A stretch of DNA of 63,059 nucleotides, counting the filler, from Dicyema japonicum (taxonomy: Eukaryota; Animalia; Dicyemida), in assembly GCA_011109175.1 (NCBI GenBank). It is 5 parts of 5 records of this genome, joined end to end, with 100 filler letters (N's around TTAATTAATTAA, not from the genome) between each part and the next. Parts side by side here need not be neighbours in the genome. Positions count along the whole stretch, not along the records: positions 56,429 to 57,942 come from RDEW01000137.1; 4 more parts are not named here. One strand, written 5' to 3'. How positions within the stretch are numbered: the stretch's first letter is position 1; each line of letters opens with the position of its first letter. The notes under the pieces are model-generated. The model made no database searches, was not told the DNA's origin, and was given only the letters and a program-made list of their open reading frames with translations. Below are positions 1 to 63,059 of this stretch, piece after piece. Made by a program: the position numbers and the translations under genes.

Positions 1-69
1 AAAAAAAGTTGACAAAATAAATAAAAAGATGACTTTATAACTTTTTATATAAACACATTTTTATCAAAA

Positions 70-444
70 AATATAAAGTTGCATATGTACGATTTATTGG
101 CTGGAGAGCTCAAGCTACTTTATGATGCTCCAGTCAAAGTCATACTTATTGTTTTAACATGTGACGGTATCGTTTCGAAGGCTTATAAATCTCACTTGAG
201 AGCCATCTCAATCGATACGCCAGCTAGAACATACATCCATTCAATTGACCTCAAAAAGAATTCGGAGAGCACGTTGGTGGATTATAAGTATAGGGTTCAC
301 ACGATCGAAGAAGATCTGGTTAAAGTAACTAATCACCTGGAGGAGTTGGCAGTCGAGTTTAATGACGTTCCATGTAACCTGAGTGAGGTAGAAACGGATG
401 GGATCTATGTCAATGACTCCTCTTCTAAGAGGAGAAAGGTTTAG
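70..444 (+). mobile_element. 5'-truncated C-terminal fragment of an RLE-type non-LTR retrotransposon (R4/Dong/NeSL-like)
   Basis: Translation YDLLAGELKLLYDAPVKVILIVLTCDGIVSKAYKSHL...YIHSIDLKK matches the C-terminal region after the PD-(D/E)xK endonuclease; same family as the KYDLLANYVG...VILTWDG segment at 12196-12459. Confidence 0.7.
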
Positions 445-857
445 AATTGAATAGTAATTTTGATTTAATTGTTTCCCGAAAAAAATAAAATTTGTTTTTT
501 TTAATATATTGCTAATAGCATTTTTACAATCAACCAACAACTCAAATTGACTTTATAGACTTTCGGTGCCCCAGTTTTTAAACTTTTTCAAAAGTTATTA
601 AAAATCATCCAAACCCTTTTATTTGCATAGTAAATAATTTTCCATTTTCAAAATCTTTTAAACATCTTGGTCTTTGACTTGCCAAATAACAAAAACTTTA
701 ATTTTTATTGTTCCAGTTGCATTAGATATAGTGATTCTCTCTTTTGATTGCTTCATGCCTATTTTTTATATTAAATTGCTATAGAAAGTAAAGATTAAAA
801 AAAGATTCCAGTTTCATTTATGTTTAGTAATACATCAGGGTCAATTTTTTTCAATAA

Positions 858-932
858 GCCTTCTGGCTGAATGTAACGTCTAATGACATCGGATCTGAAG
901 GTCGTGGGTTCAAATCCGAAAATGGAGTTTTT
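858..932 (+). pseudogene. Solo tRNA-derived element (Arg-TCG-like) with A box, B box and T5 run; homologous to the 56429-57942 array unit
   Basis: GCCTTC-TGGCTGAATG (A-box-like)...GACATCGGATCTGAAGGTCGTG-GGTTCAAATCC (B box, 907-917)...GAG-TTTTT. Stems are imperfect, so not a functional tRNA. Confidence 0.6.
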
Positions 933-934
933 AG

Positions 935-1300
935 CGAAGGTCAATTTTTGTCAAACAGATCCCACCCGTGAGGCGACGAGTCCTTCTGGCACGACACAGT
1001 TGTTAAAAGGGATCTTTCTACCTTTCTCCCTGACCAAACCCTCTAATGAAGATTGCATTATGAAAACTATTCCGCTAAAAAATGAAGTGATGTCCGCGAC
1101 GGTAGGACGTGGGACAAAATTGGAAGAGGGCGGACCTACTTCTCCACCTCTCTTTGGAAGCGGAAGCCTGTAATAAAGTATTGGAAGATGGATTTGGTCG
1201 GTACAAGCAGATGTTCTCCCTTTGGTTTTTTCCTTAGATTAGTTAGTTATGACTGTTTGTGCTGGGTATACAATGGTAAGTCTGGGGTTAATAATAATTT
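935..1300 (+). mobile_element. 3' end of an Ingi/I-like LINE
   Basis: Ends ...TTAGTTAGTTATG...GGGGTTAATAATAAT, resembling the 3' ends and (TAA)n tails at 11570-11700 and 59260-59382. Confidence 0.4.
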
Positions 1301-1394
1301 CTTTCAACTTATCAATCATATTTTGTCTATTCAAATTAATTTCATCTTTTTTTAACTCGCTAATTTAAATTTTATTAAAGAAAGAAAGTAAAGT

Positions 1395-1920
1395 AACGGT
1401 TATATAGAGGTTGCCATGACTGCGTGGCTATTCCCTCTCATGAAAACGAGCGAGATTCGCTCAAATAACCAGCAGCAATTCATCTTGTGTTAATATGTTA
1501 GCTTCTCCATGATGAACTTTTATTTAAAGATTAAATAAAGTAAAGTAACGGTTATATAGAGGTTGCCATGACTGCGTGGCTATTCCCTCTCATGATAACG
1601 AGCGAGATTCGCTCAAATAACCAGCAGCAATTCATCTTGTGTTAAGATGTTAGCTTCTCCATGATGAACTTTTATTTAAAGATTAAATCTTTCTTTAAAT
1701 CTGTATAACATACTAAATTAAGATCATTGATTCCAAGCTTTTCGTCAAATACTTTAGATTTTGAATTGATGATACCTTCAGTAATAAAACCATTGATTGC
1801 ATCCATTCTTGAAATCTATTTACAAGCGAAATATCAAGTTCATAGTTTTCCAGTTTTTCGCTGTTTTTAAGAATTTTTGAAAGTTTCGGAATTCCTAAAT
1901 AAAGGTTCATTTTTATTTCA
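1395..1920 (-). mobile_element. CRE-clade retrotransposon 3' fragment (last ~150 bp present twice)
   Basis: Minus strand reads WLFERISLVIMRGNSHAVMATSI*, the CRE C-terminal motif (cf. WLRQKIEIAILGGNSFAIQAS* in the 33363-36084 copy). Confidence 0.7.
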
Positions 1921-2131
1921 CAGAAATGGATGATTATTTTCTCAGAGAATTAGTAATAAATTTTTATAGTTATTTTAGATTTATTTTTNNNNNNNNNNNN
2001 NNNNNNNNNNNNNNNNNNNNNNNNNNNNNNNNNNNNNNNNNNNNNNNNNNNNNNNNNNNNNNNNNNNNNNNNNNNNNNNNNNNNNNNNNNNNNNNNNNNN
2101 NNNNNNNNNNNNNNNNNNNNNNNNNNNNNNN

Positions 2132-3900
2132 CGAAAAGAACAGGATGAATATATTGCGTCGTACTTCGAGGATATATTAACTGTCCGCGGAGAAATATCT
2201 GATTATACTTGTGGATACGCTACCCAACTCGATAAAGCTATCACAACTGGAGAAATCTCAAATGCAATGGTCAAACTTAAGAATGGTCGCTCCCCTGGAC
2301 CGGATGAGTCAATTCAGAACTTCTCAAATACGGGCCACCTGCACTAACAGACAAACTGGCAGAACTACTCAACTCTATTTTTATAAAAAAAAAGAATATT
2401 CCGCTCTTGGCTCCGGACTATTAATACCAATACAAAAACCCAAAAAGCATGCTGGGCTTGTTGAAAGCTTACGTCCAACAATCCTGATAAACACCTTACG
2501 GAACCTTCTGCCATTAGTTACGCTGAACCAAATCAGAGAACAAGTGGAAAACTATTTATCCTCTAGTATCAGTGGATTCNGCTCTTGGCTCCGGACTATT
2601 AATACCAATACAAAAACCCAAAAAGCATGCTGGGCTTGTTGAAAGCTTACGTCCAACAATCCTGATAAACACCTTACGGAACCTTCTGCCATTAGTTACG
2701 CTGAACCAAATCAGAGAACAAGTGGACAACTATTTATCTTCTAGTATCAGTGGATTCAGGACGGGAAGATGCACTGCAGATGTAGTATCGAGCCACAAGT
2801 GGCGCTTCACTATCAACCAGAGATTTGAAAGTGAAACAACAGTCCTGGGAATAGATTTCTCTTGGGGCTTTGACACGGTCCGTTGTGGTCTACTTCTCAG
2901 GATACTGGAACAATTCTTGGACCCTGATTCTGTCAGTATGATCAGAGAGTTGCTATCTGACACGAACCTCAGAGTGCGGATCAGTAAGACGTTATCCCGT
3001 GAATTTACGTGCAAAGTTAGTACTCCCTAGAAAGATTCCCTCTCGCTTCTGCTATTTGTCATATATCTGGAGGCGTCATTACGAGATCTCGGAAGTTCTA
3101 TGATGGCAACATCGTCGAAGTTGCCTATGCGGACGACGTCAACTTTGTGTCAGAAGACAAATCGGCCCTACTTCGACTCCTTGAAATGCCATCTGCTGAG
3201 CTGAACTGATGGTTCCTTGGAGTGAACACCGCAAAAACTGACATTGAAAATCAGGAGAATGGAAAGCAGATCAAGTAAAACATGGTGAAAAACAAACTTG
3301 GCTCTTTACTTGAAGACAGTCAAGATATTGCCAGAAGAAAGGCCCTCGCTTGGGTAACGATGAACAAGTTGAAGAAAGAGTGGATTGGCAAACGACGATC
3401 CTACACATCACTTCTTTTGAGACTGTATGAAGCTTTTGTCAAGTCGATTCTAATGTACAATTCATCGACCTGAGGAACGTCCAAAACCGAACAACTTGGA
3501 CTAGACTCTTTCCATCGAAGAAAACTTAGATCCCTATTAAGACTAAACTGGCCATCAAAAAGAAAAAAGGAATCGCTCTACAAGAGATGTTGCACGAGTC
3601 TACTGAGTCTCGAAATTGCTGATATGTGCTGGAGGCTATCTGGACATATTTTGCGTATGGACTTGGGCGCTCCAGCAAACATAGCAATGGAGGACTACTT
3701 CATGAGACAGGGAACGTGTTTCGTCAACGCCAGCGTATTACACTACTTGAAACACTTGACGGAGATCTAAACCTCGTGAACAATCGTTTAAGAAGTGGGG
3801 ACGACCTAGACGAGTTGAGGAAACTCTCTTACGATCGAGGAGGTTGGAAGTTGGTTCGGAGGATAGTTTTGAATGCTGCACAAGTAAAATTATAACTATT
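2132..3900 (+). mobile_element. RTE-like APE-type LINE, RT region and 3' end, decayed
   Basis: APGPDE, LIPIQKPKK...LRPTILINTL, SGFRTGRCTAD, LGIDFSWGFDTV, AYADDVNF motifs with stops and frameshifts; close to 40930-42540. Confidence 0.85.
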
Positions 3901-3929
3901 ATGATTTTACGAATGTTGCTTATTATAAT

Positions 3930-4480
3930 AATTTTAAATAGAATAATAATAATGTGTTGTGGTCGAATGGTTACCCCGGAAATCCGTGCTGGTTAAGATT
4001 GAGTCTTGTACTTTTTCCATAACAAGCCTTTCAAAGATCCTTGAGACCGGAGTCAGAATAGATTTTAGGCGGTATGAAGATAGCTTATTTATTGGATTGT
4101 TGGGTTTTCGAATAGGTTGATTAGAGACTTTTTTCATATTTCACAAATTGTATTTGTGTTAATGGAGTGGTTGAATACATAGGCTAATAGTTCCTGGACT
4201 CGATGGCCTAGATGCTTCAGTTCACATGTGGTTATGCTGTCTGGTCCTTTGGCCTCTTAGTTGTTGGCTTTGGATATGGCTCTGCGAATATCCTGGCTAG
4301 TAAATAGATCCAGTCATCGGAGCGTTACGGTTCAATCTTTTTCAGGAATATTTGGTGTTCTTTTGAAAAGTTCTTGTAGGAGATAGACGTATAATATTTT
4401 ATCAGAGTTTCTGGTTTTATGTAGAATTCGACTTTGTCTGGTTTTACGAGGTCAGAAAAGTCAATTTTGCTCCATATAGA
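3930..4480 (-). mobile_element. Ingi/I-like LINE RT fragment
   Basis: LSSYRLKSILTPVSRIFERLV...DFRGNHSTTT corresponds to the SYRPISLL...LERL...GFR..HSTTT RT motif. Confidence 0.6.
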
Positions 4481-4694
4481 AAAATTCCCTCTCANCTAGT
4501 AAATAGATCCAGTCATCGGAGCGTTACGGTTCAATCTTTTTCAGGAATATTTGGTGTTCTTTTGAAAAGTTCTTGTAGGAGATAGACGTATAATATTTTA
4601 TCAGAGGGTCTGGTTTTATGTAGAATTCGACTTTGTCTGGTTTTACGAGGTCAGAAAAGTCAATTTTGCTCCATATAGAAAAATTCCCTCTCAT

Positions 4695-4800
4695 TGGTTG
4701 CAACCAAATTTGGAAAATATAATGTTCTTTCCTAAAAATTCTACAGGAATAAATCAGCCAATGGATTTGGAAATTATTAAAGCATTCAATGTCCACTTAA
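4695..4800 (+). mobile_element. pogo/Tigger transposase fragment
   Basis: Reads PNLENIMFFPKNSTGINQPMDLEIIKAFNVH (pogo DDE motif FLPPNTTS..QPMDQGII). Confidence 0.65.
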
Positions 4801-5593
4801 ATAGATAAAAATTTGGGTATCTTATTGACAATTTAATTTAATTTCGATGCAATTTAATAGTTCATTGTTTAAATAAATTTTGTTTTCGAAATAAATTCAA
4901 ATTTAGTTATTTTCATCTACGAGAAGTTTCCCAATAACTATTTTAAAATTATTGATTAAATTCTGAAATTTGCCATTTTTCAATTTTACGAAAAAAATTA
5001 TGGAACCAAAAATTGCAATTTTTGTACATACTACTGGCGAAAAATGATCATTCCTGCTTGAAAATTAATTGTAAGCACTTTTTTTTATTTTTTACGCCAA
5101 GTGTGTCCCTTGAAAAAAATCTGAGAAACACTGCTCTTAACGAAGGAACGTCGAATTCATTATGGTCCCGATTGTAACTTCTGGTGCAAAATTGAGAATG
5201 TAACTTCAACTATTGATGTAGCTTCTGTATTTTTTGAGTTTTATGATATCTCCGAATGCTTAAGTACTGGAAATCATGCTAAGAATCTCTTTTGAGTTGT
5301 CTGGTCGCATCTTGAGGATACAATATTCAGTTTCTCGAACAAACAAGTGGATTGTACTGAAATTGTTGAGAATAACCAACCATCGAAATAATGATAACTA
5401 CTTTTGTTTGACATTTCTTAACCTAACGAAATGTTGGAATTAAATTTATTTATATTTAATTTTAAAATCAAATTCCAAATTTTAAATAAAATAAATAAAT
5501 TTTCTCATATCGAGTTGAGGAGAGTTAAAATGTTGTTTTCGTGTGTCTTCGACCCTATCTGGTGTCGCCATTTGTCCAGACTTCTAATAATAA

Positions 5594-8500
5594 TAATGGC
5601 GTGGTGTCATGTGGCTCACCAGAAATAATGTCACCCATTCCAAAAAGGAACGAAAAGAGCGAACAGATTCTCCCCACCGTCCGGTGGTCCCCTCAACTCG
5701 TGTGTCTCCGACCCTATCTGGTGTCGCTATTTGTCCAGACTTCTGATTCTTTTATGTGGAGACGTCAAAACCTATCCTGGGCCATGGAGAGATCGGACAA
5801 ATATTCAACTGAATACGAATGGGATCAGGAGGAAAATCTTTGAACTCCGGGCACTCCTCCGCGAAAATGGGGGTGATCTCGCTTTGATACAGGAGTCCAA
5901 GCTATCTCCCTCCATACCAACACCCTCTTTTCTCGGATACACAGTGATCCGTAAAGATCGTCTGGGAGGACGCGGAGGAGCACTACTAACTATTATAAAG
6001 AACGATATATCCTTTATAGATACAACTCAACTAACCTCATAGGTTCTTGGCACCGACAAGACTTTGGAGCAGATTACTGTCAAAATCGAGTTATTCCCGT
6101 TTTTTTAGATCCATTTTAATAATTTATATATTACTTCACAAGGATCGTGTCCGACATCTTGCACCCCTGATTTATCACGCATTTCAACATTGAAAAATCT
6201 ATTGTTATGTGGGAATCTTAATGCACGAAATCCAGTTTGGCTCACTTCCTAATCGTCTGATAACCGTGGAAAACTCATTGCAAAATATCTTCCTGACCCT
6301 AACTCACATGCGAAAACTCCATTGAGGATGACTGATAGCTGCACATCCCCCGACTTAACACTATGCTTACCTTCNGAACGATATATCCTTTATAGATACA
6401 ACTCAACTAACCTCATAGGTTCTTGGCACCGACAAGACTTTGGAGCAGATTACTGTCAAAATCGAGTTATTCCCGTTTTTTAGATCCATTTTAATAATTT
6501 ATATATTACTCCACAAGGATCGTGTCCGACATCTTGCACCCCTGATTTATCACGCATTTCAACATTGAAAAATCTATTGTTATGTGGGAATCTTAATGCA
6601 CGAAATCCAGTTTGGCTCACTTCCCAATTCTCTGATAACCGTGGAAAACTCATTGCAAAATATCTTCCTGACCCTAACTCACATGCGAAAACTCCATTGA
6701 GGATGACTGATAGCTGCACATCCCCCGACTTAACACTATGCTTACCTTCCCTGGCTGGAATCATTTCCTGGAACGTCTTTTACGGCTTCTCCAGTGACCA
6801 CAATCCAATCCTTCTAAAATTGAGAGGTCTTGGACGATACAGGAGACGGCCGGCGGAATCAAAAAGATTGAATGATTACACGAAGGTAGACTGGTCCAAT
6901 TTCAGTAACCTTGTGGATAAATTCTTGGCCCGGAGATTATCCTCTCCAATACGCTCTATTGATGAGGCCCCATAAATTATCAGCGCTGTCATTCAGAAAG
7001 CTGACCATATTTTTATTCCTGTATCGTCATACAAGAAGTTTATTCCTACCCTCAGCTCTTATACAATAAGTCTTATAAAACAAAGAGACCGGTTGAAGAA
7101 GTGCCATCTGATGGACCTGGAGTCGTTGACAGCCTTCAGAAAACTAAATAAAAAGATCTGTCAGAGCATAAAAGAACACAAGGACAAGAGATGGCAGTAT
7201 CTAGTTAATTACCTGGACAGGTAAAGTTCATCCGACATTTCTGGAAAACTCTTAAACAAGTCAAGTCGGAGCTGGATGATGCAGACGGTACCGGAAAGCC
7301 TTCTCCTGAACACTTATGCCACTTACATCCTAACACCCTTATGAAACATACAACCTGTCCATTAACTATAATATTATTCTCAAGATTTGGAAGAATTCTA
7401 CTATTAGACCGATATTGAAGGCTGGGAAACCAGAGACAGAACCTGCCTTCTACAGGCCTATCTCTGTTACCAGGTCAAAAATTATGGAGAAACTTCTATT
7501 ATCAGTCATTATTCCGTATCTTCTACGTCCTATATTTCAACATGGTTTCCTCCACGGTAGGTCCACTGCTACATACTTGGCTACCCTATCGCAGTTCATT
7601 GCCGACGGTTTTAACACCCATCCTCCTTCCTCACAAACGCACAATCTTGGTTTCTATTAACATCAACAAAGCCTTTGACACTGTTTCGAGGAAAATCCTG
7701 GTTGGGAAAATATTTTTTACTAATATTCGTCCGAATGTGAAATTATGGCTGGCCAACTTTTTGTCTGGAAGACGTGGAAGAGTAGTCAGTGGTGATCTCA
7801 GATCTAGATCACGATTACTACCGAACTGGGTACCCCAGGGGTCTCCACTTTACCAATTCTATTTAACTTATTCCTACACGACATACCTAATGTTATAGAC
7901 GAAAATTCCTTCTAATTATCCTAGCAGACGATGTAGTCATTACAATACGGAACCTTTCGATGCAAGTTGCATCCTTTAAGACTCAGGCAAAATTGAACAC
8001 TCTCCACGATTGGATTGTTGGCAATCGACTTACGATTTCTGCAACCAAGTCTATTTGTACCATTTTCATTTCGGACTGTCGTTCTAAAAATGAACCGAGT
8101 ATCTTTATTGGTCCCACTCGGATTCCAGTGACAAGGTCCCCCCTCCCCCCACTGTATTTCGAGTCAAGTACGACAGTTTACTCTATTTTAACTCCCACGC
8201 AAAAGACATGATTATCGGGGGCCTCTAGAATATTAACGTTTTACGCGCCCTTGTCCGAAGGACCCCGAGGCATATGGACTTTTCTGTTTCTACCCTCTAC
8301 TAACAAACAAACGGCCAGTATGCCTCCGTTGCATGGAGATTCGCGCTATCGGAGACAATGGTCCAAGAGTGAACTCAATACACAAGAAAACGATCAGTAT
8401 GCTTTGCCCACGTAATGGATCAACAGTCGAACCATTACTCATGGAAGCTAAGACCCGTAGTCGTGGTTCCGGATTTCTTTGCGTCTGTGAGGAAAATGGA

Positions 8501-8740
8501 AACCCGCTTCGCCTGATCATTTCTATGGCAAGAGAAAACCGATTGGATAGGAAATCCCTTTCCCCGATCGTATTCCTCTGCAAGACTGAGAGAAGGCTCT
8601 TCGGAAAGTAGTGGAGACAACGGAAGATCACAGACGTCGAATGACACAATTGATTGCGGGGAATCGGATCATCTAACTGTTTGACTCTTTTGTCTTTTTT
8701 TCTCGGTGTTCCCGGGGTTATTAAAATAAAAAAATAAATC
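5594..8740 (+). mobile_element. Near full-length decayed Ingi/I-like LINE: degenerate 2A, APE endonuclease, RT, A-rich 3' end
   Basis: LLILLCGDVKTYPGP, QLNTNGI, ALIQESKL, CGNLNA, SDHNPI, FYRPIS, QHGFLHGRST, NKAFDTV, VPQGSP, LADDV; ends GGGGTTATTAAAATAAAAAAAATAAA. Confidence 0.85.
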
Positions 8741-9797
8741 GAGCTGACTGGTTCATGATTGTTAATGTGAGCAGAATAGAAGTAAGGAATATGAAGACAA
8801 CTACTGACGAGAAAGACCAATTTAGTAATTTTGTATATAAACAATAATATATCTAACCACTCTATACTGAAACTTGGTTTGCGCGCATAGTGCTTTATGC
8901 AAAAACAAGTGCTCGTCAGTATAGCTCATCAGATATGCCAATACTATTTGGGTCAGGGCTAGGGTTCATAAGCACACATGTATTCTAAAGTACGAATACT
9001 AGAGCTTAATCAGTCATGGATTTCGACAACTCGTTCTGCAGAGATAAGCTGAGCCAATTATCGTCCTCACGGGGCATTCAAAATGCGGACCAGTTCCATA
9101 TTAAATGAATACCCACATCACATGCGAGACCAAATAGACCCGATTTATTTTCTTTGGGTATATTCCAAGAGTGGAGTTAGATGTACCAGCCAAGGTGGCT
9201 ATGGAAGGCTGCTTTACATCTGATCCCATTTGTTTCCTTGGATGGCAAAGAATCATCTTCTCGGTCGTCATAAAAGATATTCAAAGAATTGAGAAAAACA
9301 GTGAAGACCTCGAAGAGCGACCCTATTGACGTGGNCAGTTCCATTTAAATGAATACCCACATCACATGCGAGACCAAATAGACCCGATTTATTTTCTTTG
9401 GGTATATTCCAAGAGTGGAGTTAGATGTACCAGCCAAGGTGGCTATGGAGGGCTGCTTTACATCTGATCCCATTTGTTTCCTTGGATGGCAAAGAATCAT
9501 CTTCTCGGTCGTCATAAAAGATATTCAAAGAATTGAGAAAAACAGTGAAGACCTCGAAGAGCGACCCTATTGACGTGGAAGAGAGACATAGGAGACTGAC
9601 CATATTGATGTTTCTCGCTTAGTTTTTATAATAAATCTCATGGTGCTCTGCAAATACTACGTTATATTTAAAACAAAGGAATAATTGTTGGGACTTGTAA
9701 TATAACATGAGAAATGTTAGAGACGACGGAAATCAATGTATTAGAGAATTAGTAATTGCCGACTCTATTTTTAACAACTACGGTGGTTTGATTCTAT

Positions 9798-10283
9798 TCA
9801 ATGACATATTGTACCTCCAAGAAGAATATCATTAATTTCACATAGAAAGGGCCGTTTTTTGCCGCAACTTATATCATTCCACCTTCCACAATGATTAGTA
9901 ATGACGGTACAGTCCTCATTCCCATAATTGTTTGGCTCTCCTTTAATCCAATTGGAGTATTTCTATGTTATTTATTGATTTACTAGATCGTCCCCCATAG
10001 AATCAACGAAATTCCCTTCCTCAACGATGTCGTTAACCCCAATGTAAAATGATTTCTTGTACTTCTTCAGAAATGTCTCTACACAATGAAAATCACTCAG
10101 CTCACCAAAAATGTACTTTTGAGTCTCCTTGCTGTCGACGTTGGCCAAATCTCCCCCCATATTTCTACAAAATTTTTTAGCGTTTTTATAGCTTTGGCAC
10201 TGTTTTATGAAAGCGTAACACTTTTCGTTAAAACAGTCTAAATTCATCTCAAACACAACATTTTTCTGAAANCTGAATAACAC
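9798..10283 (-). CDS. C-type lectin domain protein 1 (EPN/WND motifs), 5' part not resolved
   Basis: CFNEKCYAF...AKKFC...GDLA, FYIGVND, WIKGEPNNYGNEDC, WNDISC...PFLCE. GT-AG introns at 10079-10105 (27 nt) and 9963-9983 (21 nt) give an open frame to TGA at 9798. Confidence 0.85.
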
Positions 10284-11569
10284 ATCTATACTCTTGCCTC
10301 TGAAAGAATAATTTCAATTCAAAAAACGATGAGAAGGAATCGACTTTGATAGGTGTTAAAGAACGGTTGGTTTTCCTCAGATTTATGCAGAACGACGTAT
10401 GCATTATCCTAATTAATCACATAAGGACTTAAACTAATAGCTTTACTCACACACGATTACTCTATAATGAAAAGGAATATGTTAAAACAGTTGAGAACGA
10501 TGATGAGACTATAGACTCTATAAGGAATATGTTCATTTTACTGGGAATAGTGCAATATAAACCAAAATAGAGTCAGATAATAAAATACCAGAAGGGTTTA
10601 TGCAACTCTTTTTGAAAGACTCTGCTGTTACCTTTAAGTTTGTAAAGAACACAGTAAAACGAAGCACAAAATTAATAAAACCGACCATACCCTATTTCTA
10701 GAACACCAATTGAAGCAACCCTTATCAAATACTCCGAAACAACACCAAACAAAACTGGATCCTTTTCCACAAACTTACAGGTACACAGCGACAGCTTGAA
10801 TCACACCAAGTTCAACTTGAGAATAAAAAGCGCACAACATCTATGTCACGAGCTCCAATACCCCATTGAAGGTCCATCTTACATGAACTTAAAATTGCCA
10901 AATCGTAACTAATGTGTAGTTCGGAATGTCTTTCAGCGGGGAAGTCCTTAGAGAGATGATCATTGAGAAATTCTTTTCAATAATTAACTCCAGGTTGTTC
11001 AGTTTTTTTCAAATCCTTGAAATCAAGTATAAAAAAGACACTACTTGGGGCTAGTCTCGAAGAAAGCTTATTTTCTACATTCTACCTGACATAGATTCAC
11101 TAGTGATTGTGCAGGTATCAATTATTTTCCAAAGTGTCGTTTAAACAGAAGTGGCCATTTTTTATTTGGACTTTATTTTAGGTTACCAATCTTTCTTAAC
11201 TTTTCTCTATTAAAATAGCAAAAACCATGTTCATGCCTCAAATAATGCAAGTTTCCAAATAAAAAAGGGACAAACCTTAGGTTTAGAGGAGAATCGGGTT
11301 GTAGAAAAATAACCCTAAGAATGAATTTATTGTACCATAATGAACTGAGTAGTAGTAACATTATATTTGAAGGGGAGGCCATGATGTGTACCTCTAGGAG
11401 AAACATCCAAATCATCCTTCACATAGATCGGTCAGTCCCGACATTATAGATAACGTTGTGCTAATTTATGACATTCAAATAGGTGATTTGTTGTCAACAC
11501 GTAGAGGTTGCAAAAGGGACAGAGAACATCGTATGTTGGTAGAGGAAGGTGGTGCCCAGAATTATTTTT

Positions 11570-11700
11570 GTTATTATTATTACCCTCAGGATCACTGGGT
11601 CAAAAAAAAGAAATTAAAGTTCTCATCTAACTAAGTGATCCCAGAGCTGACAAAGGAGACGACGAGTCCGGCGGGGTCGAGAATCCTGAACAGCTCTTTT
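11570..11700 (-). mobile_element. Short 3' end of an Ingi/I-like LINE with (TAA)n tail
   Basis: Nearly identical to 59260-59382; minus strand reads ELFRILDPAGLVVSFVSSGIT* then a 3' UTR and GAGGGTAATAATAATAAC. Confidence 0.6.
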
Positions 11701-11799
11701 CATTGTCATATCATCGGCTACAAAATTTCTGTATGATTGTAGATATTTCGATAGTGTATGGAATAGGTGAGGTGGTGACGTGCTTCTCTTGCACTTATG

Positions 11800-12060
11800 T
11801 CTGCAAAGGAATCAGAAAGTTAATGACCTGAATATCCTAACCTTCAATGTCAGAGGCATGAATAACGTGGTTAAGAAGTAGATTCTATGTTCCGATGTTG
11901 AGAAACACCGGGGTTCTGTCTGCTGCCTGCAGGAGACTAAAATAAAAAAATGGACTCGATGAAACACATAGTCCGAAAAACATTTATTTGCAACTAACTT
12001 GGAATGGTCTAAGAATCGTTCTGGACGAAAATCTTTGAAAGATTTCACGTGGAACAATCT
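11800..12060 (+). mobile_element. APE endonuclease N-terminus of an RTE-like LINE, decayed
   Basis: LNILTFNVRGMNNVVKK*ILCSDVEKHR...CCLQETK motif. Confidence 0.6.
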
Positions 12061-12189
12061 TTAAGTTGGGAGATTAGGTTGTTCACTCTCAATGATTGAT
12101 GGTTGACCAAAATCCTTTAGATTTTGATGAGAAGTGATTTTTCAAAAGTCGATGACAAGTGTTTGCTAAAGCAAGAAAGGCGATAAAAG

Positions 12190-15000
12190 ATCAGATCAAA
12201 CCCAAGAACATAATCCATCCCAAGTAAGGATGACTGGGACCACGTATACTTTTGCTTTGTGTATTATCCCCACGTAATTTGCGAGAAGATCGTACTTGCG
12301 GAATTTCTCAACTTCTACATGTTTCAAAGAATCTTGGGAGGTTATTCCCACTTCTATTAGCGTTATTATGTTCTTGATTTTGTCATGCACGAATATATCC
12401 GGCTTGTTGTTCTCTATTCTCGTGTCCGTTGATATTGTTGTGTCAACGCGAATTTCCACAAATTCAGTTACAACCGTTGGTTAGACTGAATGAGTCTTTA
12501 GTCTTTTCGATTTCTTTATTCCATACTGTCTGCACAGGTGTAAGTGTATGCACCTGACGACCTCATTATGACAAAGTAGGTATATTGAGCATTCTTCCAC
12601 ACCTTGTAGCCAGCCAGATGATCAAATGTTTTTTTTTACTGAATTGCTATGACTGCATTTTGCGCGATTTTCATCGAAGAAAACATTCCGATCCTGGACA
12701 TAGCATTCTGTCGGTCCTTAGGGAGTTGTTCCCGGCGATCAACCATTGGCTAGATTGTTTGACATCAACATTCTGATCTTCTGTAATCGAACATCATAGG
12801 ATGCATAGGTTATCTTTTTATTTTTTCTAACAGCTCCTTTTGTTGTAATCCTTTAGCTGTTTTAGATTTAAGTCGCTTCTGTCTAAGCGGTATTTTCCAG
12901 CTAGGAATCTTACGATAGTGGCCATATAATTTTTCTTTGCGTCCAAGACCCGTAGGATTCCTGCTCATCTCAAACATGTGTTGGACTTGTGTTGCAGGTC
13001 ATTGTAGAAATGAAGTCAATCTACATACAACAGAAGTCAATCCTCTCCCAAAAAAATCTTGTTGTAAATACAATCTTTCTTTATTTGCAGGTTTACAGTG
13101 AATCCGAGGATTTAAAAATATACTACGTGTACACTTATCAATTGTTTAAACTCATCGGGTTCAATTTCAATGAGTCCTATATAGTCGCATGCTCATTGAT
13201 TGCCTTGAAGAAGTTAACACTATTCAGTTTAGCCTTTGTAAGATTCACGATCCTATTCTCCACTTCTGCATAAATAGACTTCATCACATTAGTCTTCATG
13301 ACGTCACTACATTTGTCTTCTAATACGCCAAGATATCGATATCCTCCAAGACCGTCAAGTAACATAGCTTTTTCAACCAAACATTCAACATTTGTGGCTG
13401 ATTTGTCGATATTAGGCTCCAGTCCAGCCGCATCAAAAAATTTTCCAACTTTTTTTCATCATTCTTAGCATTGTGTCATCCTCATAGCATATCAAATTAA
13501 GATCATCCATAAACAACAAGTGGTTAGTAGCATAGATAAGAGTATTTCTCTCAGCATCCATGGTCACTTTAGGGTATTTACCATTTAATAGTCGACTCAA
13601 CGGATCAACCAATAATACAAATAACTGTGGAAATAAGGAATCTTCTTATAATATTCCCCTTCTAAGATTCAGCACACCAAGCAATTTTCCATTAAATTTT
13701 AGTTGGATTGTCCACATTTTCATAAGTTTTTTTATAAACGTAATAATCCATATAGGTAATCCAGAGTTTTCTAAAGATCGTACAGAAAGCCATGGTCCAC
13801 AGAATCGAACGCTTTATTTACATCGATCCAAGTCGAGCGTAAATAAGCGACTGTTTGTTAATGCATTTGTTGACCAAGGCTTGTTCCTTTGCGCCCTGGC
13901 ACATTCTACGAGTTCCTAACTGGTTGTCAGTGATTAGATCGAATACTTCAATATACTTTCTTAGTTTGCTATTCACCCACTTTGTTGTCTATTTATAGAG
14001 GTTAGACATGCACGTGATCGATCTAAGGTCCTTCGTAGAGTCACAAACCTCTTTCTTCGGGATAATGTAAGTGACACCAGCGAAAAACCATGCCTCAGGA
14101 GTCGATTTTTCTTTTATCACCTTTTTTACTTCTTTGTATATATGTTCATGGAGTGACGTAATCTTCTTAATAAAGAAATTGTAGATCCCATCACATCCGC
14201 ACGCTCTCCAATTAGGCAATAGTTTATCATCATACTTCTGACTTCCCGATGACCCAACTAGTGCGCTGGTTTTCTCACCCTGATGCTTTAGTTTTGTAAG
14301 TCGCCTATTCATTGATTGCAGCCAGTTGCTCTCCTTTTGAACAGTAGAAGTAAGTGTTTCATATGAGCATTGTTTTGCATATAGAAGATCTGTAATATTT
14401 TCCATTGTATTCAGGGGCATACTATTGATATAGTATCTCACAGCATAACTCAATCCGGATAATATTTCCTTTTTGAGAAAATGATAAGGAATTTTCCTGG
14501 TTGGCTTTCGTTTATCCCGGGGCATCGACTTGATCTCTTGAATCCGGCATAAAAACTCTTCCAAGCACTTAGTTAAACAGGCAATCTCCGACTTCTCAAC
14601 GCTCAACCGATTTCGTTCTTGGTGACACATAGTATTCTTTACATGAGTTTTGAGAAGTAATTTTACGTTTGCTACAGACTTGATGGTACCGAACCGCATA
14701 TTGAAGATATCTGCAGTTAAAGGCCCCCCACCTCGAGGAATCCTTCCAAATCTCGACGTGGCGGTTCCAACAAATTGTGCAATCCATGCAGCTTTGTCAT
14801 CTTAATCAACCGATTCAGCCATCGCCCGTAGTGACGTGATAGTAGAAGTCATGTTGTCATGCAAAATTCCCTGTTCTGTAAACACTTCATGGACAACCAT
14901 GTCTACGTTAATGTTGGTTTCTCTTTCATATCCATTCGTAGATGAGTCCTCTGGTAATGTTTCCAACTCATTCTGAGAAACAAACATGCTCCATAACAAC
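12190..15000 (-). mobile_element. RLE-type non-LTR retrotransposon (R4/Dong/NeSL-like), decayed, near full length
   Basis: LPNWRACGCDGIYNFFIK, TYIIPKK...DLRSITCMSNLYK, RGILxxDSLFPQLFVLLVDPL, NHLLFMDD, YRYLGVLE, TDTRIENNKPDIF...LIEVGIT...EKFRKYDLL (RLE). Confidence 0.9.
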
Positions 15001-18000
15001 AAATTATAATAATTTCTAAATATAATAATAATAAAATAAAAATAATTTTATTTAAAAATTAATTTATTTTTAAAATTAGTGTAATGTTAACATTTAAAAA
15101 AAACGTTGCTGGTTAATGGTTGTTGTTGATAAGAACCACCTAAATTTATCGGATTATGTGGACTAATGTGCTTAATTGAGTAAAGAAAACCCAAATTGAA
15201 CGGCCGCCGAGCTTGTCCGACATGTTTCTGACCGGATACTTCTAGGATTTGTCCTCTGCAAAACAACACAAAATTTCCGTTTTTACGAGCAACAATGACT
15301 ACCTTAACCGCTGATTGTCGAGAATAATGGACTGCCTCGGTTATTGAAAGCACCGCTATAGACTCGGTCGTGTCTCCAGAGGTGGATGGGCTACCCTCTT
15401 GGAAGGGTTCAAGTCTAAGTTTGGAGAGGAAACAACAATGCCTGAGTTCGGAAAACTGATATACGTACAAAAACACCAACAATTACCATGTAATGAACAT
15501 GATTTGAAGGGGACCTCAGTTTCTAAGCCTGATATGTCCTCGACATCTATTGAGGTCAAATTGTATGTTCGTTGTGAACGTACTTCTATTGAGGAGTTAC
15601 GAACGAATCAGTCAATTGATTATTTTTCAAGACCTCGTACGAAGAAAATTCTTTATGTAAAATTTGATGTGGATATTCTCGAGTGCCTGAGCCGTGTTAT
15701 TAATGCTTGGATTGAAGTCAATCACCAACATCAATTGATCAAATTTCCTCTATTATTTATGCTGGGGAAACTGCCTACTAAACTCTTACCGCAAAGAAAT
15801 TTGAGCCCTCAAAATGGAAGGAGGATGTGACTAAGAAAGTTGAACAATGGAAATGAAATTTTGTTTTTATTTAAAAGTTTTTTACGAGGACTCTTTCTAT
15901 TGACGAGAAGTCTATGGCGTGTCATGCTTTGTCGATAGTTGGTTACAGGAAAAAACAATCTGAAGAAAGGGCCAGATTTATGGCTCTTATTTACGAGTTG
16001 TTTTCCCAAGTAATTCTTGACAAGCAGCCAAGGATTATGCGAATGACAGGGAATCAGTTTTAAATAACCCAGTCAGGTCGGGTTTCCTTCCCAAGGTAAG
16101 ACAAGATTCAAAGTCATATATTAATTCGGGTTTTGAAAGTATTTTGAATATAAATAAGTTTCTTATTCGACTTCATCGTGGTCCCATCAGGTTCGAAATG
16201 ATCTTATTCTTAGTACAATTTACCACGTGTTTGCTGAAATTATCTAGCATTCGATGGGTCTTGAATCTGTTTTGTGATTTTTAGTGTCTTTCTGAATGTT
16301 CGGAAATATTGCTTGCTATAAAACCTTAGGAGATATCTATTTTTGTTTAATAATTTGTTATTTTAGTTGCCGACACTCAGATATGTTAGAATATGAGTTT
16401 TTCGTAAGACTACTATTTTGATGTATGTGATCTCTGTTNNNNNNNNNNNNNNNNNNNNNNNNNNNNNNNNNNNNNNNNNNNNNNNNNNNNNNNNNNNNNN
16501 NNNNNNNNNNNNNNNNNNNNNNNNNNNNNNNNNNNNNNNNNNNNNNNNNNNNNNNNNNNNNNNNNNNNNNNNNNNNNNNNNNNNNNNNNNNNNNNNNNNN
16601 NNNNNNNNNNNNNNNNNNNNNNNNNNNNNNNNNNNNNNNNNNNNNNNNNNNNNNNNNNNNNNNNNNNNNNNNNNNNNNNTTCTTGGTGACACGTAGTATT
16701 CTTTACATAAGTTTTGAGAAGTAATTTTACGTTTGCCACAGACTTGGTGGTACCGAACCGCATATTGAAGATATCTGCGGTTAAAGGCCCCCCACCTCGA
16801 GGAATCCTTCCAAATTTCGACGTGGCAGTTCCAACAAATTGTGCAATCCATGCAGCTTTGTCATCTTAATCAACCGATTCAGCCATCGCCCGTAGTGACG
16901 TGATAGTAAAAGTCATGTTATCATGCGAAATTCCCTGTTCTGTAAGCACTCCATGTCTACGTTTGTGTTGGTTTCTCTTTCATATCCATTCGTAGATAGG
17001 TCCGCTGGTAATGTTTCTAACTCATTCTGAGAAACAAACATGCTCCACAACAACAAATTATAATAATTTCTAAATATAATAATAATAAAATAAAAATAAT
17101 TTTATTTAAAAATTAATTTATCTATAATTTTAGTGTAATATCAACATTTTAAAAACACGTTGCTGGTTAATGGTTGTTGTTGATAAGAACCATCTAAATT
17201 CATCGGATTATGCAAACTTCTGTGCCTAATTGAGTAAAGAAAACCCAAATCGAACGGCTGCCGAGCTTGTCCGACATGTTTCTGACCGGATACTTAGGAT
17301 TTGTCCTCTGCGAAACAACACAAAATTTCCGTTTTTACGAGCAACAATGACTACCTTAACCGCTGATTGTCGAGAATAATGGACTGCCTCGGTTATTGAA
17401 AGCACCGCTATAGACTCGGTCGTGTCCCCTGAGGTGGATGGGCTACTCTCTTGGAAGGGTTAAAGTCTAAGTTCGGAGAGGAAATAACAATGACTTAGTT
17501 CAGAAAACTGATATACGCACAAAAACGACAACAATTACATTTTGTTTTTATTCAAAAGTTTTTTACCAAGAATCTTTCTACTGATGAGAAGTCTATGGTG
17601 TGCCATGCTGTCGATAGTTGGTTACAGGAAAAAACAATCTGGAGAAAGGGCCAGATTTACGGCTCTTATTTACGAGTTTTTTTCCCAAGTAATTCTTGAC
17701 AAGCAGCCAAGGATTATGCGAATGACAGGGAATCAGTTTTAAATGACCTAGTCAGGTAGGTTCTCCATCCAAGGTAAGACAAGATTCAAATACACATATT
17801 AATTCGGTTTTTGAAAGTATTTTGAACATAAATAAGTTTCTTATTCGAATTCATCGTGGTCCCATCAGGTTTGAAGTGATCTTATTCTTAGTACAATTTA
17901 CCACGTGTTTGCTTAAATTATCTCTCATTAGACGGATCTTGAATCTGTTTCGTGATTTTTAGTGTCTTTCTGAATGTTCGGAAATATTGCTTACTATAAA

Positions 18001-18122
18001 ACCTTGGGAGATATCTATTTTTGTTTAGCAATTTTTTTATTTTAGTTGCCGACACTCAGATATGTTAGAATATATGAGTTTTTCGTAAGACTACTATTTT
18101 GATGTATGTGATCTCTGTTCAC
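14620..18122. repeat. Diverged segmental duplication: 14620-16438 versus 16680-18122
   Basis: Both copies hold the LINE 5' part plus the same flank. They differ by many substitutions and copy 2 lacks roughly 15480-15850. An N gap (16439-16679) separates them. Confidence 0.8.
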
Positions 18123-18274
18123 TTTCTATGAAAAGTACGAGCACCAAATTTTTGTTTATCTTGGTTATTACGGATATTTTGTTAGACGAAAATGAAATAA
18201 ATTGTTTATTGATTTCAGAGGAATTGAGATTCTTCGCTATGGTTTTGAAGGATCTCTTTAACTATATACTAGAT

Positions 18275-19248
18275 CAGAGGTTCCCAACCTGGGTTCCGCA
18301 AAATAATCTAGGGGTTCCGCGAAGTTCCAAGTTTATTTTTTCAAAAGAATTATTTTTCAAAACAAATTAATTTAATTTGCGCGTGTCTAAATGGAGTCTT
18401 GTGACAGTGCATATTTTTAGTTCGATCGTATCGAGAAAGTTTTATTGCCTTTGGTTTCACATGGACTAGGAACATGGACTGCACTATACCACTTTGTGTT
18501 GTTTGCGGTAAAAAACTTGCGAATAATGCTATGGCTCCAACGAAACTTGACGTCATTTCTCCACCAAGCACCTGAACTTTCAGAGAAAAAAAATAATATT
18601 GGACCAGAATAGAGCTCAAAAATCCTGTATTACAAAAAATCAAAATAAACGAAAAATCACTGCATGCCAGTTATGCTGTTGCTGAGATTGGCGCTAAAAA
18701 TATGAAATTGCATACTCTCGCCGAAACGGTTATTTTGCCTGCATGCAAAGAAGTAGTGAAGATAATGTTCGGAAAAATTGCTGTCGCTGAGCTCGACTTA
18801 ATTCCTATTTCTAATAATTCTGTGAGCAGACGCATCAAGGATATCTCTGATGACATTGAAACCACTTTGGTTCAGCGAATAAACATCAGCCTCAACCATC
18901 TTACTAACTGGTATTTTATTTTTCTATATTAGTAAAATACTGATAATTGTTAAAAACTATATAAGGGTTCCGTATAAAATGTAAAATGTCGATAGGGTTC
19001 CGTGNTCGGAAAAATTGCTGCCGCTGAGCTCGACTTAATTCCTATTTCTAATAATTCTGTGATCTGACGCATCAAGGATATGTCTGATGACATTGAAACC
19101 ACTTTGGTTCGGCGAATAAACATCAGTCTCAACCATCTCACTAACTAGCATTTTATTTTTCTATATAATTAAAATACTGATAATTGTTAAAAACTATATA
19201 AGGGTTCTGTATAAAATGAAAAATGTCGATAGGGTTCCGTGCTCACTG
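18275..19248 (+). mobile_element. hAT (Charlie/Buster, ZBED5-like) deletion derivative with an 8-bp TSD
   Basis: Starts CAGAGGTTCCCAACCT, ends CACTG, flanked by TACTAGAT at 18267-18274 and 19249-19256. Encodes HTLAETVILPACKEVVKIMFG...IPISNNSVSRRIKDISDDIE. Confidence 0.9.
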
Positions 19249-19639
19249 TACTAGATTATTTATGCGTATTACCAGTAATTGAAATTGCGGGAAAACTAGA
19301 TAAATTTTCAATGAGTAAGCGTTAACTGGGGATTGTGGAGTAAGACAAGATTTATTGTAAAATTTTTATTTTATTACAAGAAAGTTAGATAGCTCTGATC
19401 TTCTTTTTCATGTTCACTATTTTATCTAAAGTTATATTTGTTTTATATTAAGTGATACAAATGATACTTCGTACACATTTGTATATATAGATTTCTGAGA
19501 GACTTTAATACACATAAATTTTAAAATATTCCAGTTTATAAAAGAACATCTTTATGAAGCCTACTGTGATATTCATAGGAGGTTTCATCGCTCCTCTCGG
19601 GCAGGACACTAACTTTATTTAAGTATAGAACTGTATGAT

Positions 19640-19960
19640 AACTAATAGTAGAAGGAGGACCAAGGAATGCGCTTTACTTCTTTTGTTGTTAGGTGGGAGT
19701 CCTTTTGTAGACGATCCAATTTAGGAGTGAGATGATCACTGATGGCGGTGTCACTCGTTAAACCAAAGCTTCTTTGATGTTTGGAATCTGTATGATAACA
19801 AATAGTAGAGGGAGAACCAAGGAATGCGTTTTACTTCATTTCTTGTTAGGTGGGAGTCGGTTTGTAGACGATACGGTTCAGGAGTGAGATTTTCACTGAT
19901 GAAGGTGTCACTCGTTAAACCAAAGCTTCTTTGATGTTTGGAACCTTCAGCCAGTATGTA
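19640..19960. repeat. Two diverged ~157-bp tandem copies of an unassigned dispersed family (also at 46125-46270 and 49095-49260)
   Basis: Shared motifs TAGACGAT, AGTG..TCACTGA and GTCACT(C/A)GT(C/T)AAA in all four copies. Confidence 0.75.
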
Positions 19961-20129
19961 CAGCAGCGAGATTAGAATAAGGGGCATCAGGCCTAGTTCC
20001 CGGCATATCTCTAAAGTAATCCTTAGAACTAATTATATTTAAACAGTATCTCTAACTACTCCAAATCTACAATTTGCTTAATTCTGAATTAAAGTTTTTC
20101 AGAATTAGTATGTTGTTGTCCGGTAGCAT

Positions 20130-20480
20130 TTTACAGAATGCCTGTCCTAGTGAGATTTTTATGGGATTGGGCACAATCAGCCATCTTCCCAGTCGTTCCT
20201 TTTCTTTTATTAGTATCAATGATCCGATGGTGAGAAGAAGGTTAGGTCACGATGAGGATAGATACGTGGATGACGTCGATGTTCATTTCCTCGTGATGTC
20301 ACTTGGAAATACTTGTAATTTATACAAATCATGTCAAAAAGACCACTTGGATTTTTTATTGACTGGCCAAAGAATTTCCACTGGCGAACATCGAGGAGGC
20401 ACAAAGCCTAAGCTCAAAAATATCCCTTTTGTAGTCATTGAAGTCAACAAACTTCAAGTTATTTTTATTTTTGACAAAAT
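20130..20480 (+). mobile_element. Possible Penelope-like RT remnant
   Basis: ACPSEIFMGL...RYVDDVDVHF...KNIPFVVIEVNKLQ loosely follows the PLE motifs (SP.LA.IFM, RYVDD, NIQFTME.ENNKLPF). Confidence 0.35.
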
Positions 20481-20525
20481 AANNNNNNNNNNNNNNNNNN
20501 NNNNNNNNNNNNNNNNNNNNNNNNN

Positions 20526-20979
20526 CTGTATTTTCGTCAAAAAGTGGCTTTGGGATGCAATTTAGACTGTTTTAAAGGAAAATGCTATATTTTCGTCAAA
20601 GAGCCTAGAAATTATGAGAATGCCAAAATTTTTTGTCAAAACCTGGGTGGAAACATAGCCAATATCGACTGCTATGGGACTAATAGATATATTCTCGGTA
20701 TGTTTGGTTGTGTAGACTTTGCTAGAGACATTTTATAAGCCGAATGAAATAAGATTTTTCATTGGCGTCAACGATATTAGAAGAGAAAGAATATTCTACG
20801 ATTCGAATGGAAACAGACAGACATACTTTAATTGGAATAGTGGTGAACCCAACAATATCGGGGACGAAGACTGTGTTGTTATGATGAATATTAACGGAAA
20901 ATGGAATGATTTGAGGTGTAATATAGTCAACCCGTTCCTATGTGAACTCACAGGTTATATCCCTGAGTGTATGATTTAA
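20526..20979 (+). CDS. C-type lectin domain protein 2 (EPN/WND), 5' end in an N gap
   Basis: CNLDCFKGKCYIF...AKIFCQNLGG; a 28-nt GT-AG intron (20698-20725) joins the two track ORFs; FFIGVND, WNSGEPNNIGDEDC, WNDLRC...PFLCE, TAA. Confidence 0.85.
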
Positions 20980-21179
20980 TAGATGTGTCTCAAACGGAAT
21001 GCTATAAGTAAAATAAGTAAACTTACTAATATCTAACATTAATATTCATTAATTTAAAATTTGGCCTGATCATGAAATTTAGAGTAATTTTGTTGTTTTG
21101 AGGTTTACGATCAAAATGAGATAAATACCGATCAAATTGAGATATGTGCCTTTTGAAATTGGACATAGATTAAGATGTC

Positions 21180-21950
21180 TTGAATCAGAACAAACGGGAC
21201 GCAATTTTCTGCAATGCTATCGTTGATAGCCTAAAGCAATAGTCGAACCAACAGCGGCTTGCCTGTTTGCTATCTGCTGCACAACATGGGAGTAGTGGAT
21301 GGCTCCACGCATTCTGTGCGTTTCTTTCGGAACTCTTATGGACGACGACTGTGTGAGAATCGGAATAGCACCACGATTGGGACTTTACGTCTGCCAGAAA
21401 GACAGATGCCGTTGTGGAGGAGCAGTTGACATCTAAGGATTACATCAATTGTCTTGCAAAAAGAGTGCAGGTCGCTCACTTCGTCACACCGCATTGAATA
21501 ATGTTATTCTGCGAACCCTCGATGCAGTATGCTTCCTAGCTCAACTGGAGCCTGTTGGACTGGATCCTGGAGATAGCAAAAAGCCAGACGGAATGACGTT
21601 TTTCCCATATTCACACGGAAAATCATTGGTCTGGATGCAACATGTGTTGATACCTCCTCCACTTCGCTCTTTCTGAGATCTGCTCAGAAAACTGGATCTG
21701 CGGCCAACGCAGCAGAATTGGCTTAAATCCAGAAGTATTCAGATATTGGAGACCAATACCGATTCACACCAGTGGCTGTAAAAACGGCAGGAGCCGTAAG
21801 ATCCCTCATTGAGGCCTTTCTAAAAAAATAGGAGCAAAACTAGCGAGCCTAAATGAAGAACCCTGCGAATCGTTCTGGCTAAGACAACGAATCTGTATTG
21901 CCGTATTACGTGTAAGCGCATATACAATCCTACTCGCAAATGATTAATTA
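21180..21950 (+). mobile_element. CRE-clade retrotransposon 3' fragment
   Basis: GSSGWL, CRCGGAVD, SCKKSAGRSLRHTALNNVI, LEPVGLDPGDSKKPDG, WLRQRICIAV. Confidence 0.8.
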
Positions 21951-22279
21951 TTTAAATTAATTTTTTTGTTATTTCCGTTAAAAAACATAGATTAATCTAT
22001 ATGAGATATATTGACCAAAATGAGATATTCGTTATAAAAAAAACCAACGCAACTGTTTTGTGAATTGCAAAATCATCGTATCATGTTACAGGATCCATTA
22101 AATATATAATCCAGCGGGGACAATGCTTTTTTTGAAAAATTATATTATTTGTTTAATCAAACAAATTACTTTTTTTAATTAATTTAAAAATTAATTTGTT
22201 ATTTTTCCTATTTTTTATAATTCAAAACAATACATTTTTTGAAATTAGATGATCGACACTATTTTGTTGTGATTCATTT

Positions 22280-23320
22280 ATGTCCTAATAACGTAAATTG
22301 CATTACAAAAAATCTTTATGCATGCTACATCGACAATATATTAGAACTGCTATAAATTATCCCTGTCCTGCTTGGCCTCCACCTTTCTTTCTCAAACCTA
22401 GAAAAATGAAGAAAATTCAATTACTGCCTTACGGGTTCCATCAATTGTCTAAAACGACAATTATTGACTACACTCATCGAGAATGTAGAATGTTATTTAT
22501 CTCCGATCGCCTCGAAATGTTGGGAGTACTTACTCAGCATCATAAAATTATGTAGGTACCATTAAGTACATGATCTAATAGGACACTGCTTTTTTGGACA
22601 AATTATTTTTTTGTACTATCAGATGCATTGGTCCTATCTTGAACGCCCTCCATGTTGGTCTATCTTCGGCCAGGACAAGGAAGCCCTCAGAATAATCCAC
22701 AAACAATATATAAGAACAACCTTGAACTGCGGGAATCCACTATTCTTTTACCGTAAAATCAAATATGGATAGGGAATCTCCAATTCTTTAACGAAACCAC
22801 AGAACCATAGCACCTTGACATTTCTTGACTCATGTGAAGAATTGAAGAACGATAACCAACATGTTTCGTGAACTTTCTTAAATTTCTCAGACACCTCCGG
22901 TCTATGAGAGAGTACAAAAACAAAGCAAAGACAATTCATGACCATATCTCTACCGAAGCTAATGGGCTTTCCCCATTGGGGGATGACTCGGAGGCTACCC
23001 TCAATATAGAAACGAGCAGGATCCTATCACAACTACGCCTGGAACAATCTGCTGAATGGACATTCCCCATTGGGTGTTGACTTGGATGCTACCCTCAATA
23101 TAGAAACGAGCAGGATCCTAGCACAACTACGTCCTGACCACTCACTCATTAAAAACTAGTCGAAGCAATTGTTATTGATTCTATGAGAAGCTTTCCTGCC
23201 GAGACCTTCGGTGGACATCGAAGACTTGTAGAAACGTACAGCTTTAGCTGTCGGACGACTTCCCTTAGTCAAGGTAGCGAGGTTGGGGAACTAGCTAACT
23301 AATGACAATCCTAAAAATAG
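22280..23320 (+). mobile_element. Ingi/I-like LINE 3' part, decayed, with an internal ~93-bp duplication
   Basis: RQYIRTAINYPCPAW, ECRMLFISDRLEML; similar to the 3' regions of 43300-44900 and 29312-31560. Confidence 0.6.
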
Positions 23321-24124
23321 TACTGTTAAATAAGGGGCGATAAAATTCGCGGAAGCGATTTAAAAAAGGTTAAGAACCACTTATATAGACCATATCTCCC
23401 TCATAGACCAAACTAGTTCTAGCAATGTTTGAAAATATTCAATATTGAATGAGATATTTATTAATCAGGACATTGCTTAGTATTGTTTCAGCTAACTACT
23501 CAAATTTTGGCAATTGTACTACTACACTTAGAGGCGTTTACCACCAACTTGTCTTTATTACTCGGAATCAGTCATTTCTACTCTTCCAGCATCCATGAGA
23601 TTCTTAAGCTCAACAACCATACTTTCAAGAGTTTTCTCTAACACGACTATTAATATTTCTAATAAACGAATATTGAATGACAAGATAATATTTTTTTTAT
23701 TAAGTAAGACAATGAATATCTGATATATTCTTTCCACGTCAGATTTTTTTGAGGTAAAATTAATCGATTTCCATAGAAATTTGTTTCATGCAAGAAATTC
23801 GGCAGATAATTTCAAAATGCGAAATTTCACCCCCAGTTACAATAATCTCGGTAATAATTACCCGCGTAATTTGACTACGGAATTATAATCTTATAATTGG
23901 ATTGCTCTCTGTTTTTCTTAAAAAAATGCGAAATAAAATATTTTCGTTTTTTTTTATTTTTTAATTATTTATAATATTAATAATTAAAAATAGCAGATGT
24001 TAAGTTATCTGTATGTACAATGATAATAATAATAATAATGATGACAGGATGACAAGAAGGATGTTCAGCCTGGTAGCGTTGTCAGTTTTACTTACTTAGA
24101 CGGTAATTAATCAAAAAGTAATCT

Positions 24125-24560
24125 TTGAGTTGCAATTTAGAATGTTTAATGGAAAATGCTATATTTATGTGAAAGTAGTGAAAATTATGAAAATGCTATG
24201 AGGTTTTGTCAAAAAATTTGAGGAGGTATAGCCAATATTGACATCGAGGAGACAAATGAATACATTCTCAGTATACTCAGTCGTTAGTTAAATAAATTTT
24301 TTAAACCAATTAAAGTGACTTTTTAAATTTCCGTCAACTAAATTCCTGGATTCTAATGGGTTCGAATAGGTAAACCAATGCATAACGTAGAAATACTTCA
24401 ATTGAAATAAAGGTGAGCCATGCAACATCCCGGACGAAGAATGTGTCGTTGTGATGAGCGTAAAATGATTTATAGTGTTCTACAAAGTAGAGATTTTTAT
24501 GTGAAAAAATATGGCTATATCGCGAATGTTCGATCCATATATGTAGCTGAATCGGTTGAA
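24125..24560 (+). pseudogene. C-type lectin pseudogene (paralog 3)
   Basis: CNLECFNGKCYIY...AMRFCQ, KYFN*NKGEPCNIPDEECVVV with stops and frameshifts; 21-nt intron at 24370-24390 in the same position as in lectin 1. Confidence 0.75.
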
Positions 24561-25379
24561 GCTGAGGAAGGACGTGATAAGTAGAAAAAATAAACTTACA
24601 AATATCAAACATCTCTGTTATCTGCGGTATTTAATGTCTCTCATTTCAATAATTCACATTTAGCTTAATTTTGCAATTTAGAGTAATTTTGTTGTTGTGA
24701 GGTATCCGATCAAAATGAGAAATAACCAGACGTTTACCAAAATATTACTTGACGGCACATTCGTTTCGCTCACATCATGTTCTCACGAATACTAGAAATA
24801 GTATAACAGTTATATATTCTATTTCAACTTGCTTATTGTAATTTTACTCCGGTACTTCAAGTTTAATCAAAAATTCGCATGGCAATCACTAATTTTTACC
24901 ACTTTGACTTAAAGCCATACCACATGGTCCATATCATCGATTCGCCTTGAAAATCTTATTGACCTACCCACGGAGGTCCCCAACCTTGTTTTGATATCGT
25001 AAGGTTTGCTTTTCGATTATTTGAGTCTATCTATAAAAATTCCTTATACCTAAAAAAGTCGATTGTGAACAAACAAATAAACGCGCATACAGGCATTCAC
25101 AAACTTGCATATTTATAGATAATCACGGAATCATAGTAATGTGTCAGGTTCCATTAGGGACATAATCCAATAGGGACATTGATTATTATTTTTAGAGTCC
25201 GACAAGGGTTTGGGAGACCAAATTTTCAAAATTCTCCCAAATGAAAAGGTTTGCTAGGCATTATGAATAGGAATAGTTATTTAAGTAACCCTGACCTCAC
25301 TAGCTTGTAGGAGACAACGACTATTCAGTTAGACGTACAATTTCCGATATGGTTCACCTTCACCTGACGAAAATAGGAT

Positions 25380-25530
25380 GGCAGTTTCAATCTGGCAACT
25401 AAAAAACCTAATTACTCCCCATTTCAAACTGTTCAACGACTCAGGGAGATAGGACTGGATTATGGTGGCTATTCAGCGTGAGGGGGAATAGTCATGCGGT
25501 GCGAGCTTCCTCACAAAACCATACAAAATT
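25380..25530 (+). mobile_element. CRE-clade 3' terminal remnant
   Basis: WWLFSVRGNSHAVRASS; nucleotide-level homology to 1400-1480. Confidence 0.55.
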
Positions 25531-26016
25531 ATATTAATTTTAGATAAATTAATTATTAAAAATTGATCGAATTTTTAATGACTAAATTAAAAAAATGTCA
25601 GAAAACTTGATTTAATCACCAATCTTTCATGTATGTCTCATTTGGTAGATGCCAGTATCGATCTGATCTCCAAAAATTTTCATTTTATTCATATTTTTAG
25701 TAGTTTTAGTCAAAAATCTAAAGAACAAATGAATTTTTGACATTAATAACAAAACTAGCTTTAATTATTAAGCAGATTTGATAAAGCCGTTGAAGTTGGC
25801 CGTTATGGTTTGAACCCGTGAAAAATCACATATCGCGTAAAACGTCCTTAATTTTAGAAAGGAATAATTTTCCTGTGGTTTTGACATTGATGATAGTAGC
25901 TAGAAAGGATTGAATAAGGAAATTGTCTTTCGGTCTCCTCAGTTTCATAATTGGTCGTATATGAGCGAGTTTCAAAATAGCTGTTATGTTTTCAGTAATA
26001 TTACGGGAATCTCATC

Positions 26017-26082
26017 AGAGTTGTTCGAGTCTGTTATAAACTGTTCGAGTCTGGATAGAGTTGTTCGAGTCTGTTATAGAAC
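26017..26082. repeat. 20-bp minisatellite, 3 copies
   Basis: TGTTCGAGTCTG recurs at 26022, 26042 and 26062. Confidence 0.8.
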
Positions 26083-27039
26083 TTTTCTAGGTTATTTGAG
26101 GTAAAATATGAAACTAATTGGTAGATTCTGCAGTTGGCACGTTTATGTTTGAACTGGCAAAAAACCTCCTCTGAATGAAACTTTCCTTTTCGAACATCAA
26201 AATATGGTTGTAGTCGCTTCTTCAATCATAAGTGACTGACCAATATTTTATTGTACTCAGAGAAGAAGAGACATCCAGGGAAGATAGTCGGTAACCCAAT
26301 GGGGGGTTATTGTGTTTTGATAGATCTCATGATCGAAAATGGCGATGTCTGAAATAGCAGTAGTTCCCTTTTGGATCGGAAGGTTGACTTGATAGCAGAA
26401 GTGGGTGCCAAGTATTCATATCTCATAGATGAGAACTTCTTCCCAGATAGACAGGGCAGATAGGTAGGTCATAAAAAAAGTCTTCAGACATAAGCCGAGT
26501 TAGGGGACGTATATGTTGAAAAGAAATTTTTCCTTCTGAAATTGCAAATGACGTCCAAATAATATCTGTAGCATTGTCATCCCCAAAGTTCTCATCTACG
26601 AAGAGATGTCCAAACATTTAATGTAGTTCCGGTATGTAGTTAGGAATCCACCTCCCCGTATCTTCGTTCAGTCGGTATATATTTGTATCCATGTAATGTA
26701 GGAGTAGTGAACTTGGTCTATAAATAAGTGCAACATCTATGCTGATAATTTCAAGCTATATTTGCTTATTCATCCAACTGAGCGAATAAAGGTGTATCAT
26801 CATCCTATTAATAATTACTGTTAATACTGGAATATTTGAACAATAAAAATAAAAACCCACAACAGAGTAATTTTACAGACGCAAAATTAAAAAAAAGCAG
26901 TTTTATTGAAAAATGTAAAATAAATTAAAATAATTTAAAGTAATTAAATGACGAGAATTTTTAAATTAAAATTATATATGAATTTTTAGTGGCGTCATAA
27001 TATTCACCTTACTCAGGAAAGCCCAATGCCTGGATGCTA

Positions 27040-27240
27040 TTCAAAAGGATCCATCTCTTCATTCCTACTGGAGACAATTTCAATCCCAGGCGACTAGTTC
27101 TGCCATTGACCTCGGCTACCCGGACAATGTCATCTGGATCACTTGGTTTAGATCAAGGTTCTACTGGAACGCGTCAGGATAACGGGATTCGTTGTTTGGT
27201 TTTGCCATTGGTCTTTGGAATCATTTCATTCACATCAATT
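27040..27240 (-). mobile_element. Possible BEL/Pao integrase C-terminal (DUF5641-like) remnant
   Basis: IPLS*RVPVEP*SKPSDPDDIVRVAEVNGRTSRLGLKLSPV resembles WPLGR.....PG.DG.VR...V......RP..KL.PL. Confidence 0.35.
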
Positions 27241-27334
27241 GACGTACTCGACAAAAATCGAAATGAACTCAACAAAATACTGAAATACACATCAGTTATG
27301 TTCTTCAAAGGAAATTAGAAGGTCCTTTTTTCCC

Positions 27335-27900
27335 TTCACGAAAACCAAGACGTTTCTCTCTCAGGATAACTATTACTTTAAGGGAGGTCGAAAATACTAT
27401 TAGAAACTAAAAGTTAACTACGCCTGGGTACAGGAGGAATACCAATGATCATTCGTGAGAATTGGGTAACTTAACTCTCATGGCTTTAGACTGATACAAA
27501 TCAGAACTCAATCCAACCATCTGGAAGTCATCCGGAAGCCTGATGGACAATTAATACCTTTCTCTTACAGACACATATCTCCCCTCTCCTCAAAAATGAA
27601 AATTTTAGAGAAACTAATTCTCATTATGATCCCCGATATCTCCTCATGGCTCACTACCAACATGGATTCAAGAAGGGTCTCTCAACGACACCCCACCTCA
27701 TAACCCTAACAGGATTCATTTCGGAGGACCTATAATGCAAAACGTGACATCAATGGCATACATTCAATTTCAACAAAAATGCTCACAAGGTTGCTCTTTG
27801 GCTAAGATATTCCAGGCAAATTGAATAGGATGGACTTAAACTTTCTCAACGGACAGAGGAAGAGTCTTTCGGAAAGTTCCAAGTCTGCCTCGAACCTAAT
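27335..27900 (+). mobile_element. Ingi/I-like LINE RT fragment
   Basis: PGYRRNTN, TYLPSPQKxKFxRN, QHGFKKG..TTPHL, NKNAHKV; same family as 5594-8740. Confidence 0.55.
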
Positions 27901-29211
27901 AAGCGACGTGTCAAGAAATGTGTCGACAAATTTAATAAATACAAGTGCAGAAAAATCTTGCAAATGGTCTTCATCTCAAATAAGAGATTGACTAACTATG
28001 CTTCAGATTGGTTTTGAAGTAAAAAGTCACGTTTGGTCTCTTCAAGGCTTTTAGACAAGTCTAATGTGTTGTCTTATTTTGAAAAAGTACAACCTCATAA
28101 AGGTGCTTTTTGAAAAATCAGGTTCTTTTTCTCCTTGACGTTAAGTTCCTTATATCCCCAGTATATTGAGCCAATCATCAGCTACGGTTTTGACCTGAGG
28201 TAAAAATCTAGCATAAACCAACTTAAAGGATTCAAAGACTTCACATCCTCAGTAATTGAAGCTCTTAAAGACTTTCGTTTTTTCGGTAGACTTTCGTAAG
28301 TTCACCTCACATAAATCCCTGGAAGCATCACGTGTCAACTTGAGGTGCTTAGGATATGGGAGAAGATTAAATAGTTAGTGAGATAGGCTAAGATCACATA
28401 AAGATTGTATTTTTGTTTTTCCCAAAAAGCGGCATAGCATTAGATTTCTCTTAAGAAAGTATGAAACCTTGAAGACTAGAATCCTCTTATCTTTCGATAT
28501 ACTCCTAATCGATCCAGATATATTGGAAAGTAGTACATATATAAATGATCTTATATTTGGTGACATCAGTAACAAAAAACCGGTCATTGATACATTAAAC
28601 AATATTGAACTGAAAAGTACTCTTCTCTCAGTACTATCGTATTTGAAAGGTAGCAGCTGTTCCTTTCTTGCAAATATCCTTTTATTTTCCTAATTATTTC
28701 TTCTAGACTTCCTGTCCAAAATTGCCGACAAATCACGTTCACGTGGATTACACTATCAAATAGCATTGAGATGTCAAGACATTGACTATCTGGCCTTGGC
28801 TAACTTGAAGTTAAGACCAAATAAGCAATCATTGACTTGGGCAAAAACAAATTTATCTTTTCTGAAATAAGTGCTTTTTCTCGCATATTTGAGTTTTCCG
28901 AAAGCAATTTGTTCCATAAGAGACAATGAGCATCTTTAGTTTTTCATTGAACATATGACCTTTTTAAACATCCTGGTTCTGATGTAGTCATTGCTCGGTG
29001 TTTTATTCTCCATAGCTTTCAGGCCATCTTCACTTCTGCTCGAGAGATTTCCATACTAGTCGTTTGTACGATTCATTCCAAGGTCTCTCGTGATATCATA
29101 TTCATCATCCACTTCAACTATCTTTAGTTTTTCCTCAAAAACGAGAAGCACCTTTTTTCCGGTTAATAATAATAACCTCCTTCTGATTTTTTGACCATAG
29201 TCATCATAGCG

Positions 29212-29311
29212 NNNNNNNNNNNNNNNNNNNNNNNNNNNNNNNNNNNNNNNNNNNNTTAATTAATTAANNNNNNNNNNNNNNNNNNNNNNNNNNNNNNNNN
29301 NNNNNNNNNNN
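29212..29311. other. Artificial scaffold spacer (44 N + TTAATTAATTAA + 44 N)
   Basis: Identical 100-nt construct at four places; the palindromic 12-mer puts stops in all six frames. Confidence 0.97.
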
Positions 29312-31560
29312 GTCATGTGGTCTACCAGTTATGAAAGTTCTGGAGGCGCTCAGGGTGCTCTTAATGCGCCGCGGAAAAGGACCATTAACTACTTCCCATC
29401 CGAAGAAAGACTCTTCGGACGACGGCCTCAGCCCTTTTTTAATCTCCCTCGGCTAAATGGGTTTCTGATAATTTTCGCCGGTGACATTGAACTTAATCCT
29501 GGCCCTCCACTCTCAATTCTGCAACATCAACGGAATCAAAAGCAAAATTCTCAAACTACGGTATTTCTTTAAAGAACAGAACATTGACCTGATTTTACTT
29601 CAAGAAAGCATACTTAATCCATCATCCAACTCACCTCTCTGACAATCCTCAACAAGCCCAGGAAGCACACTAGGACTCCTTACAAGGAAAACGAAGCATC
29701 AACGTCCTCAAACATTACTTTCTGTCCCCCAAACCTAGCACCGGATACTTCTAGGACAATGCATTATGGATTATCTTCCGACCACAATCCAATCATTATT
29801 CGAATCAATAAAGTTCTTGACCACAGAAAAGAGACTGTTTCATTTTTCAACTATAAAAAGTGACTATTCAAAATACATCGATCAAGCTCTACTAAACTTT
29901 GACATGAGTTTATTCTCCTCAATAGATGATGCTATTGACTTTTTGAACAAAATTATTCTCATGTCGTACTTTCCTTTCACGAACAAAAAAATCAAACAAA
30001 AACTCTCAATGACGAAATATCAAATAAGATTAGAAAAACTGAAACCAAAAAATGGGACAAACTAGTATCTTTCCTTCCATTTAAGAAAAAAATATGGAGA
30101 GAAATTAAAGAATTTGGCCCAAAATGAAATTATCTCACATTTAAATGTAAGACCGAAGAGACTCAATAAGACCGAATAGAACACAGTCGATTAACAATAT
30201 TCCACATTCAGATGTCAGTGAGGGTTTGAAGAATATGAATTATTCTTTCTCACGTGGGCCTGATTCTATCACTGGTATTTTACTTAAACACCTTGGACCT
30301 ATTGGGATGATACAATAACAGTGATTTTCAACTATTAATAAATATGAATACAATTACAACTATCCGGAAAATGTCCTATATACGCCCAATCCTTAAGCCT
30401 GGGAAGCCTAAGGATAATCCTGCATCATTTCGACCAATCTCTTTACTATGCACTCAAAATTATTGGAAAAACTAATTCTTAATCTTATAACCTGCCTCTT
30501 CTTTTTTCATTCTCACAACATGGATTCAGAAGGGGTTATTCGACTTCTACCCGCCTAACATCCCTCAAACAATTTATCATGAAAGGCTTTAACACAACTC
30601 CTCGCGACCTCAAAACAGTCATTTGCTCGATCGTTTTACAAAAGTCTCTGTCTCAAGGAAAATCCTAATTCGGAAATTGTTTGCCATCCCCGTCAACCCA
30701 CATATAAAACTTCCGTTTGCTAACTTCATCAATGAAAGAAGGGCCCGGGTATACATGGATGGGACCAAATCAGTTTCAAGATACTATCCAATGGTGTCCC
30801 ACAAGGTTCCTCTTTATTACCCGCCTTAGTTAACTTATGCATGTCCGATTTACAACAAACCAATAATAAAGAAGATTTCCTCCTATCTTTTGTTGTTGAC
30901 CTATTAATCTATCCCGCGATCAAGATTTTCTAAAGGCGTCAGAAAAACTAAAAGACTACCTTCACAAGATTCAAATTTGGCTAAATTATAATCGGCTTGA
31001 TATATCTACTAAAAAATCGTCTTCGTCCTTATTTACCTTCCAGACGAAATCTTGAGGATCACCTTCGACACATACTTGTCCTTTTCATCTCACGTCGACG
31101 ACATCTCTGGTAGCTGCTCAAGAAAGCTAGGGATAATCAAAACCATTTTCAGTGGCATTAAAATTCCTTTTCCGGCTTTGAAATTGTTGTACAAACAATT
31201 CGTTAAGCCATCTGTCAGCTATGCCTGTGCGTCACGGGGAATCAATCTGTCCTGGACGAACAAACAAAGAATCCTCGAGATTCAGGCCTCAACAGCCACT
31301 ACTATTAGTAATCTCGGGAAACTAGAAAAACTAATACCCTCATCACTTGAAGACCTTATCCGACAATATGGAAAGGGATTTTCTACCCTGTGCAAACAGT
31401 GCAACTCTCAACAATACACAGCCATGTCGTGTCTTATGAGAAAGGTATTCATCACCCCTCTCCAATTCCTATTTCCGATACACCCCACATAGAAGTTGTG
31501 TTGGATCCCAGAAGGCGCACGAGGAGAAAATGAGAAGGCCTTCGAGATAAATAATTAATT
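29312..31560 (+). mobile_element. Ingi/I-like LINE with an intact 2A-like motif, APE and RT, decayed
   Basis: ATG 29315, FLIIFAGDIELNPGP, NGIKSKI, LILLQES, SDHNPI, FRPISLL, QHGFRRG, YKQFVKPSVSYA. Confidence 0.85.
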
Positions 31561-31619
31561 TAGTAATTAAATTAACTATTAGTGCTTTTGGGTGAATAAT
31601 AAATAGAGTCTCTTTAAGG

Positions 31620-32445
31620 TTCATTTTTTCATGGTTCATAAATTGACATGTTTTTTTTCCAACAATCCAGTAAAATTCTCCGATTTGTGTATATTAAAGT
31701 GCACTTTGAATGTTTTAATAATTCCCAAATCCATTGGATGAATTATTCCTGTAGCATTTTTATGAACTTTTGGAACTGTAGTACGAAACAGAACACAGAT
31801 AATAATATTTTTGAAACATCTTGGCATTTTTGATTTTTCAATCAATAAAGGATTTAATTTATGATTTCCAGACATTGCATAACATCACAGATGCTCTATC
31901 TTTGAAGTTTTTGTTTCCTCAGAACGAAGTCTTGCAGATTCTTCTGGATGGAATAAGCATGTAAAAATCCCAGTTTCATCCTATAAATCTGATCGCAGGT
32001 ATATGACTTTGAAACTTCTTGAAATTCTTTGAGAAACCCTTCAATATCGACACGTTTCTCAGTGCATATTTGTCCATGTAATTCCCTCATCCATGCCCTT
32101 TCTTGAATTTTGATAAAAATCCATAAGTTCTCAACAATACACAGCCATGTCTACCTTCGGCAAATGTTCACTTTAAACAAAAAGGAAAATTTATCGGCAG
32201 TTCTTTGGCATGATAATAAGTTGTTGCCGCCCTTATAACGCAATATTTGCATTTTTTGTTCTATAGTGAGTCTTGTATATCGACCACCAGAATCACAACG
32301 AGGCATGCTACTTGAATAAAGTTTTATTGTTTTAATTTTCAGTAATTTTTTAAAAATTTCTGGAAAATTTTGGAATTGACAAATTTCCACTATAATTAGA
32401 ATATTTCTTTAAACTGGCAAATCTGAGACTTGGCAAAATTACTGT
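31620..32445 (-). mobile_element. pogo/Tigger DNA transposon remnant
   Basis: HTH LTIEQKMQIL, DQIY..DETG-like region, KNATGIIHPMDLGIIKTFKVHF; begins TA-CAGTAA on the minus strand near 32440. Confidence 0.75.
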
Positions 32446-32479
32446 ATGTAGTTTACTCCGTTTTAGTGACTCAGGGACA

Positions 32480-32800
32480 CGACCATGCCTGTCCTGTCAA
32501 CGTGTTGGATTGGGGAGGTATAAATGAAGCTTGATTGTTCACAAAGTGAGATTCTTTAATTCTTTGTAACCTTAAGTCGTCGAAGAAACCTGATGGGATC
32601 ACCCTTTTCCATCCTCACAGGAAGATCTTTCATGTTGCTTCATCCACTGCTTAGATCTTGATATTGGCACTGATAGCTCATCTTGGTGACTCTTCGGAAG
32701 GAAGGAATCTGAAGAAACACTGAACCTTTAGAGATAGATTCTGCATTGTCCTAGTCGTATTTGAAACCGTTGGAGCGGTTGGGAAATGGTAAAGGAGTCG
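32480..32800 (+). mobile_element. CRE-clade 3' fragment
   Basis: HACPVNVLDWG, KKPDGITLF...GRS, FETVGAVG. Confidence 0.6.
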
Positions 32801-32840
32801 CCAATTGAGATTCTACAGAACTGAGACAGTTCTACAGCAC

Positions 32841-33228
32841 CTGGGGACAGTTGTTAAGTGAGGTATGTCCATTTGAACTTTGGGAGATACTTCATAGCCT
32901 AAAAGTCACTATTCCTACAAAATACACCCAAACTCACGACCACTTGTACTTTTTCTTTCCTTGAACAGGCAAATTGTTTATGTCCCTCACAACTTGGCGG
33001 GCAAACCTTTTGTCCATGAACTAACCCAGCTTTCATCGTAATAGCGGGTTTTCCAGGCCTTATTGTGAGAGATTTAGATTAAGTAGTACCTTTTGGGTGA
33101 AGATAAATCCTTCCCAATTCTCCGTATTGACACAAAGCATTACGAAGGTCCACCACTCGCATTCCCGTTGGGATTGAAAAGAAATAAATCACTCCAGATT
33201 TCTTTGCATTTTCTTCCAATAGATCCAT
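32841..33228 (-). pseudogene. ABT1: ABT1/ESF2 (pre-rRNA processing RRM protein) pseudogene with micro-introns
   Basis: KKSGVIYFFSIPTGMRVVDLRNALCQYGELGRIYLHP, YDESWV[EF]MDKRFARQV, GKKK, KYLPKFKWTYLT*QL. One 1-nt deletion, two in-frame stops, 23- and ~31-nt GT-AG introns. Confidence 0.8.
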
Positions 33229-33314
33229 GTGAGCCAAACAAAACCCACAAGGAAAACGAGTTAATTATTATTACCAAGAACGTTGAAGCATGATTGTTAT
33301 ATAAACGAGTTAAA

Positions 33315-36090
33315 CTTTTTTTTTATACAAAAAATTTTTTTAACAATTAAACAAATGTCAGTTTAGGAAGCCTGGATTGCGAACGAGTTCCCTCCGAGTA
33401 TGGCTATTTCAATCTTTTGTCTTAGCCATAACCCTTCTCGTTGATCCCTTTTCTTTCTGGCAAGCAATCCTCCGAGTTTTCGCAAGAACTCAGCCGTCAT
33501 TGGACCTAACGGATCCCGATGATTCAATCGCAACAGGAGTAAATCGGTAGCGATCCCCGAGGCAAGAATATTTCTTGATTTTTAGGTTCTCCGCAGTCGA
33601 AGCAGCTGCTCCAGGTGTCTGAACCGATTTAAAAATGTTCGTGCTTGAGAACGTGTCTATGCAAGTTGCGTGCCAGACCAAAGATCTTCCAGACGTGAAG
33701 GGGAAAAGGGTCATCCCGTCAGGTCTCTTCCCATCTCCTCGATCAAGACCCACTGGTTCAAGCTGTGCTGGGAAGCCTGAAGCCTTCAGAGCTCTGACGA
33801 TCACATCATTCAGAGCAGCATGACGTGGTCCCCTTCCGGCGCTTCTTCTGCAGGACAGCGGGTGCAATCCTTTCACATCGACTGTTTTCCCGCATCGGCA
33901 TCGGTGCTCCTGGCAAACGTCTAGTCCCAGCCTTTGTCCGATTCCAATCCTCAAAGAATCGTCGTCCAAAAAGGTCCCGAGGTTTGGGCAAGGTATTGCA
34001 CCAAGCCATGCTCCACTCCCTCGACTTGAAGCTGACACCAAACAAGCCAGACGATGTTGATTTGCTTCTTTCTTAAGGTCCTTCAAAATTTTGGAGCAGA
34101 CAATGTCATCCCAATTTCTTTGCTTCGTTGTGTCTTCTGGGATTTTGAGTCCGGACCCGTTCCATTTCCGACAAGCTTCGTCAAATGACTCATTCCAGCA
34201 AAGTCCAATTGTGTTATGAAGGACTTGCCGTGTCAAATGACTGCAGCTTGAGAGAGATGATAGGTATGCCGGGTACGCAACCTCCAGCGCCGATCTCATT
34301 CCGACACCCCCAAATCCAGAGGGAAGCTTGCATTGTTTCCAACCAAGTTCGTCGAAGCGGACGTTAATTATTGACTCGACTGTTTGCTTGAGAGACTTGT
34401 CCATTGAAAGTAGAATGTCATATTGTTCGTAGCAGGGTGAACATCGGAGTAGATATAAAAGCTTGGGTAGTCCGATGTTGTTTCTCATCAGAAAGAAAGA
34501 TGTGTGAGAGTCGAGACATGACAATCTTTTCGCAAGGCGTGTTAATTCTTCATTTTTGGAAAGTAGATGGTTCTTGAGTTCTTCTTCGCTGAGTGGGCAA
34601 CCGAGGAAATATAATTTATCAACTGGCACAGTCGGGATCCCAGGAAGCAGTTCGTTAAAAGACTCCATGATAGAGAGGAAGTCGGTGTATGGATATGAGA
34701 CATTTATTAGCTCTGATTTGTTAACATTGATGTCCAAGCCCAAATGTTTTAAAGCGGGTAACGCTTTACGTAATGAATTGTATGTTTCTTTGAACGATCC
34801 TCCAATTGTGGCATCATCGAGGTACCAGAGATTTAGCTGAGCATCAATTGAACTCACAACCTCATCAATGGTCAAGGCAAATAAGAGAGGTCCGAGCGGA
34901 TCTCCTTGTTGGACACCCGTTTTTGATTTAATAATTTCATTTTCAAAAACCAAAGACGTATCTTCCCCATAGGATAGATTGACAAGAGGGAAAAGCTTTG
35001 GAGCCCTCTTCCAACACGTTTTCATAATTTCGTCTCTTCTGAGAGAATTAAAGGCATTCGTTATGTCAACTTGATTCCAAAGCATCCATTTGAAATATTT
35101 TTTCTGTGTGAAGAAACGCCTTGCTACATGAACCGCAACCTCACATCCGTTCTGGATACCCATTTGTTTAGGAAAGAACTCCTCTCCGAGTTGTCGACTC
35201 ACCATGGTCGATGCTACTTTTGCTGCAAGTCTTCTAAAATAGTTCCCGACCGCAATGGAGCGGATTCCTCCGTTGGGTTTTTTGAAAGCAAGTAGCCTTG
35301 CGGAGAAAAGCAATTCTCTGGCAAATTTTGGGATGTCGCCGTTAACCATTTTTCTGATTAGGTCCGTAATTGATTTGACAAGACAGCGTCCAGCTTCCGA
35401 GGTGTAAGTGGACGTAAGGTCCTTAATATGGCCAGGACGTAACTCTTCCAAGTTTCCACCGCTGCTAGCCGCGAAGGAAGTTATTCCGTGGCGCACTTCG
35501 GATTCGGTAATGATGATCTCCTGGGTTCCTTCAGGATTCAAAAACTTTTCATAGTCAGTCGGTGCATCTGGATGCTTTAGTATTAAGGTATTTGAGACCT
35601 CGGGAGTACAAGACAATACTGTGTCATCGGATGTGATAACCCGCAAGGCTGCCCGCACGTCGCCTTCCAGAAGTTTCCGGTTTACTCTCTCCTTTAGTTT
35701 GTTGGGGGCATCTTTGATGAATGCTCCTCTGGTTTCGACCTCATTAACATTAAGTGGATGTTCAAGTATTGCGTGTATGTTATGACAGCTAAAATTCATT
35801 ATGTTTCGTTTCAGTTTCCCGGATAAGTTGAGTCGGGAGTTTGTTTCTTTATTATTGTCCTCAGATTCCTTTGTAGGTATTCCGAGTGCGACAGGTGCAA
35901 AGCATATAAGTTTTAGCCAGGATTCCCAACTGTCAGAGGATAGTGCGTGATCAATGGCATCTGAAAGACACGTTGCTGCGGCAATTCGTACTCCTTTAGG
36001 GATTTTTACTGGAATCTTCATGGCTTTCCTGAGGTTCGAGATCTTCAAGAGAGTATGGTCTTTATTTTTATTTATTTTTAACAAAAAAAA
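33315..36090 (-). mobile_element. CRE-clade RLE non-LTR retrotransposon, youngest copy: 864-aa ORF plus one C-terminal frameshift, A-rich 3' end
   Basis: KPNGGIRSIAVG, DITNAFNS, GVQQGDPLGPLLF, WYLDDATI, CRCG...HPLSC zinc knuckle, RH, KRPDG. Removing 1 nt near 33507 restores GPMTAEFLRKLG...GNSFAIQAS* (33363). Confidence 0.92.
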
Positions 36091-36156
36091 TAAATATTTT
36101 ATTTTAAATTTATTTTTATCTTGGAATTATTATTTTAAATTAATTTTAAGGTTAGT

Positions 36157-38438
36157 TCAACAAGCAAAAAGTGAATATTCCATGAGTTTACTTTTCATTG
36201 CGGAAAAGATCTCTTTGTAGCCAGCTCTGTTCATTAGCTGCATCAAAGTCTCCGGCCTCACATTCTCAGCCTTCAGAGTCTCCTTATAGTCCATCATGGC
36301 GTCAAAGATCGAGGTATGCAGTCCAGGGTCCTTCCTTCCTCTAAGATTACCGTACCACCAATCACATCGAGTTATACTTCTCTCGCTGATCCTCACTCAA
36401 CCTCATTTTGGGGACAAAGCTCTTAAATTGCTTCCAAGTCATGGAAGACGCAATAATTTTCGCGAAGTTGTCGAACAGGCATTCTTCATCAATCATCATG
36501 GTAACCTGCTCGATCATTGAGGACTTTGAGATGCTCGAAAACTGTCTGGATGTCAAATTCCTGCACAAATTCCATTGGAGGAGACTTGAGACTGTTACCC
36601 TTCAAGTCCCAACACGTGAGTCGAGTCAGCTTCCACATTTGCAAAGGTAGCGTGGTTAGCTTGTTGTTGGAGGCTTCAATGGTCTTTAAATGAGCAAATT
36701 GTGAGAACGAGTAGTTTTGTGGCTGTGACAATGTAAGGTGGGAGTTCTATCAATTTGTTGTTGTTTATCATGAGGCTCTGCACGTTGGTGATCCATTTGT
36801 GGTACTCCGGGAGGAAGGAGATGTCGTTGTGGCTGAGGTTGACTTCGATGAGGTTCTCAAAAGAGTCATCATTCACAGAAAAGTCTCTGACCTGTCAGTA
36901 AAGTGACGGAATTACTTTGTTGCCGTTTTCCTGAGTGAAGATCAGTTTGTTCAATTTTTTACAGTTTGTCAAGCTGACTGGGAACTCTTTAAACAGATTA
37001 TTAGCCAGATTCACTTCCACCAGGTTTTCTAGAGGCGGCAAATCTTGGATACGGTTATCGGGGAGGAAGAGAGACTGAATGGGCTACCATAAGTACCTTA
37101 AGTGAGGAGTATTGGCCTATATTTGAGGGAAGGGACTTAATTGAGTTATTCCCCGCCTGTAGTTTTTCCAGTTTCCGCGAAAAGTTCACGGAATTCATAA
37201 ACTCAAGATTGTCCAGATTGCAATCGTCGAGCACAATCTCCATCAAAGAGGCAAAACTGGTGAGCTACATTAAACTGAGCTTCTATAACTTCTATCGAAA
37301 GCTGCCTAAGGTCAACTCCACTCAAATTGAGGAAAGCTAGCTGACTTACCTTTGCCAGGGGGTTGGCGATTGAATGGAGGGAGTTCTGGGAGATAATCAC
37401 GTGAACAAGATTTTCCATGGCGGAAATGGAGTAATGGACGTTTTTAAACCTTTAGTAATATTAAATATTTAAAATACCGATTATTTGAAATATTTAATTT
37501 TTTTAATTTTTTCAAAGCGGCAATTTCAATCGGAAGGTCCTCGACTGCGTTGTTGGACAAGTTCAGTTCTTCTAGGTTCACACAGAAACAAATATTCTCG
37601 TTGATCTCAACGATTCTGTTGGAGGAAATGTTCAGAATCAACAAATATTCAAAATTTGATACCTTTAGGTTATTCAGTTTTAGAATCGATGGGGGGACAT
37701 TTGGTATTTTATTCCCGCTCAGATTCAGACGGTTCAATCTCTTGAGGGACCCCAGGGCTGCCGGGAACCTCAACAGCTCGCATTTTCCAAGATTGAGGGA
37801 CTTTTATGAACACCAATTACTTGCAAATTCACCAAATCCCCTAGGTTTTCAGGGACCGAGTCGCCAATTGTGTTTCCCTGCAGTGAGAGGTTCTCCAAGG
37901 AGGATAAATCAGTGATCTAAATAACACGTGATCTAACATTGGTTGGGAATGACTCCAGGGTGTTGTAGGAAAGGTTCAGATGTCTAAAGGAAGTCGGGAA
38001 TTGGCAGGATAACTGCAGGAGTCGGTTGTTTTTCATCACAAATTTGGAGAGTTTTGGAAAAGCTAAGATGAATGACTCGGGGATGGCAGAAAGGAGGTTA
38101 TCTTCCATGGAAAAAGTTTCTAAGTTGGTCATTTGAAAGATGGTGGAAGGAAGATTATCAATTTTGTTGGACTTTAAGGAAATTTGCCTGACTGACGGCA
38201 GTTTGGAGATTATTTCGGGAAATACAATGAGGTTACACCTTTCCATTGAAATTGAGGTTATATTGGAGGAAATGAGAAGTTCTGAGAGGAGGGGGTCATT
38301 TAGGTCTGTTCGGGAAAGATCGATCTTGACGGTGCCAGACTTACTTAAACTGGGCTTTCTGTGTGATCTTCCACTGTGAATGAACACTGATTTGAGTTTG
38401 TATTCTTGAGGCGGGAAACTTTGGCTGTTTTCAATCAT
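36157..38438 (-). CDS. LRRD1: Leucine-rich repeat and death-domain protein, LRRD1-like (~690 aa)
   Basis: Nine GT-AG introns of 20-28 nt (212 nt total) leave a 2070-nt open frame. LRRs, then LNKLIFTQENGNK, NSLKSPPMEFV and FDNFAKIIASSMTWKQFKSFVPKMRL, aligning from memory with human LRRD1 LNISQIKGRK, LLRPPVEIC and [24 protein letters not shown]. Confidence 0.8.
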
Positions 38439-38529
38439 TATTTTATATTGCTAAGAGACTAAAATTTAATTAAAAATTAATTTTTTATGTAATTTTATGT
38501 TTTTCGTTCTTATTAACTTTTTATATGGC

Positions 38530-38720
38530 AGTGTCGAGGAAACTAACCTCATTATGGAAAACTTATTCAATCAAAATGTAACCGGGGACTTTCGTTAATG
38601 GCAGAGAACTACCCTTCCTCGCTGTCTGAGTAAAGATTATGCTCCTACTTTCGGGAAATTGAAAACGGCGGACGATCTCGATAAACTGTAGAAGCAACGA
38701 GAATGGTGAACTGAAAAAAC
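38530..38720 (+). mobile_element. RTE-like LINE 3' remnant
   Basis: MENLFNQN..GDFR*WQRTTLPRCLSKD...LKTADDLDKL; cf. FRGRPRSTLPTTLNKD at ~42320. Confidence 0.55.
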
Positions 38721-38929
38721 TGGTATAACGGCACAAGTATTCATACGTCTAGGGGTAACGTGGATTTGGTAGCCATCTTCCAATGGAGGTGAGCATTTTT
38801 TGTCCAAAAACTAATAGACTGTAAAGATGCTTTGCTTCATGACCCAATCATATTGTACTAGCTAAACGTACCTGTTTCAATACGGCTATTCGCACACAGA
38901 AAGTGATAAATCAAAGCTAACAAAAAAGT

Positions 38930-39540
38930 TGATAATAAAAGTCACGTTTTCGGACCTTAAGATAAGGTTCCATAAAGGGCAATCCTGTGTTGACTGCCTC
39001 TGGAGGTTGGGTTCTCAAAATCCGCGTCATGCTGAAACAGTACATCATTGTGCTGTTCCTTAATGTGGAGAGAACTTTCGACTCACTATTGCATGATGGC
39101 CTATAATAAGCCCTCACTGAAGCTGGAATCTCCCTTGAACTGATTAGCTGGATCTCTAAATTTTTAGAAGGCCGGGTGAATTGGGTATGCACAAAGACTG
39201 TTGATGCAATTTATTAGTGTCTAACCAAGGAGTACCACAGGGGTCTATCCTGAGCATATTCTCACCTATGGTGTGCACTCCTGCGATTTCAATAAGGAGA
39301 CATGCAATTCCGCCATTTCCACAAAGAACCTGACGGAGTTCAAACATCCGCAGTATATAATAGAAAAGATCCTGATAAATTCGATTTGAAAGCTAAAGTC
39401 TTATTTCGTTCAAATCAAATGGTACGGAGTGTTAAATCCTCAATAACTAACGTTTTGACAAAAACGTCAAAAGTGTATTGGATCGTGTCGACAAATATAT
39501 TCAGACTATGGATTTTCAGTTATGGGACAACACTGTAGGA
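38930..39540 (+). mobile_element. L2/CR1-group LINE RT remnant
   Basis: NQGVPQGSILSIF motif at ~39225 followed by a degraded C-terminal region. Confidence 0.4.
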
Positions 39541-40139
39541 TTCGTTAGAATAGTCAGATTACATTATCTTCAAGAAAGAAGACATCGAAGAAGAGATCTC
39601 TGACTTCAGCGAATGTAAAAGTAAATTGATTTTTGTTGAATCTAAGATCGAAACCTCAAATGATGTCTTCTCTATAAAAGCGGCATTTATTCCCGAGGTC
39701 TCTACGATGTAACCTCCTGACACTGATCCCTCCGCTGGAAAGATCAAAGGAAGTTTACAGGAGATCATGAACATCACCACCGTCAGTAAAAACGAGGTCA
39801 TAATAAATACAAAAAATGCGTAGAAAATCAAATAATGANCTCCTGACACCGATCCCTCCGCTGGAAAGATCAAAGGAAGTTTACAGAAGATCATGAACAT
39901 CACCACCGTCAGTAAAAACGAGGTCATAATAAATACAAAAAATGCGTAGAAAATCAAATAATGAAAATCCTAAAGTCCGCCAAAAATCCGAGTTCGGGTC
40001 ACTTTGCTATTCTTCTAATCAGACAAGCGTAGGGGTGTCGTTGATGACGTTTTCTTCGGCTATCTTCCTCAAAATCTACTCTTACAATCTACGACGGAAC
40101 TGTGAGATGTTTCAAATCAGATTTTGTCAACAGAGTGAA

Positions 40140-40800
40140 TCAAATATGTAAGGACAAAAAACATGACCGAAATGACTTTTATGGCACAAATCAGGACTCT
40201 AGGAACAGCTACTACATTATAGGGACCAAGTAGAGCATTCAATAGGAGAAAGCATAAATTGTGCAAATTACTTACTGTTCATTCGGAATGATCGTAGAAC
40301 GTCGCCCCGAAAAGGATCGGGACAGACGGGGGCACAAATATCGTCTAAAATAGGATGGTGTTTTGCCTTCAGAAGAGAAACTGTCTAAAGAAGAATTAAT
40401 AGGGCTAAAATCAATACACACAATATAGAGATTTTTTTATGAAAGTTCCAACAATCAAAGTTAGAGTAAACCTAGCTAATGCTATCGGGTCGAGGAGACC
40501 GACCATCTTTGACCCTCTAAATTTCTCAATAAACTTATGTGAAAATGTGTTAGACTCTTCAGAAGTATAATTTTTCTTCTTCACAATGAACAGACGTTCA
40601 AAGTGGGAGGCTACAGCCTCTGGTCGATCGACAGAGTTTCCAATTGTTCTTCCTTCTGGATCATTTACATTTTTAGTACCCCGGTTTTTAGTCAACCTGC
40701 AATCGGTTATCGAACACGATAGTGGTGGAGCAAGGGATTTAGAATTCTTTACAGAAATCGATTCTAAAAATAGCCTATCCCTCGTTTTCTAGTATTTACT
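40140..40800. mobile_element. RTE-like fragments in both orientations
   Basis: Minus strand NDPEGRTIGNSVDRPEAVASHFE parallels the plus strand KDKDGKFVGNPEEKAKLIARHFE at ~40975. Confidence 0.5.
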
Positions 40801-40929
40801 CCTAATATCTTAGGCCATTTAAGTCTGTTTGCTTTCTAGATGAATCCCACTTCCCTATGCTCTATGGACTCACAACGAGGGTCGGTTTTTTAAATACGGA
40901 TTTTTTAATTATGATATATTTACAAATAA

Positions 40930-42540
40930 ATTTATTTTAAATAATTTAAATAACAAAGCGTGAAAACACCCTCTACATCAAAGACAAAGATGGAAAATTC
41001 GTGGGTAACCCGGAAGAAAAAGCAAAATTGATTGCGCGACACTTCGAAACAATGTTGAATAAAGAAAATAAGGACTTCCCCCTTTTCAGGGAGAAGGAAA
41101 GGCGCTAAAAATCCTAATCACAGTGGAAGGGGAGGAATTAGCGATAAATAAACTGAAGAACAACAAGAGTGCTGGAACGGACAACATGAGCCTGAGCTCC
41201 TAAAATATGGGCCAAAAAACTTAGCGACACAATTGCAAAAACCCTAGATGACATCTTTGAAACTAATACCGATCTAGGACTTGGAGATGGATAATTGATA
41301 CTCATACAAAAACCGAACAAATCAAAAAGGACCAGTAGAAAATCTCCGCCCGATTATACTTCTGAATTCTATTCGCAAGGTGCTGGCCAACATTGCACTA
41401 AGCCGAATAAAGGGTGTGGCGGATCTATATCTACCAGCAAGTCAAAGTGGGATCCGAGAAGGGAGGTCTACGGCAGACACTGCATGGAGCCACAGATGTC
41501 GCTGCGCAACTCACCAAAGATTCAAGAGCGCAACGACCGTGTTGGGAATAGATCTCTCTAGAGCTTTCGACTCAATAAACAGACAGAAACTGATAAATGT
41601 GCTTGGGCAAATATTGGATGAATCGTCGGTTAGGAGAATCAGAATACTACTTGCAAACACAAGAATATCTGTGAGGACAGAAGGAGCAACTTCCCGCAGT
41701 TTCAAAACAACGATTGGGACACCCCAGGGTGATTCCCACTCCCCTTTACTATTCACCATATATTTTGAATCTGCACTCCGCGATCTCCGTAAATGCTATA
41801 TAGGAGACATAGAAGAGACATCTTATGCGGATGATGTGGATTTCATATCACGGGACTCGACTGCACTCCAACACCTACTCGAAAATGCACCTGCGGAGCT
41901 TGAGAAATGGTTTCTCAGCGTAAATGTAAGCAAAACTGAAATTACTGAAATCAAAAGAGAAGACGATATTACTCATGAAAGATGGAGACGTATTAATAAG
42001 CTCGACTCTCTACTATGAGACGCTGAAGATGTACTAAGGAGGAAAACACTGGAAAATGCGGCAATAGCTAAACTGAAGAAAGGATGGCTAAGAGCCAAAG
42101 GACTTGGAATTGACATAAGATGCAGGCTTTACAACGCGTTTGTGAAACCGATCCTACTGTACAACGTTGGACATGGGGAAGTTCCTTCAACGAACTATCA
42201 AAACTAGAAATGATGTGATAGATGCCCGGTGGAGGCTATTTGGGCATGTACTAAGAATGAACCCGGATGCACCCGTTGACAAAGCGATGGAAGATTATTT
42301 TGACAGTTGCAACAAACCCTTCCGCGGACGACCTAGATCGACACTTCCGACTACCTTAAACAAAGACCTAAATCGTGTGAGAAAAAATCTAAATACGGGG
42401 GACGACCTGGACGAATTGGGATCACTCACATTCGACAGAGGAAGATGGAAAAGACTAACTATAAATATTGTTTCTTTGAGTGTTGCACATGCGGGGCTAT
42501 AAACATTATGGCTTTCGTGAAAGTGCCTTAATAATAACAA
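40930..42540 (+). mobile_element. RTE-like LINE, RT region and 3' end with (TAA)n tail
   Basis: LIQKPNK, QSGIREGRSTAD, LGIDLSRAFDSI, IGTPQGDSHSPLLF, SYADDVDF, ARWRLFGHVLRM; ends TAATAATAACAAC. Confidence 0.9.
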
Positions 42541-42689
42541 CAAAGCGTGAACTATTCGATGTGAGTTGTTTAAAAATAGTAAGCACTACCGCTTTGCCAT
42601 AAGCACGTAAGCTTCCTAGGGTTTCGCTCGTGTAGAACACACACTTTATTTAAGTAAAGAACAGTTATTATAACTAGAGAACCAAAGAA

Positions 42690-42870
42690 TGCCAAATAGT
42701 GTTTGCGACCAATACTTCGCGATGAAGAAAACAATGCGTGTGAATAATGTTCGGATTCTTATTTTTCGCAACAGTAACAAAGCCTTTACATTGCCAGTAT
42801 TGCTGGAGCACCATCAGTGCAGATACCCACACACGCATTCCAATCCAACTTTATATCCTCAAAATATGAA
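42690..42870 (-). mobile_element. hAT (ZBED5/Buster-like) transposase fragment
   Basis: Reads LDWNACVGICTDGAPA...FVTVAKNKNPNIIHTHCFLHREVLVA. Confidence 0.8.
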
Positions 42871-43299
42871 TTTATAAAATTGAAAATGTCATTTCCCCTA
42901 GAAAAAAATTATTATGTCCACAAAATAGGCGGAGGAGTTCCACTCTGACAGTCCTCGAAAGCATTGACTTTAGGGCATATTGGAGGAGCTCTGCATCCTA
43001 ATAATTCGTTTTCTTTAAGGTCACGATTATATGTGAGAACATAAATTGATGCATTTTTTGTTCAAAATTTGATTATCTGATTCTGGGGTTATTTACTCGT
43101 GGGGTAATTTAAAGGTCAATAATAGTTATGCTGATGTGTCTACGGTTTTTTATTTACAGAGCGACATGATTTTTTCTCTGGCATGTCTAAGTGTGGTTGA
43201 ATTTTACACAAACCACGACCACAAAGGTTCCACATCAGATCCTCTCTTAATTAGTATTATCAAAACACTTTCACGAAACCCATAATACGTATATCCCTA

Positions 43300-44910
43300 C
43301 ATGTGGAGTGAAAGAAGCAAATCATACTCCGAACCATGTAGATTTTGTCCGACATTTATAACACTGCGTAAACACTGTTTTGACTCAGTAGCTAGTGCTT
43401 GAAGCTTCGACAAGATTCTGATATTTAAAGGAGGCCCCGGGCAGGAAAAGCTTCTCGAAGAATCGAATAACTAGTCCTTTGGAGAAAGCCAAGAGCTCGA
43501 TTCATGTTGAAAGCATAATTTGCTAGAATTCTCCTCGCTTCTCTGTCTAGGGTAGTCTCCGAGTCATCCACCAACCAGTAGGTCATTAAAAACTAGTCTT
43601 TGGATTGCTTTGGTAGAGATTTGGTCATGTATAGCCTTTGACATAGATTTATAAAGAGGTCGCTGAGGAATCTTTACCAGTTCGCGAAACAGGTTCGCTA
43701 TAGTAGAAATTATCCTACGGCAGTTCTTTGTGGTTCAAGAAGTGTCAGGGGTGGTCCGGTTCCGTGGTTTCGTTTAAAAATTAGAGGTTCTTCATGCGGA
43801 GGTGATTTTTCACTGGAAGAATGGTGGTTTCCCATTTGAATTGATTGGATGATGTGAATCTCGTAATCCAATGATTGTTAGAAGGGCTCCATTTAGAATC
43901 TGAAACTGCAAGGGATGAGGCCCAAGAGGGGATCGATATTTCAAGATGGTCCTGATATATTGTTTGTAGATTGTTCTGAGGGTTTCCTTGTCCTGGCCAA
44001 AGATGAATCCGGCCACCACGCATAGGGCGTTCCTTTACTTGTTTGCTTATGTAACTGCGTGATCCTCGTGTGAAAAGAATGTGAGGCATTGGTCGTATAT
44101 CACTCTTAGGATGTTCAGAGTCTTTTCAGCCATTTTTTAATGAATGTAGGAATTCTCGTTGCGGTTATCCTGTTAGAAACAACGTTCCGGGAGGTCCTGT
44201 AGAAGGCCTGAATGTCACCGAAGGCGAGGACAGAGCGAAGTGGAGGTTTACGGTTGTTAATTCCCCCCGCAATATAATCACTTAACATGATTAAGTGGGT
44301 TGAGGTTGAATTCTTGACATGGAAGCCTGTGCTGAGAGTTGGACAGGTTTAGATGAGGTATATACAGCTAAAATTGTACCTCTCGAGGATTTTTGATGCA
44401 GCAAAGAGAAGGGAAATTAATCAAAAGGATCCTGGGTGATGCGTGTCCTTGTCAGGTAAAAGACGGGATTATTGTGGATTGTTTCTAAATCATAGGTACA
44501 ATTCACAAATTCAAGGACGCTTGGTAAATGTCCGTGAGGACCCGCAGTACATTTGGTCAAAAATTTTTAGATGATATATGCATAAGTGAGTCAAATAATT
44601 TCCACCTCGACCTTTTTGTTTTGGGGAATGTGGTCGGAGATCACCAGGATAATGCAGTGTAGTCCGCAGCTGAGTTTGTGTCCCGGACTTTTGATAGCGC
44701 GCCTCTCCTTTGTGAGCTCAATGATCTCCTTGGTGAGGAGTGGATTTTCCCCAGAGATGAATCCCTTGAGAACGTATTTTTAGTCTGTTTGAGTATGCAT
44801 TTGTTAAAGTGCTTAATTGAGGAATCAACCGAGCGGAAATTTTTGAATTCAAAGTCCGAAAAGCACTGTTCAGTATCTTTAAACCACAAACCGAGTTTGT
44901 AAGTCATGAA
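43300..44910 (-). mobile_element. Ingi/I-like LINE, decayed
   Basis: ASKILER, STHLIMLSDYIAGGINNRKPPLRSVLAFGDIQAF, IYKQYIRTILKY; parallels 7415-7900. Confidence 0.75.
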
Positions 44911-45039
44911 GGTCTTTCGGCGAATCGACTTTTATTGAATCTTCCGACCTTCAATAATATTTAAATTAAAGTTTTTTTTATTAATATAAATATATTTTTT
45001 AATATAAAAATTTTATTTAATAAATATTTTAATTATAAA

Positions 45040-45461
45040 ATGACTAATCTAAATCATCTATTCCTTTGTTCTACATTTTTTACGATAATTTCCTTGTTAA
45101 CGGGAATTGTTGGATTTTCGATTTTCAGTGTTTATAAGGAAAAATTCGTTAATAATCACAATTTCTTCTTTACTTCAGCTGTGGCCTCACTTTTACTCGT
45201 CTCAATAATTTCCCTGACATTCTCGTTTAAATTTTGGATCAAATACAGAATCCACGTGTCTAATCAGGTTGGGAGTCGATTATATTTTAGAGTTCAATTC
45301 AAAATTTCAAGTCAAATTCGGATCTTCCCCCGTCCTTCAGTGAAGCGTTTAAGATTTCCAATCCAGACAAATCAGAGTCTCCCCCATCCTACGAACAAGC
45401 CATTGACCGAATCCAGGAAGGACTTTATATTACTCTGTCTAGTAATACAGACACTCTGTGA
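45040..45461 (+). CDS. Small two-TM membrane protein with PY motifs (132 aa after splicing)
   Basis: Two hydrophobic stretches in exon 1 (45040-45267); 23-nt GT-AG intron (45268-45290); exon 2 encodes LPPSFSEA and SPPSYEQA, TGA at 45459-45461. Confidence 0.7.
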
Positions 45462-45999
45462 TAAATATATTTTCCTATTTGTTAGCCCATGCTTACTCAC
45501 TGATCTTCCAGTTCGTTAGGATTTACAACAATCCCCCGTTTATCATCGTACTGGGTAGTGCTGGCGGTCGCATTTAGTGGCGGGTTCGCTTCCCACCTAC
45601 ATGGTCGATCGATTTCCGTTCTGTTCCTTGTTTATTCAATTAAGGAGACGACCAATTCCTGGCTGACATCCAAAAAAATGTCCCTCTTCCATACTCCAGT
45701 AAAGGGGTCACCATAATGGCGGATACTAGGAAAGGAACGTCCAACTTTGACTGGGGGAACTGGATAAGGTCGGTTATACCTTGGTTATCATAAGGGTCTG
45801 TCACTATTATTTGATGCTGTAAATTTCTCAGTGACTGTCTGTGTGAAACGTTCACATAGATTTTTGTTGTTAATTGAGAAAAAATCAACATTTTAGTGGT
45901 AACCACATTAACCTCACGTTTAAGGTCGCATCAATAACTAATATTTAAAATTCAGAATTTATATGATTTCTTAGCCTTTTGTAACAATAATTAAAGTCT

Positions 46000-47040
46000 A
46001 CTATGTTGGGGATAACATTTTCGACTTAACCACACATTGATAGATTCCTGTCCTCGACCTATCTCCCTGTATCGCTTTTACCTAAACACTTTTCGCAAGG
46101 GCCATAATAATCAAAGCTCCGCACAAACTTCATTAGAGTAAAAAACAGTTATCGTAGAAAGGGCACCGAGAAATGTTCTCCACTTCTTTTTGTTGCATGT
46201 ATCCTTTTAGACGATCGGTTCCACAGTGAAGTATTCACTGAGGACGGAGTCACTCGTCAAACCCAGAGATCATATTTAGGAAAACTATATTTTTTGCAAA
46301 CGAGCGAACACCATGTTCGGTGTACGCACAAAAATGGTCTCCAACTTTGACTAGAATTGCCACTATAACGGGAATACCTGGAAAGAAATTTTAATTCTCT
46401 GTAATAATGCCCCACCGCGTATTCACGTGGCCAATAGTGTAAGTTATTCCAGATCACACCAAAGTCCACCTATGACAACAAAAATACAACGTGACAGTTG
46501 AGGGGATCCAAAAGTTTGACAGTCTTTATTGGATTCATTGTGATCCACTGAGACAAACAAACAGCATGACGTGACAAAGTGACGTCACACGAGAAGTAAT
46601 CCTTTATAGCAGCGCATACCTGCAGACATTAATGTGTGTCCAGAGAGCCTACGTGATATCTCATAAAGTATCCTCGTATTCTGGAATTTTCGTTGTAATA
46701 ATAGTTACCTCAGCTGATTTCCACTGATAAAATTAGTTCCGTCGGAATTCAAGGTCGAGTGAACTCAAATTCTGAAGTAACATAATAGTAGTCTACCAAT
46801 TAGTTATATAAGCGGTTTTCGTTCGTGGGAAAAGTCATTTCAGCGTAAGCCATGTTTTCTAAGGATTTTGTAAGATTAGCACAAAGTGCTTTCTTGATAT
46901 CTTAGTGGTCTCCAAAGGTAAAAACTTTATAAATTTGTGGCCGTATATATCAAATGTGTCACAATTCATTTGAGCTCCATTTACTGTAAAAAACCATTCG
47001 GGTAATATCTCAGATATCATTTCACCGAGTAAAAACAGTT
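46000..47040 (-). pseudogene. Degraded multi-exon coding-like remnant, family unknown
   Basis: Candidate 21- and 27-nt GT-AG introns join MNPIKTVKLLDPLNCH/VDFGVIWNNLHYWPREY.../QSWRPFLCVH, followed by stops. Confidence 0.3.
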
Positions 47041-47116
47041 TAATTTAATTAAATAATATAAATTAACTAAATAAAATTTAAATATTATTTCAAATTTAAA
47101 ATAGAGTAAGCGTGTC

Positions 47117-47703
47117 ATGGAGGTTGTTTGTGGTGATTTGAGAGTAGCTAAAAGAATACGTCGTTATTGGAAGGAGAACGCCAGTTGGAGATGAAGTCAC
47201 TCCATTGGTGAGAATGAGCATCTATGCAAAGAACCCCGTTATTGCAAAGTCAAATTTCTGGTCGTACATGAAAAGACTGAAAAAGATAAAAAAATCAAGC
47301 GGAGACCTTATTCAAATCAAACAAGTCACTTCTAACAAAATGGTTGTCAAAAACTACGGTGTTTGGGTGAGGGTTCGCTCTCATAGGAACATTCAAAACA
47401 TGTCCTTTGAGTTCCGGGCTACTTCACGTGCTGAGGCAGTCAACAAATGCTGTAACTCCTTATAGTAACGTTAGATAAAACATTGGCTGGGAACCACTCA
47501 GCGAGATCCTACGCAATAGATGTTATCCGTGTGGAGACTGTATTGCCTGGAGATTGTAGGAGGGCTTCAGTTAAACAATTCCACGTGAGTTTTGTTGGTT
47601 GAGTGTATAGAACTCTCAGTTGAAGTATCGCCCCTACAGGAATGTGAATAAGTCACTTATTCCCAATAGATTCAGCACCAACAGACCTTCTACCTACTAT
47701 TAA
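47117..47703 (+). CDS. RPL18A: 60S ribosomal protein L18a (eL20), 170 aa
   Basis: Introns 47123-47147 (25 nt), 47452-47474 (23 nt) and 47585-47610 (26 nt) give 513 nt: MELKEYVVIGRR...IAKSNFW...KIKKSSG...KNYGVW...HSARSYAI...CRRASVKQFHN...RPSTYY*. Confidence 0.95.
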
Positions 47704-49329
47704 TGTAACTCTATTGGTTATTTGAATTTGTTTTTAAGTTTTGTGGTGTTAGGAATATAACTTGTAGTTTCGTTGATTGATACATTTTAGAAATTTAGTT
47801 TTAACATTGAGTGTTTAAAAAAGTCTTGAAAGTAAGGTGGTTGAGCGAGGGATGGGTGATTTGTCTTTGCTTAATCCAACCTGTGAGACTGTGTTCGTTA
47901 TGAGGATATCCCTTTGGATGCTGGAATATGACTGATTTTATGTGGAGAGAGGGGGAATGAGTTTGTGGTAACTCCTCCAAGAGTGTTCTTATTCGTAAAA
48001 TAGAATAGATCCACGTAAACTGTTGGCGACACTGATTAAGGGCATACACGGGCATGGGAAGGTTTCTGAACATTACAAATCATAAGTGATGTACTTTATA
48101 GCAAAATGTCACTTAATAGACAAAGCTTTCGTCTACATTCGTCACCATAGGCGATGGAATCGGGAGACATTTGACACTCGAAGCTATGAAGAAAATGTCT
48201 TTCCGTGTATAATGCAAGTTCAAACCGCGTCATGAACTAGAAGATTCTGCACGTGATAGTTACCATTATTTGAATTTGTAATTGCATTTTACATTTTTAA
48301 ATTCAACCAGAGATCACGTGAACAATGGCATTCAAGTTGAGGACTAATTGTCTATCAGTCATCAATTTTGGATGTCACAAATTCTGATAAAAAATAAAAT
48401 TCATATTGGCAGGTGATTACTTTTCTGTCAATCTTAAAAATTCAACCAGAGATCACGTGAACAATGGCATTCAAGTTGAGGACTAATTGTCTATCAGTCA
48501 TCAATTTTGGATGTCACAAATTCTGATAAAAAATAAAATTCATATTGGCAGGTGATTACTTTTCTGTCAATCTTAATCCCACGTGCTCAATTTGAATCCT
48601 ATACAACAGTGAATCTTACCCTTTGCCAAAATTGACAATCGGATAATACCTACTTTAATTCAAATAATAGAAACAACAGTTTTTCTATCAAAATCAATTT
48701 ATCCTAAAAATAAGCGGTGTTCTGCTAATTTTTAATACCAGGCTTTATATGACTCATTTGACTCGCATACCTCTCAACTGCATAAATTCTACTTACTTCG
48801 ATTGTTTCTAATATAATGGTTTACCACCATAAACCCCATTCTCCCTAATAAGTTCATTTTCAAATACTTTAAATTGTAGTTTCAATTTCTGTTATACAAT
48901 CTACCCCCTTCATAATTTAAAAACTCTCGATGGCAAGTAAATCTGTGAATCATTTTCAAATACTTTAAATTGTAGTTTCAATATCTGTTATACAATCTAC
49001 CCCCTTCATAATTTAAAAACTCTCGATGGCAAGTAAATCTGTGAATCTTTGACTATCCCCAGCAGGGATGGCGCAGTGTCATGAATCCTGATGGTGCCTG
49101 GTTCTCTGCTGTACATTCCGACTGAAGATGCTTTGGTTTTGACTAGTGACTTCGCCATCAGTGAATACTCCACTGTGGAACAGATCGTCTACAAGGACTC
49201 ACACGAAAAAAAGAAGTGTAGAACGTTCGATAATGTTCTTTACTCTAATGAATTGTGTCGCTGACTAATCTCAGCCATGTGGTTTGCATTAAAAGTCGAT
49301 AAGATCTCTGCCAACATGCAAAATTAAAA

Positions 49330-50130
49330 TCTTTAACGATCCACAAATCTGGTGGTAAACATTTGATGACCTTATGAAGTTGACCGTATACACTTTTTTA
49401 AGGGGGGATAGATCCGGCAGATACCCATCAGTAACCAATTTTCATGGAAACTGAATGATAGCGAGAATTTATTTATCACCAGCCTCTTCAAGTAAAATGG
49501 ACAGTAGGCTAACAGGAAAGTAGCTACCAAAAAGAGTTAACTTTCACTGAGTTGAACTTGTCTAGAATAAGTCCAATGCCACCACGCCTGATTAAATAAA
49601 TCTGGGAACGGTAGCCTGGCATTCGTTCCATCGCCACTAGCAAAAAAAGTTGAGACTGGGTATGTTGTTACAAATCTAAGGAGTCTTTCCACAAGCGAGT
49701 GCGCTACTTAGCAATTAACGAAGCGAGGACTCTCTTCTATTGCATTTCGCCTACACCTATAAATCTTGGCTTATTCAAAACGAGTGGATAAACGACGATA
49801 TAAAGGAACATCAGTTGTCAAGATATTTTCAAATATGGCATTCCGACTGCTGTTTGCAAAAGACCAATTCAGGAAGCAAGCAATATTAGCGAAAACGACT
49901 AAATTAAGTCCTATACTCCCCACCATGGACTCGGTTTTGCCGTTCAAAAGAGTATGTGACATCAATCGAAATTTATTGGCGCAAATACGTAAAGTTTACA
50001 AATCCCTACTTGCGAATGAGTTTCTTGAAACATTAAAGAGGAATTTCAAGCTGTCTTCAACCGTGTTTTCCCAGCGATGTATCCTACTCTGTTTATCGCA
50101 GGAGATTGGAATGCAATCTAGAAACTAATT
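49330..50130 (-). mobile_element. Old CRE-clade RT fragment
   Basis: NSSRNAIFE and ARLP...RGGIGL motifs on the minus strand. Confidence 0.45.
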
Positions 50131-50869
50131 TTCGATCTCTCCTAACATTTCTTGAAGGAGACATTCAATTCATTTAGAAAATTGGTAGGAACAAAGGTAC
50201 CTTAAAAACATTAAAAATTGGTGACTCAAAATCTGTTTAATTTAAACATTTCTTGAAGGAGACATTCAATTCATTTAGAAAATTGGTAGGAACAAAGGTA
50301 CCTTAAAAACATTAAAAATTGGTGACTCAAAATCTGTTTAATTTAAAGCAACCCATGGTTTTCTTCAAGTACATTCATTACCACCAATATTATTCATATG
50401 AATCTAAACTACCTTCCAAATATGAAGTTGGGAGAAGTGGTTATTAAGAGGGTCATCACAATTCGTCAGTATTAGGATAAAATTCTAGGATTAAACCATA
50501 TTGAGTCACAAAATTATCAAATGTCTTTGAAATATGATTAAATATTTTATGTCTAGTATAAGATGTATAGTGATGCTGAGGAAATTGAACGAGAAGCTGA
50601 GATCGAAATCAGAACTCGTCGTCATGAAACGAAATCTCATGGAAGATCAAAGAAAATCAAAAAAAGCTTTTAAAGTTGCAAGGACTTCTGTAGAAGTCTC
50701 CTGGATTTCCTAATCTATATAAACCGAAAAGGCCCGTAAGACTAAGAGCATCCAGTTATAAGCCAAACATGGTTGTGTGGGCTCGAGATAAGTATAGCTT
50801 TCTGTTGGAACGTTAACAAAAGCACGTGGGTTGTTAGTTAGGTGTTCTCTAGTTTCTGAAATTTTTCAT

Positions 50870-51620
50870 TCATTATTATTATTATTTATTTAAAAAACCC
50901 CGAAAAGGTACACAAATAAAAAAGGAGTAAACCAACTAATTAAGTGATCCCGGTACGCCTCAACAGGATCGAGAGGTTTTTCCTATGTTTCTCAAGAGTA
51001 CCCTCGGCTTTTTTGAATAGAGGGGTGGGTTTTCCCCCAAATTTCGTGTATTTCAGTAATTCTAAACAAAAGAAACGACTTGTTTCTTGACCACACAGAC
51101 CGATGAAGCCGAGACATTATTTTGATTGCGGCTGGTCAAAAATTGGGGGGAAAAGATCGGGGGGGGGGGGGGGGTAGATTCGTTAGACGTGCCAGTTTGC
51201 CAAATAGGGAATTGATCTTGAATGAATTTGACATCAAAGCTCCATAGGACCTTGAGGCACAAGCATACTCTATCGTCTGTTTTAGGAGTTAATTGAACAA
51301 GACGACAGCGCATTCCTGAGACGGCATGGATTTCAAGAGCAATTTGATTATATTAGTTTCCTGAGACCCTTTGTCATAACGTTCTTCACATGTTGGAAAA
51401 ATGTCAACAAAGGGTCAAATGCCAGTCCCAGGATAGTTGGACAATTTATAATGGTAAGGAGTCTCCATAAATGTTAAATTCCAGTGTATGTTTTCTTTTC
51501 TGTCCGTGGTGAAAATTGTATACGTTGATTTATTCCTGGAAATGGAGAGAATCAACTTGAACCAGGCTCTGCAAGCGATGATTAGGTCGTCAGCATAAGT
51601 GAGAAGCATTAATTCTGGTC
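50870..51620 (-). mobile_element. Ingi/I-like LINE RT and 3' remnant
   Basis: LLTYADDLII, KQTIEYACASR; ends near GGGATCACTTAATTAGTTGG...(AAT)n like the other 3' ends. Confidence 0.6.
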
Positions 51621-51869
51621 ATCCAGGCTATAAGATCTCTTCATCAATCTTATAGGCAGTGTGACATCGGCATGCGTAAATAAATTGATCCACGAAGTTG
51701 GTTTAAGCATTAAATCCGAAGGTGACAAGAATAGGATTTCGAGAAGTCCTTGTGATTTATGGAAGCGTAATATGTCACATAGGAAATCTGAAGCCTATGG
51801 GCAATCTGTTTTTTTACATGTTTCAATGGTAACCAGAGATATACTACATGATATGACTTTTTTGTAACT

Positions 51870-54800
51870 ATTAAATAAAAGCAACAAGCAAACATTTAAC
51901 TAATACAGTAATTCTAAACAAAAGCAACATAAATAAAAGCAACAGAGCAACATTCAACTAATTCAGTAATTCTAAACAAAAGCAACATAAATAAAAGCAA
52001 CAGAGCAACATTCAACTAATTCAGTAATTCTAAACAAAAGCAACATAAATAAAAGCAACAGAGCAACATTCAACTAATTCAGTAATTCTAAACAAAAGCA
52101 ACATAAATAAAAGCAACAGAGCAACATTAACTAATTCAGTAATTCTAAATAAAAGCAACATAAATAAAAGCAACAGAGCAACATTTAACTAATTCAGTAA
52201 TTCTAAACAAAAGCAACATAAATAAAAGCAACAGAGCAACATTCAACTAATTCAGTAATTCTAAACAAAAGCAACATAAATAAAAGCAACAGAGCAACAT
52301 TTAACTAATTCAGTAATTCTAAACAAAAGCAACATAAATAAAAGCAACAGAGCAACATTTAACTAATTCAGTAATTCTAAACAAAAGCAACATAAATAAA
52401 AGCAACAGAGCAACATTCAACTAATTCAGTAATTCTAAACAAAAGCAACATAAATAAAAGCAACAGAGCAACATTAACTAATTCAGTAATTCTAAATAAA
52501 AGCAACATAAATAAAAGCAACAGAGCAACATTTAACTAATTCAGTAATTCTAAACAAAAGCAACATAAATAAAAGCAACAGAGCAACATTTAACTAATTC
52601 AGTAATTCTAAATAAAAGCAACATAAATAAAAGCAACAGAGCAACATTTAACTAATTCAGTAATTCTAAACAAAAGCAACATAAATAAAAGCAACAGAGC
52701 AACATTAACTAATTCAGTAATTCTAAAAAAGCAACATAAATAAAAGCAACAGAGCAACATTTAACTAATTCAGTAATTCTAAACAAAAGCAACATAAATA
52801 AAAGCAACAGAGCAACATTTAACTAATTCAGTAATTCTAAATAAAAGCAACATAAATAAAAGCAACAGAGCAACATTAACTAATTCAGTAATTCTAAATA
52901 AAAGCAACATAAATAAAAGCAACAGAGCAACATTTAACTAATTCAGTAATTCTAAACAAAAGCAACATAAATAAAAGCAACAGAGCAACATTTAACTAAT
53001 TCAGTAATTCTAAACAAAAGCAACATAAATAAAAGCAACAGAGCAACATTTAACTAATTCAGTAATTCTAAACAAAAGCAACATAAATAAAAGCAACAGA
53101 GCAACATTCAACTAATTCAGTAATTCTAAACAAAAGCAACATAAATAAAAGCAACAGAGCAACATTTAACTAATTCAGTAATTCTAAACAAAAGCAACAT
53201 AAATAAAAGCAACAGAGCAACATTTAACTAATTCAGTAATTCTAAACAAAAGCAACATAAATAAAAGCAACAGAGCAACATTAACTAATTCAGTTATTCT
53301 AAAAAAAACAACATAAATAAAAGCAACAGAGCAACATTTAACTAATTCAGTAATTCTAAACAAAAGCAACATAAATAAAAGCAACAGAGCAACATTTAAC
53401 TAATTCAGTAATTCTAAACAAAAGCAACATAAATAAAAGCAACAGAGCAACATTCAACTAATTCAGTAATTCTAAAAAAGCAACATAAATAAAAGCAACA
53501 GAGCAACATTTAACTAATTCAGTAATTCTAAACAAAAGCAACATAAATAAAAGCAACAGAGCAACATTAACTAATTCAGTAATTCTAAAAAAGCAACATA
53601 AATAAAAGCAACAGAGCAACATTTAACTAATTCAGTAATTCTAAACAAAAGCAACATAAATAAAAGCAACAGAGCAACATTTAACTAATTCAGTAATTCT
53701 AAACAAAAGCAACATAAATAAAAGCAACAGAGCAACATTAACTAATTCAGTAATTCTAAACAAAAGCAACATAAATAAAAGCAACAGAGCAACATTCAAC
53801 TAATTCAGTAATTCTAAACAAAAGCAACATAAATAAAAGCAACAGAGCAACATTTAACTAATTCAGTTATTCTAAATAAAAGCAACATAAATAAAAGCAA
53901 CAGAGCAACATTTAACTAATTCAGTAATTCTAAACAAAAGCAACATAAATAAAAGCAACAGAGCAACATTTAACTAATTCAGTTATTCTAAACAAAAGCA
54001 ACATAAATAAAAGCAACAGAGCAACATTTAACTAATTCAGTTATTCTAAAAAAAAAGCAACATAAATAAAAGCAACAGAGCAACATTTAACTAATTCAGT
54101 TATTCTAAATAAAAGCAACATAAATAAAAGCAACAGAGCAACATTTAACTAATTCAGTAATTCTAAACAAAAGCAACATAAATAAAAGCAACAGAGCAAC
54201 ATTTAACTAATTCAGTAATTCTAAACAAAAGCAACATAAATAAAAGCAACAGAGCAACATTCAACTAATTCAGTAATTCTAAACAAAAGCAACATAAATA
54301 AAAGCAACAGAGCAACATTTAACTAATTCAGTAATTCTAAACAAAAGCAACATAAATAAAAGCAACAGAGCAACATTAACTAATTCAGTAATTCTAAACA
54401 AAAGCAACATAAATAAAAGCAACAGAGCAACATTTAACTAATTCAGTAATTCTAAAAAAAAGCAACATAAATAAAAGCAACAGAGCAACATTTAACTAAT
54501 TCAGTAATTCTAAAAAAGCAACATAAATAAAAGCAACAGAGCAACATTAACTAATTCAGTAATTCTAAACAAAAGCAACATAAATAAAAGCAACAGAGCA
54601 ACATTTAACTAATTCAGTTATTCTAAAAAAAAGCAACATAAATAAAAGCAACAGAGCAACATTTAACTAATTCAGTTATTCTAAATAAAAGCAACATAAA
54701 TAAAAGCAACAGAGCAACATTCAACTAATTCAGTTATTCTAAACAAAAGCAACATAAATAAAAGCAACAGAGCAACATTTAACTAATTCAGTTATTCTAA

Positions 54801-56328
54801 AAAAACAACATAAATAAAAGCAACAGAGCAACATTTAACTAATTCAGTAATTCTAAACAAAAGCAACATAAATAAAAGCAACAGAGCAACATTTAACTAA
54901 TTCAGTAATTCTAAATAAAAGCAACATAAATAAAAGCAACAGAGCAACATTAACTAATTCAGTAATTCTAAACAAAAGCAACATAAATAAAAGCAACAGA
55001 GCAACATTAACTAATTCAGTTATTCTAAAAAAGCAACATAAATAAAAGCAACAGAGCAACATTTAACTAATTCAGTTATTCTAAATAAAAGCAACATAAA
55101 TAAAAGCAACAGAGCAACATTCAACTAATTCAGTAATTCTAAATAAAAGCAACATAAATAAAAGCAACAGAGCAACATTCAACTAATTCAGTAATTCTAA
55201 ATAAAAGCAACATAAATAAAAGCAACAGAGCAACATTTAACTAATTCAGTAATTCTAAATAAAAGCAACATAAATAAAAGCAACAGAGCAACATTTAACT
55301 AATTCAGTAATTCTAAACAAAAGCAACATAAATAAAAGCAACAGAGCAACATTTAACTAATTCAGTAATTCTAAACAAAAGCAACATAAATAAAAGCAAC
55401 AGAGCAACATTTAACTAATTCAGTAATTCTAAACAAAAGCAACATAAATAAAAGCAACAGAGCAACATTTAACTAATTCAGTAATTCTAAACAAAAGCAA
55501 CATAAATAAAAGCAACAGAGCAACATTCAACTAATTCAGTAATTCTAAACAAAAGCAACATAAATAAAAGCAACAGAGCAACATTTAACTAATTCAGTTA
55601 TTCTAAATAAAAGCAACATAAATAAAAGCAACAGAGCAACATTTAACTAATTCAGTTATTCTAAATAAAAGCAACATAAATAAAAGCAACAGAGCAACAT
55701 TTAACTAATTCAGTAATTCTAAAAAAAAAGCAACATAAATAAAAGCAACAGAGCAACATTTAACTAATTCAGTAATTCTAAATAAAAGCAACATAAATAA
55801 AAGCAACAGAGCAACATTAACTAATTCAGTAATTCTAAATAAAAGCAACATAAATAAAAGCAACAGAGCAACATTTAACTAATTCAGTAATTCTAAACAA
55901 AAGCAACATAAATAAAAGCAACAGAGCAACATTTAACTAATTCAGTAATTCTAAACAAAAGCAACATAAATAAAAGCAACAGAGCAACATTTAACTAATT
56001 CAGTAATTCTAAACAAAAGCAACATAAATAAAAGCAACAGAGCAACATTTAACTAATTCAGTAATTCTAAACAAAAGCAACATAAATAAAAGCAACAGAG
56101 CAACATTAACTAATTCAGTAATTCTAAAAAAAGCAACATAAATAAAAGCAACAGAGCAACATTAACTAATTCAGTAATTCTAAACAAAAGCAACATAAAT
56201 AAAAGCAACAGAGCAACATTTAACTAATTCAGTAATTCTAAAAAAAGCAACATAAATAAAAGCAACAGAGCAACATTTAACTAATTCAGTAATTCTAAAC
56301 AAAAAAGCAACATAAATAAAAGCAAGAG
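51870..56328. repeat. 58-bp satellite, ~77 copies, running to the scaffold end
   Basis: Consensus AAACAAAAGCAACATAAATAAAAGCAACAGAGCAACATTTAACTAATTCAGTAATTCT; recurring variants (ATTCAACT/ATTAACT, AAATAAAAG, CAGTTATT). Confidence 0.98.
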
Positions 56329-56428
56329 NNNNNNNNNNNNNNNNNNNNNNNNNNNNNNNNNNNNNNNNNNNNTTAATTAATTAANNNNNNNNNNNNNNNN
56401 NNNNNNNNNNNNNNNNNNNNNNNNNNNN
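56329..56428. other. Artificial scaffold spacer
   Basis: 44 N + TTAATTAATTAA + 44 N. Confidence 0.97.
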
Positions 56429-57942
56429 TGAGTGTTAAGCTATGCACGTTTGAATCAAAGGTCTTTGGTTCGAATAAAGAAGTGGCCACTTTTGAGTTGG
56501 GATTAATGTATTGAGCTGAAAAAAGAAAAGCCCCGATGGTTGAGTGCTAAGGTATGCACGTTTGAAAAAAAGGTCATGGGATCGAATCCAGAAGAGGCCA
56601 CTCTTGAGTTGGGATTATTTTATAGAGTTGAGAAAAGAAAAGCCCCGATGGCTGAGTGCTAATCTATGCACGTTTGAACCAAAGGTCCTGGGTTCGAATC
56701 CAGAAGAGGCCACTTTGAGTTGGGATTAATGTATAGAGTTGAAAAAAGAAAAGCCTCGATGGCTGAGTGCTGAGCTATGCTCGTTTGAACGAAAAGTCCT
56801 GGGTTCGAATCCAGAAGAGGCCACTTTTGAGTTGGGACTAATGTATAGAGTTGATAAAAAAGCCCGGATGGCTGAGTGCTAAACTATGCACTTTTGAATC
56901 AAAGGTCCTGGGTTCGAATACAGAAGAGGCCACTTTTGAGTTGGGATTAATGTATAGAGTTGAAAAGCCCCGATGGCTGAGTGCTAAGCTATGCACGTTT
57001 GAACCAAAGGTCCTGGGTTCGAATCCAGAAGAGGCCACTTTGAGTTGGGATTAATGTATAGAGTTGAAAAAAGAAAAGCCCAGATGGCTGAGTGCTAAGC
57101 TATGCACGTTTGAATCAAAGGTCCTGGGTTCGAATCCAGAAGAGGCCACTTTGAGTTGGGATTAATGTATAGAGTTGAAAAAAGAAAAGCCTCGAGGGCT
57201 GGGTCCTATTCTATGCACTTTTGAATCAAAGGTCCTGGGTTCGAATACAGAAGAGACCATTTTTAAGTTTGGATTAATGTATAGAGTTGATAAAAAAGCC
57301 CGTGTGGCTGAGTGTTAAACTATGCACTTTTGAATCAAAGGTCCTGGGTTCGAATACAGAAGAGGCCACTTTTGAGTTGGGATTAATGTATAAAGTTGAA
57401 AAGCCCCGATGGCTGAGTGCTAAGCTATGCACGTTTGAACCAAAGGTCCTGGGTTCGAATACAGAAGAGGCCACTTTTAAGTTGGGATTAATGTATAGAG
57501 TTGATAAAAAAGCCCGTGTGGCTGAGTGTTAAACTATGCACTTTTGAATCAAAGGTCCTCGGTTCGAATAAAGAAGAGGCCACTTTTGAGTTGGGATTAA
57601 TGTATAGAGTTGAAAAAAGAAAAGCCCCGATGGCTGAGTGCTTAGCTATGCACGTTTGAACCAAAGGTCCTGGGTTCGAATCCAGAAGAGGCCACTTTGA
57701 GTTGGGATTAATGTATAGAGTTGAAAAAAGAAAAGCCCCGATGGCTGAGTGCTAAGCTATGCACTTTTGAACCAAAGGTCCTCGGTTCGAATACAGAAGA
57801 GGCCACTTTTGAGTTGGGATTAATGTATAGAGTTGAAAAAAGAAAAGCCCGGATGGCTGAGTGCTAAGCTATGCACGTTTGAACCAAAGGTCATGGGTTC
57901 GAATCCAGAAGAGGCCACTTTTGAGTTGGGATCAATGTATAG
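56429..57942 (+). repeat. Tandem array of ~14 tRNA-derived units (105-112 bp)
   Basis: Unit GCCCCGATGGCTGAGTGCTAAGCTATGCACGTTTGAACCAAAGGTCCTGGGTTCGAATCCAGAAGAGGCCAC-TTT(T)-GAGTTGGGATTAATGTATAGAGTTGAAAAAAGAAAA; starts at 56530, 56642, 56753, 56862, 56967, 57078, 57189, 57298, 57403, 57512, 57624, 57735, 57847. Confidence 0.9.
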
Positions 57943-58042
57943 NNNNNNNNNNNNNNNNNNNNNNNNNNNNNNNNNNNNNNNNNNNNTTAATTAATTAANN
58001 NNNNNNNNNNNNNNNNNNNNNNNNNNNNNNNNNNNNNNNNNN
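57943..58042. other. Artificial scaffold spacer
   Basis: 44 N + TTAATTAATTAA + 44 N. Confidence 0.97.
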
Positions 58043-59259
58043 GAATTTTTGTTATCAATAAAAAATAGACAGTTTCAAGGTTATTTAAATGTCATTAAAC
58101 TTTCAATTAATGTTAATGATTTTTTTGACATTAACCACATGAGTATAATTTCACGCCCTTGTGGTCCCTAACCTAGAATGATCCACAAAATCTCATTCTA
58201 ACACTTTTTTGAGAAATTAAATTTTTCTACCTCTTCTAACTTGGAGACCGGTCCCTTATGGTCTCTAACCCAGCTGTAATGTCATAAGTATCATTTTAGT
58301 AGAGAACAAGGCTGAGAGGAGATGTCAGGACACTTTTTTGAGAAATTAAATTTTTCTACCTCTTCTAACTTGGAGACCGGTCCCTTATGGTCTCTAACCC
58401 AGCTGTAATGTCATAAGGATCATTTTAGTAGAGAACAAGGCTGAGAGGAGATGTCAGGAAAATTGTCACTTTGTCCTCTGTGTGAGGCACAATGAGTGTG
58501 TACAATCAAAATCGTTAATATCGTATAGAATTTGAAGTCCTGGTTGTCTCGATTGTTAAAAGTATTGGTGGGCGTAAAAGTCTTAGCAGAGATTCACATG
58601 TTCAATTAAAAAAGTGGTTTGGTGCATATTTTGTCAGACAAGAGACATGGGAGAATACATATTAGCGATAATAAAATCTTCTTAATGTTAACCTAGATTG
58701 ACATAATTTTACTAGATTGATCGTCTAAAATAAAAGATTTCTTAAAATTGATGGGTCTGCAAAAGGAATTGTTTCATGTACAAGTATGAGTTTGATGTAA
58801 ACTTTGTTTCTTGAATTAGGGGATGTCTATTACTCAGGAAATTGTGTAGATGCCCATAAAGTTAGTAATAATTTCCATGCATGAAAGTCTTCACGCCTAG
58901 AAATGGAACAGGCAATTTCCACGTGAACGTATTAATATTTTCTCAGGTAAGATGCCCATAAAGTTAGTAATAATTTCCATGCATGAAAGTCTTCACGCCT
59001 AGAAGTGGAACAGGCAATTTCCACGTGAACGTATTAATATTTTCTCAGGTAATTTATTTTTTAGATAAATTTAGACAGTTTTTATAAGACAGCATCCAGT
59101 ATGTATTTTCGGGATTGATGAGCCTTCTAGGATTTATGCCATGTATAATTTCATGCTGTTCACAGAAAATTAATAATGTCTCCTATTCAAACAATACACT
59201 ACCATCCGGTTTCTTCACAATTATGTCAGACTTTGTTCTTGGCCCCATTAGCATTAATT

Positions 59260-59382
59260 ATTATTATTATTACCCCCAGGATCACTGGATCAAAGAGAAA
59301 GAAATAAAAGTTCTCATCTAACTAAGTGATCCCAGACCGACAAAGGTGAGGACGAGTCCGGCGGGGTCGAGAATCCTGAACA
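59260..59382 (-). mobile_element. Ingi/I-like LINE 3' end with (TAA)n tail, cut by the scaffold end
   Basis: Near-identical to 11570-11700. Confidence 0.6.
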
Positions 59383-59482
59383 NNNNNNNNNNNNNNNNNN
59401 NNNNNNNNNNNNNNNNNNNNNNNNNNTTAATTAATTAANNNNNNNNNNNNNNNNNNNNNNNNNNNNNNNNNNNNNNNNNNNN
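59383..59482. other. Artificial scaffold spacer
   Basis: 44 N + TTAATTAATTAA + 44 N. Confidence 0.97.
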
Positions 59483-60541
59483 GTCTGAGGAGTCGATTCA
59501 CTCACTACCTCTCCCATGTGTACCACGGACTGAGTGATTTGACCACCACCCACGTCGAGGACGAATACCGCGTCATCACCACTGCCGCCTCCAATGGGCA
59601 AACACTCCTGGCCTGACAGGGTGCTCTGTTCTCACATTCCAGTCCTCCCTCACCAACAATGACGGGGCCTCCTCTTTTGTGTTCGCCACACCCCGCGACG
59701 AGTCACACTCCACTGAAGGGGTCAGGTCTACTCATGGTTGGTGTCCTCCCCCACATCAGTCAATGTCGATACTCTCTTCAGTCCTGTCGTCCCCCCTCCA
59801 CTTAGGAGAGGGGGGCGTGTTCACTCCAGATTCCTCGGCCAAATTCGTCCGTCCTCCAGACCGAGTATTCACACCCGCATTGACCCATTCCTCTCCTGCC
59901 ACTCCTATTCCTGTGAGACACACACTCAGGTACCCCACCTCCCTCATGTAGTCGATCCCCCCGAGACAGCCGACAGTGAGTCCGTCCGCACTGTAATTGC
60001 CATTCCTCACAATAAGGCTCCCAATACTCTCCCACTCGACGATGACACACAGTCTGTCCTCACTGACCACCCTCCTGTCACACTCGTTAGTCCACTTGTC
60101 CTCATCCAAGGAAGACACGGATGACCACACTCCCGACTGGACTACCAATGTGCCCTCCGTTTGTCACCCCCCTCACTCCATTAGGACTGGGTTGGTGTCA
60201 TTGCCCACGACGAGGCTGTCCAGACATCCACTCAGCGACCATTCAGTGATGCCTACATCAGTGGAATGCCTGCCAAACGTCGGGAGGTCCCTTCTCTCTC
60301 ATTCCTCAGATGATACATGCCGACAAATGCAAGAACGGTGTGTCTTCTCCCGACGATTTGGTGTCATTGTCGAATGTGCGGGCAGGAGTGCGCAAGTGGA
60401 GTCGACAGTCCCCACTCTTCCCTCCCCCACCTCATTCGATCAGACCAGTCACTCCTCAATAGCTTCCACGATTATGTCAAGGACAAAATTCGGCGACGTC
60501 TGAATGATGACGAGGATCGTCCACCCAGATGGGGGTCTTAA
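59483..60541 (+). CDS. BAG6: BAG6 (Scythe/BAT3) 3' part with micro-introns
   Basis: Spliced PDWTTNVPS/DWVGVIAHDEAVQTSTQRPFSDAYISGMPAKRRE and SFHDYVKDKIRRRLNDDEDRPPRWGS* match the recalled BAG6 motifs EWVPIIQQD...PLSDAYLSGMPAKRRK and DIQKRLQEDPNY. Some upstream exon boundaries are tentative. Confidence 0.8.
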
Positions 60542-61329
60542 TGCTTTATTTTGTTGGCAAGTTAATCCAAGTTAATGAGAGTTGCCTTCCTGTATCAGTG
60601 GGTAGGATGCTTGGGTGTAGGTAGAGGTGCGTCTTCAATGGATCTACTTAGTGAGAGAGGGGAGTGCAAGTGGGTTAAAATAGGATGGTCAACCCAGGTG
60701 TGGGATAATAGTCAGTCCACAGAAGTGTTGTGCATTTCTTTTTTAGAATAGGTGAACTACTAGGTGAGGCACCGATAATTTTGTCATCAGACTGTAGGCC
60801 AATTCCCTTCTATTCCTATCTCAATTACTGAATAATCTCTCTACGTTTACCCTGATTGTTCTTTTTCTCCACTTAGACCCAGGGGCTGAGAGGAATGAGT
60901 TGGATACGCCTTATCCTGAATAGTGAGAAAGATTCGGGATATCCACGATTTAACCAAATGCCAGTTGCTCAAAGTGCCCTGATTGCAAATGGCGTGAGAC
61001 GAGTGAAAAACTGGTACGTTGTGTCGGCTTGTCGTCTATGACAAAGGATTGCCTCTCGCTGAGCAACACTTGTGTGTGACTAGCTTTACGCAACTTTCAT
61101 TACTATCTTGTTCTGGAGGTTGCTGAGTTGGTTGGCACATCTGTCAAAGTCTCAAACATATCACTATTGGCTAAGTACGACGGCTCCCTGCCCATTTGCA
61201 GATCACTGTCGGTAAAGCGGCGTAGTTTCCTGACGTGTTATTGCAAGTTGGTGTTGTACGGAGTGCTCGCGCTTGAGAATGCAGTGATTTTAATTCGCAG
61301 CTACTCGAAGGTGCCTCCTTTGATGTAGT

Positions 61330-61884
61330 CTAGTTCGGTGACATATTCGGGGACATCATCAAGGTGTTCTTCACCAAACTGGGGGTCATTGACGGTATTG
61401 CCTGTACCAAACTCATCATTGCCACCCTCATTGACGTATTCCTTCTGTACATCGCAGTCATACAAGTCCGACGAGCCTCAACTGAGGGATTTGTCCAGGC
61501 GACCTTCTTCGGACAAGAGTCGGGAATCTCTCGCAATCGTCCACCAGTACGTGGCTTTCGCACGTACAGTTCCCATTGCCAGTATATGTCGTTTATATAT
61601 AATTCAGCATAAGGCTCAATGAGTAGAAGTGACAACAGTTTCTAGTGTTATCAACGACACCAAGCCAGTACAGCATAAAAGCATAAATTTGCTATACAAG
61701 AGCTTTGAACAATATCGTTGCAGCCAGTCAAAATTCTAAACTTAGAGTCTCCCCAACATGGGAGATTACCGAGGAATGCAGTCCTTCCAGAGCACTCTTC
61801 CTTCGAGTCTAACACTCCTGCCCGGCACAACAAAATGGAGAGTATTGACGAAGTGGTATCTCCGGATGGGCACCCGCATTCCAC
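61330..61884 (-). CDS. Unassigned coding region, possibly NRF1/Erect-wing-like DNA-binding domain
   Basis: AELYINDIYWQWELYVRKPRTGGRLREIPDSCPKKVAWTNPSVEAR aligns gap-free by eye to NRF1 AQLRAFIPEMLKYSTGRGKPGWGKESCKPIWWPEDIPWANVRSDVR at P, P, W, N, R; weak similarity only. Confidence 0.3.
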
Positions 61885-62613
61885 TGATTAATGGTAGACA
61901 TGTGTCCTTCCATGTAGTATGAACGACACCAGAAATGTAACAATGTCCAGTCCAACAGTTCTTTTCTGTTATAGACTAGTTTGTTTTGTTGCTTTCTGTA
62001 CAAAAAACCTTCGATTTACTAGAAATGTGAACTTATTAAAATTGTGTTGTAAATACAAGACTAACTAGGTGTTGACAAAAACGATCGGTCTTGTATCAAA
62101 GTACATAAACACAAATACATGATTACCACACTTGACACCTCGTACATTGCAAGCACAGTTTATGTTGTCCACTTTTTTTCGCCGTCCTCACCACCACTCG
62201 ACTGCTTTCTGTTCATTTTCTTGACATAAAAATTACACTTTTGTAGGTAAATAGACAACAAATAAGCCAATCGTCCTCAATTTTCGAAGTGAGACCAGGA
62301 ACTGCTTTCTCGAGTGTTGTAGGGAGAGGTGATCGTTCTCGTAGAATAGAGGGGATAGTCCATGGGGAGTAATATTGCACTCTAGGGAAGGGCACCTCCT
62401 TCGTCTACTGCTTTGATTTGAGCTTTGGAGGGGTAGTTCAGTGGAAGGTGATGCAGTACTCTTCGATTGAATATGGTGAAATATTGTCGACGGAATCTGC
62501 CCGACCACCGCATAAATAACACTCGTTTACCCCAATAAACTTGTTTGTTTATATTATCTAGAAAGGAGTGATAAAAAAGTGTAGTGATAAAATATACACG
62601 ACAGTTGTTTGTG

Positions 62614-63059
62614 ATGGGGGCTGACGATATCTCGGATATTGCATAAACTAATGGGGAGCAAGCCGATAAAGATAATAATGCGTATTAGTGAGTAATTGAG
62701 GGAGTAGTGGGGCTGGATGGGGCAGGCAAGACAACAATTCTGTCCTCTCTCAAGATGGGCGTGGTGGTGAGCACTATTCCTACGCTCGGTTGGTGTTGTC
62801 ATCCCCACCAGGCTTCAACGTGGAGACTGTCGACTACAAGAACATCACATTCACTGTCCTCGATATTGGTGGACAGGCCAACATCCGCAGTCTGTGGAGT
62901 CGTTTCTACGAGGGGTCCCAGGTAGTCCTCGTCCGTGACTGAAGGGACTCATCTATGTCGTCGACTCCAATGACCGACTCCGCATTGACGAGTCCAAGTC
63001 AGTCCTCGCCTCCCTCGTCCTCCCCCCTCCACATTCGTAGTTGCAGGAGTCTGCTCTCC
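62614..63059 (+). CDS. Divergent Arf-family small GTPase, 3' end truncated by the window
   Basis: Introns 62682-62707 (26), 62789-62811 (23), 62922-62944 (23) and 63017-63040 (24 nt) give [16 protein letters not shown]...[34 protein letters not shown]...[10 protein letters not shown]. One extra G after the ATG. Confidence 0.9.

Follow-up and report, generated by a model that had tools for sequence, protein, structure and literature searches.

tRNA-related tandem repeats in animals

Tandem repeats of the kind described here are already known from amphibians and reptiles: newt, Xenopus, Rana and Hydromantes have tandem families related to tRNA, and squamates have satellites derived from SINEs (reviewed in PMC10702118). 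In the newt Cynops pyrrhogaster, the PolIII/TAN (Hirt) family (Nagahashi, Endoh, Suzuki and Okada 1991), whose ~360-nt unit has been assigned to tRNA-Glu and is transcribed in vitro, is regarded as the descendant of a single tRNA-derived copy (PMC10702118). In Xenopus, the tandem repeat OAX / satellite I is abundant, and Pol III transcribes a tRNA-derived segment in the middle of its unit (Ackerman 1983; Lam and Carroll 1983; PMC10702118). Frogs and plethodontid salamanders have the tandem families Rana/polIII (~250-nt unit) and Hy/polIII (~200-nt unit, without box B) (Bucci et al. 1999; Batistoni et al. 1995; PMC10702118). Squamate sSat arrays (Vassetzky et al. 2023) consist of portions of known SINEs, usually together with a longer, SINE-like terminal unit (PMC10702118).

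The array analyzed here fills positions 56,429 to 57,942 (record RDEW01000137.1) of a 63,059-nt window, the whole stretch of Dicyema japonicum DNA under analysis, in which five parts of five records of assembly GCA_011109175.1 are joined end to end. As in newt PolIII/TAN, Pol III promoter elements lie in a tRNA-related part of a tandem unit; by description, the array differs from that family in a unit of ~110 nt instead of ~360 nt and in TTT at the anticodon position instead of an assignment to tRNA-Glu. The presence of a tRNA-derived segment within a tandem repeat is likewise shared with OAX / satellite I, whose unit measures roughly 740–750 bp; there, however, only a small part of the unit is tRNA-like, whereas two thirds are tRNA relic here. 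Short tandem units, tRNA similarity (weak in those families) and Pol III-type boxes recall Rana/polIII and Hy/polIII, relative to which the tRNA resemblance is stronger (consensus B box, acceptor relic) and the unit about half as long. With squamate sSat arrays the locus has in common a tRNA-related Pol III element, imperfect homogenization and alternating or dimeric unit patterns, but here a complete tRNA-like cassette, T-run included, makes up the unit. Functional tRNA genes form tandem arrays as well, for example in Entamoeba histolytica and in the Tyr/Ser cluster on Arabidopsis chromosome 1, with units of 0.5–1.8 kb. Head-to-tail tRNA gene units, short spacers and duplication at the DNA level are the features in common with these arrays, unlike which every copy fails tRNA detection here and the unit is only ~110 bp long.

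A single tandem array spans the piece entirely (TRF: period 112, 13.8 copies, 88% matches, with a second period of 436 bp, 3.4 copies, 90% matches) and is truncated by the piece edges on both sides (56429 and 57942). Its ~14 head-to-tail copies range from 105 to 112 bp, the spacings from B box to B box being, in order, 112, 112, 111, 109, 105, 111, 111, 109, 105, 109, 112, 111 and 112. Within this piece, head-to-tail non-coding copies with 88–90% matches and subfamilies of 96–99% identity agree with satellite DNA, which consists of long arrays of a non-coding unit evolving in concert; as to coding potential, the longest ORFs start with TTG or GTG, do not exceed 81 aa and gave no Pfam family above cut-off. 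The initial annotation had described a homogenized tandem array of tRNA-shaped Pol III-type cassettes (A box, B box, T-run), which is borne out by the unit alignments. It had also pointed to recurring 109/105 length pairs as a sign of higher-order duplication, and these pairs are real:

56429..57942, + strand: whole tandem array, 13.8 units of 105–112 bp, defined by TRF, B-box spacing and unit alignment; the tRNA-like sense is the + strand
56753..56966, + strand: first 109+105-bp pair (u03+u04), a TAAAAAA-tailed unit followed by a type-2 head with a short AAAA tail
57189..57402, + strand: second 109+105-bp pair (u07+u08), 436 bp downstream of u03+u04

Some duplication is thus evident, u04 and u08 being 98% identical, but u03 and u07 merely 81%. 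A regular four-unit higher-order repeat is only weakly supported, since mean unit identity at lag 4 (0.90) barely exceeds that at other lags (0.87–0.895).

Unit architecture and Pol III promoter-like elements

Each unit comprises, in this order, a 72-nt tRNA-like head, a T3–T5 run, a 25-nt conserved spacer and an A-rich tail. The layout is given below for the reference unit, together with the second clean cassette of the array:

56753..56861, + strand: u03 (109 bp), reference unit and best cassette in structural terms, with good A and consensus B boxes, a T4 terminator and no T4 inside
56753..56824, + strand: tRNA-like head of u03, 72 nt, from GCCTCGA to GAGGCCAC, with a relic acceptor stem GCCTC/GAGGC of 5 bp
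56760..56770, + strand: A-box-like element TGGCTGAGTGC of u03, agreeing with TRGCNNAGTGG at 10 of 11 positions, tRNA positions 8–18
56782..56788, + strand: anticodon-loop relic CGTTTGA of u03 (CTTTTGA in five other units), flanking stem unpaired
56802..56812, + strand: B-box element GGTTCGAATCC of u03, agreeing with GGTTCGANNCC at 11 of 11 positions
56825..56828, + strand: T4 run of u03, 3 nt past the end of the relic acceptor, in the position of a Pol III terminator
56829..56853, + strand: spacer core of u03, 25 nt, GAGTTGGGA(T/C)TAATGTATAGAGTTG, among the least variable unit parts (pi 0.057)
56854..56861, + strand: A-rich tail of u03, ATAAAAAA (AAAAAAGAAAA or AAAA in other units), equivalent to the 5' flank of the next head
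57847..57942, + strand: u13, cut off by the piece end, combining good A and consensus B boxes with T4 and no internal T4

Landmarks of tRNA genes had been proposed to stand at their proper spacing, and in the unit alignments they do so almost throughout, with T8 (U8 of the RNA) in 12/13 units, G10 in 13/13, A14 in 13/14 and G15 in 14/14, followed by the B box; G19, on the other hand, is absent from the A box of every unit. The B box has the general form GGTTCGAAT(C/A)C and appears as GGTTCGAATCC in six units, as variants ending in ATAC or ATAA in seven and as GGATCGAATCC in one. Mutated boxes (8/14) carry C61 -> A in seven units and T54 -> A in u01; save for the latter, the TTCGA core is invariant, and the CpG of TTCGAA is kept in all 14 units. 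The A and B boxes lie 30–60 bp apart as in type-2 Pol III promoters (42 nt from start to start), and the T-run starts 13 nt past the end of the B box, with GGCCAC standing between the two. Exact agreement with TGGCNNAGTG-N(25-40)-GGTTCGANNCC was found in six units versus 0 in shuffles, the remaining eight differing at one to three positions within a single box; the perfect B box is kept in six units and the same A box in nine. Counted from the B box in the 5' direction, the anticodon position holds TTT (Lys) in 14/14 units, and the Y-U-NNN-R-N-like loop C(T/G)TTTGA sits at the correct distance. The initial annotation had likened the segment to tRNA-Arg; the 5' half presumably resembles eukaryotic tRNA-Lys(UUU), and the 3' half tRNA-Arg(UCU).

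Downstream of the head, the 3' flank bears GAGTTGGGATTAATG, and the spacer GAGTTGGGATTAATGTATAGAGTTG recurs in 13 units at ≤2 mismatches compared with 0 expected. The A-rich tail of 4–11 nt is the source of nearly all unit-length variation, which falls wholly within homopolymer runs.

The T-run after the head is T4 in eight units, T5 in one (u07), T3 in four (u02, u05, u06 and u11) and TCTT in one. Five units contain an additional T4 within the anticodon-loop relic (CTTTTGA), which would act as an internal Pol III stop. A good A box, a consensus B box, a clean T4 terminator and freedom from internal T4 are combined in u03 and u13 only (2/14). T4 or T5 goes with a damaged B box in seven of nine units and with the consensus box in the other two (u03, u13), and T3 is confined to near-identical type-1 units that also carry the consensus B box. 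The distribution of T3 and T4 is therefore best read as subfamily descent. The idea that T3 and T4 variants switch between monomer and read-through transcripts finds no footing in this pattern, which follows subfamily and pairs T3 with the best B boxes.

Loss of the tRNA fold and variation among units

ARAGORN reported 0 functional tRNA genes in 56429-57942, and the Rfam tRNA model (RF00005) gave no match at E<=10, either with the whole piece or with the best unit, u03, alone. The inability to fold as tRNA, suspected at the outset, is thereby confirmed, including by the covariance-model check; a functional tRNA or tmRNA is ruled out by both programs, and the stems fall short of the paired anticodon stem with 7-nt loop, the 7-bp acceptor stem and the 5-bp T stem of a functional tRNA gene. 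Lowering the ARAGORN threshold to 80% yielded tRNA-Ala(tgc) calls with an implausible anticodon arm, which are artefacts of that threshold, while the acceptor and T arms drawn in these calls match those of our hand-set cloverleaf. Across 4227 Rfam families on both strands, no match at E<=10 was obtained beyond one spurious miRNA, and none to a ribozyme family, hammerheads included, such as those carried by self-cleaving satellites of newt, schistosome and cricket; the miRNA match, to mir-434 (17 bits versus a gathering score of 100, E=6.3), arises from the inverted repeat GTTTGAACC/GGTTCGAAT. We also discarded a stable alternative RNA fold: MFE z-scores range non-significantly from -1.5 to +0.6 across units, nearly every unit folds differently, and the RNAalifold consensus of the units contains no compensatory changes or covariation. 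Only u03 has a cloverleaf-looking MFE structure, still without a match to the tRNA model at the same E-value limit.

The hand-set cloverleaf nevertheless fits in register, with 60.5% of cells paired versus 16–44% when it is slid by 1–3 columns. Its anticodon stem is broken (38% of cells paired), as the initial annotation had stated. The acceptor stem (56%) had been called shifted or broken, and shifted it is not: pairs 1-72, 2-71, 3-70 and 5-68 are kept in the normal register, and 4-69 in two units with T4. The T stem, likewise described as shifted or broken, retains 4 bp once a 1-nt deletion is allowed for, with an 8-nt loop. Defects common to all units are the loss of 2 nt from the anticodon arm, of 1 nt from the T stem and of G19, and unpaired 6-67 and 7-66. 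Since no covariance model recognizes the head as tRNA-like, the case for tRNA descent rests on the boxes, their spacing and the partial stems.

Two main types of unit can be distinguished, exemplified by:

56642..56752, + strand: u02, type 1 (u02, u05, u06, u11; 98–99% identical), with consensus B box, CGTTTGA, T3 and a long tail
57298..57402, + strand: u08, type 2 (u04, u08, u10; 96–98% identical), with internal T4 in CTTTTGA, C61 -> A and a T4 run

These subfamilies (96–99% identity) are interleaved, with u09 and u12 as hybrids, and the four-gamete test fails for three pairs of sites. Tail variants go with the type of the head that follows, TAAAAAA always standing 5' of a type-2 head. Nucleotide diversity is 0.086 in the boxes, 0.108 in the rest of the head and 0.057 in the spacer, with no significant difference in a comparison that has low power, being made among 14 non-independent, mutually homogenizing copies of one array, and that is compatible with array-level selection. 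Equal substitution rates in boxes and spacer had been named beforehand as an observation that would speak against function. Within this one array and its 14 non-independent copies, the data lean in that direction; the six perfect B boxes, the A box common to nine units and the CpG kept in all 14 would also fit some maintenance of TFIIIC binding.

As to relatives elsewhere, an exact 26-mer of the spacer and an exact 28-mer of the head found no match among the scanned metagenome and prokaryote contigs, which are non-eukaryotic collections, and the 26-mer none in viral contigs. Comparison of the head with phage genomes (blastn) gave chance matches of 21–23 nt only and no tRNA genes. Strings of the unit sequence had no match in full-text papers, nor had phrases for tRNA-derived satellites in a literature phrase search.

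Origin of the array and alternative readings

We consider the array to be probably a decaying satellite derived from a tRNA gene or a SINE, amplified by exchange at the DNA level and evolving as a neutral repeat. The ~110-bp monomer would have arisen either from one tRNA gene together with its short flanks or from a tRNA-derived SINE of very small size. That the T-run follows the head immediately favors a gene as founder; the A-rich stretch ahead of every head fits a SINE founder too. In view of the defects shared by all units, the founding copy would already have been devoid of tRNA function. Multiplication may have proceeded by unequal crossing-over, replication slippage and gene conversion, which would have left behind two subfamilies in interleaved order, their mosaics and a two-unit block present in duplicate. 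From then on, the array would drift as neutral repetitive DNA, its promoter boxes decaying as fast as the spacer. Some units may incidentally bind Pol III or TFIIIC or yield a short Pol III transcript, as a by-product that would not be what keeps the array in place. If this ordinary reading holds, the locus is a further example of a satellite seeded by a tRNA gene or an element derived from a tRNA, and it informs the question of how satellites are born.

Selection on the array as a Pol III/TFIIIC element, be it a chromatin-organizing B-box platform or a short tRNA-shaped RNA with a new role, appears unlikely. The initial annotation had envisaged a ~75-nt RNA or a TFIIIC platform; maintenance of the array for either purpose sits badly with boxes that vary like the spacer, with eight of 14 B boxes mutated and with two clean cassettes among the 14. 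If selection were nonetheless at work, the interleaved T3 and T4 subfamilies would imply monomeric and read-through products, and the ~110-bp unit would make this the most compact tRNA-cassette satellite among the examples found. The more specific proposal of an active multi-copy Pol III gene family, giving rise to a functional ~75-nt tRNA-like ncRNA or, at T3, to longer read-through RNAs, can point to a cassette lacking none of its main elements (A and B boxes at normal spacing, T-run) and to the six perfect B boxes left. The transcripts would be comparable to those of newt PolIII/TAN or Xenopus OAX / satellite I, and for related tandem families of amphibians transcription has been seen in vitro or in oocytes (PMC10702118). 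We regard this proposal, too, as unlikely: the fold is neither conserved nor unusually stable and lacks covariation, conservation of the boxes does not exceed that of the spacer, clean cassettes are few, the units with the best B boxes end in T3, and transcription of five units would stop at the internal T4 after ~34 nt. TFIIIC can be recruited by B boxes alone. By analogy with ETC sites, or with the B boxes clustered where heterochromatin ends in fission yeast, the array might serve at the DNA level as a dense TFIIIC platform (boundary or nuclear tether) with little transcription, in line with 14 B-box-like sites per 1.5 kb, six of them exact to GGTTCGANNCC, and with the near-invariant TTCGA core and its CpG in all units. 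Such a role would be very unlikely, however, as C61 -> A in seven units and T54 -> A in one affect strongly conserved B-box positions, and as the B box is kept no better than the neighboring spacer.

The variable A-rich tail, which ends each unit directly before the next head, invites a further explanation, namely that full-length copies of a very short 'simple' SINE, made up of tRNA-like head, short body and A-rich tail, were stacked head to tail by repeated insertion or multimer duplication, in place of a duplicated tRNA gene locus; SINE multimers and SINE-derived satellites are documented (PMC10702118). We judge this quite unlikely, given that a mobile SINE could not afford T4 right after the head, where Pol III would halt without transcribing body and tail, that target-site duplications between the units are lacking, and that the tail variant goes with the type of the following head, as expected of a 5' flank carried along by DNA duplication. 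A purely coincidental tRNA resemblance of an ordinary satellite without tRNA ancestry would agree with the failure of Rfam and ARAGORN to find a tRNA match at normal thresholds and with the lack of blastn similarity to annotated phage tRNA genes, but is scarcely credible considering that the joint chance of an A box, a B box and T4 at these spacings is ~7e-8 per random 112-mer of the same composition, i.e., per monomer, and that relic acceptor, D and T stems lie in register.

For the annotation of tRNAs and SINEs, a decaying satellite of this type would carry a warning, as box-based scans will flag every unit. Should some of the units be bound by TFIIIC or transcribed, the array would offer a compact natural test bed for the effects of Pol III promoter arrays on chromatin. 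As a side observation, AluI, HaeIII and TTCGAA sites recur across the units, which makes the array a ready species-specific marker.

Array layout and unit anatomy

The observation of a tandem array of tRNA cassettes was confirmed: positions 56429–57942 (1514 bp) form one array from end to end, for which Tandem Repeats Finder, run on the whole piece, gave a period of 112 bp (88% matches, 2% indels) with 13.8 copies, these being the copies inside a piece whose edges cut the array on both sides. A second period of 436 bp (3.4 copies at 90%) was found as well. With the B-box motif as anchor, the units measure, in order, 112, 112, 111, 109, 105, 111, 111, 109, 105, 109, 112, 111 and 112 bp; the 109/105 pairs recorded in the initial annotation correspond to u03+u04 and u07+u08, 436 bp apart (units are numbered u00 to u13 along the array). 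For alignment, the array was divided into units that each start with the tRNA-like segment, the outermost ones, u00 and u13, being truncated by the edges of the piece. Column identity averages 93%, and the array has a G+C content of 43% with a strong strand asymmetry (G>C).

Segments of the repeat unit (columns and consensus of the unit alignment)
Columns 1–72: tRNA-like head, GCCCCGATGGCTGAGTGC...GGTTCGAAT(C/A)CAGAAGAGGCCAC
Columns 73–76: T-run
Columns 77–101: conserved spacer GAGTTGGGATTAATGTATAGAGTTG, 13 units with ≤2 mismatches versus 0 expected
Last part of unit: A-rich tail in three forms, AAAAAAGAAAA, ATAAAAAA and AAAA

Essentially all variation in unit length lies in the A-rich tail and the T-run. 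ORFs are short (≤81 aa, with TTG or GTG starts), and none of them matched a Pfam family above cut-off. Units of the array (56429–57942) carry restriction sites at AGCT (D-arm relic), GGCC (in GGCCAC) and TTCGAA (B box), and digestion would give a ladder of ~110 bp.

The tRNA landmarks described earlier do stand at proper spacing: T8, G10, A14 and G15 are kept in all or all-but-one units, the A-box region (TGGCTGAGTGC) agrees with 10/11 consensus positions (TRGCNNAGTGG), and the B box (GGTTCGAATCC) agrees with 11/11 positions of GGTTCGANNCC in six units, while G19 is absent from all units. An A box followed after 25–40 nt by a consensus B box occurs six times versus 0 in 100 shuffles, and the calculated chance that a random 112-mer of the same composition has an A box (≤1 mismatch), an exact B box and T4, spaced as observed, is ~7e-8; the cassette layout is therefore real, and a chance resemblance to tRNA is highly improbable. 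Since the copies are homogenised, the layout counts as a single ancestral event rather than as 14. If the variable loop has its normal 5 nt (AGGTC), counting back from G53 of the B box puts the anticodon position at alignment columns 32–34, where the triplet is TTT (Lys) in 14/14 units, within a loop C(T/G)TTTGA. The 5' half of the head may resemble eukaryotic tRNA-Lys(UUU), and the 3' half (AATCAAAGGT...GGGTTCGAATCC in the initial annotation) may resemble tRNA-Arg(UCU).

Relic of the cloverleaf

That the units no longer fold as tRNA, as had been proposed, is borne out by several approaches. ARAGORN at its normal threshold detected no tRNA gene in the whole piece, and in the covariance-model comparison (cmscan, all 4227 Rfam families) neither the piece nor the best unit, u03, alone gave a tRNA match at E≤10. 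MFE folds of eight heads had z-scores of -1.5 to +0.6 and structures that vary between units, a cloverleaf-like drawing being obtained from u03 only. Six 'tRNA-Ala(tgc)' models emerged only at 80% of the ARAGORN thresholds and were rejected for their implausible anticodon arm; their acceptor and T arms agree with our hand-set register.

When a cloverleaf was placed by hand on the alignment, 60.5% of cells were paired versus 16–44% with the 3' partners slid by 1–3 columns, so that a relic is still in register. The D stem (3 bp) and the T stem (4 bp) each have 81% of cells paired, the latter once a 1-nt deletion, which makes its loop 8 nt long, is allowed for. For the acceptor stem the value is 56%, with pairs 1-72, 2-71, 3-70 and 5-68 kept and 4-69 present only where position 4 is T, in two units. 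The anticodon stem, correctly described as unpaired, reaches 38%, and its arm is 2 nt short relative to canonical numbering in all units. Of the further claim of shifted or broken acceptor and T stems, the shift does not hold for the acceptor, whose surviving pairs keep the normal register. Compensatory changes were found nowhere in the unit alignment. The inactivating lesions are common to the units and are therefore older than the amplification; descent of the cassette from a tRNA is supported by the box layout together with the in-register relic.

An inverted repeat of 8–9 bp, at 56672–56698 and in the same columns (31–39 with 50–58) of u05, u06 and u11, joins the anticodon-loop relic GTTTGAACC to the T-loop/B-box GGTTCGAAT. 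It dominates the predicted folds of these type-1 units, and any cloverleaf would have to compete with it; whether column 38 holds C or T, its pairing is preserved (C-G or U-G). The sole Rfam match, mir-434 (17 bits versus a gathering score of 100), is a spurious product of this repeat.

Subfamilies and state of the cassettes

Two subfamilies are interleaved along the array, type 1 (u02, u05, u06, u11; 98–99% identity) and type 2 (u04, u08, u10; 96–98%), alongside hybrid (u09, u12) and diverged (u01, u07) units. All four combinations occur at three pairs of informative sites, as expected from inter-unit exchange or conversion, or from recurrent mutation. The suggested higher-order duplication stands in part: the 436-bp pattern amounts to a duplicated block with some local order, but not to a regular higher-order repeat, with u03 and u07 sharing just 81% identity and a mean identity at lag 4, 0.90, that is hardly above the values for other lags (0.87–0.895). 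The tail ATAAAAAA always directly precedes a type-2 head (u03>u04, u07>u08, u09>u10), and tail and next head thus travel together; the 'tail' therefore behaves like a 5' flank belonging to the head after it, moved by DNA-level duplication, and the natural duplication boundary may lie inside the spacer rather than at the head start. These junctions, with heads GCCCGG/GCCCGT..., A22 and an internal T4, are at 56854–56866, 57290–57302 and 57504–57516. The most diverged unit, u07 (57189–57297; 79–91% identity to the others), has three A-box changes, a T5 run and GACCAT for GGCCAC, although its neighbours on either side are near-identical type-1 and type-2 units; it is either an old copy escaping homogenisation or a local mutation cluster.

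State of the cassette elements, by unit
Consensus B box: u02, u03, u05, u06, u11, u13
C61 -> A: u04, u07, u08, u09, u12
C61 and C62 both -> A: u00, u10
T54 -> A: u01
A box broken: u01, u07
Downstream T-run T4: 8 units
Downstream T-run T5: u07
Downstream T-run T3: u02, u05, u06, u11
Downstream T-run TCTT: u01
Internal T4 (CTTTTGA) in anticodon-loop relic: u04, u07, u08, u10, u12

The internal T4 would be a potential Pol III stop after ~34 nt. T3 is confined to the near-identical type-1 units, which also have the best B box, and the nine T4/T5 units have a damaged B box in seven cases and a consensus box in two (u03, u13); the T3/T4 difference is therefore a mark of subfamily, with no sign of a designed switch. 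Nucleotide diversity within the array (A box, 0.087; B box, 0.086; remainder of the head, 0.108; spacer core, 0.057) shows no significant difference between these parts (14 copies, one array). That the boxes are no better conserved than the spacer, an outcome that the initial annotation counted towards refutation, leans against maintained function, in a comparison of little power because the 14 copies homogenise one another. All 14 units (56429–57942) retain the CpG of the B-box core TTCGAA, and that near the 5' end (CCCCGATGG) is altered in 6/13, with an overall CpG observed/expected of 0.60; coming from one homogenised unit, this pattern is no evidence either way on methylation or selection.

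Origin and possible activity

Judged from the sequence, the favoured origin would be duplication of a tRNA gene together with the sequence directly beside it: the T-run closely follows the relic acceptor on its 3' side, in the very place of a tRNA-gene terminator, and the flank upstream of the head is A-rich. A simple SINE of very small size, with head, short body and A tail, that became multimeric would also fit, but Pol III would be halted by a T4 right behind the head before it reached body and tail, and each tail variant goes with the head that comes next. We therefore favour the gene with its flanks, and a SINE multimer as a distinct reading appears rather unlikely. The initial annotation had further envisaged an ncRNA source, a TFIIIC platform and a T3/T4 switch, none of which is favoured by how the units have decayed within this array. 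Only u03 and u13 unite a good A box and a consensus B box with a T4 terminator and no internal T4; an active Pol III RNA family would seem unlikely, and a TFIIIC platform would be quite improbable. We consider it probable that the array evolves neutrally, as a satellite that came from a tRNA gene or a SINE and has no more than incidental Pol III/TFIIIC activity.

Exact-word scans with a spacer 26-mer and a degenerate head 28-mer gave no match in metagenome or prokaryotic genome collections, nor did the spacer 26-mer in a viral collection, and blastn of one head against phage genomes returned chance matches only; this silence says little, since none of these is a eukaryotic genome set. Functional tRNA-gene arrays occur in Entamoeba and Arabidopsis, through the mechanism proposed here for D. 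japonicum, acting there on live genes. Tandem families with a tRNA-related Pol III segment have already been described, among them the newt PolIII/TAN (Hirt) family (~360 nt, tRNA-Glu-derived, transcribed in vitro), Xenopus OAX/satellite I, Rana/polIII (~250 nt) and Hy/polIII (~200 nt), and SINE-derived satellites, imperfectly homogenised and often subtelomeric, are found in 56 squamate genomes (Vassetzky et al. 2023, PMC10702118). The D. japonicum array shares with these families a tRNA-type cassette multiplied in tandem, but it is without a known parent SINE, its unit is much shorter (~110 bp), and two thirds of that unit consists of the complete tRNA relic plus its own T-run.
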